Assembly: GCA_965240465.1 (NCBI GenBank)
Contig: OZ251219.1
Location: 160,001-224,000 of the forward strand
DNA length: 64,000 nucleotides
Direction: 5' to 3'
Source of the DNA: a bacterium
Lineage (GTDB): Bacteria > SAR324 > JACQKK01
The notes below the pieces were generated by a model, which saw only the letters and a program-made list of their open reading frames with translations, made no database searches and was not told the DNA's origin. Shown here piece by piece: positions 1 to 64,000 of the stretch; position 1 is the first letter of the stretch; the number at the start of each line of letters is the position of its first letter. The position numbers were made by a program, and so were the translations under genes.

Positions 1-668
1 CAAGTAGCAATATCCGATAGGGTATAAGCATTGAGTACCGCAGCAGTATTGAGAGTTGAGCCCATGCTGCTTCCTGTTTCCAAGTACCACCGAGACACAT
101 ATTGCCAAGGAGCTAAATGGCGAACATTCCAGAGGTATTTTTCCATTTGGTGTGTGCCGCTTTTATCTCCTCGTGAGAGGAAGATAGATTTTGATTGCTG
201 TATTCTCTGAAAAGCATCAGAGAAATGTTTTGGAGAATCAGTCAGGAATACCATTTGTACTTGAGCAGGATCCGCTTTCGGCCCCACCAAAACAAAATGA
301 TTGTAAAACACCGGCCGGCGTTTAACTCCCCATCCTTGAGAAATAAATTGCTTTTCTCGTGGAGGATCATGGACAAGAAGTGCATCAACATCGCCTTTTT
401 TAGCTAAAGTAAACGCCGCACCACTGCCGACCACAACCATCCGCACATTGATTCCTGTTTGCTGTTCAAAAGAAACCTTTAGCCATGGCAATAAGCCCGA
501 ATTATCAGTAGTAGTAGTAGCTGCAATTTTTAATGACTCCGCAGATACTGGAGTAATTACAAGGCATAGGCAAACAAACACCGCCCAGACTAGAACTCGT
601 CTTAATTTAAGAAATAGCAACGCAAATACGACGTCTGAAAGGTATCTAAAAGCATCAACAATCACCAT
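1..668 (-). CDS. tupA: Tungstate ABC transporter substrate-binding protein (3' end runs off the window; absent from the ORF track)
   Basis: Manual minus-strand translation from ATG 668 gives a hydrophobic signal region, then LKIAATTTTDNSGLL, VVVGSGAA, GDVDALLVHDP, YNHFVLVGP, FLSRGDKSGTH, WYLETGSSMGSTL and AYTLSD, the TupA motif series. The start is uncertain (TTG 620 is an alternative). Confidence 0.88.
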   Translation of the reverse strand, partial: MVIVDAFRYLSDVVFALLFLKLRRVLVWAVFVCLCLVITPVSAESLKIAATTTTDNSGLLPWLKVSFEQQTGINVRMVVVGSGAAFTLAKKGDVDALLVHDPPREKQFISQGWGVKRRPVFYNHFVLVGPKADPAQVQMVFLTDSPKHFSDAFQRIQQSKSIFLSRGDKSGTHQMEKYLWNVRHLAPWQYVSRWYLETGSSMGSTLNTAAVLNAYTLSDIAT

Positions 669-762
669 CTTTTCCCGCCGGGAAACTACAGCAACATAAT
701 AAGATAAACCCCAATGACTACCAATCAAATATAGCCTAAAGATGTATTAAAACGCCTCTACT

Positions 763-3700
763 TTATTGTTCTGCTTCTAATAACTGCTGGCGTTGTGCCT
801 CTAGTTCAGCAGCGGCGGCTTCATCAGTGATGCGATAGGTGGTGTTTTTGAAATCACGGAAACCGGTTCCACAAGGAATAAGCCTTCCCATGATCACATT
901 TTCCTTAAGACCACGTAGATAATCAACCTTGCCCTGGATGGCAGATTCGGTAAGTACCTTGGTAGTCTCTTGGAAAGAGGCTGCAGAAATGAATGAATCG
1001 GTACTTAGAGCTGCCTTAGTTATGCCTTGTAGAACCACCTTACCTCTGGCGGGTTCTTTATTGGTAGCAATAGCATCTGAATTAGCACGTTCAAAATCCT
1101 TGCGAGACACCAGCTCATTGATTAGGAAGGTAGTGCTACCCGGATCTATAACTCGAATTTGACGTAACATTTGACGGACAATCACCTCAATGTGTTTATC
1201 GTGAATGCCTACTCCTTGCAGGCGATATACCTCTTGTACTTCATCCACCATGTATTTTTGGAGCTCTTTAGTACCCAATACAGCAAGCATATCGTGAGGG
1301 TTAGCCAAACCATCTACAATGGAATCCCCAGCACGAACATAATCACCCTCATGGACGATGATATGTTTTCCACTTGGAATCAAGTATTCCTTTGCATCTC
1401 CTTGCTCAGGGGTAACAATCACCTTATGTTTGCGCTTAACATCCTTTCCAAAGCTCACTTGGCCATCAATTTCAGATATTATGGAAGTTTCTTTGGGTAT
1501 GCGTGCTTCAAAAAGTTCTGCCACCCTAGGGAGACCGCCAGTAATATCGCGATTCCTAAGGATTTCCCGTGGTAGTCGAGCAAGCACTGTGCCTGTTTCT
1601 ACCTGTTGTCCTTCTTCCACCATTAATTCTGCTTTGGCAGGCAAGCTAACCCGAGCTGGTTGACTACCATCAAAAGATTTTACTACAGCACCGTTTTTGT
1701 CATAAATAGAGATAGTCGGGCGAAATCCAGCTGAAGGTTCCACAATTACTCTACGAGACAGTCCAGTTTCTTTGTTCACCTGTTCTATCATAGTGTTGCC
1801 TTCAACAATATCAGAGAATCTAACTATTCCTGAAGCACCAGAAAGGATAGGTACAACAAAAGGGTCCCACTCTGCCAGTGCCTGACCACGTTTGATATCC
1901 GTTCCCGAAGACACCAACATAATTGCTCCTACTGGGAGAGCTCGTTGCTCTAGTTCTTGTCCTTCTTCATTAACCACTAAGGCTTCGGCTTTACGACTCA
2001 TAACAACCCCCCTTCCATCGTTGTTTCTTACGACCCGCATCTGGCTGTAATCTAGCTTCCCAGAGAATTTGGCATCCCAACGACTGATCTCTGCGCGCTT
2101 ACTAGCCGCACCACCCATGTGGAAAGTACGCATTGTTAACTGTGTCCCGGGTTCGCCAATACTTTGAGCCGCAATCACACCCACAGCTTCTCCATGAGCA
2201 ATAATCCGCCCCCGAGACAAATCACGACCGTAGCATAACGCACAAATTCCGTGTTCCTGACGGCATGTCAATACCGATCTAATCCACATTCTTTCAATAC
2301 CAGCCTCTTCAATAGAATGAGCTATTGCCTCGTCAATTTGTTCACCGGCTTTTACCATCAAAGAATTGTTAGTTGGGTCCGACACATCTTCCAAAGACAC
2401 TCTACCTACCACCCTTTCGCCAAGAGTTTCTATGATCTCTCCTGCTTCAATAAGTGCAGTAATTTCAATGCCATCCATGCTACCGCAATCATTATTGGTT
2501 ATGATGGCATCCTGTGCTACATCTACCAATCTACGGGTCAAATAACCCGAATTTGCTGTCTTTAGAGCCGTATCGGCTAAGCCCTTACGTGCTCCGTGAG
2601 CGGAAATAAAGTACTGCAAAACGCTGAGGCCTTCACGAAAATTTGCAGTAATAGGAGTTTCTATGATCTCACCCGAGGGCTTGGCCATCAACCCCCGCAT
2701 ACCCGCCAACTGCTTCATTTGCTGTGGGCTACCCCTAGCACCAGAATCTGACATCACAAAAATAGAATTGGTCGTTCCTTCACGCAGTTGTTGACTGCTA
2801 CTTAAATTCTTCAGCATGGTGTCAGCAACTTGGTCTGTGAGGCGTGCCCAAACATCAATTACTTTATTGTAGCGTTCTCCTTCAGTGATCAAGCCATCCA
2901 CATATTGTTGACGTACTTCTAGTACCTCATTTTCTGCCTGATTCAGTAATTTTGCCTTCTCTTTCGGAATTGCCATGTCCTCAATAGAAATTGAGAATCC
3001 TGCTTTAGTAGCATGATGAAAACCCAGAATCTTGATGGCATCCAACATTCTCAAAGCCACTTTACTACCACCCACTATGTTGGCTTGATCAACCAGAGCA
3101 GCCAATTCACGCTTTTTCAACAATCTATTGACCATTACAAAAGGCACTTGTGGTGGCACGTGGTTATACAAAAGTGCCCTTCCAACAGTGGTATTTTCCA
3201 CATTTTCGTGTATCCTGATGCGAATTCGGTCATGAAGCTTGACACAGTTGTGATCATAAGCCAGCTGTAGTTCTTCTAATGAGAAGAAGAATTTACCCTG
3301 ACCTTCTTTTTTTTCTTTGCCACTGAATTCTTTGGTCATCCAATAGAGTCCCAGCACCATATCCTGGGTAGGTGCCATAATAGGTTTCCCATTGGCAGAA
3401 GATAGAATGTTGTTGCTGGACATCATCAGTACTCGTGCTTCTAGTTGGGCTTCAATCGACAGCGGTATGTGAACAGCCATTTGGTCGCCATCAAAATCGG
3501 CATTGAATGCAGTACAAACCAGAGGATGTAATTGAATGGCTTTTCCTTCCACCAATAGAGGTTCAAACGCCTGAATCCCCAAGCGATGTAGCGTAGGTGC
3601 ACGATTGAGCAATATCGGATGTTCCTTTATCACTTCATCTAGTACCTCCCACACTTCAAGCCTGTGTTCCTCCACCATTTTTTTAGCTACCTTAATGGTA

Positions 3701-4890
3701 GATACCCCATAATTGGCCATCAATTTATGAAAAATAAAAGGCTTGAACAATTCCATAGCCATCAATTTTGGCAAGCCGCACTGATGAAGTTTGAGTTCAG
3801 GGCCTACAACAATCACGGTGCGTCCAGAATAATCAACTCGTTTTCCCAACAAATTCTGCCTAAAACGTCCCTGCTTACCCTTCAAAATATCACTCAGAGA
3901 TTTCAAGGCACGCCTGTTATTGCCCAGAATAGGGCGTCCTCGTCTACCATTGTCCAATAATGCATCTACTGCCTCTTGTAGCATTCGCTTCTCGTTGCGT
4001 AGAATCAGATCCGGTGCTAGTAGGTGAAGCAACCTCCTAAGACGATTGTTACGATGAATGACACGACGATATAAATCGTTCAAATCGCTGGTAGCAAAGC
4101 GTCCTCCATCTAAAGGCACCAATGGGCGAAGCTCTGGAGACAAAACCGGTAGCACATCAATAATCATGGAAGCTGATTCATTACCTGATTTCCTCATTGC
4201 TTCTACTATCTTTAGAAGCTTTATCACCTTTTTACGCTTAGCTTCCGAGGTTGCCGACCGCATTTCTTCATGCATCTCTTGGCTGATGAGATCCAAATCC
4301 ATGTCCGCTAAAATACCTTTGATTGTTTCTGCGCCCATGCCAATTTGCAAATCAGGATACTGATCTTGCAAATCTTCGGCTTGATCTTCTTCCACCAATT
4401 CGCGTTCCTTTAAGGGGGAGCTCCCAGGTTGAATAACCACATAGGCGTCATAGTACAACACTCGCTCTAATTCTCTCAGCGGCATATCCAGGAGATTAGC
4501 CATCCGACTAGGGATACCTTTCAAAAACCAGACATGAGAAACAGGACAAGCCAACTGAATATGCCCCAATCTCTCCCTACGCACCCGAGATTGAATCACC
4601 TCCACCCCGCATTTTTCGCAAGTAATGCCACGATGCTTCATGCGTTTGTACTTTCCACACAAACACTCATAATCGTGATTTGGCCCAAATATTCTGGCAC
4701 AGAATAGTCCATCCTTTTCTGGCTTAAAAGTTCGGTAATTTATGGTTTCAGAAGTTTTAACTTCGCCGTGAGACCACGACAAGATTTCCTCAGCAGAAGC
4801 CATCCGAATACGCACCTTAGAAAAGTTTATATTGTCGGACTGCGGCTGTCTTTGTTGTTTAGCCAGGAATGAGGTAGTAGCAATGTTCAT
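763..4890 (-). CDS. rpoC: DNA-directed RNA polymerase subunit beta'
   Basis: 1375 aa; N-terminal Zn ribbon (CLCGKY...CEKC), catalytic NADFDGD, bridge helix [23 protein letters not shown], trigger loop QLTMRTFH. Confidence 0.99.
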
Positions 4891-4967
4891 GTATGCCTAA
4901 GGAAAAAATAAAAATAGCAATCAAAGAATTAAGTATAAAGGATGATAAACAAATTTCAGCCAAGCCA

Positions 4968-7900
4968 TTAAAGTAAATCTACGCTCAAGCAAAGACTTTT
5001 TAATTCATTGGTAAGCACCTTGAAAGATTCAGGAACACTAGTTTCCATTGCATAATTTCCTTTCACAATAGATTCATAGATGCTGTTTCTACCTATGATA
5101 TCATCAGACTTCACCGCCAACATTTCCTGCAGAGTGAATGCCGAGCCATAGGCTTGCAGAGCCCAAACTTCCATTTCACCGAAGCGCTGGCCACCAAATT
5201 GAGCCTTGCCTCCTAGTGGTTGCTGAGTAACTAGGGAATAAGGGCCAATGGAACGTGCATGAATTTTTTCGTCCACCAAATGATGAAGCTTCATCATATA
5301 GATTTTTCCCACGGTCACAAATTGATCAAATGGTTCTCCTGTAAAACCGTCATAGAGGGTAATTTGTCCAGAACTAGGTAGCTGGGCTAATTTTAGCAAG
5401 CGGAGGATATCGCTTTCTTTGGCACCATCAAAAACAGGGGTAGCCAAGTGAATGCCGTCCTGAAAGTCTGATACCAATTCCAGCAAGGCCTCATCATTCA
5501 GAGATTGAAAGTACTCCTGTACTCCCTCGTTTTTATAAACTTCATTTAGGTACTCACGTAATTTAGCTATCGGATGATGCTGTTTCACCATATCATTCAA
5601 CTGTTTTCCCAGTTCGTGAGCAGCCCAACCTAAGTGAGTTTCAAGCACTTGCCCCACATTCATGCGGCTAGGAACACCCAGCGGATTAAGCACTATATCC
5701 ACAGCCTGACCACCAGCCATATAGGGCATGTTTTCAATGGCTTCAATTCGTGAGACCACCCCTTTATTGCCATGGCGGCCAGCCATTTTATCGCCCTCAG
5801 ATAGCTTACGCTTTACCGCCAGACTGACCTTCACCATCCGAATAACCCCGGGGGGAAGATCATCACCTTCTTTCAATCTATCGCAACGGTTATGGTACAC
5901 TTTCTCCAGTAATTTCACCTGCGTTAAAGCAGCAGAAATAATTCTGCGTAGTTTGCGATCAGTATTCGCATCCGATACATGCACTTCATCCCATGCTTGC
6001 AGAGGGATACTATCTGCTACCTCAGCCGTTATTTTCTGTCCCTTTTTGCACAAAACCTCCCGACTGCCAGTACGAACCACATCAAATGCCAATTTTTTAT
6101 TCCCCACAAGCTTTAACGCCAATTGCAACAAATTCTCTCGCACAATCCGTACTTCATCCCGATAGTCTTTTGAAAATTGCTCCAGTGTTTCTTCCGCTAT
6201 TTGCTTACTGCGATCATCTTTTTCTAGCCCTTTGCGGTTGAAAACAACCACATTAATCACTACCCCAGAAATTCCTTGAGCAACCCGCAACGAAGTATCC
6301 CGAACATCACCTGCCTTTCCACCAAAGATGGCTCGCAACAGTTTCTCCTCTGGATTAGGCTGAGTCTCTCCCTTAGGGGTTACCTTTGCTACCAGGATGT
6401 CGCCTTGTTTCACGTACGTGCCGATCCGAACAATCCCACTGGCATCCAAATTACGTAAAACCTCTTCTCCCACATTTGGAATGTCTCTGGTAATGTCTTC
6501 CTGACCCAGCTTGGTCTCACGTGCAACAATCTCTAACTCTTCAATATGGATGGAGGTAAACAGGTCGTCGTGCAACACCCGCTCTGAAACCAATATAGAA
6601 TCCTCAAAATTGTAGCCATTCCAGGGCATAAATGCCACCAGCAGGTTCTGCCCCAAAGCTAACTCACCTTTATCACAAGAGCTGCCATCAGCAATGATAT
6701 CACCTACTTCCACTCTTTGGCCAACTTTCACGATCGGACGCTGGTTGATGCAAATATTCTGATTAGAACTCCTAAATTTTGAAAGATGGTAAATATCAAT
6801 ATTGGGAGTGTTATCATAGTCCACACCGATGTTAACATCAGATTGAACTATAACGCGTGCGGAGTCCAAGCGATTTACTACTCCTGCACGACTAGCTACC
6901 AAGCAAGCCCCTGAATCTGCTACGGTTTTTCTTTCCATGCCAGTGCCCACCAACGGGGCTTTTGGATCAATCAGAGGTACCGCTTGTCGTTGCATATTGG
7001 AACCCATCAGAGCTCGATTAGCATCATCATGCTCCAGAAAAGGAATTAGAGATGCTGCGGTGGACACCAATTGATGCGGAGCAACATCCATATAATCAAT
7101 TTCTTGGGCTTCAATCATTTCAAAATCGCCTTTGTGGCGTGCCGATATTAATGGGTTCGCAAATTTTCTGTTCTTATCTAAGACAGCATTAGCTTGGGCG
7201 ATTTTGAATTGGTCTTCTTCCACCGCAGATAGCAAGGCCACATCAGATAGTACCTTGGCTTTTTCTACCCTATGATAAGGAGTTTCAATAAATCCAAATT
7301 CATTTACAGATGCATAAATAGCTAAAGAAGCAATCAAGCCAATGTTAGGTCCCTCAGGCGTTTCTACTGGACAGATACGCCCATAGTGAGAAGAATGCAC
7401 ATCACGGACATCAAACCCAGCCCACTCACGGGTAAGACCGCCTGGACCCAGAGCACTGAGACGCCTCTTGTGGGTTATTTCCGCCAAGGGATTGGTCTGA
7501 TCCATAAATTGCGATAACTGACTACTACCAAAGAATTCGTTAACGGCCGCAGAAACTGGTTTAACATTAACGATGTCATGTAGCATCATTGATTCTGATT
7601 CCTGCAAGCTCATACGCTCTTTTATGGTGCGTTCCATGCGTACCAGCCCCACTCGGAATTGGTTTTCCAGCAATTCCCCCACCGCACGAACTCGCCTATT
7701 TCCCAGGTGGTCAATATCATCTACTGTTCCATTCCCTTCTCTCAAGTGTAGTAGATAACCTACAGTTTTTAAGATGTCTTCTTCTGTAAGTACAGTATTG
7801 TCCAGGCTCTCTTCTATACCTAGTTTTTTATTAAGTTTTAATCTTCCTACGCGAGACAAGCTGTAGCGTTCTGGATTAAAGAACAAGTTATTTAACAAAG

Positions 7901-9227
7901 AGCGAGCTGTTTCAAGGGTCGGAGGATCCCCTGGTTTCATACGCCTATAGAGTTCAATTTTTGCTTCATCGGGAGAACTTAAGCCATCTGATGCCAATGT
8001 TTCTCTGAAGGAATCTCCGATAGTGTTTTCTGCGGTGCACAGGAAGGATACCTGCTTGATACCCTCTTTGAGGATATTTTCCAAGTGTTCTTCAGTCAGT
8101 TGGCAATTAGCGGATATAATTACTTCGCCATTACCAGCTAGAATTTCCTGATCGGTATAGCGTCCAACCACATTTTCCGCAGTGGTGGGAATTTGCTTTA
8201 TCCCAGCTTGCTCGAGCTTTCTCAGTAGCACATTAGTAATACGACGACCCTTAGGAGCTAGCAATTTTTTAGACTGAGGATCTTTAATATCTAAGAGAAT
8301 CCTTTGTTGAAGTAGAGTACTGGCATTAAACTCTTGGAAGAACTTGCGTTTTTCAGGTGGTTTTCCTACGGCTTGGGAAGTATCTATTTTTTCAGTGGAA
8401 TAAAATCGGTTGAGCAATTCTTGTTCGCCGTATCCCAAGGCACGTAGCAAAATAGTCACCGGAAATTTTCTTTTACGGTCTACGCGAGCGTAGAAAATAT
8501 CTTTGGAATCAAATTCAAAATCTACCCAAGAACCCCGCTGAGGAATAATTCTAGCGGTGTAGAATTTTTTTCCTGTAGCACTGGTTTTAGTACTGTCATG
8601 AGTAAAAAACACCCCAGGACTTTTGTGCATTTGGCTAACAATAACCCGTTCTGTTCCATTGATGATAAAACCACCTTGGTCTGTCATAACGGGTAAGTCG
8701 TCAAGATAAACATCTTGTTCCTTGACCTCACGTATTTTCTTATTTTCTTTGGAAGATTCTTTGTCCCAAAGAACCATACGTAGTGCAATTCGTAACGGGC
8801 GAGAATAGGTAACCCCACGAATACGACATTCAGTTTCTGTGTAATGTGGTTCCCCTAGGGTATAGTGAACATAATCTAAGGTAGAAGTGTTGCTAAAATC
8901 GGAGATGGGGAAGATAGAGCGAAGTATTGCTTCCAACCCCACATTTTCACGCTTATCTGGAGGAACATCCAGTTGCAGAAATTTACGAAAAGAACACACT
9001 TGAACATCCAGCAGATGAGGCATGGGAGGAGCCTCAATACTGCCGAATGAAACGCGTGCTCGGTTTTGGAAGTGACGGAATTTACCTGCCAAGCCATTAC
9101 CATTATTGGTATCAATAGCAGTTACACTAGTCTTTGTTTTGGAAGCAACAGGCGATTTTTCTATATCTTTTAGGGTCGTTTTTAGGGGAGATTTAGACGT
9201 TTTTAATTCAGGGGTTTTGGCAGCCAT
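4968..9227 (-). CDS. rpoB: DNA-directed RNA polymerase subunit beta
   Basis: 1419 aa; [46 protein letters not shown]. Confidence 0.99.
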
Positions 9228-9289
9228 AAAATTTATAAGCAGAAGGTAAAAAAGTGATAGTTTAACAGCAAGGCCAGAGACAGAACGAC

Positions 9290-9318
9290 ATCAGTCAGCA
9301 ATTAAGGGCCGACCTGAT
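9290..9318 (-). promoter_or_regulatory. Candidate stem-loop in the rpoB 5' leader
   Basis: Minus strand reads ATCAG-G-TCGGC-CCTTAATT-GCTGA-CTGAT: a 10-bp stem with one bulge and one G-U pair and an 8-nt loop, about 60 nt upstream of the rpoB ATG. Function is not shown. Confidence 0.35.
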
Positions 9319-9510
9319 ATTTAGAGCCTGAATAACAGAAACAACATTTGTGCATCTCGCATAAGTGAGCCTATATGTATACCGCAAATTAAAAATAAAA
9401 ACAATAGGTTTTGCTTGTTTTTCTATTTTTTTTTTACGCTATAACTCATCTGTGCAATTAGTGTCTTATCTTTTAGCATCAAAAACCCTGATTTTATTGA
9501 TTTACTCGGT

Positions 9511-10488
9511 ATGGATATCCAGTCATTCAACTTTATGACAGATACCAAACTGTCGCAACAAAAGCTGGTGCTAACGATCGGCAATTTTGACGGTATTCAT
9601 ACTGGGCATCAGGTACTGCTCAAGAGAGTATCCCAAGTTGCCCGCCAACAAGATGCCACTGCTGGCGTTCTTACTTTTGATCCTCATCCTTCTGCCATTC
9701 TAAGAAGGCAGACACCGCCTCTGCTAACGACACAACAACACAAATGGTTATTGATGGAAATCTTGGGCATCCAAAAAATATGGGTGGCCGATTTTAATGA
9801 AGAACTAGCCTCCATGAGCACCGAGGATTTTGTTTATCGGTTGCTTCAGCGTCATTTGAAACCTATTCAGATGCTGGTGGGGCAAGACTTCCGCTTTGGA
9901 TTTCAACGCCGTGGTGATTCCAAAACCCTCTTCAATCTTGGAAAACAAGCCGGCTTCTCCGTGGAAATAATTCCAACCGTCAGTAGCAAACATGACAAAA
10001 TCAGTAGCTCTGTTCTACGTAATGAGATCGCTTCAGCTCGCTTTCAACAAGTAGCCAGTTTGTTGAAACGCCCCTATAGCATTGTGGGTACTGTACAACA
10101 CGGCAATAAAAGAGGGCATTCAATCGGTTTTCCTACCATTAATTTACAACCTAAATCTACTCTGGCTATTAACTACGGAGTGTTTGCTTGTCAAGTTTTT
10201 CTAAAAAATAAATGGTACGATGGTGTTTGTAATTATGGTATCCGCCCTACCTTTCAACAAACTATCCCCATATTAGAAGCCCACTTGTTTGATTATTCCA
10301 CCACCTGCTACAATGAAATCGTAGAGATTGTCCCCAGAAAACTACTACGCCCAGAAAAACGGTTTTCTTCTCCCCAAGCCCTCACAAAACAACTGAAAAA
10401 AGATTGTCAACAAGCAAAAGTATTGCTACCTACCTTGTCCGACCTTTTACCAAGCCCACTATTTCCTGCCATTGGGGACTATAAATAG
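9511..10488 (+). CDS. ribF: Bifunctional riboflavin kinase / FAD synthetase
   Basis: TIGNFDGIHTGH, TFDPHP, GQDFRFG, ISSS, GFPTIN, GIRPTF, LEAHLFD, LRPEKRF. Confidence 0.96.
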   Translation: MDIQSFNFMTDTKLSQQKLVLTIGNFDGIHTGHQVLLKRVSQVARQQDATAGVLTFDPHPSAILRRQTPPLLTTQQHKWLLMEILGIQKIWVADFNEELASMSTEDFVYRLLQRHLKPIQMLVGQDFRFGFQRRGDSKTLFNLGKQAGFSVEIIPTVSSKHDKISSSVLRNEIASARFQQVASLLKRPYSIVGTVQHGNKRGHSIGFPTINLQPKSTLAINYGVFACQVFLKNKWYDGVCNYGIRPTFQQTIPILEAHLFDYSTTCYNEIVEIVPRKLLRPEKRFSSPQALTKQLKKDCQQAKVLLPTLSDLLPSPLFPAIGDYK

Positions 10489-10654
10489 ACCATCATCCAC
10501 TAGCAAAAAAATGACTGACAAGAACCACCTTTATAAACTTAGATATATTCATCTTTAGGGCTATAGGAGAACTTTATACTGATATTTCATTGCGGACAAC
10601 AATTAAAAGTGTTATCGTCTATGGGGGTTGTTTCTAGCTGAATGTCACCAGATC

Positions 10655-11269
10655 ATGAAACTTTCTATTAAAGAATTCTCAAAAAAGAGAAGAGATTCTC
10701 AACCTGCCTATGTGTTTGATTTACGCTCAGCCGAAGAGTACCAAATTGATCACCTAGCGGGAGCTCACAATTTGCCCTTTCAATATTTAGAGTCCAATCT
10801 TCACCGCCTACCTTTTAGCGGTGATATCCTTTTCTATGACGGCGGCGAAGGAATATCTAAACAAGCGGCAGACATCCTTTGTGAGAACGGCTTCAGCGAC
10901 TATTTCTTCGTGGAAGAAGGGCATGAGAATTTAAAAAAATTTCTCAAAGACTCCTCTTTTGATATTAAGCTATCCTGTACCAAGGACGACCCCGTCTCGG
11001 TACAAAAAGAAGTCCTCCAAAACCTTCTTAATTTAGAGATAAATCCTGCAGTTTCTTCACATGGTGGTTATTTTTCCTTGATAGACATCAAAGATAACAA
11101 TGTTTACGTGGAACTCAGCGGCGGATGCCAAGGATGTGGAATGGTAGATGTTACACTGCGTCAAGGAGTAGAAAAGCGCATGCGTGAGGTCTTCCCTGAT
11201 ATGACTGCCCTGATAGACATTACGGACCACGCTGAAGGAGAAAATCCCTATTATCAGCCTTCCAAATAA
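10655..11269 (+). CDS. Rhodanese-like domain fused to a NifU/NfuA C-terminal Fe-S carrier domain
   Basis: N-terminal DLRSAEEY..DHLAGAHNLP (rhodanese fold); C-terminal INPAVSSHGG, ELSGGCQGC, TLRQGVE, DITDHAEGENPYY (NfuA-type). ATG 10655 preferred over TTG 10628. Confidence 0.85.
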   Translation: MKLSIKEFSKKRRDSQPAYVFDLRSAEEYQIDHLAGAHNLPFQYLESNLHRLPFSGDILFYDGGEGISKQAADILCENGFSDYFFVEEGHENLKKFLKDSSFDIKLSCTKDDPVSVQKEVLQNLLNLEINPAVSSHGGYFSLIDIKDNNVYVELSGGCQGCGMVDVTLRQGVEKRMREVFPDMTALIDITDHAEGENPYYQPSK

Positions 11270-11334
11270 CTCATCATCTGCTGCACAAAATAGCGGGTGA
11301 GATAATATAGCCAGCTTGTGGCATGGATCTATTT

Positions 11335-13827
11335 TTACTGGACTATGTTTTTAACATATTCCAGCTTCAGAGTAGTAAACCGTACCGCGGTAGCAATATG
11401 TTGCTGATGACCCCTTAGCACGTTGCTGTACCCTATTCCCTTGAGTCCTTCTCTTTTAAGCTGTTTTACAAACAATACCCTCAAGCTTTTTCCTCCCTCA
11501 ATGGCATATTCCAAGCGTAGCTCATTCAGCCCGGATATTGTTGGACATTGGGCCCGAACATCAAGCCATTCGTTTTTTGCTAAGGGTCCCCATTTTTTTA
11601 TGGGTACGCTATTGCATAACAACTGTATTTGCTGGCCATTGTGTAGATTTTCCAACCTCGCCCGCAATTGAACCTGCTTATTAGCCTGACCACTATCGGC
11701 AACGTGCCAATACAGGACAGTTGTTTTACCCAGGGAATATCGCTCATTTCCTACACTAGCGATGGTACCCAACCTTTTGGAACGGTACTTGAGTCCCTTA
11801 GCACTAATTCCATAAGGTCGTTCAAAAGCTACAAAATCAGCCTGACCCTCAAAAAAGACTACCGGAGGATTGTCAGCCAAGTTTTTTTTATGGCGACTAC
11901 GCCAATCATCTGTTAGCGGAACAAATGCCAGCTTGGTGCCTTTTTCTTTATTGGCTAGTAAGCGAGCCGTTGGCCGACCAAAACGATGATAAAATTCCTT
12001 AGCACAGCCAGTAGCCATCAAATCCTCGTGTACCTGAATACCAGCAAAGTCATGCTGTGATAAATGTAGTTCCAAGAAACGATATTCATCTTCCTTGAGA
12101 CAACGCCACTGACGACGAGGTTCTTTTATTCCCCCCTGCTGGCGTGCTTCTGGCCACAATAAATGCGGCCAGCCCTGTAAAATCAGTTTTTCCAATAGAC
12201 TGCTCGGGGGCCAGATATCCCATCCTCCTGCCAGACCTTTTTTGTCATGATGCCTGCGTAAAAAGCCAATATCCTGAGCCCAGAAATCATAAGAACACAT
12301 AGCACGAAATCCACGAATACGAAGACAAAATGGCCACTCAAAAATAGCCGTACCCTCTGTATTCTTAATAACATTTGCATAAGATACAATATCTTGACGG
12401 TCTACTCTGGTAAAAGAATGGGCATCTGGAAGTTCTGAGGCAAATGTATGAACCTCCGTTCCAGCTACCACCAACCAAATGGCAAAAACCCCCTTGTGGA
12501 CATGTCGCCAATCGATTTCCAAGGTTGGCAATAGTAGTAGCAATGGATAGAGCAATGTGCCTCGCCCTCCTACTCTTGTAAAACTGTGCCAGGGAAACAC
12601 CTCCAATAGCGGCAGTAAGCGCGGAATGTTGAATACTAACAGCAAAAAAAACACCCCCGAGGGCAACAGCCATACCCACGCAGGAGTAGACTCAGACGCA
12701 TTGGCCGAAGTATCAAAGGAGCCAGAATCTGTAGAAGACGACCTAAACCAACACCCCCGAACTGCCCACCACCAACCCATTATCCCCAGAGATAACAACG
12801 CCCAACCAGCCATCCCACTATAAAAATGCTCTCTTATGTCAAACAGATCTAATGAAAAGCTAGCTTTCCAATATGGAAGAAACAACCGCAATGGACTGGA
12901 AAACCAAAACCTAAAATAATGTCCCGAATCCGTACTAACAGGAGTAATGGCACTAACAATCTGCAAAACCAGCGGCACGTACAACCACCCCACTACAAAC
13001 ATTGCCCCCAGCAAAGAACAGTGCCAAAAAGGCCTGCCACGTACCTCAGACCATCCATGGAAACTTGCACGCAAGGCCAGCTTCCAGATGCTACCAGTAC
13101 CCAGCCATCGCCTGTGCCATACCCAGCCCACCCCAAATAACAATGTGATCACAAACGATGTTATATTCAATGCCCCTACATAGCCTAATCCATGCCCCAA
13201 TCCTAGCAACAGAAACAATCCACGTAACATTACCAGCTTCAATCGCAACTTCCCTTCCCGTACCAATTGACGAAACAAGAGAAAGTCTACCAATACCCCC
13301 AACTGTAGCCAGTGAATATATGCAATATTAAAATGAACGCTCTGCTTGTAACCAACATAAAAATTTAACAAAACAGATAAAAATGCAAAAACTCCTGCAC
13401 GATTATCACCATATACTCCCCGTAGTAGCCAAAAACTTCCTAAACACCCCACCAAAACGCTGATGGCTCCATAGTACAAGAACCACTCCCCCTCACCCAG
13501 CCACTTACCGCCCTGATACATCCATAATGCCTGCTCAAATGCCCAATCTACCAACATAACCCCCATATCATAAGGATATGTGTGTTCATCACCAGCAGGC
13601 ATCAATTGCGGAAATGGCCACCACTTGATCCAACGGGCAAAGTAATCCCAAGTAAAATAAGATTGTTGTACATCTGTTGCCCCCTCCCACGCCCACCCTA
13701 TTGGCAACCGATTGACAAAATCATGCCACCAAAAACAAAAACCCAACAACACGAACACCCAAATCGCTGTTCGCACCCCTCCCAAACTCTTACCCCCCTT
13801 AATCTTCTCTACCAAACTGGTTAACAT
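11335..13827 (-). CDS. Large polytopic membrane protein, possibly YfhO / GT-C glycosyltransferase-like
   Basis: 830 aa; many hydrophobic Trp/Gly-rich segments in the N-terminal ~460 aa, then a soluble domain. Family assigned from architecture only. Confidence 0.55.
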   Translation of the reverse strand: MLTSLVEKIKGGKSLGGVRTAIWVFVLLGFCFWWHDFVNRLPIGWAWEGATDVQQSYFTWDYFARWIKWWPFPQLMPAGDEHTYPYDMGVMLVDWAFEQALWMYQGGKWLGEGEWFLYYGAISVLVGCLGSFWLLRGVYGDNRAGVFAFLSVLLNFYVGYKQSVHFNIAYIHWLQLGVLVDFLLFRQLVREGKLRLKLVMLRGLFLLLGLGHGLGYVGALNITSFVITLLFGVGWVWHRRWLGTGSIWKLALRASFHGWSEVRGRPFWHCSLLGAMFVVGWLYVPLVLQIVSAITPVSTDSGHYFRFWFSSPLRLFLPYWKASFSLDLFDIREHFYSGMAGWALLSLGIMGWWWAVRGCWFRSSSTDSGSFDTSANASESTPAWVWLLPSGVFFLLLVFNIPRLLPLLEVFPWHSFTRVGGRGTLLYPLLLLLPTLEIDWRHVHKGVFAIWLVVAGTEVHTFASELPDAHSFTRVDRQDIVSYANVIKNTEGTAIFEWPFCLRIRGFRAMCSYDFWAQDIGFLRRHHDKKGLAGGWDIWPPSSLLEKLILQGWPHLLWPEARQQGGIKEPRRQWRCLKEDEYRFLELHLSQHDFAGIQVHEDLMATGCAKEFYHRFGRPTARLLANKEKGTKLAFVPLTDDWRSRHKKNLADNPPVVFFEGQADFVAFERPYGISAKGLKYRSKRLGTIASVGNERYSLGKTTVLYWHVADSGQANKQVQLRARLENLHNGQQIQLLCNSVPIKKWGPLAKNEWLDVRAQCPTISGLNELRLEYAIEGGKSLRVLFVKQLKREGLKGIGYSNVLRGHQQHIATAVRFTTLKLEYVKNIVQ

Positions 13828-13922
13828 CCGCCCATCAAAAACCTTATTAACTTATACATATAACAGACAAGGCAACATCATTATAATGCTCCCACCTAAA
13901 AATATGTACCCCGTTTCAGGAT

Positions 13923-14408
13923 CTATTGATTTATTAGCCCAGGCCAGTTTTTATCACCTTTTCTGATATTGTCATCACGCTCGCTCAGCCAAGCATTTTT
14001 CACCCCTATGCTGTAGTTAAGGTAAAGCTTGTTTTTGTGAACAGTCCAAGCACGAGGATTTATCGGAGCTACTTGGTTCTGAGCTACTGCAAAAGCACAA
14101 TAGCCCCCATATTGAGGAGCATATTGTTGAGGTTTTTTAAGGAATTTATCCCGATTTTCAGCCGAATAAAAATTCCAAGTTGCTCCGTTCCATTTGGCTT
14201 GGAAGGCTTTTTTTCCTTTTACAGCCCGTTTATCTGTGAAATAAGCCACAGCATCGTAGCCACGGATGGCTACCCCTCGAGATTGGAATACTGGTTCTAT
14301 CGCTTGGGCATCATTTGGAATAACCAAGCTGTAAATAAAAGCCAAACCGCATAGTGTAACAGCTAGTGTTAGCCATTTTCTATTCATATTGGGGATCTGT
14401 TTAATCAT
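13923..14408 (-). CDS. Secreted YHS-domain protein (copy 1)
   Basis: Signal peptide ending AQA; AIRGYDAVAYF, WNFYSAENRDKF, YAPQYGGYCAF, LYLNYS, DKNWP. Confidence 0.88.
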   Translation of the reverse strand: MIKQIPNMNRKWLTLAVTLCGLAFIYSLVIPNDAQAIEPVFQSRGVAIRGYDAVAYFTDKRAVKGKKAFQAKWNGATWNFYSAENRDKFLKKPQQYAPQYGGYCAFAVAQNQVAPINPRAWTVHKNKLYLNYSIGVKNAWLSERDDNIRKGDKNWPGLINQ

Positions 14409-14552
14409 GGATATATTCCTTATTTAAGGATAAATAATAACAACAAATTACGCTGCACTTAAAAAATTTGCTACTTGCCATAAACATAGCACCGAAGAAA
14501 ATGAGCTGGACTGATTTGGGCATGAGTTCATTAAGACATCAATCACAAATTA

Positions 14553-15041
14553 CTAGCTACCCTTAAGTAAATTAGGCCAGTTTTTGTCTCCCTTTTTGAT
14601 ATTGCTATCACGACTTTCCAGCCAAGTAGTTTTCACTCCTGTGCTGTAATTAAGGTATAGTTTATTATTGTGGACCGTCCAGGCATGTGGGTCTATGGGA
14701 GCTACATAATTCCGAGAGACGGCAAAGGCACAATAGCCCCCGTATTGAGGGGCATATTGTTGAGGTTTTTTAAGGAATTTATCCCGATTTTCAGCCGAAT
14801 AAAAATTCCAAGTTGCCTTGTTCCATTTGGCTTGGAAGGCGTTTTTTCCCTTTACAGCTCGCTTTTCTGCGAAATATGCCACCGAGTCATAGCCACGGAT
14901 AGCTACTCCTCGGGATTGAAATACTGGCTCTATCGCTTGAGCATTATTTGGAATAATCAAGCTGTGAATAAAAGCCAAGCTGCATAATGTAAGAGTTAGT
15001 GTCAGCCATTTTCTATTGATACTGGGGGTCTGTGCAAACAT
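14553..15041 (-). CDS. Secreted YHS-domain protein (copy 2)
   Basis: Near-identical paralogue of 13923..14408 with the same motifs; GGAG upstream of the ATG. Confidence 0.88.
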   Translation of the reverse strand: MFAQTPSINRKWLTLTLTLCSLAFIHSLIIPNNAQAIEPVFQSRGVAIRGYDSVAYFAEKRAVKGKNAFQAKWNKATWNFYSAENRDKFLKKPQQYAPQYGGYCAFAVSRNYVAPIDPHAWTVHNNKLYLNYSTGVKTTWLESRDSNIKKGDKNWPNLLKGS

Positions 15042-15189
15042 GAAAGGACTCCTTATTATAAATAAATCTATCGTGCAATAAACTGAGTGACATTATACCT
15101 TTGCTACCTATAATCAGTCTAGTACATGTGGATACATAGAGTGAATACCTGCAGACAAACAGAAATAATTGCCCCCTCGCACCAAAACA

Positions 15190-15618
15190 TTAAGATAAGG
15201 CTTTTTCCAATTTTTGGTGGAGGTCCTGGCTAATGCGAGTAGGCTTACCTTCTTGGTTCAAGAATACAGCTGTTGCTTGGGCAGTGAGAACAAGATTTTG
15301 CTTTTGATCAGGCTTACTTCCAGCTGGGCAGGTGATTTGTTGGTCCATATTTAGCCTAGCACCGCGAACAGAAGCTACTTGAAGATAAACCGTAAAGGTC
15401 TGATCAGATAACAGAGATTTGTAAAAACGTAGATGAATTTCTGAGAGTGCCAAGGATTGATTGTCTTTGGCAGCCTGAGACGGAATTATGCCCAGTGTAA
15501 TCAAAAAGGCATGGCGAGTATGTTCCAAATAATTGAGATAAACAGCATTATTAACCACCCCAAATTGATCTAATTCATAGTCGCGTACGTGAAAATCCAG
15601 TTGGAAAGAAGCTGACAT
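15190..15618 (-). CDS. YbgC/FadM-family acyl-CoA thioesterase
   Basis: VRDYELDQFGVVNNAVYLNYLEHTR hot-dog-fold motif. ATG 15618 removes the overlap with the upstream cytochrome gene. Confidence 0.88.
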   Translation of the reverse strand: MSASFQLDFHVRDYELDQFGVVNNAVYLNYLEHTRHAFLITLGIIPSQAAKDNQSLALSEIHLRFYKSLLSDQTFTVYLQVASVRGARLNMDQQITCPAGSKPDQKQNLVLTAQATAVFLNQEGKPTRISQDLHQKLEKALS

Positions 15619-15640
15619 ACTACAAAAACAAGATGGCTGT

Positions 15641-15955
15641 TTACGGTTTCTGAGACTCCAACCACTCTGCAATTTGGCGGATATCATAGTCGCTAAGGCG
15701 ACGAGCATGCGTCCACATAGTTTGTGAAGCCGCACTATCACGCTCCAGATTGCGATAAGCACGCAGTTGATTCACTAGATAAGCCGCGTTCTGGGATGCC
15801 AATTTGGGAATACCGTTGCCAATCGGCCGACTACCTTTCCTTCCATGACATACCCCACAAGCATTTTGCTGGTAGATATATTCTCCGGTAGGCTGTGCCT
15901 CAACAATATTTTGCCAACCCAACAGAGCTACAATAGTCATAGCCATTAACAACAT
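15641..15955 (-). CDS. Monoheme cytochrome c (c553/c4-domain type)
   Basis: Signal peptide from ATG 15955; CGVCH, PKLASQNAAYLVNQLRAY, distal Met (QTMW). Confidence 0.88.
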   Translation of the reverse strand: MLLMAMTIVALLGWQNIVEAQPTGEYIYQQNACGVCHGRKGSRPIGNGIPKLASQNAAYLVNQLRAYRNLERDSAASQTMWTHARRLSDYDIRQIAEWLESQKP

Positions 15956-16112
15956 CTTTACCGATGCCGTATCCTTACACACCTGGCAATTCGCTAAATA
16001 CATGGGGGCATTATTCTGGCAAGAATCTATAAATAAAGAAAAACATATCAGCAGGTTCCAATTTAAGAGCATCTGATATTAGGACACTCTGCAGAATTGA
16101 TGACATACACTA

Positions 16113-16493
16113 CTATTTTAACGCAGCTAGATAAGCAGCTATCTCAAGCACCTCTTTTTTGCTTAAAGCATCCGCAAAAGGCCACATCACCTTGGCTAGG
16201 GCACTAGAACGAGAACGGTCTTGGTACGCCCTCAACTGAGCAACAATATACACAGCATTTTGACCTGCTAGCTTAGGGTAATTAAGTGCTATCGGCTGAC
16301 GACCATTTTGGCCATGGCAAGACACACAATCTTTTGACACATAAAGCTCTTTACCATCTGCTTGGGCCGATTTGGCAATGACGGTCGCACTCAGAAAAAC
16401 AAGTACACAAACCACTAACCTGGTAGATCTATTTAATCGAGATTGCCACTCCCCTAGTTGCCTCTGTTCTAACAACTGTAAAATAAATCTCAT
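16113..16493 (-). CDS. Monoheme cytochrome c (c553/c4-domain type)
   Basis: Signal region ending AQA; CVSCH, YPKLAGQNAVYIVAQLRAY, distal Met (KVMW). Start uncertain. Confidence 0.88.
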   Translation of the reverse strand: MRFILQLLEQRQLGEWQSRLNRSTRLVVCVLVFLSATVIAKSAQADGKELYVSKDCVSCHGQNGRQPIALNYPKLAGQNAVYIVAQLRAYQDRSRSSALAKVMWPFADALSKKEVLEIAAYLAALK

Positions 16494-16619
16494 CGTGTTT
16501 ACCAAGTAATCTTATTCAATCATTTCTCACTAACATTTTATAGCTAAAACCTAGTTGCTAGCATGGTTTATTATCATATCCGATCATAATACCCCCCCCT
16601 TCGTTTGTTTTGTTGTTAA

Positions 16620-17213
16620 CTAAGGGATGGAGAAAGAGGGGGTAATAACAATGTCCATAGGAACATCATGTGGTTCTGTGGGGATGGCATGCTCACACTG
16701 CCATTCTAGTGCCAAGCCAATCAGGGTAGCCGGAGTTTCTCTGAGTTCCTGTAGGTTAGCAATAAAGCGATCATAGATACCCTTGCCGTACCCCAATCGT
16801 TGACGATTTTGATCAAATCCAAGCATAGGTACAATCACAATGTCAATGTACTGGGCTTGTGATGAGGAAAGCGGCTGGTATCCTTGGGGAGGGGGACAAG
16901 GTTCCAACACCCCAAAAGGTCCTTTTATAAGAGGCTCACCCGGCTTCCAAGAAGCAGTAGCCAAAGTATTATTAGGCATTTGTACAGGAGCAAAACAGAT
17001 TTTCTCGGCAGACGCCTCTTGCCAAATAAGAGCAGTATTTATCTCATCTGGAAGGCTGATAAAACAGTGAATGCCGGTTGCTTGCTGCCAAACAATAAGT
17101 TGAAACAATTTCTTAGCAATGGACAGGCTAGCCTGTTTGAGAATATGAGTATCTACTGAATGCCTCTTGGTCAAAAGTCGCTGACGAAGTTCTCGCTTGG
17201 CGATTGATACCAT
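16620..17213 (-). CDS. ygfA: 5-formyltetrahydrofolate cyclo-ligase
   Basis: KRELR, EINT, FGVLEP, IVPMLGFD...RLGYGKGIYDR, PTEPHDVPMD. The ORF is open up to 17252, so the start is uncertain. Confidence 0.92.
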   Translation of the reverse strand: MVSIAKRELRQRLLTKRHSVDTHILKQASLSIAKKLFQLIVWQQATGIHCFISLPDEINTALIWQEASAEKICFAPVQMPNNTLATASWKPGEPLIKGPFGVLEPCPPPQGYQPLSSSQAQYIDIVIVPMLGFDQNRQRLGYGKGIYDRFIANLQELRETPATLIGLALEWQCEHAIPTEPHDVPMDIVITPSFSIP

Positions 17214-17378
17214 AGTAAAACCGAAATTATTATCTGCCATACTGGGATACAATGAAAAAAATTTAACAACCTACACTAAGAATAAGATGAAAAAACACCC
17301 AATCCATATACCAGATTACTTCAATGCCCATGGAGAAGGTCCCATGGAGTCAGAGTAAATAGTATTTTTGGTCAATAA

Positions 17379-18743
17379 CTATTCCGACGCCGACAATAGC
17401 ACCAACTTTTTCCGCAAATGGTACTGTATCCAAAAAGCAAATCCAACCTGAACAAAGCTGGCAATGTTGTTAGCCCAAAAAATGGCCAGAAAACTACTCT
17501 TCCACACCAACAAGCTCCCTATTAGCCATATAGACATGGTCACAATTCGAACACTCCCAATAGCCAAGGAAAAACCAGTACGACCCAACCCCACTGCCAA
17601 AGAATTAACACTAAAAATAAACGCAAAGGCTGGTAGTGACAACATATTAATGATCGCATAGGTTACCCCAAAGGACATCACCTGAGGGCTATCTGTGAAC
17701 AACCCCACCAAGAACCCTGCACCACTCCCAATTAATACGCACCCCAAAAATGCCATTAAAAAACTGTATAGCAGGCCACACCTAAATGAAGACCACACTC
17801 TATCCCATTTACCCGCTCCATGATTCTGTCCCACCATACTAGACACCGCAACTCCGATTGAAATAATCGGTAAAATGGATGTCTCAAAAATACGAAACCC
17901 CACCACCGTACCAGCTACCACCGTGCTCCCCAATGGACGCAGTGCCACGTATACAGCCATTATACCCATTGCAAAAAATAAGTGCTGGACCCCTACAGGA
18001 ACACCTATCCTAAGAGTACGCCCTATCTGCTGCCAATCTGGTCGCAATGGCATTTCTAGCTGCAAAGGTCGTCCTCTGTTAATTTCCCCCGAACGCAACA
18101 TCAACCACACATAAACAGATCCACTCACTACCTGCGATGTCATTGTCGCCCAAGCAGCCCCATTCATTTGCCAACCATTAAAAGGTCCCCATCCGAATAT
18201 AAACAGCGGATCCAGTATAAAATTCATCACCACGCTTAAACCAATCAATTTCATTGGCGTCTTAAAATCTCCCACTGCACGCCAACATTGACTCATAGAA
18301 AATAAAAATACCTGCCATAAAAAAGCCGAGGCATAAACTCTATAAAATGACACCCCCAAGGCTTTAACTTCAGCATCTTTGGTAAAAATGGCAAAATACC
18401 AAGGGGCTACCAAGCCCGCCAACAGCCAACCCATAGACCCCAACACTACTGCTAGCAATACCGTCTGAGAAAATACCCGTCCTACACCTTTAAAATCTCC
18501 TGCACCGTAAAATGACGCTATCTGAGACAAGGAACCCACCCCCAGCATCATTGTCAGTGACAACACCAAGAAAAGTGTATTGAATGATATCGCAAACGCT
18601 GCCAGTACCTTTTCACCCAACCGACCCAGAAAAAACAAATCCGCCAGAGCATAAAAAGACTGCATTAAGAAAGCCAACAGAGTAGGCCCCGCCAATCGTA
18701 GTACCCATAACAAAATAGGGCCCTTCGTTAAATCTTGTGCCAT
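17379..18743 (-). CDS. MATE family efflux transporter
   Basis: DLTKGPI, YALADLFFLGRLG, RAVGDFKTPM, NFILDPLFIFG, GAAWAT, GQNHGAG; about 12 TM segments. Confidence 0.94.
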   Translation of the reverse strand: MAQDLTKGPILLWVLRLAGPTLLAFLMQSFYALADLFFLGRLGEKVLAAFAISFNTLFLVLSLTMMLGVGSLSQIASFYGAGDFKGVGRVFSQTVLLAVVLGSMGWLLAGLVAPWYFAIFTKDAEVKALGVSFYRVYASAFLWQVFLFSMSQCWRAVGDFKTPMKLIGLSVVMNFILDPLFIFGWGPFNGWQMNGAAWATMTSQVVSGSVYVWLMLRSGEINRGRPLQLEMPLRPDWQQIGRTLRIGVPVGVQHLFFAMGIMAVYVALRPLGSTVVAGTVVGFRIFETSILPIISIGVAVSSMVGQNHGAGKWDRVWSSFRCGLLYSFLMAFLGCVLIGSGAGFLVGLFTDSPQVMSFGVTYAIINMLSLPAFAFIFSVNSLAVGLGRTGFSLAIGSVRIVTMSIWLIGSLLVWKSSFLAIFWANNIASFVQVGFAFWIQYHLRKKLVLLSASE

Positions 18744-18877
18744 TGTTTTTAGTTAAATCTTCGTTTCATGCTTTTCAACCATACCGAACACTAGCGAAAA
18801 ACTACCCTGAATCTTTATGTCTTTAATAGCAAACATAGCTCGTTGACAAGCGAGTATTGAAATTGTCTTTAGCAAAT

Positions 18878-20953
18878 TTATTCTGTCTGCTGTAATAAGG
18901 AAGGAGTGATAGATGGGTTGTTGTAAAGCAGATAGCGACTAGTTTCAAAAAGTCCCATTGCGAGAGTCTTCATGCTTTGAAATTTCTCTGGATATTGCTC
19001 TTTAATATCTTTTAGATAGGTTTTAGAACGATATTGATACATGTGATCTTGTCCATCAAAGGAACGCTGGAAGTAAAAGCGTTTTTCAAGTAGTCCGATT
19101 TGCGGTGCGGACAAATTAGGACGAATGGTAAATATGGGGCGGTTGTGATCAATGTTGGGGGAGAAAAGGTTTTGTCCAAGTCCCCGATAGCGGTAGCTGA
19201 AGCCTAGTAGGCTAGTGATGGTGGGCAATAGGTCAACTTCACTGGCAATGGTTTCTATTTTGCGAGGGTTTTTGATGAGGTGAGGATTATAAAATACCAA
19301 TGGAACATGAAAGCTGGTGATACCTAATTGGGTATATCCAGGGGGAATATGCTTGCCGGAAGATGGCAGTCCATGATCTCCCAGTATCACAAAAAGGGTG
19401 TTAGGGAAGTAATGTTCTTTTTCAGCTAACTGAAAAAAATGTCCCAGGGAAAAATCTAATAAACGGAAGGAATTGTATTCGGCAAGCGACTGGAATCCTG
19501 CGGCTTTGACTTCTTCATGAGGTATTTCTTTTGGTTGGAAATTAAGTCTGTTTTTGGGGATAGTATAGGGGCGATGGCTTCCTGAAGTTACAATGAAAGC
19601 AAAGAATGGCTGTTGTGTTTCTTTGAATACCCGATTAGCAGACTTAAAGAGGTCTAAGTCTGAAATGCCCCAAACATCTACCACGGGGGCATCATAGCTA
19701 CCTTCTTCCATGAGTTGGAGATTTTTTATGTTGCTTTGGAGGGTCCCACGTAAATTACCCCAATTAGCACTACCTCCAATGAAGTAAAAGCGTTTGTACT
19801 CAGATGGCCACTCGTTAAGGAGTATATGCTGATCAACAATTAGAGGATTGCGGCTGGATGTATTAGAGGCGTCAACATCGGGGATGCCTACCAGGGCGGT
19901 AAACACGGAACGGGCTGTTCCTGCTGTGGGAGTATAAAAATTGGTGAATGTCCAAGAACGGGGCAGTAGGCTGTCTAGATTGGGTGTTGGCTGAGCTGGG
20001 TTTCCCAATGAACCAACAAAGTATGAGGAAAGAGACTCCATCATGATGATCACCACATTAGTATTTTTAGGCATTAGTGGAGATGACGGCTTAATAAAGC
20101 GTTGATAAGAAAGGGGTGGCTGTTGGGGTGGGATATTAAGATATTTAGAGATGACCGGATAATATTTCTGAGTGGCATTGGCATCAAAGGATTGGACTCT
20201 ATCTTCATAGGTATCAAAGAAAAATAAGACTGGGTTGAGTGCCAATGCGTTTAGATATACATTATTTGTAAAATAGGCTTGGCTCCAACGCAGAGGGTAC
20301 GCAGAGTTATTGCCATAAATGCCTACCAGCAGGCCAATCACTGCCAACACTGACAGAATATATCTTTGCCAGCGTTGCTTTATAGAACATGAAGGTTCTT
20401 GCTTAAGGAATATCGGCAACACCATTCTCCAAATTAGCCAGCTGTAGAATGCCATACCTCCGAGTACAAACAGCAGGATAGCTAAAACAGGATAGGTCTC
20501 CCATACCATGCGAGTAGATAACTGAGCCGCCTGAAGGAACTCAAGCAAAGAAGCGTTAAAACGCGTTTCTTGATAAGCAAAATTGCCAAAATCTATTACA
20601 TATACTAGCTGACATAAAAAGATTGCCAGAGTAAGCCAGAGCCACCACACCACTCTCATAAATCTGTAACGAGGGTTCAACCATGGAATTACACTGAATA
20701 TCACCAATGGCAAAATTATTAATAATCCCAACCGTAAGTCAAATCTCAGTCCCAGCTGAAAAGAGTGCCAGAAATCTGCGTATGAGTACTGGGCGGCAGA
20801 TTTTTCATTAAAACTAATCACAAAGGCGATTCGCAATAAAGCAAACCAAAGAAAATTTAATCCTGCTATCAATAAAAAAGCCCGTGTACAAGGACTCAGC
20901 AATTTTTGCCATCCCTGTCTCAGGCTTATCAGTAGGGTATTATGCTTCCACAT
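18878..20953 (-). CDS. LTA synthase / MdoB-like membrane-anchored phosphoglycerol-transferase-sulfatase family protein
   Basis: About 5 N-terminal TM helices (GLRFDLR), then NVVIIMMES, TAGTARS (Thr nucleophile), SHRPY, LGDHG, SEVDLLPT. Confidence 0.88.
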   Translation of the reverse strand: MWKHNTLLISLRQGWQKLLSPCTRAFLLIAGLNFLWFALLRIAFVISFNEKSAAQYSYADFWHSFQLGLRFDLRLGLLIILPLVIFSVIPWLNPRYRFMRVVWWLWLTLAIFLCQLVYVIDFGNFAYQETRFNASLLEFLQAAQLSTRMVWETYPVLAILLFVLGGMAFYSWLIWRMVLPIFLKQEPSCSIKQRWQRYILSVLAVIGLLVGIYGNNSAYPLRWSQAYFTNNVYLNALALNPVLFFFDTYEDRVQSFDANATQKYYPVISKYLNIPPQQPPLSYQRFIKPSSPLMPKNTNVVIIMMESLSSYFVGSLGNPAQPTPNLDSLLPRSWTFTNFYTPTAGTARSVFTALVGIPDVDASNTSSRNPLIVDQHILLNEWPSEYKRFYFIGGSANWGNLRGTLQSNIKNLQLMEEGSYDAPVVDVWGISDLDLFKSANRVFKETQQPFFAFIVTSGSHRPYTIPKNRLNFQPKEIPHEEVKAAGFQSLAEYNSFRLLDFSLGHFFQLAEKEHYFPNTLFVILGDHGLPSSGKHIPPGYTQLGITSFHVPLVFYNPHLIKNPRKIETIASEVDLLPTITSLLGFSYRYRGLGQNLFSPNIDHNRPIFTIRPNLSAPQIGLLEKRFYFQRSFDGQDHMYQYRSKTYLKDIKEQYPEKFQSMKTLAMGLFETSRYLLYNNPSITPSLLQQTE

Positions 20954-20981
20954 GATTTTTTATAGTATCTTTCACAATTTA

Positions 20982-22808
20982 TTACGGTCGCATACGGTTA
21001 ACCAACCTGGCATAGCGACCTCCTTTTTTCATAAGTTGCTGATGAGTACCACTCTCTGCAATGCGACCTTGATGAATCATAAGAATGTTGTCTGCTTTGC
21101 GAATGGTACTTAAGCGGTGAGCAATGGCTATCACTGTACGATCTTGAAATAGATTCTGAACTGCTTTTTGAATAGCCTGTTCAGTTATAGAATCCACCGC
21201 ACTAGTGGCCTCATCTAGTACAATCAGTTCTGACTTCCAAGCTACTGCACGTGCCAACGAGAATAGTTGCTTTTGTCCCGCAGAGAAATTATCGGCTCCA
21301 AGCCTCACCTGATTCTGATACCCCTCCTCCAGTTTATTAATGAAAGGGTCAACTTGTGCATATTGGGCAGCTTCTTTAAGCTGCGACATAGAAACATCTT
21401 TTCCCATGCCAATGTTAAAAGCTACAGACCCTTGAAATAGAAATACATCTTGATGAACAACCGCCATCAAGCGATTAATTTCATCAGCTGAGAATTTTCT
21501 TAGCTCTCTTCCATTTATAAGAATTTCACCTCTATAACCATCATAGGCCTGCATCAGCAACTTAACGATGGAAGACTTGCCAGCTCCTGTCGCTCCAACA
21601 ATGGCTAAATTCTGCCCACGATGAAGAACAAAACTAACCCCTTTTAATACCTCTTCTCCATCTTCCCGATATGAGAATTTAACATCCTTAAACTCTAATG
21701 ATTGAAAAACCCCAGTATCTTCTATGATAGGACGATAATCCGGATTAATAACCTCACAGGAAGCAATTGGCTGATCACATATCCCACTGATGTGACTTAA
21801 AGATGCAAGAGAGTGCTGGAATAGAGCAATTTGTTGGGAAAATCCTTTCAGCGGTAAAAATAACTTCTGGATGTAGTCCACAAAAGCTACCAGTACACCT
21901 AAACTCAGGATCCCTAATTTCAACTGAATGGCACCCACAGCTAGCACTGCCGCAATAGATAACACAGTAAAAAATTCCATGGAGGCATAAAGAGCCGAAT
22001 CGTAAAAAATAGAAACGTTTTGAGCTTTTAAAAAACGTTCACTCTTGACTTTGAAGGTATGCCTAGCACGGTGTTCCGTCCGAAATAATTGCAGAGCCTT
22101 AACCCCTGCTAAGCATTCATGCAGCCAGCCTGTAGCATAAGCAAGGGCACGGTGGGTTTCGTAAAAGATAGTCCGAACGCGGACCCGAAACAAGATGATT
22201 ACCAATACTACCATGGGTAAAATAAGAAACAGTACCACCGTCAATCGTGCATTCAGTAGAAACATTGCGATAAGGAATGCCATCATTTTTAGTAATTTCA
22301 CCACCATTTCCATGATCTGGGTACTAAATCCATCTGCTAATATTTCTATATCACTGGTGACACGGGTCAACACCGAACCGATGGGATGTTTATCAAAGTA
22401 GCTACGCGGCAATCTGAGGGTATGTGCAAATACTTTAGATCGCATGGATGCCAGTATATTTTGCATGATATGCTCTACAACGATTAAATAGATAGCGTCT
22501 ATCATATAGTCCAGTAGCACTACAGAAATGGCTACGGAGGTTAAGGTCAAGACACCCCCCCGATACGGACTGAGGTCTTTTTCTTTAATAGCAGGAAGGA
22601 GGTAGTCATCAATTGCTATCTTAGTGAGCCAAGTAGGCACACTAGCCACAAAAGCAGATAATGGCAATAACAACAATACGCCTAGAAGCACCCAACGCCA
22701 GCGTACAATATCCGGCCACATCATGAGAAATAATGGAGATGGTTCACCTCTTGCTGAAAACCGCCTAAAAAATTTATCAAGCCACAACGGAAGACACTCG
22801 TTGCTCAT
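20982..22808 (-). CDS. ABC exporter subunit (TMD+NBD), partner B of a heterodimer
   Basis: Walker A GATGAGKS, signature FSAGQ, Walker B IVLDEATS, IAHRLST. Its ATG overlaps the upstream gene's TGA (ATGA, 22805-22808). Confidence 0.94.
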   Translation of the reverse strand: MSNECLPLWLDKFFRRFSARGEPSPLFLMMWPDIVRWRWVLLGVLLLLPLSAFVASVPTWLTKIAIDDYLLPAIKEKDLSPYRGGVLTLTSVAISVVLLDYMIDAIYLIVVEHIMQNILASMRSKVFAHTLRLPRSYFDKHPIGSVLTRVTSDIEILADGFSTQIMEMVVKLLKMMAFLIAMFLLNARLTVVLFLILPMVVLVIILFRVRVRTIFYETHRALAYATGWLHECLAGVKALQLFRTEHRARHTFKVKSERFLKAQNVSIFYDSALYASMEFFTVLSIAAVLAVGAIQLKLGILSLGVLVAFVDYIQKLFLPLKGFSQQIALFQHSLASLSHISGICDQPIASCEVINPDYRPIIEDTGVFQSLEFKDVKFSYREDGEEVLKGVSFVLHRGQNLAIVGATGAGKSSIVKLLMQAYDGYRGEILINGRELRKFSADEINRLMAVVHQDVFLFQGSVAFNIGMGKDVSMSQLKEAAQYAQVDPFINKLEEGYQNQVRLGADNFSAGQKQLFSLARAVAWKSELIVLDEATSAVDSITEQAIQKAVQNLFQDRTVIAIAHRLSTIRKADNILMIHQGRIAESGTHQQLMKKGGRYARLVNRMRP

Positions 22809-24793
22809 AAAACCTCATCCTTTTTTATGAGATTATCAGACAAACTATCAGCTGGAATTTGAGAAATTTCTTTAGGATCCCCATAATCAGGAGAATAATC
22901 AGCTTCTGTCAAAGCACTATCAAGTGAACGCTCTTGTTGCAGAAGCCAAGCATCGCGATATATTCCTTTATGTTTAATTAATTCCTGGTGGCTATCGCAG
23001 GCCTGCAATTTACCCTCGCTTAGAATCAATACCCGCGTCGCTCTTTCTAGGGCTGAGATACGATGAGAAATAATCAGTGTAGATTGGGCATTTTGGAACT
23101 TATAAATTTGATCTACTAGTAATTTTTCAGTACGGTGATCAACTGCAGAAAGAACATCATCCAGCACCAGCAGTCCACATTGACGCAACATGCTCCTGGC
23201 CAAGGAAACACGCTGTTTTTGACCTCCGGAGAGGGTAACACCCATCTCTCCCACCATGGTTTGGATACCCTGAGGGAATTTTGCTAAATCAGGTGCAAGG
23301 CCGGCTTTGCGAGCTACGCTAATAATCTCGGTGCTCTTTTCAGGAGATATTTCTCCAGCAATAGAGCCCTGTGCCTGAGAGGATTTTGAGTCTTCTAATT
23401 CTTCAGCAGAAAGTCCAGAAAGTAAAAATGGGGATTTCTTTTTCTCTACTTCAACCATGTGACTGTCTGCATCTTCCCCAAAGGCTATATTAGCTTCAAT
23501 AGTATCAGAAAAAAGCTGGGGGTCTTGTGTTATCAACAAAATCTTACTGCGTAAGGTAGAAAGACTCAATTTACAGACATCCACACCATCCAGAAATATA
23601 GTACCCAAAGGTGGAGTGAGCCATCCACACAACAAATTAGCTAGGGTGCTTTTTCCTTGTCCAACCAATCCAAATATACCTATTACATCCCCAGGGCGAA
23701 CGGTAAAAGAAATATCTCGTAAGACAAATTGCTCCAGATTACTAGGATAACACCAAGAAAGTGAACGCACTTCCAGTCCTTGCTGTAACTTATAGGGTAA
23801 AGGCGGTTCTTCAGCTGGTGATATAAGCGGAGGTTCAGGACTAGCATCAAATATCGTCTTAAGGCTTCGCAGTGCCACCAAACCACGCTGAATCACAAAT
23901 AACATATAGCTCGTCCCCATTAAGGGCGATGATAGCAAGGAAAGATACAATAAGTAGGCAGCAAAATCCCCAATGCTCATCTCATTTGTAACAAGCAGAT
24001 TGGCAGCCAGTAGCACTAACAGTACCTTCAATATATTCACTAGCTGTCCGAGAATGGGTACAAAAATAGTCTCTGTACGTACAATCTTCATGGAAATTTC
24101 TTTCAAAGAGATACTGAATGCATTAAACCCTTTCTCAGCCCAACCAAAACCACGATAAGAACGTAGTACATCCAAACCCTTGTAGGCTTCAAGGGTAAAA
24201 GCAGATATTTTACGTAGAATTTCCATGTGCCTAGAGTGATAGCGTTTCACAATTCGCATGGACATTTGTAAGCCCACCAAAGCTAGCAGAATAGGGGCGA
24301 TAACATATAAGGTGATCTGGGGAGAAATTTGAAACATCAGCCAAGGAACAACGATCATAGTGACAGTGCCTTTAAATATAAACAGCATTCCGAATCCCAT
24401 CATAAGACGTACCCCAGTAACATCATTGTTGATGCGAGAGATTAATTCTCCACTAGGATTTTGGACAAAGAATTGATGATGCATTACCATTAGATGTTTC
24501 AACATACTATTTTTTAAGTCGTATTCTATTATCCTGCTGGAACCAAAGAAACACAGGTGAACTACCGGATGAAGGACAAGAGCAAGCAGTCCCAGCAACA
24601 TCATCCAAATGATTCCCTTCAAAAATAGGGGGTCGCTAAATTCACCGCCTTTTTGTAAGACATCAATAGTTAATTTTATCCAGGATGGGATATAAAAAAG
24701 CGACCACATACTTATCCCCAAGGATATTAATCCTATTAAGTATGTCACCCGATGCTCATTCAGCAAGGATGTGATAAACCTCCATGAATTCAT
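22805..24793 (-). CDS. ABC exporter subunit (TMD+NBD), partner A of a heterodimer
   Basis: Walker A GLVGQGKS, signature LSGGQ, degenerate Walker B LVLDD, ISHR; Ser/Glu-rich insertion within the NBD. Confidence 0.94.
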   Translation of the reverse strand: MNSWRFITSLLNEHRVTYLIGLISLGISMWSLFYIPSWIKLTIDVLQKGGEFSDPLFLKGIIWMMLLGLLALVLHPVVHLCFFGSSRIIEYDLKNSMLKHLMVMHHQFFVQNPSGELISRINNDVTGVRLMMGFGMLFIFKGTVTMIVVPWLMFQISPQITLYVIAPILLALVGLQMSMRIVKRYHSRHMEILRKISAFTLEAYKGLDVLRSYRGFGWAEKGFNAFSISLKEISMKIVRTETIFVPILGQLVNILKVLLVLLAANLLVTNEMSIGDFAAYLLYLSLLSSPLMGTSYMLFVIQRGLVALRSLKTIFDASPEPPLISPAEEPPLPYKLQQGLEVRSLSWCYPSNLEQFVLRDISFTVRPGDVIGIFGLVGQGKSTLANLLCGWLTPPLGTIFLDGVDVCKLSLSTLRSKILLITQDPQLFSDTIEANIAFGEDADSHMVEVEKKKSPFLLSGLSAEELEDSKSSQAQGSIAGEISPEKSTEIISVARKAGLAPDLAKFPQGIQTMVGEMGVTLSGGQKQRVSLARSMLRQCGLLVLDDVLSAVDHRTEKLLVDQIYKFQNAQSTLIISHRISALERATRVLILSEGKLQACDSHQELIKHKGIYRDAWLLQQERSLDSALTEADYSPDYGDPKEISQIPADSLSDNLIKKDEVL

Positions 24794-24890
24794 ATGGCGA
24801 TATTAATGATATAAAAATCAATAAATTAAAAGATTCAAATATTTAGAGTCACAAGTAAAAAACTTTACCTACACAATGAATACGTCATAG

Positions 24891-24921
24891 TGAACACAGC
24901 ATATTGAACACAGCATATTGA
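24891..24921. repeat. Tandem direct repeat, 2 x 14 bp (TGAACACAGCATAT) plus partial third copy
   Basis: Read directly; lies in the divergent intergenic region between the ABC exporter and the methyltransferase. Confidence 0.9.
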
Positions 24922-25008
24922 CATAAAGGAAGATTGTGCCTTATCTATATTGTTATTACTAGAGAAAACCCACCCAGAAAGAATGATTCTTTGGATTTGG
25001 ATTAGTCA

Positions 25009-26097
25009 ATGGAAGAATTTTTTCCCCTTACCTTTCATCAAAGTGCCTGGCAGCCAAGATTGATCAAGAGCCTGCAAGATAACTTGCAGAAAGGACAAAT
25101 ACCCAACTGGTGGATGTACCGAAGCACAAATCAATCAGCTTGTTGGCAAGAGTATAGTACTCATTACAGTCCTTGGAATTTGCAGCGAGAAAAATTGCTA
25201 CAAATGTACCGAGATGCCTGCATTTGGATTTCTCGCATGGTGGCAGACAGGCCTGTACAAGTAATTAGTCTAGGACCTGGTGACGGCACAAAAGATGGGA
25301 TGTTAATGAAAATCTTGTTGGATGGCGGGGTACGCAAGCCATCCGACATGATTTATACACCCTTAGACATTAGTGCAGAGTTGTGTATCCGTGCTACTAA
25401 TCGTGTTAAGTCCTTAGTGCCAGATATAATAACGAAACCGTTGGTGGTGCAAATAGAGCAATATCCGAGGCTTCGTCCTTGGTGGATGAGACATGAAGCC
25501 CAAAGTAATGTGCTTGGCCGTGCAATTAGGATTATCACCTGCTTTGGTATAATTCCAAATATGGATGTAGCACCTTTTCTAGATTGGCTCAAGCGAATGA
25601 TGCGTCCTAGCGATTGGCTGTTGATATCGGTAAATCTCTCTCCCCCGATTACAGAAGCTATCCCCCTTATTATGCCCCAATATGACAACTCCCTTGCCCG
25701 AGCCTGGTACAAAAGCGGCCTGGATTCTTTGGGAATCGGTCGACAACGAGTCAGCATGAATATTCATCCCGAAGCCCTAAATGAAGATGGAAGTGCTTGG
25801 CGAGTGTGCTTGAGCTTAAGTAGTCTTAATGCCAAACGCAGCCTAAAAATCACGCCATTTTCTTCTGAGATCATTGAGCTGGAATTGGAAAATCCTCTGC
25901 GGCTATTTTTTTCAAATAGATTTGAGTCCGAAACGTTTTCCTTCCTGATGAGGCAACAAGGTCTATCTACCTCAAAACAGTGGCTGGAAGAAAAGAAATG
26001 CTGGGAAGGGATATTTGCATCTAGAATTATCCCTACCGGGACGAAAGAAATTGCCCCCATTCTACCCGACTTAAAAAGCTCTTCCCGATCCAATTAG
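25009..26097 (+). CDS. SAM-dependent methyltransferase, divergent EgtD / L-histidine N(alpha)-methyltransferase-like
   Basis: VISLGPGDGTKD (motif I), YTPLDISAEL (motif II), CFGIIPNMD, DWLLIS, QYDN, LFFSNRF follow the EgtD-family layout. Substrate unknown. Confidence 0.72.
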   Translation: MEEFFPLTFHQSAWQPRLIKSLQDNLQKGQIPNWWMYRSTNQSACWQEYSTHYSPWNLQREKLLQMYRDACIWISRMVADRPVQVISLGPGDGTKDGMLMKILLDGGVRKPSDMIYTPLDISAELCIRATNRVKSLVPDIITKPLVVQIEQYPRLRPWWMRHEAQSNVLGRAIRIITCFGIIPNMDVAPFLDWLKRMMRPSDWLLISVNLSPPITEAIPLIMPQYDNSLARAWYKSGLDSLGIGRQRVSMNIHPEALNEDGSAWRVCLSLSSLNAKRSLKITPFSSEIIELELENPLRLFFSNRFESETFSFLMRQQGLSTSKQWLEEKKCWEGIFASRIIPTGTKEIAPILPDLKSSSRSN

Positions 26098-27040
26098 AGC
26101 GACCACGTACGAATTCCTCCCAGTCCAAAGGGTCGGCTCCCTCCAGCTGTACTCGCAGAAGCCTAACTCCACCTGAAAGAGCTCGCACACAGCCATCGGC
26201 ATGCAGCACCCCCATTGCTTCCATCGGAGGTTTAACCTCTTCCATAGCTAAGAAAAACAACCGCCGTCCTTCTATCCATCCTGAACAACCCGGCCAAGAC
26301 TTAAAAGCACGCATTTTTCTCAAAATTCCCTGGGTGTCCTCCCTAGAAAAATCTATCCAGCCATCTTCTTTCTTTAGACGCTTACACCAAGTGACTTCCC
26401 CTTCACACTGTTGAAAGCCTCCAGCTGTTCCGGTTGTCAATTTGGGAATCATCTCAGATAACAACCCTGCCGCTCGCTGGCTGAGCCTAGTACCTAACAC
26501 CAGTACGTCATCTTCTTTGCTTATTTTTTCTCTGGCTGTAGCCACCACTAATCCAGCATCTAATTTTTTTTGCATGCGTTGTAAGCTTACTCCTGTTTCT
26601 GAGTCGCCAGCTAGCAAAGCAGCTTGCATTGGACTAGCTCCTCTCCAACGAGGAAGCAAGGAAAAGTGCAGATTAAACATACCCAACTTTGCCATTTCCA
26701 AAACCCACCCCGGCAACAGACGACCATAAGCACACACCACTCCCAATTCCATTCCCCACTGCTCAAGCTGTTTGCCTACTATCGTACGCTCTAATTCACC
26801 GGGTCCTAACCATGGCAACCCTAAGCGTTCAGCTTCCCGATGAACTGCACAAGGGCGATACCTTGGCTTTATTTTTATATTCTGTTCGCTTTTGTGCTTC
26901 TTGCCTCCCCTGCCAGCTACACGCGGAGGTTGAGTAACTACTCCCACCAACCGTACCTGATCATGCTCAGCTAATGAATTCAATGCAGGTACTGCCAATT
27001 CGGGACTGCCAAAAAACACCGTCCGCACTTGATTGTTCAT
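26033..27040 (-). CDS. fmt: Methionyl-tRNA formyltransferase
   Basis: VFFGSPELA, VVTQPPRVAGRG, VCAYGRLLP, NLHFSLLPRWRGASP, ETGVSL..M..KLDAG, RAFKSWPG. Confidence 0.94.
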   Translation of the reverse strand: MNNQVRTVFFGSPELAVPALNSLAEHDQVRLVGVVTQPPRVAGRGGKKHKSEQNIKIKPRYRPCAVHREAERLGLPWLGPGELERTIVGKQLEQWGMELGVVCAYGRLLPGWVLEMAKLGMFNLHFSLLPRWRGASPMQAALLAGDSETGVSLQRMQKKLDAGLVVATAREKISKEDDVLVLGTRLSQRAAGLLSEMIPKLTTGTAGGFQQCEGEVTWCKRLKKEDGWIDFSREDTQGILRKMRAFKSWPGCSGWIEGRRLFFLAMEEVKPPMEAMGVLHADGCVRALSGGVRLLRVQLEGADPLDWEEFVRGRSNWIGKSFLSRVEWGQFLSSR

Positions 27041-27047
27041 GGGTTCG

Positions 27048-28379
27048 CTATTTTTTATCCTTTTTCTTTACCTTCCCACCATTTTTACTAGTACGCATTC
27101 GCAAGGCTTCAGCCTGTGAGAATAGATGCTCGGACTCAGAAAGATGTATAATCTTCTCACTTTCCTGCTCAAAACGTGCCCTTGAGTACCCAAGCACGGG
27201 AGAACGCTTGATAAAATCACCTACCCCCAAGGAAGATGAAAATCTCGCCCGCCCGCCTGTAGGAACCAAATGATTAGTACCACCAAAACAATAACCCACC
27301 GACTGCGGAGTATGCGGGCCCAAGAATATCGCCCCTGCCTGACAAACATGTGCCAATTGTGAGAAGGGGTCTGCTGTCAGTAACTCCAAGTTTGCAGGTG
27401 CCAGCTCATTGATCACCTCCAAGCCGGCTGCTAAGTCTTTCACTACTACAATACCGGATCCATTGGCAAAAGAGGCTTTAATTATATCTGCTCTGGGTAA
27501 GGTGGGAATCAATTCTTCCAAACAAAGAGTCACTGCTTGTGCCTGTTTCTGGCTGGTGGTCACCAACATTGCACGAGCCTCATCATCTTGTTCAGCTTGA
27601 GCAAGTAGATCGCCAGCCAAGTATCCCGCCGGGATATCTCCTCGGGTACACAGAATGACAAGCTCACTGGGCTCTGTGAGTAAATCAACTCCCACCTCGC
27701 CATATATTTGGCGTTTAGCTTCGGCAACCCCGCGATTGCTAGGACCCACAATTTTGTCCACCCGTGGAATACTCTCTGTTCCCCATGCCAGAGCTGCTAT
27801 CGCCTGCACTCCTCCTACCGCGTATATATGCTCCAATCCCAGCAATGCTCCAGCTGCCAAAATATTACTATGTGGCAAGCCATCTTTACCGGGGGATGCC
27901 GCTACTAAGATCTCCTTTACCCCTGCTAGCTGGGCTGGCACTACCCCCATAAACAAGCTCGCAGGACCACCACCACCCCGACCATCAGGTACACACACCC
28001 CAACCCTATCCAATGGCGATACCTTCCATCCTACCACGCTACCATCCGAGCAAAACTCAAACCGACTATCTTCACATTGACGTGAATGAAATTGCTCAAT
28101 GTTGTTGAGTGCCTCAATCCAAACGTCTTTCAATACTGGGTTCAGCCCAGACAGGGCTGCTTCCATCAGGTCTACTCCCACCAGCAAAGAAGGAACCTCA
28201 ACCTCATCAAAACGGCGGGTATATTCCAATAATGCCGCATCCCCCTTGATACGCACCCTTTCTAATACATCCCGCACATGGGCTTGGATTTCCTCATTTT
28301 CTACCCTAGGTCGCTTGTCTAAATGCTCCCAGTATTCTTCCAACGAAGAAAAAATAGCCACCAATCCAATTTCTGACAT
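27048..28379 (-). CDS. hisD: Histidinol dehydrogenase homologue, predicted catalytically inactive
   Basis: Colinear with HisD over the full length (GDAALLEYTRRFD, VGGVQAIAALAWGTESIPRVDKIVGP, PSE, AGAIFLG, GTNHLVPTGGRARFSSSLGV) but with Zn and catalytic residues substituted. ATG 28379 follows GAGGAAG. Confidence 0.9.
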   Translation of the reverse strand: MSEIGLVAIFSSLEEYWEHLDKRPRVENEEIQAHVRDVLERVRIKGDAALLEYTRRFDEVEVPSLLVGVDLMEAALSGLNPVLKDVWIEALNNIEQFHSRQCEDSRFEFCSDGSVVGWKVSPLDRVGVCVPDGRGGGGPASLFMGVVPAQLAGVKEILVAASPGKDGLPHSNILAAGALLGLEHIYAVGGVQAIAALAWGTESIPRVDKIVGPSNRGVAEAKRQIYGEVGVDLLTEPSELVILCTRGDIPAGYLAGDLLAQAEQDDEARAMLVTTSQKQAQAVTLCLEELIPTLPRADIIKASFANGSGIVVVKDLAAGLEVINELAPANLELLTADPFSQLAHVCQAGAIFLGPHTPQSVGYCFGGTNHLVPTGGRARFSSSLGVGDFIKRSPVLGYSRARFEQESEKIIHLSESEHLFSQAEALRMRTSKNGGKVKKKDKK

Positions 28380-28425
28380 CAGATTACTCTTCCTCAAGAT
28401 ATCTAAAGGCTAACTCTCAAACCGA

Positions 28426-29265
28426 TCAGCGCTTGCTTCTTGACGATTTGCCATAGCGTTGATCCAGAAATTGTAGCCGACGAGTAGCATCATCGGTCCA
28501 AGCACCGCCTGAGGCAACCAACTCAGCGTAGAAACGGCGTGCCCGCAGAGGTTCTCCCACATCCTCCAAACAACTGGCCAGCAACCAGCGAACATCTGCC
28601 ACTCTACGATATTGGGGCTGATTATCCAGCAGGGCGAACAGAGGCTCCATCGCCCCTTCACACTGGTGCAGTAAGAACAAAGCTTGACCCTGATAATGAA
28701 GCACCTGAGATAAACGCACGTCTTTGGGGTAACGCCTACGAAAATCTGCTAAATCACGCACCCCTACATCCAGTTGCCCGTTGATAATCTGAGACAACCC
28801 ACGGCGAAATAATTTATCTGCTACCGTCACATCAGGAACACCGGCCAACGGACTTCTCAACAGCTGCTCCATCACTGTGATCTGCAACCGCAATTTATCA
28901 ACCTCATCACGCCAAACCACTTGGGATTTAGCATGTTCTTGTAACTCATTCTTAAATTCTTGTTCCAACCTTAAAGCCTCTATCTCCATACGCTCCAAGG
29001 TTTCACGCAAAGCTTTATTTTCTGCGGTCACCTCCCTTAAAAGATTTTCCAACAGCTGTAAGCGATTTTCTATAGCATTAAGCTTACGATTAGACTGGGC
29101 TTGAACAGGAACTGCTAATGATATCAGCCCCATTGATAACACCAACATCCCCAGCAAGAACATTCTAAAGCAACCTTCAAAAGGCTTAACTTGCCGATAC
29201 GGAGGCAAGTACCTCTGTAGAAAGGGAACGATATTTCTAATCAATCTGCTATTACAATAGGACAT
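28426..29265 (-). CDS. cpoB: Tol-Pal-associated coiled-coil/TPR periplasmic protein (CpoB/YbgF-like)
   Basis: Signal region ending VQA, long coiled coil, TPR-like C-terminus (FRRRYPKD..LSQVLHYQGQALF); directly downstream of tolB. Confidence 0.72.
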   Translation of the reverse strand: MSYCNSRLIRNIVPFLQRYLPPYRQVKPFEGCFRMFLLGMLVLSMGLISLAVPVQAQSNRKLNAIENRLQLLENLLREVTAENKALRETLERMEIEALRLEQEFKNELQEHAKSQVVWRDEVDKLRLQITVMEQLLRSPLAGVPDVTVADKLFRRGLSQIINGQLDVGVRDLADFRRRYPKDVRLSQVLHYQGQALFLLHQCEGAMEPLFALLDNQPQYRRVADVRWLLASCLEDVGEPLRARRFYAELVASGGAWTDDATRRLQFLDQRYGKSSRSKR

Positions 29266-29310
29266 ACGAACTCACAAAATTAAAGAATATCAACCGAAAC
29301 AAGTCCTATC

Positions 29311-30738
29311 TCAAAACAAGCTGCCTGCTTCCCAAGAAGGACTATTCTCTTCTATTCCTTTTCCAGTATTGGTAACGCGACGCAAACCACTACCATCAAT
29401 AGATGCCACGTACAGCTTAAAATCTCCGCTACGTCTGGAAGAAAATACAATCTGACGGCCATCAGGAGACCATTCTGATTGTTCACAGTTGTACCTACCT
29501 TGAGTGATAGCACGAATATTTTGACCAAGTTTGTCCATGACATAAATCTGATCTACCCCCCGCACACGACGAGTGAACATGATATCTTCTCCATCAGGAC
29601 TCCATCTGGGATCTGCACTGTAAGAATTATTGAAGGTCAAACGCAAATTGCGTCTGCTTTGTAGATCTAGCAGATATATTTGGGGCGCACCAGAACGAAA
29701 AGACACGTACACTAGCTGATGGTTTGCAGGATGCCAATCAGGCTGAAATTCAATACCTATCCTAGTAGTGATGTGTTGAGGTTTGGGTTTTCTTTTATTG
29801 AGGTTAAAAAAGAACAAATCAGTACCTGCTCCAACGCTAATGACTACTGCTAAACGACCATCTGATGAAAAAGAACCGCCATTGTTCAAGCTGCCAAAAT
29901 CGGTTAAATAGCCACTTCGCCTGCCTTTTTTGCCTAGCTTTTGGTAATAGATGCGGCTACCACGGAGAGAAATTTCGGTATAGACCAAGCTTTGAGCATC
30001 AGACGATAAGCGCGGTAGAATGGCTATATTGTCATTGCGAGATATAATTTTGGGCTCTGCTTGATGAGTATCTGTCGCTGCAATCACCAAATTTTCTCCT
30101 CTTTCTTTCATGGCAAAAACAATGCTAGAACCCAGGATCCCTGTTTTACCGGTCACATTTCTAGCCATCTGATTTACCAGAACTATAATATTCTTTTCTT
30201 TGAGAGCTTTTCTCAGGGACAAATTACTTTCAAACAAAAGTTGCCCACCGGGTCCCAAATCAAGCACTTTCAACTGAAACTGACCATCTTTTACTTCAAC
30301 CTTTATACTTAAGTCTGCCCGCGAAGAATCCTTTACTCCGCAATACTTTTCGCTTCCCATTATAATGCTGAATAAGCCACTCCAACACAAATTTCTCTCC
30401 AGCAGTTTTTCCAGCTGTCTAGCTGAAGAAACATCCTGTTTATCATTAAATACTACCTCAAGAAGCACTACCAAACGTGCAAAATCCAAACCCTTTATCA
30501 CAATGTCTCCAGCTGGATCTTGACTACTAGAAGGAAAACCATAAGACCGCGGTTCCTTAGAATTAGCTTTTGCTCCAGACTCAGCCTTCAATGAGCCTGA
30601 TATAATCACCAGTAGCAATACTGTCAACCATGTCCGGGATATCAGATCAAAAATAATCTTCCCCCCAGGACTGCGACAAACAAAGGCCTTTTTTCTCAGT
30701 AAGAACCTAATCGCTATGGGAAAAAAATTACACTGCAT
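29311..30738 (-). CDS. tolB: TolB-like beta-propeller protein
   Basis: Repeated PD40-type units (PDWHP, PRWSPDG, SEWSPDG, SPSW), SFRSGAPQIY; tol cluster context. Confidence 0.88.
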   Translation of the reverse strand: MQCNFFPIAIRFLLRKKAFVCRSPGGKIIFDLISRTWLTVLLLVIISGSLKAESGAKANSKEPRSYGFPSSSQDPAGDIVIKGLDFARLVVLLEVVFNDKQDVSSARQLEKLLERNLCWSGLFSIIMGSEKYCGVKDSSRADLSIKVEVKDGQFQLKVLDLGPGGQLLFESNLSLRKALKEKNIIVLVNQMARNVTGKTGILGSSIVFAMKERGENLVIAATDTHQAEPKIISRNDNIAILPRLSSDAQSLVYTEISLRGSRIYYQKLGKKGRRSGYLTDFGSLNNGGSFSSDGRLAVVISVGAGTDLFFFNLNKRKPKPQHITTRIGIEFQPDWHPANHQLVYVSFRSGAPQIYLLDLQSRRNLRLTFNNSYSADPRWSPDGEDIMFTRRVRGVDQIYVMDKLGQNIRAITQGRYNCEQSEWSPDGRQIVFSSRRSGDFKLYVASIDGSGLRRVTNTGKGIEENSPSWEAGSLF

Positions 30739-30823
30739 AAGTTACTCCATAAATCTTTAATCTCTCAAAAAATAGCCAAAAAATATTGCCTCCATAAAAA
30801 ATTAAGGCTGAATATTTATAATA

Positions 30824-31477
30824 TTAAGGGCTACAAGTCCAAAGCATCACTACATAATTTGAAGAAAACAATCTTGGCAACGGGGGGAAAATAGTGTTGT
30901 TAATACGTGCTAAACAAACCAGCTTATCAAAGTTTTCATTGTCGCTGGGCTGTATAAGAGAAATTTCCTGCTTCTGACCATCTTTTCCGACTCGCACCTT
31001 CACTACCGCTCGCAAATGAGGAGAAAACTCAGCTGGAAAATCATAATTCTCTTGCACCCGATCGCTAACTTCCTCCACATACGACCGCCAAGCTAGCAAG
31101 GCTGCCCGATCACGGAAGCGCACATTACCCTCAATCCTGAAATCAGTTCCTGAAGATAACACCGGTGCGTTCTTTTTTTTCACCTTAACTACTTCAGGTG
31201 ATAAAACACTGGGTAGCGGTGGAGTACCAGCATCAGCTGGATACAAAGCCTCTTTTGGTTTATTAGGCCCGGTAGATGATAATCTTTTGCCACGTTTGGC
31301 AGGCAACGACACCAATTTAACCGTATAAGCATTTGGCAACTCAATCTGCGGCGACCGAGGCGAAAAAACCAACACCAGCAAAAACAAACCATGCAAAAAC
31401 ACAGAAGCAACTCCTGCCAGCACGATGATACGTTTGTTCATGCCAGATTCCATCAATCCCCCTTTCATCAGCATCAA
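30824..31477 (-). CDS. tolA: Short TolA/TonB-like energy transducer
   Basis: TM anchor with SxxxH (ASVFLHGL), Pro/Lys-rich linker, TonB-C-like end (SDNENFD...FPPLP); lies between tolR and tolB. Confidence 0.75.
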   Translation of the reverse strand: MMLMKGGLMESGMNKRIIVLAGVASVFLHGLFLLVLVFSPRSPQIELPNAYTVKLVSLPAKRGKRLSSTGPNKPKEALYPADAGTPPLPSVLSPEVVKVKKKNAPVLSSGTDFRIEGNVRFRDRAALLAWRSYVEEVSDRVQENYDFPAEFSPHLRAVVKVRVGKDGQKQEISLIQPSDNENFDKLVCLARINNTIFPPLPRLFSSNYVVMLWTCSP

Positions 31478-31911
31478 GGTTGCTCAATCACTAACCCCAT
31501 CTGCTCAACCCGCAAGCGACGTAACTCAGCCATAACCTGAGTCACAGATCCATAAGACAACCTTTCGTCGGCACGCAACAATGCTATACCAGTCGGATTC
31601 CGCAATTTCCAACGACGAACCCGGGAACGGAATTTCTCTCTCGCACGCCCATTTTCTAATTTTCCTAAGGTCTCTGAACCCACTGCCACTACCCCAGCCC
31701 TATTCACACTCACTACTAATCTTGCCGACTTGGTATTCTCCGCTGGGATATTTGCTTTTGGCAACTGTACCTGCAGTGAATACGCTGCCAACGGTGCTGT
31801 AATCATGAAAATCACCAACAGCACCAACAACACATCCACCAATGGAACAATATTTATTTCCGATATTTCATCATCCATAGCATCATTTTTCTGTACCTCG
31901 TCAAATAACAT
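31474..31911 (-). CDS. tolR: TolR/ExbD family protein
   Basis: SEINIVPLVDVLLVLLVIFMITAP, LRADERLSYGSV. Confidence 0.92.
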   Translation of the reverse strand: MLFDEVQKNDAMDDEISEINIVPLVDVLLVLLVIFMITAPLAAYSLQVQLPKANIPAENTKSARLVVSVNRAGVVAVGSETLGKLENGRAREKFRSRVRRWKLRNPTGIALLRADERLSYGSVTQVMAELRRLRVEQMGLVIEQP

Positions 31912-31914
31912 TAG

Positions 31915-32592
31915 CTACACCCCTCTTTCCAATTGATTGAGTACCTGCAACATAAAATAACGCCCCTCTTCCAGATGCCCCCGCAGTATCCCCTGAAATA
32001 TATTGTACGCTACCAAAGCTGGCACTGCCACAAACAACCCCGCAGCCGTAGCCACTAATGCCTCAGAAATCCCCGGTGCCACCACCGACAAACTTACCAA
32101 ACCCGAAAGCCCAATAGAAGTAAATGCTCGTATTACCCCTAACACCGTCCCCAATAAACCCACATAAGGCGATGTACTAGCACTCAAAGACAGAAATATC
32201 ATTCCACGCCGTAACCGCCGTAGCTGCATTCCAGCAGCCCCTTCCATCGCCCGTACCACACATTCCCTTATCCGTTCAGGCTCATCTTTCAAGCGATGGT
32301 ACGCCTTGCCGAATTCCTGCCAGCCAGCTACATACATCCCCGCTAGTAACGACCCAGACTTGAGGGCTTCGTTCATCAGTTGCTGACGATAATCATTCGC
32401 CTCCTCAGGAGTCATATGACTTAGCATTTGAAATCGTTTTGCAAATTTTTTGTTTTGAATCCTGATCCAGGAAAAAACCACCACCTTAGCAAAAACCAAC
32501 GCCCAGCTACAAACACTGACAACCCCCAACAATAACAATATTAACAGCCCAGCCGTGTTCTCAGACAAGCCATCTGTCAGAATTCTCCACAT
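31915..32592 (-). CDS. tolQ: TolQ/ExbB/MotA family proton channel
   Basis: SPYVGLLGTVLGVI, VVAPGISEALVATAAGLFVAVPA. Confidence 0.92.
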   Translation of the reverse strand: MWRILTDGLSENTAGLLILLLLGVVSVCSWALVFAKVVVFSWIRIQNKKFAKRFQMLSHMTPEEANDYRQQLMNEALKSGSLLAGMYVAGWQEFGKAYHRLKDEPERIRECVVRAMEGAAGMQLRRLRRGMIFLSLSASTSPYVGLLGTVLGVIRAFTSIGLSGLVSLSVVAPGISEALVATAAGLFVAVPALVAYNIFQGILRGHLEEGRYFMLQVLNQLERGV

Positions 32593-32634
32593 CAGTAACC
32601 ACCTCCTTCCCCCTTTTCATTATTCCCCCTGTGG

Positions 32635-33174
32635 TTACTCTTCGGTAAATTCCACTCGCCGATTTTTCCGAAAAGCACTCTCACTGGAGCCAGTACTTAT
32701 CGGACGCTCTTCTCCAAAGCTAACGGTACGAACCCTTTTCGCTGCCACCCCTGCCGCTAACAAAGCCCGCTTTACCGCATTAGCACGACGATGACCTAAG
32801 GCTAAATTATAAGCATTAGTACCGCGCTCATCTGCATGCCCTTCTAGAACCAATTTGACAGAAGCATTAGCACCCAATCTCTTTACTGCAAAATTAACAA
32901 CATCATTCGTACCAGGTCGTAACCTTGCACTATCAAAACCGAACAATACCACCCGATATTCATCTTGAAGTTCATATCTACCCTTCCCTTCTTTAGTAGA
33001 TTTCCCAGGTTCAGCGGCACCTTTTACGCTACAACCTCCAAACAGTAATCCCACTACCATAAATACAAATAGCGACCATCTCACAGATTTATTACCCATC
33101 ATAACCAAAATCGGACCTATACGTGCTCCTGTTTTTGAAAATCGCTCTGTTATAACACCCATTATTTTCTCCAT
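32635..33174 (-). CDS. pal: Peptidoglycan-associated lipoprotein (OmpA-C domain)
   Basis: Lipobox LFGGC, FGFDS, EGHADERGTNAYNLALGHRRA, VSFGEERP, NRRVEF. The true start may be ATG 33102 or 33099. Confidence 0.92.
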   Translation of the reverse strand: MEKIMGVITERFSKTGARIGPILVMMGNKSVRWSLFVFMVVGLLFGGCSVKGAAEPGKSTKEGKGRYELQDEYRVVLFGFDSARLRPGTNDVVNFAVKRLGANASVKLVLEGHADERGTNAYNLALGHRRANAVKRALLAAGVAAKRVRTVSFGEERPISTGSSESAFRKNRRVEFTEE

Positions 33175-33370
33175 ATCATCGTGCTAAAAATATTTGGTTT
33201 GCATTTTACGCCAGCCTCCAGAGGTCATTGTTTCATGTTATTTAAAGATAAGCAATTAAATATCAAGAAAAATTTACTATTGTTTTCAGTACACTGTCCC
33301 TTATTTTGTTAGCCTTCTGCTAAATTGTACCTAGTTAGTACCTCGTCCCTTATTACATGCAAAAACAGCT

Positions 33371-34222
33371 ATGCAAACAATTCCTTGGAGCGTTTATTTG
33401 GATGGATCTCTACCCGGTCCCCTTAACATGGCCAGAGATGAATACCTCCTTCAATGTGCTCTCAAACATCAGCGAGCCTTCCTACGTTTGTATAGCTGGG
33501 ACATAACCACCCTCTCTCTGGGACGTTCTCAAAACCCGACCCGTGACATAAACCTTAAAGCTTGTTCGGAAAATAACATCCCCCTTGTCAGACGCATAAC
33601 CGGCGGACGCACTGTCATACACGGACAAGACCTTACCTACACTATCGCGGCTCCAAGAAATATATTTTCACAATCTGACCAAACCGGTCTCATGGATATC
33701 TACCGGCATATCAGCCAAATATTCTTTCATTTTTTTAGGTCTGTGGGCATCAATATCCAAATTCAGCCCTATACCCCTAAGCAACGTGCCAGATTGTCCA
33801 GCTCCATCTGCTTTGCCACTCCATCGGCCTTTGAATTATTATACCAAGGCAAGAAATTACTCGGCAGTGCCCAAAGAATGCTCCCTCACACCTTCCTACA
33901 ACATGGCTCTCTTCCTCTTTACCCCCAACACGAGCTCATCAAGCTCCTTTTTCTATCTCCCGAAAGAAAACTGATCCACAATAAAATGACCGACCTTTCT
34001 TCCATCAGTTCATCAAATCTTGCCAAAAGTACCTCCCAGCTACAAAAATTGCTCCTGAAAAGCTTTGAGAAAGTTTTAGGCATCCGTTTTTCGTTATCTC
34101 AGTGGCAAACCCATGACCACCAAGCCATCCAACAATTGCTACCCAATTATCCCCTTCTAAACTCTACAAACCTCCTGCCAGTCAACTCCGTGGGAACATC
34201 GCATACCACGCACTCCCCCTAA
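33371..34222 (+). CDS. Lipoate-protein ligase / octanoyltransferase family (LplA/LipM-like)
   Basis: NMARDE, LRLYSW, SLGRSQ, VRRITGGRTVIH, CF, GKKLLGSAQR, LQHGS. Confidence 0.9.
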   Translation: MQTIPWSVYLDGSLPGPLNMARDEYLLQCALKHQRAFLRLYSWDITTLSLGRSQNPTRDINLKACSENNIPLVRRITGGRTVIHGQDLTYTIAAPRNIFSQSDQTGLMDIYRHISQIFFHFFRSVGINIQIQPYTPKQRARLSSSICFATPSAFELLYQGKKLLGSAQRMLPHTFLQHGSLPLYPQHELIKLLFLSPERKLIHNKMTDLSSISSSNLAKSTSQLQKLLLKSFEKVLGIRFSLSQWQTHDHQAIQQLLPNYPLLNSTNLLPVNSVGTSHTTHSP

Positions 34223-34246
34223 TACTAAAGATTTAAGTACTCCCTC

Positions 34247-35422
34247 CTAATATCTTGGCAGTGAGGGGTCTATCTCCTTAGCCCAGCTGTCTATTCCCCC
34301 TTCTACACTGACAGCATTGAGGAAACCTTGTTCCTGCATTATACGCACCGCAGTTTCTGAGCGAATGCCATGATGACAATATACAAAAATCTTTTCCTCC
34401 TTAGGCAATAAATCCAAACCATTCGGCAAATCACCAACCGGAGCCAACCGTGCCCCCTTGATGCGTACCATGTCCCATTCATGAGGCTCTCTCACATCCA
34501 CCAGAATGACATTTCCCTTGCCCATGGATTGCTGAAGTTCTCTCACTGTTGCAGTTGGAACAGGAGTTTCCTCTGTTTTTTTCTCAGCAGTGTCCGCCTG
34601 ACTGGCATTCACAAATGATTCATAATCCATAAAACCTCTCAGACTGGGGTTATCTCCGCAAAGCACACACTTCTTGTTTTTTGCCATTTGCAGGGTTCGG
34701 ATGCTCATATCTAAGGCATCATACAGAATCAACCTATTTTTCATGACCTTGCCAATACCCACGATAAACTTTATCGCCTCGGTGGACATCAGCAAACCCA
34801 CCACGCCTGGGAGCACGCCTAAGACACCTGCTGTGTTTCAATTCGGTGCCAGGCTAGGCGGCGGCGGGACCGCGTACAAACAACGATAACAAGCCCCTCC
34901 CTCACGCGGAATAAACAAACTAACTTGTCCTTCAAATCTAAAAATAGATCCTGATATCAATGGCAAACCCGCGAACCACGCCGCATCGTTCACTAAATAT
35001 CTAGTTTCAAAATTGTCCGAACAATCCAGCACTAAATCCCAATCAGCAAAGATAGACTCCACATTCTCCACCGTTAAACGCTCCCGATACTCCTTCACCT
35101 CTACATAAGGATTCAGAGCCTTGATGCGACGCACCATTGATTCTGACTTTGGCCGGCCAACACTGGCGGTGTCATGGGCAATCTGCCGATTGAGGTTGCT
35201 TTCTTCTACCAAGTCGTTATCCACCACTCCTATAGTACCCACTCCTGAAGCTGCCAAATAAATCCCCACTGGCGAGCCTAATCCACCTGCCCCAATGTAC
35301 AACACCCGTGCCTGCTTCAAACGCAACTGCCCCGCTACTCCCACCTCCGGCAAAATTAAATGACGATTGTATCGCCGGCTCTCATCAGGCGACAACATTT
35401 CATCTGGTGTTCTATCCGACAT
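34247..35422 (-). CDS. moeB: MoeB/ThiF-family adenylyltransferase with C-terminal rhodanese (MoeZ-type); in-frame TGA at 34838-34840, probable selenocysteine (U195 of 391 aa)
   Basis: ORFs 34838..35428 and 34247..34816 share one frame: CYRCLYAVPPPPSLAPN-TGA-NTAGVLGVLPG. Also GAGGLG, SNLNRQ, DCSDNFETRY, CVLC, and rhodanese DVREPHE...YCHHGIRS. ATG 35422 follows GGAGAG. Confidence 0.88.
34786..34836 (-). promoter_or_regulatory. Candidate bacterial SECIS hairpin 3' of the in-frame UGA
   Basis: Manual pairing: ACA-CAGCAGG (+2..+11) with UUUGCUG-A-UGU (+42..+52), plus an upper stem CCCA/UGGG closing a G-initiated loop GGCGUGG at +31. Alternative folds are possible; not computed. Confidence 0.4.
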
Positions 35423-35638
35423 CCACACTCTCCAAAGACCTAATTCATCCCATCTATCCCTGCAAAAACCCCCCCTCCACAGTACTCATTCCCTTGTTTT
35501 AATACAAGCACTAAAATTATTTCCACCCCCAGGTAAAGTCATTGATTTTCTATATCTTTAGGTGAATAATTCACTATATGCATGTATGCATGTGCTGTCA
35601 ATACCGTCCATTCAGCAATAAATTCCCAGAAATTAACC

Positions 35639-35667
35639 TTGACGAAGACACTAATAAGCGTTATGCT
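35639..35667 (+). promoter_or_regulatory. Sigma70-type promoter of the hrcA-grpE-dnaK-dnaJ operon
   Basis: TTGACG (35639-35644), 17-nt spacer, TATGCT (35662-35667), immediately followed by CIRCE. Confidence 0.8.
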
Positions 35668-35670
35668 ACT

Positions 35671-35697
35671 CTAGCAGTCTCAATGAGATAGTGCTAA
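35671..35697 (+). promoter_or_regulatory. CIRCE operator (HrcA binding site)
   Basis: CTAGCAGTC-N9-TAGTGCTAA versus consensus TTAGCACTC-N9-GAGTGCTAA (3 mismatches); overlaps the predicted transcription start upstream of hrcA. Confidence 0.9.
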
Positions 35698-35717
35698 CAA
35701 CCACGGATGTCAGAAAC

Positions 35718-35759
35718 CATGAATACTGGGGCATGAATACTGGAGCATGAATACTGGAG
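35718..35759 (+). repeat. Tandem direct repeat, 3 x 14 bp (CATGAATACTGGRG), in the hrcA leader
   Basis: Copies at 35718, 35732 and 35746; partial GAATACT at 35768. Confidence 0.95.
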
Positions 35760-35818
35760 ATAGCAGAGAATACTAGCCGTAGCAACACCGATTGAGCAAG
35801 TTATGTAGGTTACAAGAT

Positions 35819-36859
35819 ATGAAGAAAGAGTCAATAGAAGAAATGGATGAGCGTACTCGCACGGTGCTGTTTGCCATTGTCCGTTATACAATTTCCACAG
35901 GGGAAGCGGTGGGATCGCGTGCTTTGAATCGTGAGCTAGATTTAGGATTATCTGCAGCCACTATTCGGGGGGTAATGGCAGAATTGACGGAACAAGGATA
36001 TTTACTGCAATCGCATATATCGGCGGGGCGTACTCCTTCAGAGCATGCGTATCGCATGTACGTGAAGCATTTAGATATTTCCAATCCTTCATCGGATGTT
36101 TGTCGGTTGATTGAAAGCACCATTGGCAATGGAGAATTAGGCCTGAATGAAATACTTAAGGAAGTGACTCAGATATTGTCTAGCCTAACCAATACGGTAG
36201 GGATGGTAACCACTCCCAAGGGATTCACTCGGTTGCGCAAATTAGAATTTGTTCTCGTGGATGAAAAGCGTATTTATGTGGTGTTAATCGCAGATTGCAA
36301 TATGGTGTATCAGGGTTTGGTGAGGGTATCTCAGCCTATGAACGAAGAAGAACTCCGCCGTCTTAGTGCACACTTAAATAGGCAATTTGCTAGTCAAGAA
36401 ATGGAAGAAGCCTCTGAGCAGGTGTGGAAGATTCTCACTGAAGAACAAGACGAATACCCAGAGCTATTTGCCCAAGTAGCCCGCATAAGTAAGAGAGCCC
36501 TTAATTTGCCTCGCCAACGAGAAATATTTGTGGACGGTCGACAAAACCTGATGCGAGGTTTTGATAATGTCAAACTGTTGCAAGAGCTGATTATGCTACT
36601 GGAAAGCAAATCTTTCTTGATTAAACAACTGGAGACCATGCTAACAGAAGAACAACCCAGGAAAGTACGAGTGACTATCGGTTCAGAAAATCCTCCCCAC
36701 TTATCTCAGTGTGCGATGGTAGCTGCGGCTTATGGTGATGGAGAGGAAAAACTCGGTGAACTAGGGGTACTCGGACCTGCTAATATGGATTATCAAAAAA
36801 TAATCCCAGTGATTGATTACACCGCCAATTACCTCTCTAATGCAGTAAGTACCTGGTAA
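35819..36859 (+). CDS. hrcA: Heat-inducible transcription repressor HrcA
   Basis: YTISTGEAVGSRAL, LSAATIRGVMAEL...GYLLQSHISAGRTPS..AYRMYV, VTIGSEN, LGVLGPANMDY. Start is ATG 35819 or 35843. Confidence 0.95.
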   Translation: MKKESIEEMDERTRTVLFAIVRYTISTGEAVGSRALNRELDLGLSAATIRGVMAELTEQGYLLQSHISAGRTPSEHAYRMYVKHLDISNPSSDVCRLIESTIGNGELGLNEILKEVTQILSSLTNTVGMVTTPKGFTRLRKLEFVLVDEKRIYVVLIADCNMVYQGLVRVSQPMNEEELRRLSAHLNRQFASQEMEEASEQVWKILTEEQDEYPELFAQVARISKRALNLPRQREIFVDGRQNLMRGFDNVKLLQELIMLLESKSFLIKQLETMLTEEQPRKVRVTIGSENPPHLSQCAMVAAAYGDGEEKLGELGVLGPANMDYQKIIPVIDYTANYLSNAVSTW

Positions 36860-36905
36860 TCGCCAAAAAGTATCTCTTTAATTTTTTAGTAATAAAACTT
36901 ATAAC

Positions 36906-37634
36906 ATGAGTAAGTCAAAGCAGCCTGATTCTGTAAGTCATTCTCTACCTGAGGAGGTTGATTCTCCGTCTGATCAGTCATCCACTAATCGTCAAACACC
37001 CAAAGAGGATGCCTCTACGGACATAAATGATACCAACAACTCCCCCCGCAACAACTCCCCGCTATCTGAGACACCACCTGTCCAACCAGACCCAAAAACT
37101 GCCGAATTAACCTCCCAACAATGGCAGGAAAAGTACCAAGCCGCCCAGCAAGAAGCCTCACAAGCACAAGACCAAGCACTGCGATCTCAAGCTGAATTAG
37201 AAAACTTCAAAAAACGTATTCTTCGTGAGCAAGAAGAAGCTTTGCGTTACGCTAATGCAGCCATCCTCAAAGACTTTCTGGGAGCCCTGGACAACCTAGA
37301 GCGAGCAATAGCGGCTACCCACACAAATAATTCCTCTGGCGGAAAAGCCCTGCAAGAAGGAGTTTCCATGGTGGCAAACCAGATACAAGAAATTTTCTCT
37401 CGCCACGGCATGGAGCCCATCCATGCTCAGCCCGAGGCTCCTTTTGACCCAGACTCCCAAGAAGCAATCTCTACCGCCACCAGCAATATCATTAAGGCTG
37501 GACACATAATAGATGTGTTTCAAGTGGGCTGGAGATATCATCAGCGAGTACTTAGACCCGCTAGAGTGAGTGTTGCCAAAAGTCCTGACAGCGATAACCT
37601 TGGCAAAGTATCGGCTGGTAAGGAAAAGAAATGA
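36906..37634 (+). CDS. grpE: Nucleotide exchange factor GrpE
   Basis: LRSQAELENFKKR, LDNLERA, FDPDSQEA, RVLRPARVSV; long disordered N-terminus. Confidence 0.96.
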   Translation: MSKSKQPDSVSHSLPEEVDSPSDQSSTNRQTPKEDASTDINDTNNSPRNNSPLSETPPVQPDPKTAELTSQQWQEKYQAAQQEASQAQDQALRSQAELENFKKRILREQEEALRYANAAILKDFLGALDNLERAIAATHTNNSSGGKALQEGVSMVANQIQEIFSRHGMEPIHAQPEAPFDPDSQEAISTATSNIIKAGHIIDVFQVGWRYHQRVLRPARVSVAKSPDSDNLGKVSAGKEKK

Positions 37635-37701
37635 TTTTGCAATCCGAAATTTATTTTAATTTTTATATGACTGTTATTCCCAATTATATGAGGTACAAAA
37701 C

Positions 37702-39615
37702 ATGGCAAAAGTTATAGGCATTGATCTTGGCACTACCAACTCTTGTGTAGCGGTAATAGAGGGGGGAGACCCAAAGGTTATCACCAACGCCGAAGGGGCT
37801 CGCACTACCCCATCTATGGTGGCTTTCACTAATAAAAATGAGCGTTTGATTGGTCAAGTAGCTAAAAGGCAGGCCATCACAAATCCCAGCCGCACCATCT
37901 TTGCCATTAAGCGTTTGCTGGGTAGAGCATTATCCTCGCCCGAAGCCAAAAAGGCATCCGGAAGCTGTCCCTATAGCATCGTCAAGGATGGTAATTCATC
38001 CGTGGCAGTATCTATTGATGATAAAATCTTCTCCACGGCTGAAATTTCATCCTTCGTGTTGCAAAAAATGAAGCAAACTGCCGAAGACTACTTAGGTGAA
38101 AACGTCAAAGAAGCAGTGATAACAGTACCCGCTTACTTCAATGATGCCCAAAGACAAGCCACCAAGGATGCCGGACGCATTGCCGGATTGGACGTATTAC
38201 GCATCATCAACGAACCTACCGCCGCTGCTCTCGCCTATGGTCTAGATAAAAAGAAAGATGAAAAAATCACCGTTTATGACCTGGGAGGAGGCACCTTTGA
38301 TGTCTCCATTTTAGAATTGGGAGACGGTGTGTTTGAGGTAAAATCCACCAATGGCGACACTTTCCTGGGCGGTGAAGATTTTGATGACCGCATAATTGAT
38401 TATCTGGCAGAAGAGTTCAAAAAAGACCAATCAATTGATTTGAAACAAGATAAAATGGCTTTGCAGCGTCTGAAAGAAGCTGCCGAAAAAGCCAAGCATG
38501 AGCTATCCTCTGCTATGGAAACCGAAGTCAATCTGCCCTTCATCACCGCGGATGCCTCTGGTCCTAAGCATATGAACATTCTCCTCACCCGCTCCAAGCT
38601 GGAGCAGCTGGTTGAAGATCTAGTACAGAAAACCTTAGAGCCCTGTAAAAAAGCTTTCAAAGATGCCAAACTCAATCCCAAGGATATTGATGAGGTCATT
38701 CTAGTGGGTGGCATGACCCGCATGCCACGCATCCAAAAGGTAGTCCAAGATTTCTTTGGCAAGACCCCTCACCGCGGAGTTAATCCCGATGAAGTAGTAG
38801 CTATGGGAGCAGCTATCCAAGGGGCTGTACTCAAAGGCGATGTCAAAGATGTTCTGTTACTGGATGTAACTCCTCTCTCTTTGGGCATTGAAACCATGGG
38901 AGGCATAATGACTAAGCTCATTGATCGTAATTCCACTATTCCCACCAAAAAGAGCCAAATTTTCTCAACTGCTACCAATAACCAGCCTGCTGTCAGCGTC
39001 CACGTGTTGCAAGGTGAACGATCAATGTCTGCAGATAATAAAACCATGGGCAGATTTGAACTCACTGGCATACCTCCTGCTCCCAGAGGACAACCCCAAA
39101 TTGAAGTCTCCTTTGATATTGATGCCAACGGTATCGTCCATGTATCCGCTAAGGACTTGGGAACAGGCAAAAGTCAAGATATTCGAATAACTACCTCCAG
39201 CGGACTCTCAGAAGAAGAAATAGAACGCATGCTCAAAGAGTCTAAAGAATATGCCTCTCAAGATGTCAAAAGAAAAGATGAAGCTGAGGCAAAAAATAAT
39301 GCCGAACACATGATTTATGCCGCCGAAAAGTCTCTCGCAGAAGCTGGCGAAAAGGTCTCTGCTGATACCAAGAAGAAAGTACAAAGCTCCATTGACAGCG
39401 TAAAGAAAGCCGTCACTTCAGGAGATATTGACAAAATTCGCACCGCTTCAGAAACCTTGAGCAAAGATTTCCAAGAGCTAGCTATTGCTATTCAGCAACA
39501 AGAACAGAGCAAAAAAGACTCAAAAGAAGAAGATAGCTCAAATGATAAAGCAGCTGAAAAAAACAAAGATGACGTAGTGGAAGCTGACTTCAAAGAGGTA
39601 GATGACCAAAAATAG
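37702..39615 (+). CDS. dnaK: Chaperone DnaK
   Basis: [48 protein letters not shown]; Shine-Dalgarno GAGG. Confidence 0.99.
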
Positions 39616-39799
39616 TACCTTGTCTTATTCCTCTGGCATCGTTATATCTCTAGTATTTCGTGTTCTAGCATTGTCATGCTTCCATGGTAGAATTTTTGCT
39701 ATACAATTAAAAGCCATGCTAAAAGTATGCATGCTATTTGCACATATTTTACTTTATTAAGTAAAATATTAACTGTTATCCCAGTCCCGAGAGAGAACG

Positions 39800-40906
39800 G
39801 TGTCCAAAGACTACTATAAAATCCTGGGTATAGATCGCACCGCCAGTGATGAAGAAATCAAACGCACTTACCGCAAGTTGGCGATGCGTTTTCACCCTGA
39901 CCGTAACCATGGCGATAAAGAAGCCGAACGTAATTTCAAAGAGGCTTCAGAGGCTTATGCTGTACTAAGTGATTCATCTAAGCGTGCCCAGTATGATCGC
40001 TTTGGGCACGTGGAGGGGATGCCAGATTTTGATTTTGAATCTATATTTTCCGGTGCAGGCGGTTTTGGTGATATATTTGGCGATATTTTCAGTGATTTCT
40101 TTGGCGGAAGTCGTTCTAGTACACGCCGGATCAGGAGGGGAAATGATTTACAATATAACTTAGAGCTAAGTTTCAAAGAGGCTACTTTTGGTGTTAAGCA
40201 TCACATTGAAATACCACGCAAAGATGAATGTCCCCGTTGTGAAGGATTGGGGGCACAATCGGCAGCAGATATTCAAGTTTGCCCTATTTGCCAGGGTTCC
40301 GGGCAACAACGCATGCAGCAAGGATTTTTTGCTGTGGCTACCACCTGTTCTCAGTGCGGAGGAAAGGGCAAAATCATTGCTATTCCTTGCAAACAATGCA
40401 AGGGCTATGGAGTAACCAAGCAGAATCGTCGCATTCAAATTTCCATTCCCCCTGGCATACATGACGGCACCCGACTCAGACTAAAAGGCGAGGGGGAAGC
40501 CGGAGAGCAAAAAGGTCCTCACGGAGATCTTTATCTCAGGGTTCGTGTTCTCAGTCACCCCATTTTTGAGCGCGGCGATGAGAACGATATCGTCTGCCAC
40601 ATGCCTCTTGACTTTATTTCAGCAACCCTAGGAGGAGTGATAATTGTTCCCACCCTGGACAGCAAGGTTAGCCTTAAAATCCCCCCGGGTACAGAAAGCG
40701 GCAAAACCTTCCGCATTAGAGGGCATGGCATTTCTAGCGACCACTCCAAAGGTGATCTTTATGTCCGATTTACCATTGTCGTTCCATCGCGAATGAGCAA
40801 AAAACAAAAACAAATCTTAGAAGAATTTCAATCCTTGCAAGAAAAAGATAGCTCTGCTCACTACCCAGCCCAAAAAGACTTTGAGCAAAAACTAGCCAAA
40901 ATCTAG
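39800..40906 (+). CDS. dnaJ: Chaperone DnaJ
   Basis: J domain with HPD, G/F region with DIF repeats, four CxxCxGxG motifs; GTG start. Confidence 0.98.
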   Translation: MSKDYYKILGIDRTASDEEIKRTYRKLAMRFHPDRNHGDKEAERNFKEASEAYAVLSDSSKRAQYDRFGHVEGMPDFDFESIFSGAGGFGDIFGDIFSDFFGGSRSSTRRIRRGNDLQYNLELSFKEATFGVKHHIEIPRKDECPRCEGLGAQSAADIQVCPICQGSGQQRMQQGFFAVATTCSQCGGKGKIIAIPCKQCKGYGVTKQNRRIQISIPPGIHDGTRLRLKGEGEAGEQKGPHGDLYLRVRVLSHPIFERGDENDIVCHMPLDFISATLGGVIIVPTLDSKVSLKIPPGTESGKTFRIRGHGISSDHSKGDLYVRFTIVVPSRMSKKQKQILEEFQSLQEKDSSAHYPAQKDFEQKLAKI

Positions 40907-40943
40907 CTTCCGCTTAATCCATGATAAATATTTTCTTACAACA

Positions 40944-41780
40944 CTAATTCTTTTTGCTCTGGCGTTTTATCGATGCTGGGATAGTTTCGCCTATCATTCC
41001 TTCGCTAGGGGAAGATGACTGAGCAGACTGTCTGGGAGGAATACGCCCTGCATGATGAGCATAAAAACCAGCTTCGCAAGCCAAAGCCATGGCACGTGCC
41101 ATACCAGGAGGGTCTTCTGCCTCGGCAATGGCTGTATCAATAAGAACACCATCGCATCCTAGTTCCATAGCCTGAGCAACATCAGAGGCAGTACCGATGC
41201 CGGCATCAATAATCACAGGGCATGAGAGTCTTTGGCAGATCAGAGATATATTATAAGGGTTAAGAATTCCCATGCCCGAACCAATAGGTGCCCCCAGAGG
41301 CATTACCGCCGCACAGCCGATTTCAGCCAATTTCTGGCAGGTGATGGGGTCATCAATGCAATAGGGAAGCACCTCAAATTTAAGGCGATTGAGTTCACGA
41401 GCTGCTTGAAGGAGTTTTTCAGCATCGGGATAGAGTGTGTATTCATCGGCAATAACTTCCAACTTGATGAGATTTGTTTGCAGTGCTTCCCGGGCTAGTT
41501 CCGCGGTGTAGACAGCTTCTTTGACGGTATAGCAACCTGCGGTATTGGGAAGTACCTGTACTCCTTCTTTTTTAAGGATGGAAAAAATATCTTGCTGGTT
41601 GGTATTAGGGGTCATCCTTCTTAGAGAGACGGTAGCTAGTTTAGAGCCACTGGCACGGAGAGATTTCAACATCATCTGCTGGCTGGGGTATCGGGCTGTA
41701 CCCAGGATGAGGCGAGAAGGAATTTTATGACTGCCGAGACAGAGTCCGTCTGCAAAATATGGGCGGCATGAGAGTGACAT
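40944..41780 (-). CDS. thiG: Thiazole synthase
   Basis: SRLILGT, LPNTAGC, IKLEVI (Schiff-base Lys), AVMPLGAPIGSGMG, IDAGIGTASD. Confidence 0.97.
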   Translation of the reverse strand: MSLSCRPYFADGLCLGSHKIPSRLILGTARYPSQQMMLKSLRASGSKLATVSLRRMTPNTNQQDIFSILKKEGVQVLPNTAGCYTVKEAVYTAELAREALQTNLIKLEVIADEYTLYPDAEKLLQAARELNRLKFEVLPYCIDDPITCQKLAEIGCAAVMPLGAPIGSGMGILNPYNISLICQRLSCPVIIDAGIGTASDVAQAMELGCDGVLIDTAIAEAEDPPGMARAMALACEAGFYAHHAGRIPPRQSAQSSSPSEGMIGETIPASIKRQSKKN

Positions 41781-41843
41781 AGTCTTGGGCTGCTTATTTA
41801 ATAGATAAACAGGAAGCTAGAATACAATACGAGGAGAAAAAGA

Positions 41844-42050
41844 TTATCCCCCCATTACAGCGGTTAAAATTTCTAATTGCTCGCCACCTTCAATAACGGT
41901 ATTATGCCAGTGATCGGAACTGATGATTTTACCATTCAGGCTGATGGCAATTGCTTCAGTTTGAGGAACTAATTTCTTCAACAATTGGCTTAGGGATGTT
42001 TTACTAGGCAGCTGTTCGGATTTACCGTTGATGTGGATAATGATACTCAT
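41844..42050 (-). CDS. thiS: Sulfur carrier protein ThiS
   Basis: 68 aa from ATG 42050: IHINGK, AISLNG, LEILTAVMGG (C-terminal GG); directly upstream of thiG. Confidence 0.93.
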   Translation of the reverse strand: MSIIIHINGKSEQLPSKTSLSQLLKKLVPQTEAIAISLNGKIISSDHWHNTVIEGGEQLEILTAVMGG

Positions 42051-42222
42051 GGCAACAATATAAAGATAAAATACCCTTTGGTAAGAATATAAATACAGGA
42101 CGCTTTTTGAAAAAATAAGATATTTTATATTATTGCAAAAAATAGGCACACATAGATTATTTTATTCACGGAGCATCCTTGGCTACGAAATACCTCCTGA
42201 TGTGTAGACCATATATTTTAAC

Positions 42223-42250
42223 TTGCATTGAGACAAAATTATCCTATAAT
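42223..42250 (+). promoter_or_regulatory. Candidate sigma70 promoter
   Basis: TTGCAT, 16-nt spacer, TATAAT; 47 nt upstream of ATG 42298. Confidence 0.5.
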
Positions 42251-42297
42251 AGCGTGTTTGTTGTTACAATTTACTCTATGTACCTGGAATAAAATAA

Positions 42298-42609
42298 ATG
42301 GAAAGTATGTTATCCGATGATAGTCAGGAAAATGTCAATCGTGGGTTGATGTTGTTGATTTCCGGTGGAGTGACTGTACTCCTTAAGTGGGTGTTACCAT
42401 CTGTGGCTCCGTTTGCGGTGGTCGCTTATGGGGTTTATCGCTTGTATACTCGCAATTTTCAAGAAGGGGGCATTGCCATTTTGGTGGCCTTGTTACTATT
42501 GTGGCAACGTGCTGCGGTGGGATGGCTGTTGTGGTCTGTAGGAGCATTAATGGCAGGGTTAGGCTTGTTCTTGCTGATAGCAGGCCTCAGAGAGCGACTA
42601 ACTAAATAG
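42298..42609 (+). CDS. Small hypothetical membrane protein
   Basis: 103 aa with 3-4 hydrophobic segments; fills the gap; upstream promoter-like motif. Confidence 0.7.
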   Translation: MESMLSDDSQENVNRGLMLLISGGVTVLLKWVLPSVAPFAVVAYGVYRLYTRNFQEGGIAILVALLLLWQRAAVGWLLWSVGALMAGLGLFLLIAGLRERLTK

Positions 42610-42666
42610 CTTCTGAGATTTTAGCACTAGCTGATTTATTCTGGATCACACAAAAGTAGAATTAAA

Positions 42667-43365
42667 ATGGCGAAGTATTTTATCAAAAATATAGCAACAT
42701 TCGCAGTTTTGGCAACTGCTGTATTATCTTCTGATTGGGTATTGGCTCAATCCACCATCCGTTTGGATGATTTTTCCTCAAACTTTCAGCCCCAAACACT
42801 GCCTAAAAATTGGGAAAAGAAAACAATAAAATTTCTGGCTTCTGAGAAGGGAGAAGAATATCAGTTTTTTAATAAATCAAATGAGCATTACATTCGCATG
42901 GCTACTGGGCCGGGGAATTTTTTCAGTCTGTCACCTAAGCGAATTGTTCTGCCCGTTGATTACCCCATTCTAGCTTGGGAATGGAAAGTATCTCGCTTTC
43001 CATCAAAAACCAAAATCAAAAACGGACTGCGTAGCGACAAGGCTGCCTCTATATGTCTATTTGACAATTATTCCAGCAAATTAAAATACCGTGCTGTTTG
43101 CTATGCGTGGGAGCTAGATAGTACTAAAGATGTTCCCCTCTTAACCCCCGGCAACAAACGCATTTATTTTATAATTCTCCGTACCCAAAAAAGCGACAAA
43201 AAAGAACAGTGGTATCCTGAAAAACGTAATTTGCAAGTAGATTTCAAGAAAATCTGGAAAAAAGAACCACGTGAAGGAAGAATCGTACTTTTCGTAGATT
43301 CGGATACCTCTAAATCCAATGCAGAGGCCGCGTTCCGTAAAATAATCATCTCTAAAACTCCCTAA
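42667..43365 (+). CDS. Exported protein, DUF3047-like
   Basis: Signal peptide; YPILAWEWKV, SDKAA, VCYAW, WYPEKRNLQVDFKK, VDSDTS resemble the DUF3047 pattern. Confidence 0.7.
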   Translation: MAKYFIKNIATFAVLATAVLSSDWVLAQSTIRLDDFSSNFQPQTLPKNWEKKTIKFLASEKGEEYQFFNKSNEHYIRMATGPGNFFSLSPKRIVLPVDYPILAWEWKVSRFPSKTKIKNGLRSDKAASICLFDNYSSKLKYRAVCYAWELDSTKDVPLLTPGNKRIYFIILRTQKSDKKEQWYPEKRNLQVDFKKIWKKEPREGRIVLFVDSDTSKSNAEAAFRKIIISKTP

Positions 43366-43404
43366 AACCAAGCTCTCAGGGGAGTCCCAAGCTAGGATTA
43401 GGTG

Positions 43405-44112
43405 TCAAATGGACATCGGCTGTGCTTCAAGTATTTGCATAGCCAGTTGCAACCAGTTGGGCGGTATATGTCCTTGGGAAAAAAAATCGCCAACGGAGTT
43501 ATCAAAAGGTAAGAAACAAGCATTGATGTTGAGTTCATGCTTAGTAACATGTCTACAAAGGGACTGCTTGTTTTTGCTGAACTCCGCCGCATGAAAAAAA
43601 TCTGGCGATTGAACCTGATTAAATACCACCTGTGCCAAAAAATCTCGCTCTGTTTCTACTTTGGATTGTCGCTTGATGAGAGCTGCCAACCAAGTTAGCG
43701 TCCACACATCGGGCAGAACAGGAAGGCATGGGATAAGCAACAAATCCGCGGTGCGAATAATGCTCTCGGTAGAAGCAGAAAGACCGGGAGGACCATCTAT
43801 GACTACCCAGTCTACATCAGTACGGGTACGCAACTCCAAATGCTTATCTGGTAAAGGCAGGGTTTCCAACTGCATTTCTTTAGGTAGCCCATGCATAGCA
43901 CACCAGTCACTGCTGGTAGCCTGAGGGTCAGCATCCACCAACAGTACCCGTTGGTGAAGTCGTTGCAAGGCTAGGGATGTAATTAAAGACAGGGTACTCT
44001 TTCCCACCCCCCCCTTCTGGTGCAAAAAAGCCACCACCGCAACCCTTTTCTGGTGGAGCCAAACCGCATTTGGCAACCGAAAGGTATCTTTATGACGGAA
44101 AGAACCCGTCAT
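43405..44112 (-). CDS. ParA/MinD-family ATPase (short, orphan)
   Basis: Deviant Walker A QKGGVGKST, VDADPQ, VIDGPP, ADLLLIP; starts 2 nt after the htpX stop. Confidence 0.88.
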   Translation of the reverse strand: MTGSFRHKDTFRLPNAVWLHQKRVAVVAFLHQKGGVGKSTLSLITSLALQRLHQRVLLVDADPQATSSDWCAMHGLPKEMQLETLPLPDKHLELRTRTDVDWVVIDGPPGLSASTESIIRTADLLLIPCLPVLPDVWTLTWLAALIKRQSKVETERDFLAQVVFNQVQSPDFFHAAEFSKNKQSLCRHVTKHELNINACFLPFDNSVGDFFSQGHIPPNWLQLAMQILEAQPMSI

Positions 44113-44114
44113 TT

Positions 44115-45008
44115 CTACGATAAATCCAAACTCTGTAAGGCTTGGATTCGCTTTTCTAAGGGTGGATGAGTAGAAAGCAAGGCTGAAAATCCTGCTGGGC
44201 GAGAAGATATTTTCAGGGTTTTCAAAGAGGCCGGCTCTTCACCTACAGAAGCCAAATTAAGAGTCCCGCGTAAACCCTCTAACGCAGATACCATTTTTTT
44301 ACGACCCGCCAAACGTGCTCCTCCCGCGTCCGCTTTGAACTCTCGCAAGCGAGAAAACCACGTCACTACTATCATTCCCAAAAGGCTGAACACGATCTGC
44401 AGCACAATCACTATCATGAAATGCACCATCACCCTTCCTCCATCACGCATCCGTGAAGTAATGGCAAATGCAATTACTCGGGCCAAGAACATCACCACGG
44501 CGTTAATAACACCCTGCAACAGAGTCATTGTTACCATATCCCCATTCACAATATGAGAAACCTCATGAGCTAGTATCGCTTCTACCTGATCATCTTTCAT
44601 TCGCGATAACAAACCCCGAGAAACTGCCACCAAAGATCGCTTGCGGGTAGGACCGGTAGCAAATGCATTTACCTCTTGGCTCTCATAAATGCCTACTTCG
44701 GGCATAACAGTCATGCCAGCTTTCTTGCTCAATGCATGGACTTTGGCTACCAAATCCCTATCTGTGCTTCCTCCTTCTCCGGGTCGGATAACCTTTACCC
44801 CCATCATTTTTTTAGCAACCCAACGAGATATCCACAAAGACAAAAATGCTCCGCCCATGCCCCAAACTAAACAAAATATCGCCAGACTCTTATAATCCAG
44901 TCCCTGTGCCGTGACATAATTGCCCAAGCCGAGTGCACTCGTTACCACGAACAAAGTGGTAATAATCAAGATATTCACCATGAAAAATAAAGTCATTCGC
45001 CTAAACAT
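44115..45008 (-). CDS. htpX: Membrane zinc metalloprotease HtpX
   Basis: NAFATG, AHEVSHIVNGDMVTMTLLQG (HExxH), FSRLREFKAD, STHPPLEKRI. Confidence 0.97.
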   Translation of the reverse strand: MFRRMTLFFMVNILIITTLFVVTSALGLGNYVTAQGLDYKSLAIFCLVWGMGGAFLSLWISRWVAKKMMGVKVIRPGEGGSTDRDLVAKVHALSKKAGMTVMPEVGIYESQEVNAFATGPTRKRSLVAVSRGLLSRMKDDQVEAILAHEVSHIVNGDMVTMTLLQGVINAVVMFLARVIAFAITSRMRDGGRVMVHFMIVIVLQIVFSLLGMIVVTWFSRLREFKADAGGARLAGRKKMVSALEGLRGTLNLASVGEEPASLKTLKISSRPAGFSALLSTHPPLEKRIQALQSLDLS

Positions 45009-45139
45009 TGTTTTCTATTCTCCTCATATTGCATTTTGGTAAAATTATCTGACACTCCCCACAGGATATTCCTTCTTTTCAATTATCACAAGCTCAGCTC
45101 ATGCCAAAAATCAATTGGCAAGTACTGATATGTCAGAAC

Positions 45140-46549
45140 TTATGAAGATGTCATGGACTTAGAAAAAAATTTTACCAGTTGATGAGCCAATAAGGTTTTA
45201 GGCATCAAGGGTAATGTTAGTGGCTTATCGGGCTGTAAGCGAGTAAGCAAGGTGACTTGGTTGAAATCGGAATCAAAGCCTGCATGGGGTTGATCAATAG
45301 AATTGGCGATCACGATATCTGCATTTTTAGAGTGCATCTTGCGTTTTGCTTCTGATAGGAGGGAATTACCATGCTCAGCAACGAAGATGACAAGCAATTG
45401 TCCTTTTAGCTTTTTTTGCCCAACTTCTTTGGCAATATCAGGGTTAGGAGTAAAATTTAGGATAAGAGGAGAGGAACCGCGTTTTATTTTTTGATTATGT
45501 CGTTTTGGCTTAAAGTCGCTAACAGCAGCACAGAGTATCAAGGCATCTTGTTGGGGTTGGACTTTAAGAACGGTGGCTCTCATTTGTTCTGTATCCCGAA
45601 TTTGCAGGTGTTTTATTTTTCTTGGGGGTTTGATCCCTACAGGTCCAGAAACCAAAGTTACTTCTGCACCTAATTGCTGGCATGACTGGGCTATGGAATA
45701 GCCCATTTTCCCACTAGATTTATTGCCTATAAAACGGACCGGGTCTATATCTTCTATAGTGGGACCCGCAGTAACGAGGATTTTCTTACCCTCCAGAGAG
45801 TCTTCTTGGCGGACGTTTGTGGGCGGGATACCTGCCAGCTTTTCATTGAGCACGGTTATCAGTAGATCTGGCTCTGGCAGTCTGCCGATTGCTTGCCAGC
45901 CTTCAGCAAGCTCACCATAGGCAGGAGGAATGATTATTACCCCTCGCTGTTGCAAAATACTTACGTTCTCTTGAGTGGCTGGGTGCTCCCACATTCTATT
46001 GTTCATGGCTGGGGCCATCACAACTGGTGCAGCCGTAGCTAGCAAGGTCGCGCTGAGGGTTTCTGATGCCTGTCCACCACGATAAGAAGCCATCAAATTG
46101 GCGGTGGCAGGAACAACAAAAACCACCTCTGCCCATTCTGCCAGTTGGATATGCTCAATACGACCATCTGGGGTTAATCCCAGGCGAGACATTGCCACTG
46201 GCACCCCTGAAAGGGTCTCAAAAGTAAGGGGAGCCACAAAACGACGTGCTTCTTTGGTCAATACCACCTGTACCTCAGCTTGGCAGCGTTTTAGTAGTCG
46301 CAGTACTTCCACTGCCTTGTAGCAGGCTATTCCACCAGAAACACCCAGTAAAATTCGCCTATTAGCCAGAGCAGGCCAAACATTCTTAACCGCACTGTCC
46401 TCATTCAGTGATGCCAAATCATTTCCCGCTAAATCATCAGGCTTAACCAGATCCACGGCTACAGAGCTATTTTTGGTAGGCTCTTTCTTCCGAGCAGATC
46501 CTCTCTGAGATTTAGAATGCCCTACTTCCATGATTTCATTTTTAACCAC
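45140..46549 (-). CDS. coaBC: Phosphopantothenoylcysteine decarboxylase / synthetase
   Basis: GVSGGIACYK, HIQLAEWA, PATAN, PAMNNRMW, VTAGPTIEDIDPVRFIGNKSSGKMG, AAVSDF. Start uncertain (N-terminal extension). Confidence 0.96.
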   Translation of the reverse strand: MVKNEIMEVGHSKSQRGSARKKEPTKNSSVAVDLVKPDDLAGNDLASLNEDSAVKNVWPALANRRILLGVSGGIACYKAVEVLRLLKRCQAEVQVVLTKEARRFVAPLTFETLSGVPVAMSRLGLTPDGRIEHIQLAEWAEVVFVVPATANLMASYRGGQASETLSATLLATAAPVVMAPAMNNRMWEHPATQENVSILQQRGVIIIPPAYGELAEGWQAIGRLPEPDLLITVLNEKLAGIPPTNVRQEDSLEGKKILVTAGPTIEDIDPVRFIGNKSSGKMGYSIAQSCQQLGAEVTLVSGPVGIKPPRKIKHLQIRDTEQMRATVLKVQPQQDALILCAAVSDFKPKRHNQKIKRGSSPLILNFTPNPDIAKEVGQKKLKGQLLVIFVAEHGNSLLSEAKRKMHSKNADIVIANSIDQPHAGFDSDFNQVTLLTRLQPDKPLTLPLMPKTLLAHQLVKFFSKSMTSS

Positions 46550-46850
46550 AATATAAAAAACCGAGTGCCAATCCAGCTATAAACACCTGCAACCAGCCTA
46601 TTTTCACCATTATGGCATATGTTGCTATTTTAAGTGGTACAACTGATAAAAAGCACCGTGAAACATCTGCTAATATGTGCCAGCCTTATGAACCACAAGT
46701 ACTTACGATATACTTCTATTTTGAAAACCTGTCCTTCCACACCTGCTATAAATATGAGACAAGTACCCAATCAAAGAGATAACAGCTATTTTTACTTCTC
46801 TGATGATTTGCCTGCCTTGTCATTCTGCCACCTACCTTTTAGAGCATACC

Positions 46851-47648
46851 ATGTCTACCACTATTGTATTCTCTAGCGAAAAAGGCGGAGTAGGCAAAAC
46901 AACTTCGGCGGTCAATTTATCTGCCAGTCTGGTTTCTGCCAATTTTCGGGTATTGGTGGTAGATATGGACCCCCAGAGCTCAGTGCGTTTCTCTTCTGGA
47001 GTCAGTAAAGAGTCCCCACTGGGTACTTACCAACTTCTTACCGACCCCCAAACTCCGCTAGAAAATTTGATTCAGATCACTCCGGGATTAGGGCTAGATT
47101 ACATATTTGCCAATTTCAAGGACTGGTCTCAGGAAAATGACACCCTCTGGCATATCCAGCCCGACACCCTTAAAAACCGTCTCAATCTGGCTTCTAATTA
47201 TGATTTCATCATCTTAGATGCCCCCGCCAGCCTCAACATGCTCACCCTGAATGCCATCACAGCCGCTAACATTGTCATTCTGCCGTTGCAGTGCGAGTCG
47301 CTAGCTATGCATTCGCTCAAACGATATTTGCAAGGGTTCCATTATTTACAGCAAAAACACAATCCTTCCATTCGTATTGCGGGAATACTGTTGACTATGT
47401 TTGATAAAAATCTTGCTATCCATCGCCGTCTCTGCCAGCAAATCTATCGCACTCTGGGGGATTCGGTGTTAAAAACCATCATTCCCCGCTCAAGGGAATT
47501 AGTGGAAGCCTCTGCCTTAGGACAATCCGTACTCACATACAATGCCCATTCCATCGCGGCTACATCCTATTTGCACCTGAGCAAAGAAATTTTACAGAAT
47601 TTTTATTATCCTCATTCTGCCACTCGCTCATACGCTAACCCTACCTAG
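46851..47648 (+). CDS. ParA/Soj-family ATPase (orphan)
   Basis: EKGGVGKTTSAVNL, VDMDPQ, YDFIILDAP, PLQCE, GILLTMFD, TIIPRS..LVEA. ATG 46851 preferred. Confidence 0.92.
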   Translation: MSTTIVFSSEKGGVGKTTSAVNLSASLVSANFRVLVVDMDPQSSVRFSSGVSKESPLGTYQLLTDPQTPLENLIQITPGLGLDYIFANFKDWSQENDTLWHIQPDTLKNRLNLASNYDFIILDAPASLNMLTLNAITAANIVILPLQCESLAMHSLKRYLQGFHYLQQKHNPSIRIAGILLTMFDKNLAIHRRLCQQIYRTLGDSVLKTIIPRSRELVEASALGQSVLTYNAHSIAATSYLHLSKEILQNFYYPHSATRSYANPT

Positions 47649-47691
47649 CAACACTGAGCTCATTAACCTTTGCTTAAAAGAAATAATACTC

Positions 47692-48174
47692 TTGGTTCAA
47701 ACCCAACCTGCTACTTTAGACCCAACCCCCCAGCCCACCGGCTCACGTAGACAGAGTCGGGTATTCGCATTACAAATGCTTTACCTAATAGAAATACAAC
47801 AAAAATTACCAGCCGATATTCAATCTTCATTTTGGCGGCATGTTCGTTCCTCAAAGCAGGCACGTATTTTTACTCAAAAATTGGTTGATAACACCTGCTC
47901 TCAACAAAAAAAAATAGATGCTCTCATCTCTGGCTACTTGATAAACTGGAAATTCAATCGCTTGGCTGTCATTGTTAAACAAATCCTCCGCCTTGCAATC
48001 TGTGAAATACTGGTACTTAAGGAATCTCCCCCTGAGGTGATCATCAATGAAGCCATAGAACTTACCCGCATCTACATGGACGAAGAATCTACCAAATTTG
48101 TCAACGGTGTGCTAGATGAATGCCTGAAATCCCAGCCTGATTCCACACTGACAAATACCAAACATGAAGGATAG
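47692..48174 (+). CDS. nusB: Transcription antitermination factor NusB
   Basis: RRQSRVFALQMLY, ID.LI...L.NW, ILRLAICE, VIINEAIEL, KFVNGVLD. Confidence 0.95.
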   Translation: MVQTQPATLDPTPQPTGSRRQSRVFALQMLYLIEIQQKLPADIQSSFWRHVRSSKQARIFTQKLVDNTCSQQKKIDALISGYLINWKFNRLAVIVKQILRLAICEILVLKESPPEVIINEAIELTRIYMDEESTKFVNGVLDECLKSQPDSTLTNTKHEG

Positions 48175-48233
48175 GAAATTCTTGTCTGACAAATATTAGT
48201 TTTGACCGCCACACCCTATGTTTTCGCATTGTA

Positions 48234-50318
48234 TTGTCACTATCTGCTGATATGTCCGCCCTAAGCAAAAATCAATTGCACCTTAGTCAACTGCGTAAAG
48301 AACAATTGCAGGCTTTCTCGTCTTATTACCTTGATGATTCACCACTATTAACAGACGAACAATATGATGATCTGTGTTGCCAATTGCTAGCAAGTGAAGT
48401 ACCCAATTCGCAATCAAGGGAATGGTTTTCTGAGAATGTTTGGGTGGTTTCAAATCGGAACACCCCTTTTACAAGTGGTCTGCACCAAATTCCCATGCTC
48501 AGCCTCACCAATCTTTACAACCTTGAAGAACTTAAGGCATGGTATCTCGGACTCCAGAAGCTACTTCCACAGGCATCATTGAGTTATCTATGCCAATTGA
48601 AGCTGGATGGAGTTGCAGTTTCGCTTCGTTATCAAAAAGGAGTGCTTACTCAAGCTCTTACCCGCGGTGATGGTCAACAAGGTGAAGACATTACCCGCAA
48701 CATTAAAACCGTTAGTGATGTTCCATACCGTTTGAAGCAACCAGTGGATATTGAAGTACGGGGAGAAATTTGCTACCCATTTAAGGCATTTGCTAAGGAA
48801 AATAGCCTCCGAGAATCTCAAGGGCAAGAGCTCATGAAGAATCCTCGCAATGCGGTGGCTGGATTGATGCTCACCCTAGACAGTACGATAGCTAGCCATC
48901 ACAATTTGAAGATGTGTGTCTTTGAGCTTATCACTAAGACTGACGTACCTAGCTCTAATCAGCACTCAGATGATTTATCCGCCCTGCAATGGTTAAAAGA
49001 ACTGGGGCTTCCCATAAAGGAAGATATTAGAGAAACTAATTCTATATCTGTCTTGGAAGATTTTTATAATTACTGCCTAACAAGTCGTCATAACCTAGAA
49101 TTGCCCATAGACGGGGTAGTAGTGAAACTGAATTCTCTGCAACAGCGTGACCAAGTGGGTAGCACCTTAAAATCTCCGCGCTGGGCAGTAGCCCTCAAAT
49201 TCCCTGCCGAAAAAGCATGTACCATTCTAAAAGGGGTAGAACTAAACGTGGGTCGTACTGGACGCATCAATCCCACCGCGATCTTAAAACCTGTCCAATT
49301 GGATGGCACCACAGTCGCGCGTGCTACCCTGCACAACTTTGATCAGATTGAAAGACTTCAATTGTGTATAGGGGTTCAAGTGCAGGTGGAAAAAGGCGGA
49401 GACATTATCCCCAAGGTGGTAGGCTTGGCACCCACCAAAATTGCGGCCTCCTCAAATGCACCTGCCGAAACTAACATCCCCCCACCTGATTACTGCCCTA
49501 GTTGCCACACACCCCTCAAACGCCACACAGGCGAAGTGGATTATTACTGCCTCAACCCTCTCTGCCCTCAACAATATGCAGAACGCCTGCTACATTTTGT
49601 ATCCCGACCAGCTATGAACATTGAAGAACTCGGTCCGGCTATCATTAATCAGCTACTCAACAAACAATGGGTATCTGCTTGGGCTGATATCTATGACCCC
49701 ACCTGCCTTAATCAAGACAAACTAGCTAGTCTGGAGAATATGGGTGAGAAATCAGCCCAGCTGGTGATGGAAAACATTGAATGCTCCAAGTCAGTGCCTC
49801 TTCATCGTTTTTTGCATGCGGTGGGCATACGCTATGTAGGAGCACGAACGTCACAAATACTGGCTGAAGTATTTGGCTCACTGGAAGCTGTTCAGGATGC
49901 CTCCCTTGAGCAATTATTAGATATTCCAGCCATTGGAGAAGTTATGGCAGAAAGCATTAGAGCCTTCTTTTGCAATTCATCCCAATTGGATCTTATTGCC
50001 AGAGCTCGCTCATTTGGCTTGAATCCACAGCCAATTTCACTCTTAAAAACAACTGCTCTCAGTGGTAAACGCATAGTGATTACAGGCACTCTTTCTATAT
50101 CCAGAGATGAATGGAAACAGAAGCTCTTGCAATGCGGTGTTATCGTAAGTAGCAAGGTATCGCGTAATACCGACTGTTTACTGGTAGGTGATAATCCCGG
50201 TAGCAAGAAAGAACAAGCCAAAAAGCTGGATATACCCATCTATAATGAATACCAGATCATTGACCTTCTCAATTCCCCTGGCGAAACCAACTCTATCCCT
50301 ACTGAAAATAGATCTTAA
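48234..50318 (+). CDS. ligA: NAD-dependent DNA ligase
   Basis: KLDG adenylation motif, TRGDG, EVRGE, IDGVVVK, VGRTG, C4 zinc finger, HhH repeats, BRCT domain (GSKKEQA). Start may be ATG 48252. Confidence 0.96.
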   Translation: MSLSADMSALSKNQLHLSQLRKEQLQAFSSYYLDDSPLLTDEQYDDLCCQLLASEVPNSQSREWFSENVWVVSNRNTPFTSGLHQIPMLSLTNLYNLEELKAWYLGLQKLLPQASLSYLCQLKLDGVAVSLRYQKGVLTQALTRGDGQQGEDITRNIKTVSDVPYRLKQPVDIEVRGEICYPFKAFAKENSLRESQGQELMKNPRNAVAGLMLTLDSTIASHHNLKMCVFELITKTDVPSSNQHSDDLSALQWLKELGLPIKEDIRETNSISVLEDFYNYCLTSRHNLELPIDGVVVKLNSLQQRDQVGSTLKSPRWAVALKFPAEKACTILKGVELNVGRTGRINPTAILKPVQLDGTTVARATLHNFDQIERLQLCIGVQVQVEKGGDIIPKVVGLAPTKIAASSNAPAETNIPPPDYCPSCHTPLKRHTGEVDYYCLNPLCPQQYAERLLHFVSRPAMNIEELGPAIINQLLNKQWVSAWADIYDPTCLNQDKLASLENMGEKSAQLVMENIECSKSVPLHRFLHAVGIRYVGARTSQILAEVFGSLEAVQDASLEQLLDIPAIGEVMAESIRAFFCNSSQLDLIARARSFGLNPQPISLLKTTALSGKRIVITGTLSISRDEWKQKLLQCGVIVSSKVSRNTDCLLVGDNPGSKKEQAKKLDIPIYNEYQIIDLLNSPGETNSIPTENRS

Positions 50319-50321
50319 ACT

Positions 50322-51659
50322 ATGCAGCATGTTGTGATTGTTGGAGGAGGTACAATTGGCTCGTTTTTAGCCAAACGCATCTCTTTGGAGAATGTAAGAG
50401 TCACCATGATTGATCAAAACCCCCTGGTTCTCAAATCTCTACAGCATCAATTGGATATTGCCGTCTACGCCTGCAGTGCTACTAATTATAAAGCAGTTCA
50501 GCAAGCGGGCATTAACAATGCCGATTTATTTGTAGCTACCACCCGCCATGATGAAACTAACTTGATTGCCTGCCTCTTGGCAGACACTTTAAATATCAAG
50601 AACAAGATTGCGGTCACTCGTTACTTAGGTGCCAGAGGTCATACTTGGGTAGGTCTGAAGCAAAGCGGAAAGATTGTGAACACTAGTGAAGCCGTTTGCC
50701 AACATCTGATGGAGACCATTAGTCTGACTGGTATTCATGAACAAACCTCCTTTGCCGATGGAGAGCTGATGCTGATAGCTACTCGCTTGGGACACCATAG
50801 CCCTTTGATCGGCAAACAGGCTTCAGAATTGATGAAAATCAATCCGAATATGAGCATCACACATTTAGTACGCAACCATCATGCGATTACCTGTAAAGAA
50901 GATTCAGTTATAAAAAAGAATGATCACCTGTATTTGGTGGTGCTTCGCAAGGGCTTGCAACAAGCACATGAAGTCTTGGGAGTGAAAAATATAAATTCAC
51001 GACAGGCAGTTATCTTTGGAGGTAATTTCTTGTCTGAAATGGTTGCAGAAACACTTTCTTTGCATGGTTTTGAAGTAAATTTGATGGTTCCCGGCCGTCA
51101 TTTGGTACGCGTGAAGGATGATTTGAAAAATAGAAAGCGGGTACGAGTTACCACAGGAGAAGTGACCCTAGATAGTTTTAAGGAACATAGGGTAGGGAAG
51201 AATAGATTATTTCTGGCAGTAAGCGGGGATGACACTGTTAATTTGCTGGCTTGCATGCTAGCTAAAAGCATGGGGGCATCCAAAACTGTGGCTGCGATCA
51301 AGTCTCTAGAGTTGGAGGATCCGGCCCTAAAGAGTGGTACTGATGCCTGTATTTTTCCTCATTTGTCCACAGCACGTGCTATTCATAGCCAGCTACATAA
51401 GGATGATATTTTAGATTATCACGCTATAACTCAAACCAATTTATCGGTGGTCAAATTGAAGGCTCGTCCTCACAGCCGAGTTACTCAGGTTCCCTTAAAG
51501 CATATACAGCTACCTGAAGGAACTGTAGTCGGGGCGATAATAAACAAAGGGAAAGCTACTCTGCCCAGCCCATCACATATCATCAAATCTACAGAAGAAG
51601 TTTTACTATTGGCACATTCAGAGAACATGCCCGAAACCGAAGCCTTATTTTTTCATTAA
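50322..51659 (+). CDS. trkA: Trk potassium uptake NAD-binding (RCK) protein
   Basis: Two RCK repeats; IVGGGTIG, ADLFVATT..DETNLIAC, DDTVNLLACMLAK. Confidence 0.9.
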   Translation: MQHVVIVGGGTIGSFLAKRISLENVRVTMIDQNPLVLKSLQHQLDIAVYACSATNYKAVQQAGINNADLFVATTRHDETNLIACLLADTLNIKNKIAVTRYLGARGHTWVGLKQSGKIVNTSEAVCQHLMETISLTGIHEQTSFADGELMLIATRLGHHSPLIGKQASELMKINPNMSITHLVRNHHAITCKEDSVIKKNDHLYLVVLRKGLQQAHEVLGVKNINSRQAVIFGGNFLSEMVAETLSLHGFEVNLMVPGRHLVRVKDDLKNRKRVRVTTGEVTLDSFKEHRVGKNRLFLAVSGDDTVNLLACMLAKSMGASKTVAAIKSLELEDPALKSGTDACIFPHLSTARAIHSQLHKDDILDYHAITQTNLSVVKLKARPHSRVTQVPLKHIQLPEGTVVGAIINKGKATLPSPSHIIKSTEEVLLLAHSENMPETEALFFH

Positions 51660-51695
51660 TGTCCCCACCAGCAAACCAAGAATACTGTGCCTTCT

Positions 51696-52235
51696 CTAGC
51701 GACTGTACAAAACAGGCTTATCCATTTCTATCCGTCCTTCTTCCAAAAAAAACTTAAAACCCTGGGACTTCTGTACCCACTGATTATACTCAATCAGTAC
51801 CGTATCTTCTGAATAAACTACCCCCTGATTGATGTTGTAAAACATGGTGTCGGATTCTACACTCCAATGACTACTAAAACGATCCAATCGTACTCCATCT
51901 GAAAAAAAAAGTTGACCCCTTTCCTTGTGCCAAACTGCGGCCCCACTCCTACCAATAGTTTCGCTGTTTTCACCTTTATGCAGCTGAAAGTTGACCCTAA
52001 CTAAACTAGTACGACCACCCTGTTGCAATCCTCGCTCAGCCTCCAATGACCACCTTTGGCCATCGGCATTTTCTTTATCTATATGCAGACCAACAATCCT
52101 CGTTGCCCCCTCAACCAGTTCCTCACTGACAGTAACCTCATTAACAGGTCTATCAGGTACAATCCAGCGTGCCATCCCGTATAATAAACCCATCCCCAAC
52201 ATCATAAAGCCAAAAAACAATAACAATCTCCGCAT
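51696..52235 (-). CDS. lptC: LPS export periplasmic protein, LptC-like
   Basis: N-terminal TM anchor, then G..RWSLEAE and beta-jellyroll-like pattern (ESDTMFYN, VYSEDTVLI). Confidence 0.65.
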   Translation of the reverse strand: MRRLLLFFGFMMLGMGLLYGMARWIVPDRPVNEVTVSEELVEGATRIVGLHIDKENADGQRWSLEAERGLQQGGRTSLVRVNFQLHKGENSETIGRSGAAVWHKERGQLFFSDGVRLDRFSSHWSVESDTMFYNINQGVVYSEDTVLIEYNQWVQKSQGFKFFLEEGRIEMDKPVLYSR

Positions 52236-52345
52236 TGATACTCCACTTATTTTTGTTGATTTTTGCTTGTACTAGCCACCTATCACCATGTTAGCATGGA
52301 GAGGGTTATCGTTACTTTATCGTATTTCAACCTTAAACAACTATT

Positions 52346-52864
52346 ATGAAATCAATTTTTACTTCATCATCTCCAGTGGCCTCCCTAGGCAACAGACTCT
52401 CATGGCTTAGCTTGTTTTTGGGTTGCGATTTGCTCTTTAAATTCATTGTCTACTACAAATTATCTACCATCCAGACCCGTCCACTTATTCCCTATTTCGT
52501 AGATCTTACCCACACCTTTAACTATGGCATCAGCTTTGGCTTGATGCAAAACTTGCCAGCATCCATACGAGTTCCGCTCATTATTAGTTTGTCTGTGTTA
52601 GCGATTGGAGGATTTATCTATGCCTGGCTCAGCCGCAGGAAACGAATGGACATCTTTAGCGATTGGGGTTTCATATTAATAATCGCGGGTGCCTTAGGAA
52701 ATTTCATAGAACGTGTTTTGCGAGGAGGCGTGACCGATTTTTTTCATTTTCACGCTGGGTCAGTCAGTTTTTTCGTTAACAATTTGGCAGATATAGAGAT
52801 CAGCATCGGGGTAGTCCTACTGTTGATAGGCGGATGGCGCGAACACCGCCGAGCAGCTCGTTAG
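52346..52864 (+). CDS. lspA: Lipoprotein signal peptidase II
   Basis: DLLFK, NYGISFG, GALGNFIER, GVTDFF, NLAD; 4 TM segments. Confidence 0.94.
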   Translation: MKSIFTSSSPVASLGNRLSWLSLFLGCDLLFKFIVYYKLSTIQTRPLIPYFVDLTHTFNYGISFGLMQNLPASIRVPLIISLSVLAIGGFIYAWLSRRKRMDIFSDWGFILIIAGALGNFIERVLRGGVTDFFHFHAGSVSFFVNNLADIEISIGVVLLLIGGWREHRRAAR

Positions 52865-52934
52865 GGGGAAGGACACGCCAACATTTTTAACAAGTTTGTT
52901 TTGTGATGCTTGCAATTCGCCCTAGCGATTATCA

Positions 52935-54440
52935 CTAAGGAAAGATAAGAGCTAAATAGTGAACCTGACTGCCTAGGTGTACCAAAAACAAGAGTGGTTT
53001 TCCAGAGACGGTGCTGTTCAGCAATCTTTCCAACTGGCGAATTGAGCGAATACCCTTGTTATTAACCGCCCGTATTAGTGCCCCTTCACGAAGCCCAGCT
53101 TTGTCAGCTATGCTTCCCGCGGATACCTTGGCTACCAGTACTCCGTTTAGCCCTTCATATCCCAGACTAGCTGCTATGGAAGGAGTGACCTCCTTCACCG
53201 TGAAACCCAGACTATTGGCTTGAGGTCCCGTTTTTCTATTTCTTTGTCTACTGGGACGAGAATCATTTGAAGACTGCAAAGAAGTGGGCAGCTGACCTAC
53301 CTTCACTTTGAAATAACGTTGCTTGCCTGCACGCAAGACCCGTACTTCTACCGAGCTACCCGGTTTCCATCCAGCCACCCGATTACGCAATTCGCCCGTA
53401 GTACGTATCTGCTTCTTATCAAAATGAGTGATGATATCCCCTTGTCGTAACCCCGCTTTCTCTGCTGGACTACCAGCACCCACCTGAGACAATAATACCC
53501 CTGAACGAGGCTCAACTTTTAGAGCCTTGGCCAGATTGGCATCTATATCCTGAATTCTTACCCCTAGAAATCCGCGTGAAACTTTGCCATCGGCTATCAA
53601 TGCGGTCATCACCTGCTTGACCATGTTGATGGGAATCGCAAATCCCACCCCCAAATTGCCCCCACTACGACTAAAAATAGCAGTATTCACTCCAACCACT
53701 TCACCATGTAGATTGACTAGCGGTCCCCCGCTATTGCCAGGGTTGATGGAGGCATCAGTCTGAATAAAATCCTCATAGTCTACCTGCCCCAGCTGTGTAC
53801 GACCCTTAGCACTAACAATTCCTTGAGTTATGGTCTGTTCCAAGCCAAACGGACTTCCAATCGCCATCACTGTCTCCCCCACCTCCAAGGCATCTGAATT
53901 GCCCAGCTTTAATGACGGCAGACGAGGTCCATCAATCTTTAATACCGCCAAATCAGTGGCTGAATCCGCACCCACTAGCTTTGCCTTAAACTGCCGACCA
54001 TCCTTCAATTTGACCTCAACGGAACCCGCACCCACTACCACATGATTATTGGTCACCACATAGCCCTTGCGATCCACTATAAATCCCGAACCTAAACCTC
54101 TTTGAAAACGCGGCTCGTTATTTTCAGGAAGGGTACCCGGTGGAAAAAATCTACGGAAGAATGGGTCATCAAATGGATCAATGCCTGATGACGCCGTAGG
54201 CTTCTCCACACTAATGTGCACCACGGCATTGCTCACACGACGCAAAATAGCAGCCCGTGCCTTGGATGCTCTCACCAGAACCTCTAAATCCTTCTCAGAT
54301 TGAGCATGCACATCTGCCGGGGAACTAATCGCCAGCAGCAGACTGGTTGTCATATTTACGGTTGTCAATATCCCTGCGGTCAGTAACCCTGCTATCAGTA
54401 CCTTTATACTTATTGTCGCTGTTTTCATTGTTACTCTCAT
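52935..54440 (-). CDS. degP: DegP/DegQ (Do) serine protease with two PDZ domains
   Basis: GSGFIV, TNNHVV, TDLAVLK, IQTDASINPGNSGGPL, two PDZ domains, signal region. Confidence 0.95.
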   Translation of the reverse strand: MRVTMKTATISIKVLIAGLLTAGILTTVNMTTSLLLAISSPADVHAQSEKDLEVLVRASKARAAILRRVSNAVVHISVEKPTASSGIDPFDDPFFRRFFPPGTLPENNEPRFQRGLGSGFIVDRKGYVVTNNHVVVGAGSVEVKLKDGRQFKAKLVGADSATDLAVLKIDGPRLPSLKLGNSDALEVGETVMAIGSPFGLEQTITQGIVSAKGRTQLGQVDYEDFIQTDASINPGNSGGPLVNLHGEVVGVNTAIFSRSGGNLGVGFAIPINMVKQVMTALIADGKVSRGFLGVRIQDIDANLAKALKVEPRSGVLLSQVGAGSPAEKAGLRQGDIITHFDKKQIRTTGELRNRVAGWKPGSSVEVRVLRAGKQRYFKVKVGQLPTSLQSSNDSRPSRQRNRKTGPQANSLGFTVKEVTPSIAASLGYEGLNGVLVAKVSAGSIADKAGLREGALIRAVNNKGIRSIRQLERLLNSTVSGKPLLFLVHLGSQVHYLALIFP

Positions 54441-54648
54441 GCTAAGGTTAATTTTCTTTATGCCTCTTAACCGACATAACCTACACCAGACTATTCTAGC
54501 ATGCCTGATTTTTTTTAATTTTGATAGTTTGCCCCAGCAATGTATAGCTTACACAGTAAAAAATCACTGCAAGTTGGTTTGTTTATTATAAAGCGACCAG
54601 TGATTACCATCAACCTTCCACTAAAAAAATGTATCCTATAAAGCACTG

Positions 54649-56235
54649 ATGGATTTAATTTTATCTCAGTTACATAATGTTAATTTTCTGGTAGTGGGGG
54701 ATCTACTTCTGGATAGGTATTTATGGGGAGAAGCAAAAAGGGTTTCACCGGAGGCTCCAGTTCCGATAGTGCATGTGGAAAGGGAGGAATCACGTTTGGG
54801 AGGGGCTGCTAATGTCGCAAACAATTTATATGCTCTGGGAGTGAAAACTCAGGTGGTAGGTTTGATTGGCAAAGATCAGCCGGGAAGATCCTTACAAAAT
54901 TTGCTCAAGAAAACTGGCATTGATACCGATGGTCTGGTCGTGGATACCCAAAGAATAACCACCGTAAAAACTCGGGTGATGGCATCTCATCAGCAATTAT
55001 TGCGTTTTGACCACGAAACGCATCAAGTAACCAATGATATTATCAGTCAGCAGCTATGGCAACGGGTTCAGCAGGCTTTGGACACAGTGGATGGGGTGTT
55101 GGTGTCGGATTATAAAAAGGGGACTATCAGCCAAAAATTGTTTGCCAATTTGGTGACAGATTGCCAGAAAAAAGACATTCCTTTGTTTGTTGACCCAAAA
55201 GGGCAGGATTATCGTTGTTATCGCGGGGCTAGTTGTCTCACTCCTAATGAACAAGAAGCTGCCATAGCCAGTAACTTGGCTGGAACCAACACTCTACCCG
55301 ATATTGCTAACACCCCCCAAGATCTAAACCATAAAAACAGCGAGTCTCTCACAGCTGCCAAAAAATTGATGCAAGAAACCAATAGCGAAGCCCTCTGCAT
55401 CACCTTGGGAGCCAGGGGCGTATTGGTACTCACTGCCAATGGAGAACATCGGCAGCTGGCTACTGAGACTAAGGAGGTGTTTGATGTCACCGGGGCTGGG
55501 GATACCTTCATTGCGGTTTTGGCAGCAATGCAGACAACATATCGCAAAACAAACCAAAAACTAAAAAAAGGCAAACTGGCTAAAGAGGACTCGGCTTCCT
55601 CATGGTTTGAGGCTGCCACCTGGGCTAATAGAGCCGCGGGCATGGTAGTCGGTCGTTTGGGAGCTGTGACTATAAGTTCGGAAGAATTAGCAAGGGGTTC
55701 ATATGGTTCTTATCCTGCTACTGAGAAACTGCCTCTGTGGCAAAATAAATTAAGGTACGATGTCAAGCAGCTGGCAGCGGAATTGAATCAGCATCAACAA
55801 CGAGGAAAGCAGATTGTATTCACCAATGGCTGTTTTGATTTGCTTCACGCAGGACATGCCGCCTGCTTGGAATCTGCCCGCCGAGAGGGAGATTTGCTAG
55901 TGGTGGGATTAAATTCAGATGCCTCTGTAAGACGTCTCAAAGGAGACTTGCGTCCTTTATCCAAATTGGAGGATCGGGTTCGGTTGCTATGTTCTCTTAC
56001 TGCAGTAGACTATGTAACCGTCTTTGATGCCGATACTCCCCAAGAATTGATTGCCAAACTACGCCCTGATGTACTAGTAAAGGGGCAGGATTACGCCCTG
56101 GATGAAATTGTGGGTGGCCAGCTGGTAAAACGATGGGGAGGTCGGGTGGTACGAGTTCCTTTCTTAGAAGGACATTCTTCCAGCCAGTTGAGAGAATCGT
56201 GGCAGGTTGCCTCTGCAGCTGATAAAAAAACATAA
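54649..56235 (+). CDS. hldE: Bifunctional heptose 7-phosphate kinase / heptose 1-phosphate adenylyltransferase
   Basis: RVSPEAPVP, GGAANVA, SDYKKG, DVTGAGDT; C-terminal FTNGCFDLLHAGH, GLNSDASV, LVKGQDY. Confidence 0.97.
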   Translation: MDLILSQLHNVNFLVVGDLLLDRYLWGEAKRVSPEAPVPIVHVEREESRLGGAANVANNLYALGVKTQVVGLIGKDQPGRSLQNLLKKTGIDTDGLVVDTQRITTVKTRVMASHQQLLRFDHETHQVTNDIISQQLWQRVQQALDTVDGVLVSDYKKGTISQKLFANLVTDCQKKDIPLFVDPKGQDYRCYRGASCLTPNEQEAAIASNLAGTNTLPDIANTPQDLNHKNSESLTAAKKLMQETNSEALCITLGARGVLVLTANGEHRQLATETKEVFDVTGAGDTFIAVLAAMQTTYRKTNQKLKKGKLAKEDSASSWFEAATWANRAAGMVVGRLGAVTISSEELARGSYGSYPATEKLPLWQNKLRYDVKQLAAELNQHQQRGKQIVFTNGCFDLLHAGHAACLESARREGDLLVVGLNSDASVRRLKGDLRPLSKLEDRVRLLCSLTAVDYVTVFDADTPQELIAKLRPDVLVKGQDYALDEIVGGQLVKRWGGRVVRVPFLEGHSSSQLRESWQVASAADKKT

Positions 56236-56271
56236 CTATTAAAAAATTATATTATTCTCATAGGGAAAAAA

Positions 56272-57699
56272 ATGGATAATTACGATGTGGTGGTGATTGG
56301 CTCTGGCCCTGGTGGTTATGTAGCCGCCAATCGTGCTGGGCTGGCTGGCTTAAAAACAGCGGTGGTGGAAAGAGAATCTTTGGGAGGAGTGTGCTTGAAT
56401 TGGGGATGCATACCCACCAAAGCCCTGCTGAAAAGTGCAGAACTGTTTGAAGAACTTCAACAAGCTGAAAATCATGGTTTTCAAGTAACAAAGATCGGTT
56501 TTGATGCCGAGAAAATTGTGGCTCGTTCTAGAAAAATTGCCAAAAAGATGAACGCTGGGGTACGAAGTTTGTTGAATAAATATAAGGTAAAAACCATCAT
56601 GGGAGAGGCCTCCTTTAAGGATGCCCATACTCTCCAAATTTCAGCCCAAGGTCAGCCACCACAAACCATTAAGGCTAAGCATATTATCGTGGCTACTGGT
56701 GCTTCTCCGCGTTGCTGGGCAGATTTTCCTGTTGATCATCATACCGTCATCAACTACCGCGATGCCCTTGCCCTGACAAAATTTCCCAAGCAGCTTTTAG
56801 TGATCGGGGCTGGTGCCATTGGAGTAGAATTTACCTACTACTTTAGTGCCTTTGGGGTGAAAGTACACTTGGTGGAAATGCAAAACCAGCTACTACCAAA
56901 TGAAGATTCTGAAATCTCCTCCCTACTATTGAAAAACTTCCAAAAAAGAGACATCAATTGCTACCTCAACACCCGCATTAGTGAATTCAAAGCCACTAAA
57001 AACAAGGTTAACTGTAAATTGACGCCCCAAAACAAAACCGAAAAAACAATATCTCTGCAAACCGATATGGCACTGGTCGCCATCGGCATGCAAGCCCACA
57101 CCAAAAATATGGGATTAGAAAAAACAGCCATTAAAACTGATCAACAAGGATTTATCCCTACCGATCCCCACATGCGTACCAGTGTCCCCCATATATATGC
57201 CATCGGAGATGTCACCGGCCGCCAATTACTAGCTCACAAAGCCTCTGCCGAGGCTGAGATTGCCGTAAAACACATTAGTAGCTCCTCTGCTTCCTCATCA
57301 ACCCCCGCTTCGCACACTCCTATGAGCTATGATCAAATCCCTGCTTGTACTTATTGCCAGCCGCAAGTAGCCTCACTGGGACTCACAGAAAAAGCCTGCC
57401 AAGACAAAAAAATAAGCTATCAGATAGGCAAATTTCCCTATATCGCCAGCGGTAAAGCCAACGCCATTGGTCACACCGATGGAATGGTCAAACTGCTCTT
57501 CGGAAAACCCCATGGCCAATTGCTAGGAGCACATTTGATAGGTCCAGATGTTACAGAACTGTTAGCCGAACTCTCCTTAGCCATGAAATTGGAAGCCACT
57601 AAAGAGGAAATCCTGGCTACCATTCATGCCCACCCCACCCTGTCTGAATCTATCTTTGAAGCTACCGCTGTAGCTTATGGCGTAAGTGCTAATTTCTAA
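56272..57699 (+). CDS. lpdA: Dihydrolipoyl dehydrogenase
   Basis: GSGPGGYVAA, GGVCLNWGCIPTK, GAGAIG, YAIGD, HAHPTLSE. Confidence 0.97.
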   Translation: MDNYDVVVIGSGPGGYVAANRAGLAGLKTAVVERESLGGVCLNWGCIPTKALLKSAELFEELQQAENHGFQVTKIGFDAEKIVARSRKIAKKMNAGVRSLLNKYKVKTIMGEASFKDAHTLQISAQGQPPQTIKAKHIIVATGASPRCWADFPVDHHTVINYRDALALTKFPKQLLVIGAGAIGVEFTYYFSAFGVKVHLVEMQNQLLPNEDSEISSLLLKNFQKRDINCYLNTRISEFKATKNKVNCKLTPQNKTEKTISLQTDMALVAIGMQAHTKNMGLEKTAIKTDQQGFIPTDPHMRTSVPHIYAIGDVTGRQLLAHKASAEAEIAVKHISSSSASSSTPASHTPMSYDQIPACTYCQPQVASLGLTEKACQDKKISYQIGKFPYIASGKANAIGHTDGMVKLLFGKPHGQLLGAHLIGPDVTELLAELSLAMKLEATKEEILATIHAHPTLSESIFEATAVAYGVSANF

Positions 57700-57783
57700 C
57701 CATAAATAGTCAGCTGGTTTGCGAATAATAAGCATTTATGGTGAAATGGATATATACATGTTGGTTTTGTTTATTATTGCTCG

Positions 57784-59889
57784 GTGATATTTTGCATGTC
57801 AAAACAGTCTTTGGTTGCCAAAGGCACCGTTTCAAGCACAACTAAAAAATTGGAATTTCAGGTCTTCAGTCAATTGCCTTGGCCTGGCTGGATTACCAAT
57901 CCTCAAGGGCAAGTGATTAACATCAATGAAACAGCCCTACAGCTGATGCAACAGCTGAACATAAAACTAGCTGATAATGGGAAAAAACCTTTTCCAGTAC
58001 AGGAACTGCTAAAGCATTTTGACATCAGTAGCTTAGCAGAACGAAAGACGCTACAATCACACTGGGAGGGAGAATGGTTTTACCGTCAGCAGAAAAATTT
58101 GCGAACCTTCAAGGTATCTGTATTTCCTATCCACAGTAAGGAAAAGGGGGAAATCATTGGCATTAGCTATCAGTTACAGGATGGCACCAAGGAGTCTTCA
58201 AAAGATCAAGAGTTAAGTAGCTTGCATAAGCAACTGCAGAATACTCAAGCCGACTTGGAGCAAATGTTTGGGGAACTCCGCCGGGTGTACAAACTTGGCA
58301 ATGAACTTTTAGATGGTTTAACTAAGGAATTGATAATGCCTGTCAATAAATTAGTATCCCGCATTAGAGGTCTACATGATGTACGGGATTCTATGTCTAC
58401 CTTGCAACAGCAACATGTGGCAGAGATACAACAGCAGATCGAGCTATTAAGAACAATTGTTAGTAGTATTGATCACTTGGTGGAATTACAGCAGGACTTA
58501 CAAGAAACAGCCCCTGAAAAAATTGATGTCAGAGCCATGGTGAAGGATGCGTTTGCCGAAAACATTTTTTGGCAGAGGAAAAAAGGGCTTGTTTTAAATA
58601 CCAAATTTCCTGGTCAATTAGTGATTGTTAAATCTCCTGGGGCTAATTTGAAAAAATTGCTAAATTTGCTGGTACGCGAAGTACACTTGGCTTGTAAAGC
58701 TAATTCCCAAATTAAGGTGAGCTGCCACCAAGATAAAATACACGATATGGTACAGCTACATATTTTGTATCAAGGTACCCGACTAGATAAATTCGCAGAA
58801 AGTGCCTCAGGGCAAGAAAGTCAGAAACGATTTGCGATATGGTTACCGCTTTTGCAACGCAACATGCTTCAAAATGGCGGCAATTTGGAATTTGGAGAAA
58901 ATAAACATGGAGTTTATCTAGAAATAAACATGGTCCAAGATCACACAAAAACCGAGCGAACAAGGGTACTGATTTGTGATGAAAATAAGAACGATTCTCG
59001 CTTAGTCAAGAAATTATTATTCAAGCATTGGCCAAGAGCCTTAATACTTGATTTTACCAATCCCTTTGATCTGTTGGATCGCCATGACAATTTCCAACCT
59101 GATCTGGTGGTGATAGATCCTAATTTTTCTCAACCTGGTTGGGGACAGCACCGAGCGTTGGCTAGTTTGTTTCAGCAGCGTCAACATATCTGCCCAGTAT
59201 TAAGCATCAGTACCCTTTACAACAAAGAAGCTGAGTGCGTTTTGGTGGCAAAACGTGGAGTAAGCGACTACATAGCAAAACCCTGCTCAGAATTTGATTT
59301 GGATTTCAAACTTAAAAGAATGTTGACGCTTCATAGACGTGAACGCAATCTGCAACAAACCATGGGAATAACCCAACGCCAAGCCTATACCGATTTTCTC
59401 ACTGGGCTTGGCAATCGTAATCACTTTGATGACTTCCTAAAAGTACAGATCAGCTACTCCAAGCAAACCAACAAAAAATGTACCCTAGTGATGATGGATG
59501 TGGATCACTTCAAGCATTTCAATGATATCCACGGTCATCAACTGGGCGATGAATTATTGCGTAGTATAGGGCAACTATTACAAAAATCAGTACGCTCTTC
59601 TGATCTAGCAGCTCGCTACGGCGGAGAAGAATTCGTACTGGTACTACCAGAAACTGATAAAATAATGGGAGCTGCCATCGCAGAAAAAGTGAGAATCTCC
59701 ATAGAATCCATTAACATCCCAGAGGCTAAACAGCAGCCGCTGGGGTTAATATCAGCCAGCTTTGGGGTGGCTTGCTTTGATGTGGATGGCAAAGATCCAG
59801 CCTCTTTGATTCACTGGGCTGATCAATGCATGTATGCCGCAAAAGAGGCCGGCCGAAATAAGGTGATAACCAGCCTCAAGCCTTCGTAA
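57784..59889 (+). CDS. Diguanylate cyclase with PAS, degenerate histidine-kinase and receiver domains
   Basis: PAS-like N-terminus; REC (VLICDEN, VVID, AKP); TDFLTGLGNR, DVDHFKHFND, RSSD I-site, RYGGEEF. Start may be ATG 57796. Confidence 0.9.
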   Translation: MIFCMSKQSLVAKGTVSSTTKKLEFQVFSQLPWPGWITNPQGQVININETALQLMQQLNIKLADNGKKPFPVQELLKHFDISSLAERKTLQSHWEGEWFYRQQKNLRTFKVSVFPIHSKEKGEIIGISYQLQDGTKESSKDQELSSLHKQLQNTQADLEQMFGELRRVYKLGNELLDGLTKELIMPVNKLVSRIRGLHDVRDSMSTLQQQHVAEIQQQIELLRTIVSSIDHLVELQQDLQETAPEKIDVRAMVKDAFAENIFWQRKKGLVLNTKFPGQLVIVKSPGANLKKLLNLLVREVHLACKANSQIKVSCHQDKIHDMVQLHILYQGTRLDKFAESASGQESQKRFAIWLPLLQRNMLQNGGNLEFGENKHGVYLEINMVQDHTKTERTRVLICDENKNDSRLVKKLLFKHWPRALILDFTNPFDLLDRHDNFQPDLVVIDPNFSQPGWGQHRALASLFQQRQHICPVLSISTLYNKEAECVLVAKRGVSDYIAKPCSEFDLDFKLKRMLTLHRRERNLQQTMGITQRQAYTDFLTGLGNRNHFDDFLKVQISYSKQTNKKCTLVMMDVDHFKHFNDIHGHQLGDELLRSIGQLLQKSVRSSDLAARYGGEEFVLVLPETDKIMGAAIAEKVRISIESINIPEAKQQPLGLISASFGVACFDVDGKDPASLIHWADQCMYAAKEAGRNKVITSLKPS

Positions 59890-59943
59890 AGATATCCCTA
59901 CAAATAACCATCACCAAACCCAAAACACATTCACCTTAAGAAA

Positions 59944-61842
59944 CTAAACCTTACGCTTAAAGCGGCGTTCTAGCTCATTGGGAGAAAGTTCCACCCAAAT
60001 AGGCCTGCCATGGGGGCAGTAGAGAGTAATATCCAACCTGCTAAGTTCATCCAAAATTTCTTGCATTATAGTCGTAGAGAGTTGGTCACCAGCACGAATG
60101 GCAGCATGACAAGCACCCGAACGAAGTATTTCATTAAACACTTCTTCCAAGTGCCCACTTTTGCCAAACAGAGCTAGCTCATCCAGTACTTCCAGCACCA
60201 TATCCTTTATGTTTATGCCCGACAAAATAGCTGGAATCTGACGAACTAAGCTGGTACTGGAACCAAATTGGTCTATCTCAAACCCCATCTTCTTCCACTG
60301 AGGTAAATACTGCTCTAGCAATAGAGCATTTTGCGAACTTAATTCAATGGAAAAAGGAATTAAAAGTAACTTGGACACAATACCATTACGATAAAACTGA
60401 TGGCGATAATGCTCAAACAAGATGCGTTCATGGGCTGCGTGTTGATCAATCAGCAGCAAGGAGTGCTCCCGCTGAGCAATGATATAGCTGAAGTCAAACT
60501 GAGTCAGCAATGTTAAACCTTTTTCTAAAAAGCCCGGTTGAGGGCTAGGGTCTTCAGCTGGCATCCGATGCTTACTAAGAGATGCATCAGGCTGGATGTT
60601 TTTAGTCAGGGGTTGAAAGTGAAAGTTCTTGGTTTGGGGTAGCTCGCTTTTACTTTCATCAACAGAAGCCGCTGGATCTGATGTATCAGATCTTTGGAAG
60701 TCAGAATGAGTGGTGCTTAACTCACTATGTTCAACAGAAGCTAGGAAAGGCTCAGCAGGCGGAGAATCCCAATTGCTGGCTAAGGAGGTAGCATGGTCTT
60801 TGACTGTTGATGATAAAGTAGGGCTGTCGCTACCTAGCATTTCAGATCGGGTGAGAGATTTCAGCTGATTATGCAAGCGGGTAGTAAGCACAGAATAGAT
60901 TCGCTGGGGTTGCAACAAGCGTACTTCCGATTTGGTAGGATGTACGTTCACGTCTACTTGATCGGGCGGAAGGGAAATTTTCATTACAAAGGCAGAGAAT
61001 TTTCCTCCCATCAACATGGTGCGATAGGCCTGCTGGATAGCAAATGAAAGGCGAACGTCTTTCACACCCCGACAATTGATAAACAAATGCTGCCAGCGGC
61101 GATTCGGTTTGCTATAGCTGGGGTGGGACATCATGGATTTGAACTGAAAAGCGGGATCCTTCCCCTCAATGGGTAACATTTGTGAGCCCATGGTGCGTCC
61201 AAATACCTGCTGAACCCTTTCTTTCAAGCTGGTAGCTGGAGGCCAATCCCAAATAGAGCGGCCATTGTGCCGAAGATGGAGGCTAAGATGTTCATGAGCT
61301 AATGCCAGCTGAATCAGTACCTGCTGAATGTGATGCAGCTCGGTGGATGCCGAACGGAGAAACTTACGCCTGGCAGGAAGATTGTAAAAAAGCTCTGCTA
61401 CCTTCACCCAACAACCCTTAGGCAAAGATACAACCTCTGTCTTTATAGAACCTCCCTCGCTTAATTTTACACAAATAGCTGGCTCGGATTCATCCACACA
61501 GGTATGCAACTGAAATCTGGAAACCGAGGAAATAGCTGATAAAGCCTCACCTCTAAAACCCAAGGTTCCAATGTTATCTAAATCTTGGGCAGTCTGAATC
61601 TTGCTAGTAGCATATCTTTTCACCGACATTACGGCATCCTCTTCCGACATCCCTCTACCATTATCTCTCACCGAGATTAAACGCTTTCCGCCCTCTTCTA
61701 ATTCTACCCACACCTCAGACGAACCAGCATCCAAAGCATTCTCCACTAACTCTTTCACCACCGCTGAAGGACGCTCCACTACCTCCCCTGCCGCAATGTG
61801 ATTAACTATCTCTTCAGGCAAAACTCGAATACAAGGTGCCAT
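59944..61842 (-). CDS. mutL: DNA mismatch repair endonuclease MutL
   Basis: IAAGEVVERP, KELVENALDAG, GFRGEAL, DVNVHP; endonuclease motifs DQHAAHERILFE, ACH, CPHGRP. ATG 61842 follows GGAGG. Confidence 0.97.
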   Translation of the reverse strand: MAPCIRVLPEEIVNHIAAGEVVERPSAVVKELVENALDAGSSEVWVELEEGGKRLISVRDNGRGMSEEDAVMSVKRYATSKIQTAQDLDNIGTLGFRGEALSAISSVSRFQLHTCVDESEPAICVKLSEGGSIKTEVVSLPKGCWVKVAELFYNLPARRKFLRSASTELHHIQQVLIQLALAHEHLSLHLRHNGRSIWDWPPATSLKERVQQVFGRTMGSQMLPIEGKDPAFQFKSMMSHPSYSKPNRRWQHLFINCRGVKDVRLSFAIQQAYRTMLMGGKFSAFVMKISLPPDQVDVNVHPTKSEVRLLQPQRIYSVLTTRLHNQLKSLTRSEMLGSDSPTLSSTVKDHATSLASNWDSPPAEPFLASVEHSELSTTHSDFQRSDTSDPAASVDESKSELPQTKNFHFQPLTKNIQPDASLSKHRMPAEDPSPQPGFLEKGLTLLTQFDFSYIIAQREHSLLLIDQHAAHERILFEHYRHQFYRNGIVSKLLLIPFSIELSSQNALLLEQYLPQWKKMGFEIDQFGSSTSLVRQIPAILSGINIKDMVLEVLDELALFGKSGHLEEVFNEILRSGACHAAIRAGDQLSTTIMQEILDELSRLDITLYCPHGRPIWVELSPNELERRFKRKV

Positions 61843-62088
61843 CACTCCTCCTTGAAATCCTTCCCACACTTCAAACCAACTAAATGGTAATCATAATGAT
61901 AATTGTATTTATACACTCTCTTACACTGAGTTGTTTCCATTATTTACTGCTCATTTGCAAATAACTCTATCTTTTATCCTAAAAAAGAATACCAGATAGT
62001 TTGCTAATCTTGCCAAGCAGTAAGTAAAATGAATATGACATGCTCCCCCTTTAGGGTCTATAATCTTAAAACCGCTAGAAAAATCTAG

Positions 62089-63129
62089 ATGCATCTCTTA
62101 AACAAGCTTAGCCATGACTTAAAAACCGTGCAACAGGTTGCTCTTGGTGAGTTATCAACTATCACCAGCCGTGATGAAATAAGCAAGTGGCATCGGCGTT
62201 ATCTGGGACGCAAAGGGCAACTGACTATTGCCCTTCGTCAATTAAGAGAACTATCAGGCGATGAACGCCCTCGGGCAGGTGAGCTGGCTAATCAGATAAA
62301 AGAAAAGCTCCAACAAGCCATGAATGAGCATCAGCGAGCTTTGTATGATCAGGATTTAGGACGCAAGCTGGAGGAAAAATTAGATGTTAGTTTGCCGGGT
62401 AGACAGCCTGCAATAGGGCATTTGCATTTATCCACCCAAACACTTAGACGCATGACGAATATTTTTTCGGAGCTGGGATTTCAAGTATATCAATCACCAG
62501 AGGTGGAGACAGATGAATTTAATTTTGGTTTATTGAACATTCCGCCTTATCATCCAGCCCGTGATATGTGGGATACCTTCTGGCTGGATAAAAAAGATTA
62601 TCTGCTACGCACCCACACTTCTCCAGGACAGATCCATGCCATGCGAGAATATGCCCCCAATGATGTCCGAGTAATACTGCCCGGCAAGTGTTATCGCTAT
62701 GAGGCAGTAAGTGCCCGAGCCGAGCATCAATTCTTTCAATTGGAGGGACTGGCAATAGGAAAACAGATCTGTTTGACAGATTTGCTGGGTACCCTGCACC
62801 ATTTTGCAGAGAGTTTTTATGGCTTAGGACGACGCATGCGAATTAGGGGAAGTTATTTTCCTTTTACTGAACCCTCCATTGAGGTAGACATTGATTGCAT
62901 ACTGTGCCAAGCCGAGGGCTGTCGGGTATGCAAATATTCGGGCTGGCTGGAGGTAGCCGGAGCTGGCATGGTGCATCCCAAGGTACTGCAAAATGGCGGT
63001 TATGACCCTGAGGAAATCAGCGGGTTTGCCTTTGGTTTGGGAATAGAGAGACCAGCCATGCAGCTTCATGGGGTGGAAGACATTCGTTGTTTTTACCAAA
63101 ATGACTTACGCTTCCATCGCCAATTTTAG
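62089..63129 (+). CDS. pheS: Phenylalanine-tRNA ligase alpha subunit
   Basis: HPARDMWDTF, LLRTHTSPGQ, FFQLEG, YFPFTEPS, GMVHP, GFAFGLGIER. Confidence 0.98.
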   Translation: MHLLNKLSHDLKTVQQVALGELSTITSRDEISKWHRRYLGRKGQLTIALRQLRELSGDERPRAGELANQIKEKLQQAMNEHQRALYDQDLGRKLEEKLDVSLPGRQPAIGHLHLSTQTLRRMTNIFSELGFQVYQSPEVETDEFNFGLLNIPPYHPARDMWDTFWLDKKDYLLRTHTSPGQIHAMREYAPNDVRVILPGKCYRYEAVSARAEHQFFQLEGLAIGKQICLTDLLGTLHHFAESFYGLGRRMRIRGSYFPFTEPSIEVDIDCILCQAEGCRVCKYSGWLEVAGAGMVHPKVLQNGGYDPEEISGFAFGLGIERPAMQLHGVEDIRCFYQNDLRFHRQF

Positions 63130-63162
63130 TAGCCACTTTTGGCAATCACTTTTAGTAGCCAC
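63124..63162. repeat. Tandem direct repeat, 3 x 13 bp, at the pheS stop and pheS-pheT spacer
   Basis: TTTTAGTAGCCAC / TTTTGGCAATCAC / TTTTAGTAGCCAC; the middle copy differs by four transitions. Confidence 0.85.
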
Positions 63163-63205
63163 TGCGAGACCGCGTTTTTTCCTTTTTATTGCTCCTGTTT
63201 TAGTA

Positions 63206-64000
63206 ATGCCTTTACGGATACCTTATTCTTGGCTGGAGACCTATGTATCTCCTCTGCCGCCGCCCGATGAATTGGCGGAACGCCTAACCACAGCTGGATT
63301 AGAAGTGGAGACCATAGAGCGTATCGGAGCTGATTGGGATCAGGATAAACTGGTAGTAGGGGAAATTCTCTCGGTAAGCAAACATCCTCAGGCAGACCGC
63401 CTTTGCTTGGTAGAGGTTAGCTCGGGCAAAGGAAAACAGCTGACCATCGTAACTGGTGCTACCAATATAATGTCCCTGATGAACACTAAACCTGTTGGGG
63501 GTGCAAGCTTGGGTAAGGCTCCCCTAGCACTATCAGGGGCCAGGTTGATTGACCCCTATTCAGCTACCGCAGAGAAGAAACCCCTCCAGCCCAGTCGCAT
63601 TCGGGGTATTCTTTCAGAAGGCATGTTGTGCTCAGAGAAAGAACTGGGACTAGGCAATGAACATGAGGGTATTCTATTGCTACCCCCAGAAACCAAAGTG
63701 GGCACCCCGCTAACAGATGTCTATGGCGATACGGTATTGGTGTTTGATATTAAGGGCAGTTTTGGACACCTTCTCAGCGTTCAAGGGGTGGCTAGAGAAG
63801 CAAAAGCCATCTTGGGTACGATTGATAAATCAGCTGAAAAGCTGGTGAAAAGCAAATCAAAAACCTACACCGAGCAACACATAGATGAACAAATTTCATC
63901 CCTTTCGGCACCTTCATTTTTCTCATCCATTGCGAATTGCACCTCGTTTTTAGAACTTAGCATCAAAGACCCCCAGTGGTGTTCTCGTTATAGTGCGGTA
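63206..64000 (+). CDS. pheT: Phenylalanine-tRNA ligase beta subunit (runs off the window; absent from the ORF track)
   Basis: Manual translation from ATG 63206: IPYSWL, LTTAGLEVE, HPQADRL, IVTGATN, IRGILSEGMLCSEKELG, GVAREA; follows pheS. Confidence 0.95.
   Translation, partial: MPLRIPYSWLETYVSPLPPPDELAERLTTAGLEVETIERIGADWDQDKLVVGEILSVSKHPQADRLCLVEVSSGKGKQLTIVTGATNIMSLMNTKPVGGASLGKAPLALSGARLIDPYSATAEKKPLQPSRIRGILSEGMLCSEKELGLGNEHEGILLLPPETKVGTPLTDVYGDTVLVFDIKGSFGHLLSVQGVAREAKAILGTIDKSAEKLVKSKSKTYTEQHIDEQISSLSAPSFFSSIANCTSFLELSIKDPQWCSRYSAV

Follow-up and report, generated by a model that had tools for sequence, protein, structure and literature searches.

The question raised by this locus is why a hisD gene from which the active site appears to have been erased should still be open from end to end. 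The gene lies on the minus strand at 27048..28379 of the window, i.e. the whole 64,000-nucleotide stretch that was analysed, and its translation gives 443 amino acids with zero internal stops, ending with TAG at 27048-27050. The product matches profile positions 2-410 of the 411 of PF00815 (402.6 bits, E 2.7e-120, profile search), scores 376.2 bits against the NCBIfam hisD equivalog TIGR00069 (cut-off 243.8 bits) and finds PDB HisD chains with E 3e-87 in a sequence search. Its predicted structure has the HisD fold (Foldseek E 9e-36), with pLDDT below 50 in the active-site loops 232-236 and 366-383. The original prediction of an uninterrupted, full-length 443-residue ORF of the HisD fold was thus borne out by translation and by both profiles. 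The ATG at 28379 has a Shine-Dalgarno-like GAGGA (28391..28395, minus strand) 11 nt upstream, and a longer frame is possible from a TTG at 28397. None of the marks of a classical pseudogene (stop, frameshift, truncation) was found in the 443 open codons, which span the full profile length, and the sole internal indel is an in-frame gain of 3 nt. The one stretch that diverges does not reflect a compensated frameshift: it is a (GGT)4 in-frame repeat (27966..27977, minus strand) that adds one codon and takes the place of the A-V-Y canonical in the NAD loop. A TRF scan reported no repeat within hisD.

Residue equivalences were taken from a HMMER alignment to E. coli HisD (1k75_A), with chain positions counted by hand, and are expressed in E. 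coli numbering; all features given below are on the minus strand. The octahedral Zn site of HisD consists of Gln259, His262, Asp360 and His419 of the partner subunit (roles as given in the available parts of PMC11382572 and PMC5585171), and of these Gln259 alone is kept (as Q261). His262 is replaced by Q264 (CAA, 27588..27590), Asp360 by Y363 (TAT, 27291..27293, the next codon being Y364C) and His419 by Q422 (CAG, 27114..27116). The general base His327 and its neighbour Glu326, the catalytic pair according to the same part of PMC11382572, have become N330 and A329 (GCA AAC, 27390..27395), whereas H370 (=H367) and E417 (=E414) are kept. The NAD contacts listed for MtHDH in the available part of PMC5585171 are Phe96, Asp97, Tyr166, Gly169, Gly170, Gln228, Asn251, Tyr253 and Ser277; six of the nine are kept (F57, D58, G133, Q192, N215, S238), and the equivalents of Tyr166, Gly169 and Tyr253 are C129, D132 and G217. 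The first two replace Tyr130 and Gly133 in the pyrophosphate loop (27984..27995; contacts from PMC5585171), and G217 replaces the adenine-stacking aromatic residue in the GPGN loop, where the Gly has also become S214 (27729..27740). The AGPSE loop carries T235 E236 instead of A-G (27672..27677), with Ser238 kept.

All five key substitutions of the original prediction (H262Q, E326A, H327N, D360Y and H419Q) proved exact in residue and position on the 1k75_A alignment, and PGG to PDG, GPGN to GPSN and AGPSE to TEPSE are all present in the product. It had also been claimed that each of the five key codons is one base from a canonical codon; this is true of some canonical codon in each case, and relative to the actual codons of the orthologue in G001, a genome of the same genus, three lie at a distance of 1 nt and two at 2 nt. 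In the homologue HpsN equivalent single mutations lowered kcat/KM 240-580-fold or left no detectable activity, those equivalent to the Glu326/His327 pair causing 240- and 580-fold losses (PMC11382572, available part). As replacements have hit three of the four Zn ligands, both members of the acid/base pair and several NAD contacts, the residue comparison supports the view that the product would be unable to serve as a histidinol dehydrogenase.

Upstream of hisD is a same-strand run of pal (OmpA family), tolQ, tolR, tolA-like, tolB and cpoB (28426..33174, minus strand), and a gap of 46 nt separates the cpoB stop codon (TGA, 28426-28428) from the hisD ATG. Directly downstream is fmt, encoding methionyl-tRNA formyltransferase (26033..27040, minus strand), whose ATG is separated from the hisD stop by the 7 nt CGAACCC (27041..27047, minus strand). 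No SD-like motif was found within 5-10 nt of fmt, and an AAGGA lies 17 nt upstream; in G001 the hisD-fmt gap is 8 nt and contains GGAG. The gene order in G001, ABC-ABC-methyltransferase-fmt-hisD-cpoB-tolB, is the same as here, its HisD keeps every canonical residue, and in two further family members hisD also follows a Pal-like or TPR gene. The predicted location between cpoB and fmt, with a 7-nt gap, is therefore correct, and since a canonical hisD occupies the same spot in G001, the tol-pal setting is inherited; a position inherited from a working enzyme carries no information on a new role. Rho is present in the genome. A promoter and terminator scan of 25800-33600 gave counts no higher than those of shuffled sequences (10 vs 11.3; 9 vs 6.8), and no support was obtained for a SECIS-like fold downstream of the in-frame TGA in a ThiF-rhodanese gene (z 0.53).

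The earlier statement that the window contains no other his gene could be extended to the whole genome (G000), a single contig of 1.6 Mb with a marker completeness of 83.6%. Four families were searched for (HisG, IGPD, His_biosynth and PF00815). There was only one PF00815 match, hence no canonical second hisD, no match to HisG or IGPD, and no His_biosynth (HisA/F) match above the cut-off, the best score of 18.3 bits falling inside thiG. HisG, IGPD and His_biosynth are all present in the four relatives tested, G001 included. G001 keeps hisG, hisI, hisA, hisF, hisB and hisH, and its pairs hisI-hisG, hisA-hisF and hisB-hisH are flanked by genes whose orthologues are retained in G000; at the corresponding sites of G000 tblastn (E<=10) detected no remnant. 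The two genomes are small (roughly 1.6-1.7 Mb; the family members of the 1.6-Mb G000 have 2.3-5.2 Mb), and G000 is compact, with about 0.89 of it covered by ORFs of at least 90 aa and only nine gaps longer than 1 kb. These results show that the histidine pathway has been deleted in this lineage and that hisD is its orphaned last member.

The changes in hisD were compared in a set of 39 non-redundant HisD sequences, i.e. 38 besides that of G000. At the columns where the other 38 are all identical, the G000 protein has 22 private deviations, the G001 protein two and the next highest sequence seven; none of the 38 relatives shares the catalytically dead state. Among 5.8 billion proteins none is closer than 66% identity, and the closest relative is canonical. 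Identity to the G001 orthologue is 66-67%, a distance at which synonymous sites are probably saturated. Erasure of the active site is seen in this genome alone. In maximum likelihood trees the terminal branches of HisD were 0.517 for G000 and 0.118 for G001, a ratio of 4.4 (1.18-1.46 for four control genes), and outside the pocket the ratio was still 3.3 as against 1.2-1.5 in the controls. Invariant columns were changed in 28 of 173 cases in HisD and in 29 of 519 in the controls. Changes derived in G000 make up 14-21% in every conservation class; those in G001 climb from 2% to 18% with variability. In severity the replacements at invariant columns match random mutation (mean BLOSUM62 -0.55, expected -0.62). 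As expected under relaxed selection, hisD has thus evolved faster than its orthologues and than the control genes of its own genome. Uniform neutral decay, suggested by the even spread over the conservation classes (22/107, 14/71, 14/102, 11/61, 15/84), was given up as a reading when a split of positions by their proximity to ligand contacts showed the spread to be uneven.

For this split the pocket was defined as the residues within three positions, in sequence and not in 3D distance, of the ligand contacts listed in the available part of PMC5585171. Near the contacts 18 of 61 invariant columns were changed, elsewhere 10 of 112 (p 0.0009), a 3-fold contrast in density that is ascertained because the finding had been picked for its pocket hits. 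The rate elsewhere is indistinguishable from the 29 of 519 of the four control genes (p 0.19). Changes occurred at 10 of the 20 contact positions vs 66 of the 405 others (p 0.0008), and the sites near contacts, 22% of the total, received 20 of the approximately 40 changes above the G001 baseline (P about 1e-4); codon mutability accounts for only a 1.01- to 1.09-fold difference between the pocket and the rest. Both the concentration at the contacts and the near-control rate away from them are what would be expected if the HisD fold had been exapted and were held by purifying selection at the protein level in a non-catalytic role (scaffold, binding partner or metal-free ligand binder), with only the old Zn/histidinol/NAD pocket released or actively remodelled. 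The same explanation is favoured by the full-length frame with its only internal indel in frame, by the SD-like motif kept ahead of hisD, and by the fact that a compact genome cleanly deleted the other six his genes and not this one. Only one of 18 changes at hydrophobic positions is radical (that of the NAD-stacking residue), which points the same way in a test without power (expected 1.7-4.2, P 0.07-0.48); a test of BLOSUM62 quality, in which pocket and non-pocket changes were set against a mixture expectation, had no power either. However, when the 24 motif positions inspected first were left out, the contrast fell to 16/68 vs 50/333 (p 0.10), and in conserved columns to 10/37 vs 16/117 (p 0.08). 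Moreover, the scaffold itself is accelerated, the dead state is confined to one genome and shared by none of the 38 relatives, and the operon context is inherited. Because the Zn, substrate and NAD contacts were lost together, there is no candidate ligand left for such a protein. The original prediction had proposed a fold kept for a non-catalytic role; the loss of catalysis stood, but retention of the fold was called into question by the singleton dead state, the 3.3-fold acceleration of the scaffold and the inherited position. We regard exaptation as possible but rather unlikely. In a tentative version of it, ancestral HisD might already have served a second, non-catalytic purpose linked to its conserved location downstream of tol-pal/cpoB and upstream of fmt, so that the pocket could be stripped (His/Asp/Glu to Gln/Asn/Tyr/Ala) with the dimeric scaffold still under selection.

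That the protein is still an enzyme, using a pocket remodelled with Gln, Asn, Tyr and Cys for His, Asp and Glu in a metal-independent or differently metallated reaction, appears very improbable. The pocket residues Q261, E263, S238, N369/H370, E417, Q192, N215 and F57/D58 do persist, and two of the five cysteines gained among the 76 changes lie at pocket positions (C129 and C364). The gain of cysteines is, however, not significant (P 0.08-0.13), and on this ground a new metal site built from them was rejected. Both acid/base residues, three Zn ligands and three NAD contacts went together, replacements at invariant columns look random in quality, the active-site loops are those modelled with pLDDT below 50, and no family of relatives with such a pocket was found among the 5.8 billion proteins. 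Even less credible is an assembly or sequencing artefact, or a working second hisD hidden in unassembled DNA. The marker completeness of just 83.6% would leave room for a hidden copy, but the genome is one 1.6-Mb contig, in which the neighbours on either side of the lost his genes are still present. Contigs of two runs (word depths 167 and 75) had 0 differences over 25900-29400, an agreement that is not independent support, since these contigs, both from one sample, may be the assembly's own source; 76 amino-acid changes are, in any case, beyond read errors.

The explanation that we favour, with some reservation, is that hisD is a relic under relaxed selection whose frame has stayed open by chance or through coupling to fmt 7 nt downstream. 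The comparisons described above show that the gene originated as a working hisD and that pathway loss, catalytic death and acceleration took place; what has kept the frame open we can only infer. A normal histidinol dehydrogenase was formerly encoded at the same cpoB-hisD-fmt position, as it still is in G001. Loss of the six upstream-pathway genes would have left hisD without a substrate, and under relaxed selection replacements would have accumulated throughout the protein, most densely in the Zn/histidinol/NAD pocket, leading to catalytic death and presumably leaving a product with no demonstrated new job. As judged by inspection of the sequence, hisD appears to sit in a tightly packed transcription unit just ahead of fmt, which seems to have no ribosome-binding motif of its own, and a premature stop or frameshift in hisD might reduce fmt expression, either because translational coupling is lost or because Rho polarity sets in. 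Selection may also have been relaxed for a short time only; a dead state found as a singleton is as expected of recent decay. Several observations stand against a relic. Neutral decay should strike all sites alike, but invariant columns near the contacts changed more often than those elsewhere, and the near-control rate of the latter agrees with a scaffold still under selection, something that selection acting in cis alone would not predict. Under neutrality a frame that is still open would be somewhat unlikely (P about 0.02-0.16, stops alone), the simulated chance of no stop being 0.08-0.16 at about 10% neutral replacement and 0.02-0.05 at about 15%, and frameshifts are likewise missing. In addition, this compact genome shows no trace of the other six his genes.

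Because the product scores above the equivalog cut-off, automatic annotation and metabolic models will assign to this genome a histidinol dehydrogenase that is almost certainly absent, and the organism is properly treated as a histidine auxotroph. The G000/G001 pair is a clean natural experiment in which G001 has the pathway and all that G000 retains is the final enzyme, dead and at the same locus. The order of pathway loss is visible in it, with six genes gone cleanly and one left inside an operon, and the pair could be used to test whether a frame without use can be kept open by its place in an operon. If an ancestral second role were true, this would be the first HisD pseudoenzyme, found within one genus beside a still-working orthologue; if the scaffold is under selection, a new fold would be added to the known bacterial pseudoenzymes.

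The literature searches found no paper joining histidinol dehydrogenase and pseudoenzyme; judged by title and the start of the abstract, none of the matches listed for hisD pseudogenes and genome reduction dealt with a dead HisD, and nothing relevant was among the matches listed for coupling, polarity and pseudogenes. By sequence and fold the protein is a full-length orthologue of HisD (EC 1.1.1.23; E. coli 1k75/1kae, P. aeruginosa 9lbv/8xsq, Medicago 5vlb-d). Unlike the HisD enzymes it has H262, D360, H419, E326/H327, Tyr130, Gly133 and the adenine-stacking aromatic residue replaced, and its genome has no upstream pathway (HisG, IGPD and HisA/F searched). It shares the fold family (E about 3e-50) with HpsN, the (R)-DHPS-3-dehydrogenase (PDB 8v35, 8wwe), a known functional offshoot of the HisD fold which shows that the fold can adopt another substrate. 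In HpsN, as described in the available part of PMC11382572, the Glu/His pair, the Asp and the Zn site are all intact, and the enzyme carries a G-R-Y-A/S-H motif of its own with a Zn/sulfonate His. This motif is absent from the G000 protein, where the stretch reads G-R-G-G-G and the Glu, His and Asp equivalents are replaced.

Intact-ORF ('cryptic') pseudogenes and orphaned pathway genes occur in reduced bacterial genomes. G000 hisD resembles them as the sole survivor of a lost pathway, with lineage-specific acceleration, in a 1.6-Mb genome; it differs from them in being undisrupted after roughly 40 excess replacements and in having its changes clustered in the active site. Annotated pseudogenes are somewhat commoner in the 3' half of operons, according to the available part of PMC3061063. 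With its catalytic residues replaced and its frame open, G000 hisD is also like retained bacterial pseudoenzymes such as HisZ. The latter is a dead HisRS paralogue, a bacterial pseudoenzyme retained by selection. Retained pseudoenzymes, however, are conserved across several genomes or stand beside a working copy, whereas G000 hisD is a singleton and the only copy in its genome.

The HisD-family gene of the genome holding the window (G000) occupies positions 27048-28379 on the minus strand and is open over 443 codons, with GAGGA 11 nt 5' of its ATG. Its product, P0001, aligned with the full length of the Histidinol_dh model (profile positions 2-410 of 411, 402.6 bits) and scored 376.2 bits with the NCBIfam hisD equivalog, above the cut-off of 243.8. 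The best solved relatives were bacterial HisD chains (9lbv_A, E 3.3e-87; E. coli 1k75_A, E 8.7e-67); the closest database proteins are labelled 'SAR324 cluster bacterium'. The AlphaFold2 model built from an 11-row alignment had a mean pLDDT of 81.3; two loops of the active site, 232-236 and 366-383, had values under 50. In a Foldseek search with this model HisD structures ranked first (E 9e-36), at a TM of only about 0.53, as expected for a single chain of a domain-swapped dimer.

The original prediction described a HisD pseudoenzyme with five key substitutions, whose codon coordinates were exact on recheck. Counting along the alignment to 1k75 bore out all five replacements (E. coli numbering): His262 is Q, Glu326-His327 is A-N, Asp360 is Y and His419 is Q. 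PMC11382572 and PMC5585171 give a Gln, an Asp and two His residues as the zinc ligands of HisD, His327 as its general base and Glu326 as the residue that activates water. In the HisD homologue HpsN, mutation of the E and the H caused 580-fold and 240-fold losses, respectively, and the D mutant had no detectable activity (PMC11382572). Of the NAD contacts that PMC5585171 lists for the Medicago enzyme, P0001 has retained six and lost three (C129 for Tyr130, D132 for Gly133 and G217 for the adenine-stacking aromatic). In the NAD loop the canonical A-V-Y has given way to a (GGT)4 repeat, which lengthens the gene by one codon. Judged from its residues, P0001 cannot be a histidinol dehydrogenase, and the predicted enzyme is dead.

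The order two ABC transporters, PF10017 methyltransferase (opposite strand), fmt, hisD, cpoB, tolB is common to G000 and the same-genus genome G001. The G001 protein, P0002, is 66-67% identical to P0001 and retains QAEH, APEH, GDY, the C-terminal His, PGG and AGPSE. In the two family members with annotated flanks, hisD follows an OmpA-family gene and precedes hisB and hisH (G009), or follows a TPR gene (G008). The gene for P0001 is orthologous to a functional hisD, and the active-site loss is private to G000. The predicted setting in a tol-pal run between cpoB and fmt was correct as to position, but since this position is inherited, with the same order around a canonical hisD, it says nothing about a new role. 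In G001 two RCC1-repeat genes of 433 and 457 aa (L033 13030-15946) are inserted to separate tolB from the tolA-like gene; G000 lacks them at this spot and has its related copies near C1:1366 kb and 1389 kb. The hisD orthologue of the family member G015 (L009, G015:C114:313-1587) has one in-frame TAG, which may be a sequencing error or mark another decaying hisD.

G000 is a single contig of 1,599,138 bp with a marker completeness of 83.6%. The claim that no other his gene lies in the window could be widened to the whole genome for HisG, IGPD and HisA/F: there was one HisD match and no second hisD, HisG and IGPD had no match genome-wide, and the sole His_biosynth match was sub-threshold (18.3 bits) and lay inside thiG. 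All three families were present in four of four relatives (G001 and three family members). G001, one contig of about 1.7 Mb, has three his loci, hisI-hisG, hisA-hisF and hisB-hisH. For two of them the flanking genes are adjacent in G000, separated by 435 bp at the hisI-hisG site (C1:842633-843068, GC 0.37) and 659 bp at the hisB-hisH site (C1:984864-985523), both longer than the median of 88 bp for gaps; the third locus has undergone rearrangement. No remnants were found at the former his sites by tblastn with six G001 proteins at E<=10. These searches, which covered the HisG, IGPD and HisA/F families and the six G001 proteins, show that the histidine pathway is gone from G000.

Convergent with fmt is a gene for a 362-aa protein (window 25009-26097, plus strand) with a weak match to PF10017 (histidine-specific SAM methyltransferase, EgtD-like; E 9e-11), found at the same place in G001 with 54% identity; a histidine-modifying enzyme may thus have been retained although G000 cannot make histidine. 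The intergenic gap that separates this methyltransferase gene from the ABC transporter contains 2.6 copies of a 14-nt unit (24886-24921). Elsewhere in the window, a ThiF/MoeB-plus-rhodanese gene (34247-35428, minus strand) read as two ORFs is actually a single frame interrupted by one in-frame TGA (34838-34840, context AAT TGA AAC) just past a CxxC motif. In relatives this position is occupied by a conserved active-site Cys. The TGA could encode selenocysteine or be a nonsense mutation; folding of the next 74 nt was no better than that of shuffles (z 0.53). Two minus-strand ORFs of 830 aa (11335-13827) and 162 aa (14553-15041) had no Pfam match at E<=1e-5.

Among 39 HisD sequences kept at <85% identity from the 120 homologues listed, P0001 alone deviated at 22 columns on which the remaining 38 agree; the corresponding number was 2 for P0002 and 7 for the highest of the other sequences. 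Differences between the two proteins were polarised by 37 outgroups over 425 of the 443 positions, gapped columns being skipped. Derived changes in G000 and G001 numbered 22 and 2 at 107 invariant columns, 14 and 2 at 71 columns conserved to 90-99%, 14 and 7 at 102 columns (70-90%), 11 and 3 at 61 columns (50-70%), and 15 and 15 at 84 columns below 50%. Four other window genes, with orthologues from the same relatives, served as controls. Invariant-column changes in G000 and G001 were 28 and 3 of 173 for HisD, 11 and 4 of 196 for Lpd, 9 and 7 of 140 for CoaBC, 5 and 1 of 73 for Fmt, and 4 and 4 of 110 for ThiG (controls pooled, 29/519 and 16/519). Before counting, HisD was stripped of G015, with its in-frame TAG, of the partial locus in G003 and of every order-level locus; Lpd of all matches at <=39% identity (paralogues); CoaBC of the split G005 locus; and Fmt of its order-level and partial loci. 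The coverage filter removed no rows. Maximum-likelihood terminal branches (LG+G4) for G000 and G001 were 0.517 and 0.118 for HisD (ratio 4.4), 0.223 and 0.153 for Lpd (1.46), 0.356 and 0.301 for CoaBC (1.18), 0.477 and 0.406 for Fmt (1.18), and 0.173 and 0.140 for ThiG (1.24). The G000 hisD thus evolves at several times the rate of its sister and of other genes in its genome.

The changes were denser in the pocket, defined as positions within three residues of a ligand contact. Twenty contacts named in PMC5585171 were mapped to P0001 via alignments; G000-derived changes were present at 10 of these and at 66 of the 405 remaining positions (p 0.0008). In the family-level alignment, 18 of 61 invariant columns were changed in the pocket and 10 of 112 elsewhere (p 0.0009), the latter not differing from the controls (29/519, p 0.19). 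Codon mutability differed by only 1.01-1.09x between the pocket and the rest. The terminal-branch ratio was 12.2 in the pocket and 3.3 over the remaining columns, so the scaffold is also accelerated. When the 24 motif positions inspected in the original prediction were removed, the contrast fell to 16/68 in the pocket against 50/333 elsewhere (p 0.10), and to 10/37 against 16/117 at columns conserved to at least 90% (p 0.08).

Whether an intact frame would be unexpected was gauged by simulation, in which the hisD of G000 or G001 was mutated at random under four mutation spectra. The probability of no stop was 0.04-0.17 after 60-80 hits (about 9-12% of amino acids changed), 0.02-0.05 after 100 (about 15%) and 0.004-0.014 after 140 (about 20%); frameshifts would push the chances of no disruption below these stop-only values. 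The stop-to-missense ratio is 0.044-0.049. Relative to baseline, P0001 shows an excess of replacements of about 22% within the pocket and of about 6% in the rest of the protein. G000 is compact, with about 0.89 under ORFs of at least 90 aa and only 9 gaps above 1 kb. The gene ends 7 nt (27041-27047) before fmt (26033-27040, minus strand); in G001 the gap is 8 nt and contains GGAG. Since the G000 fmt lacks an SD-like motif at a usable distance (AAGGA lies 17 nt upstream) and Rho is present, a stop or frameshift in hisD could lower fmt expression.

On balance we favour, with some reserve, the reading that the gene is a relic without a new function, its frame left open by a short time since relaxation, or kept open by its position ahead of fmt, neither of which would require a new role for the protein. 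That P0001 is an exapted pseudoenzyme, as the original prediction proposed with a fold kept for a non-catalytic role, is a less probable though serious alternative. The contrast between pocket and scaffold speaks for it and against a purely cis explanation, and suggests that selection still acts on the scaffold, but it is weakened by ascertainment, P0001 having been chosen for its pocket changes, and by the 3.3-fold acceleration of the scaffold; the privacy of the loss to G000 also counts against a retained fold. An enzyme of altered activity is very improbable, and an artefact is barely credible. A title and abstract-start search, with most subscription journals outside its scope, found no catalytically dead HisD. 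The gene belongs to a known kind of object, whether it is classed as the orphan of a lost pathway, as a pseudogene with an intact ORF or, possibly, as a pseudoenzyme.
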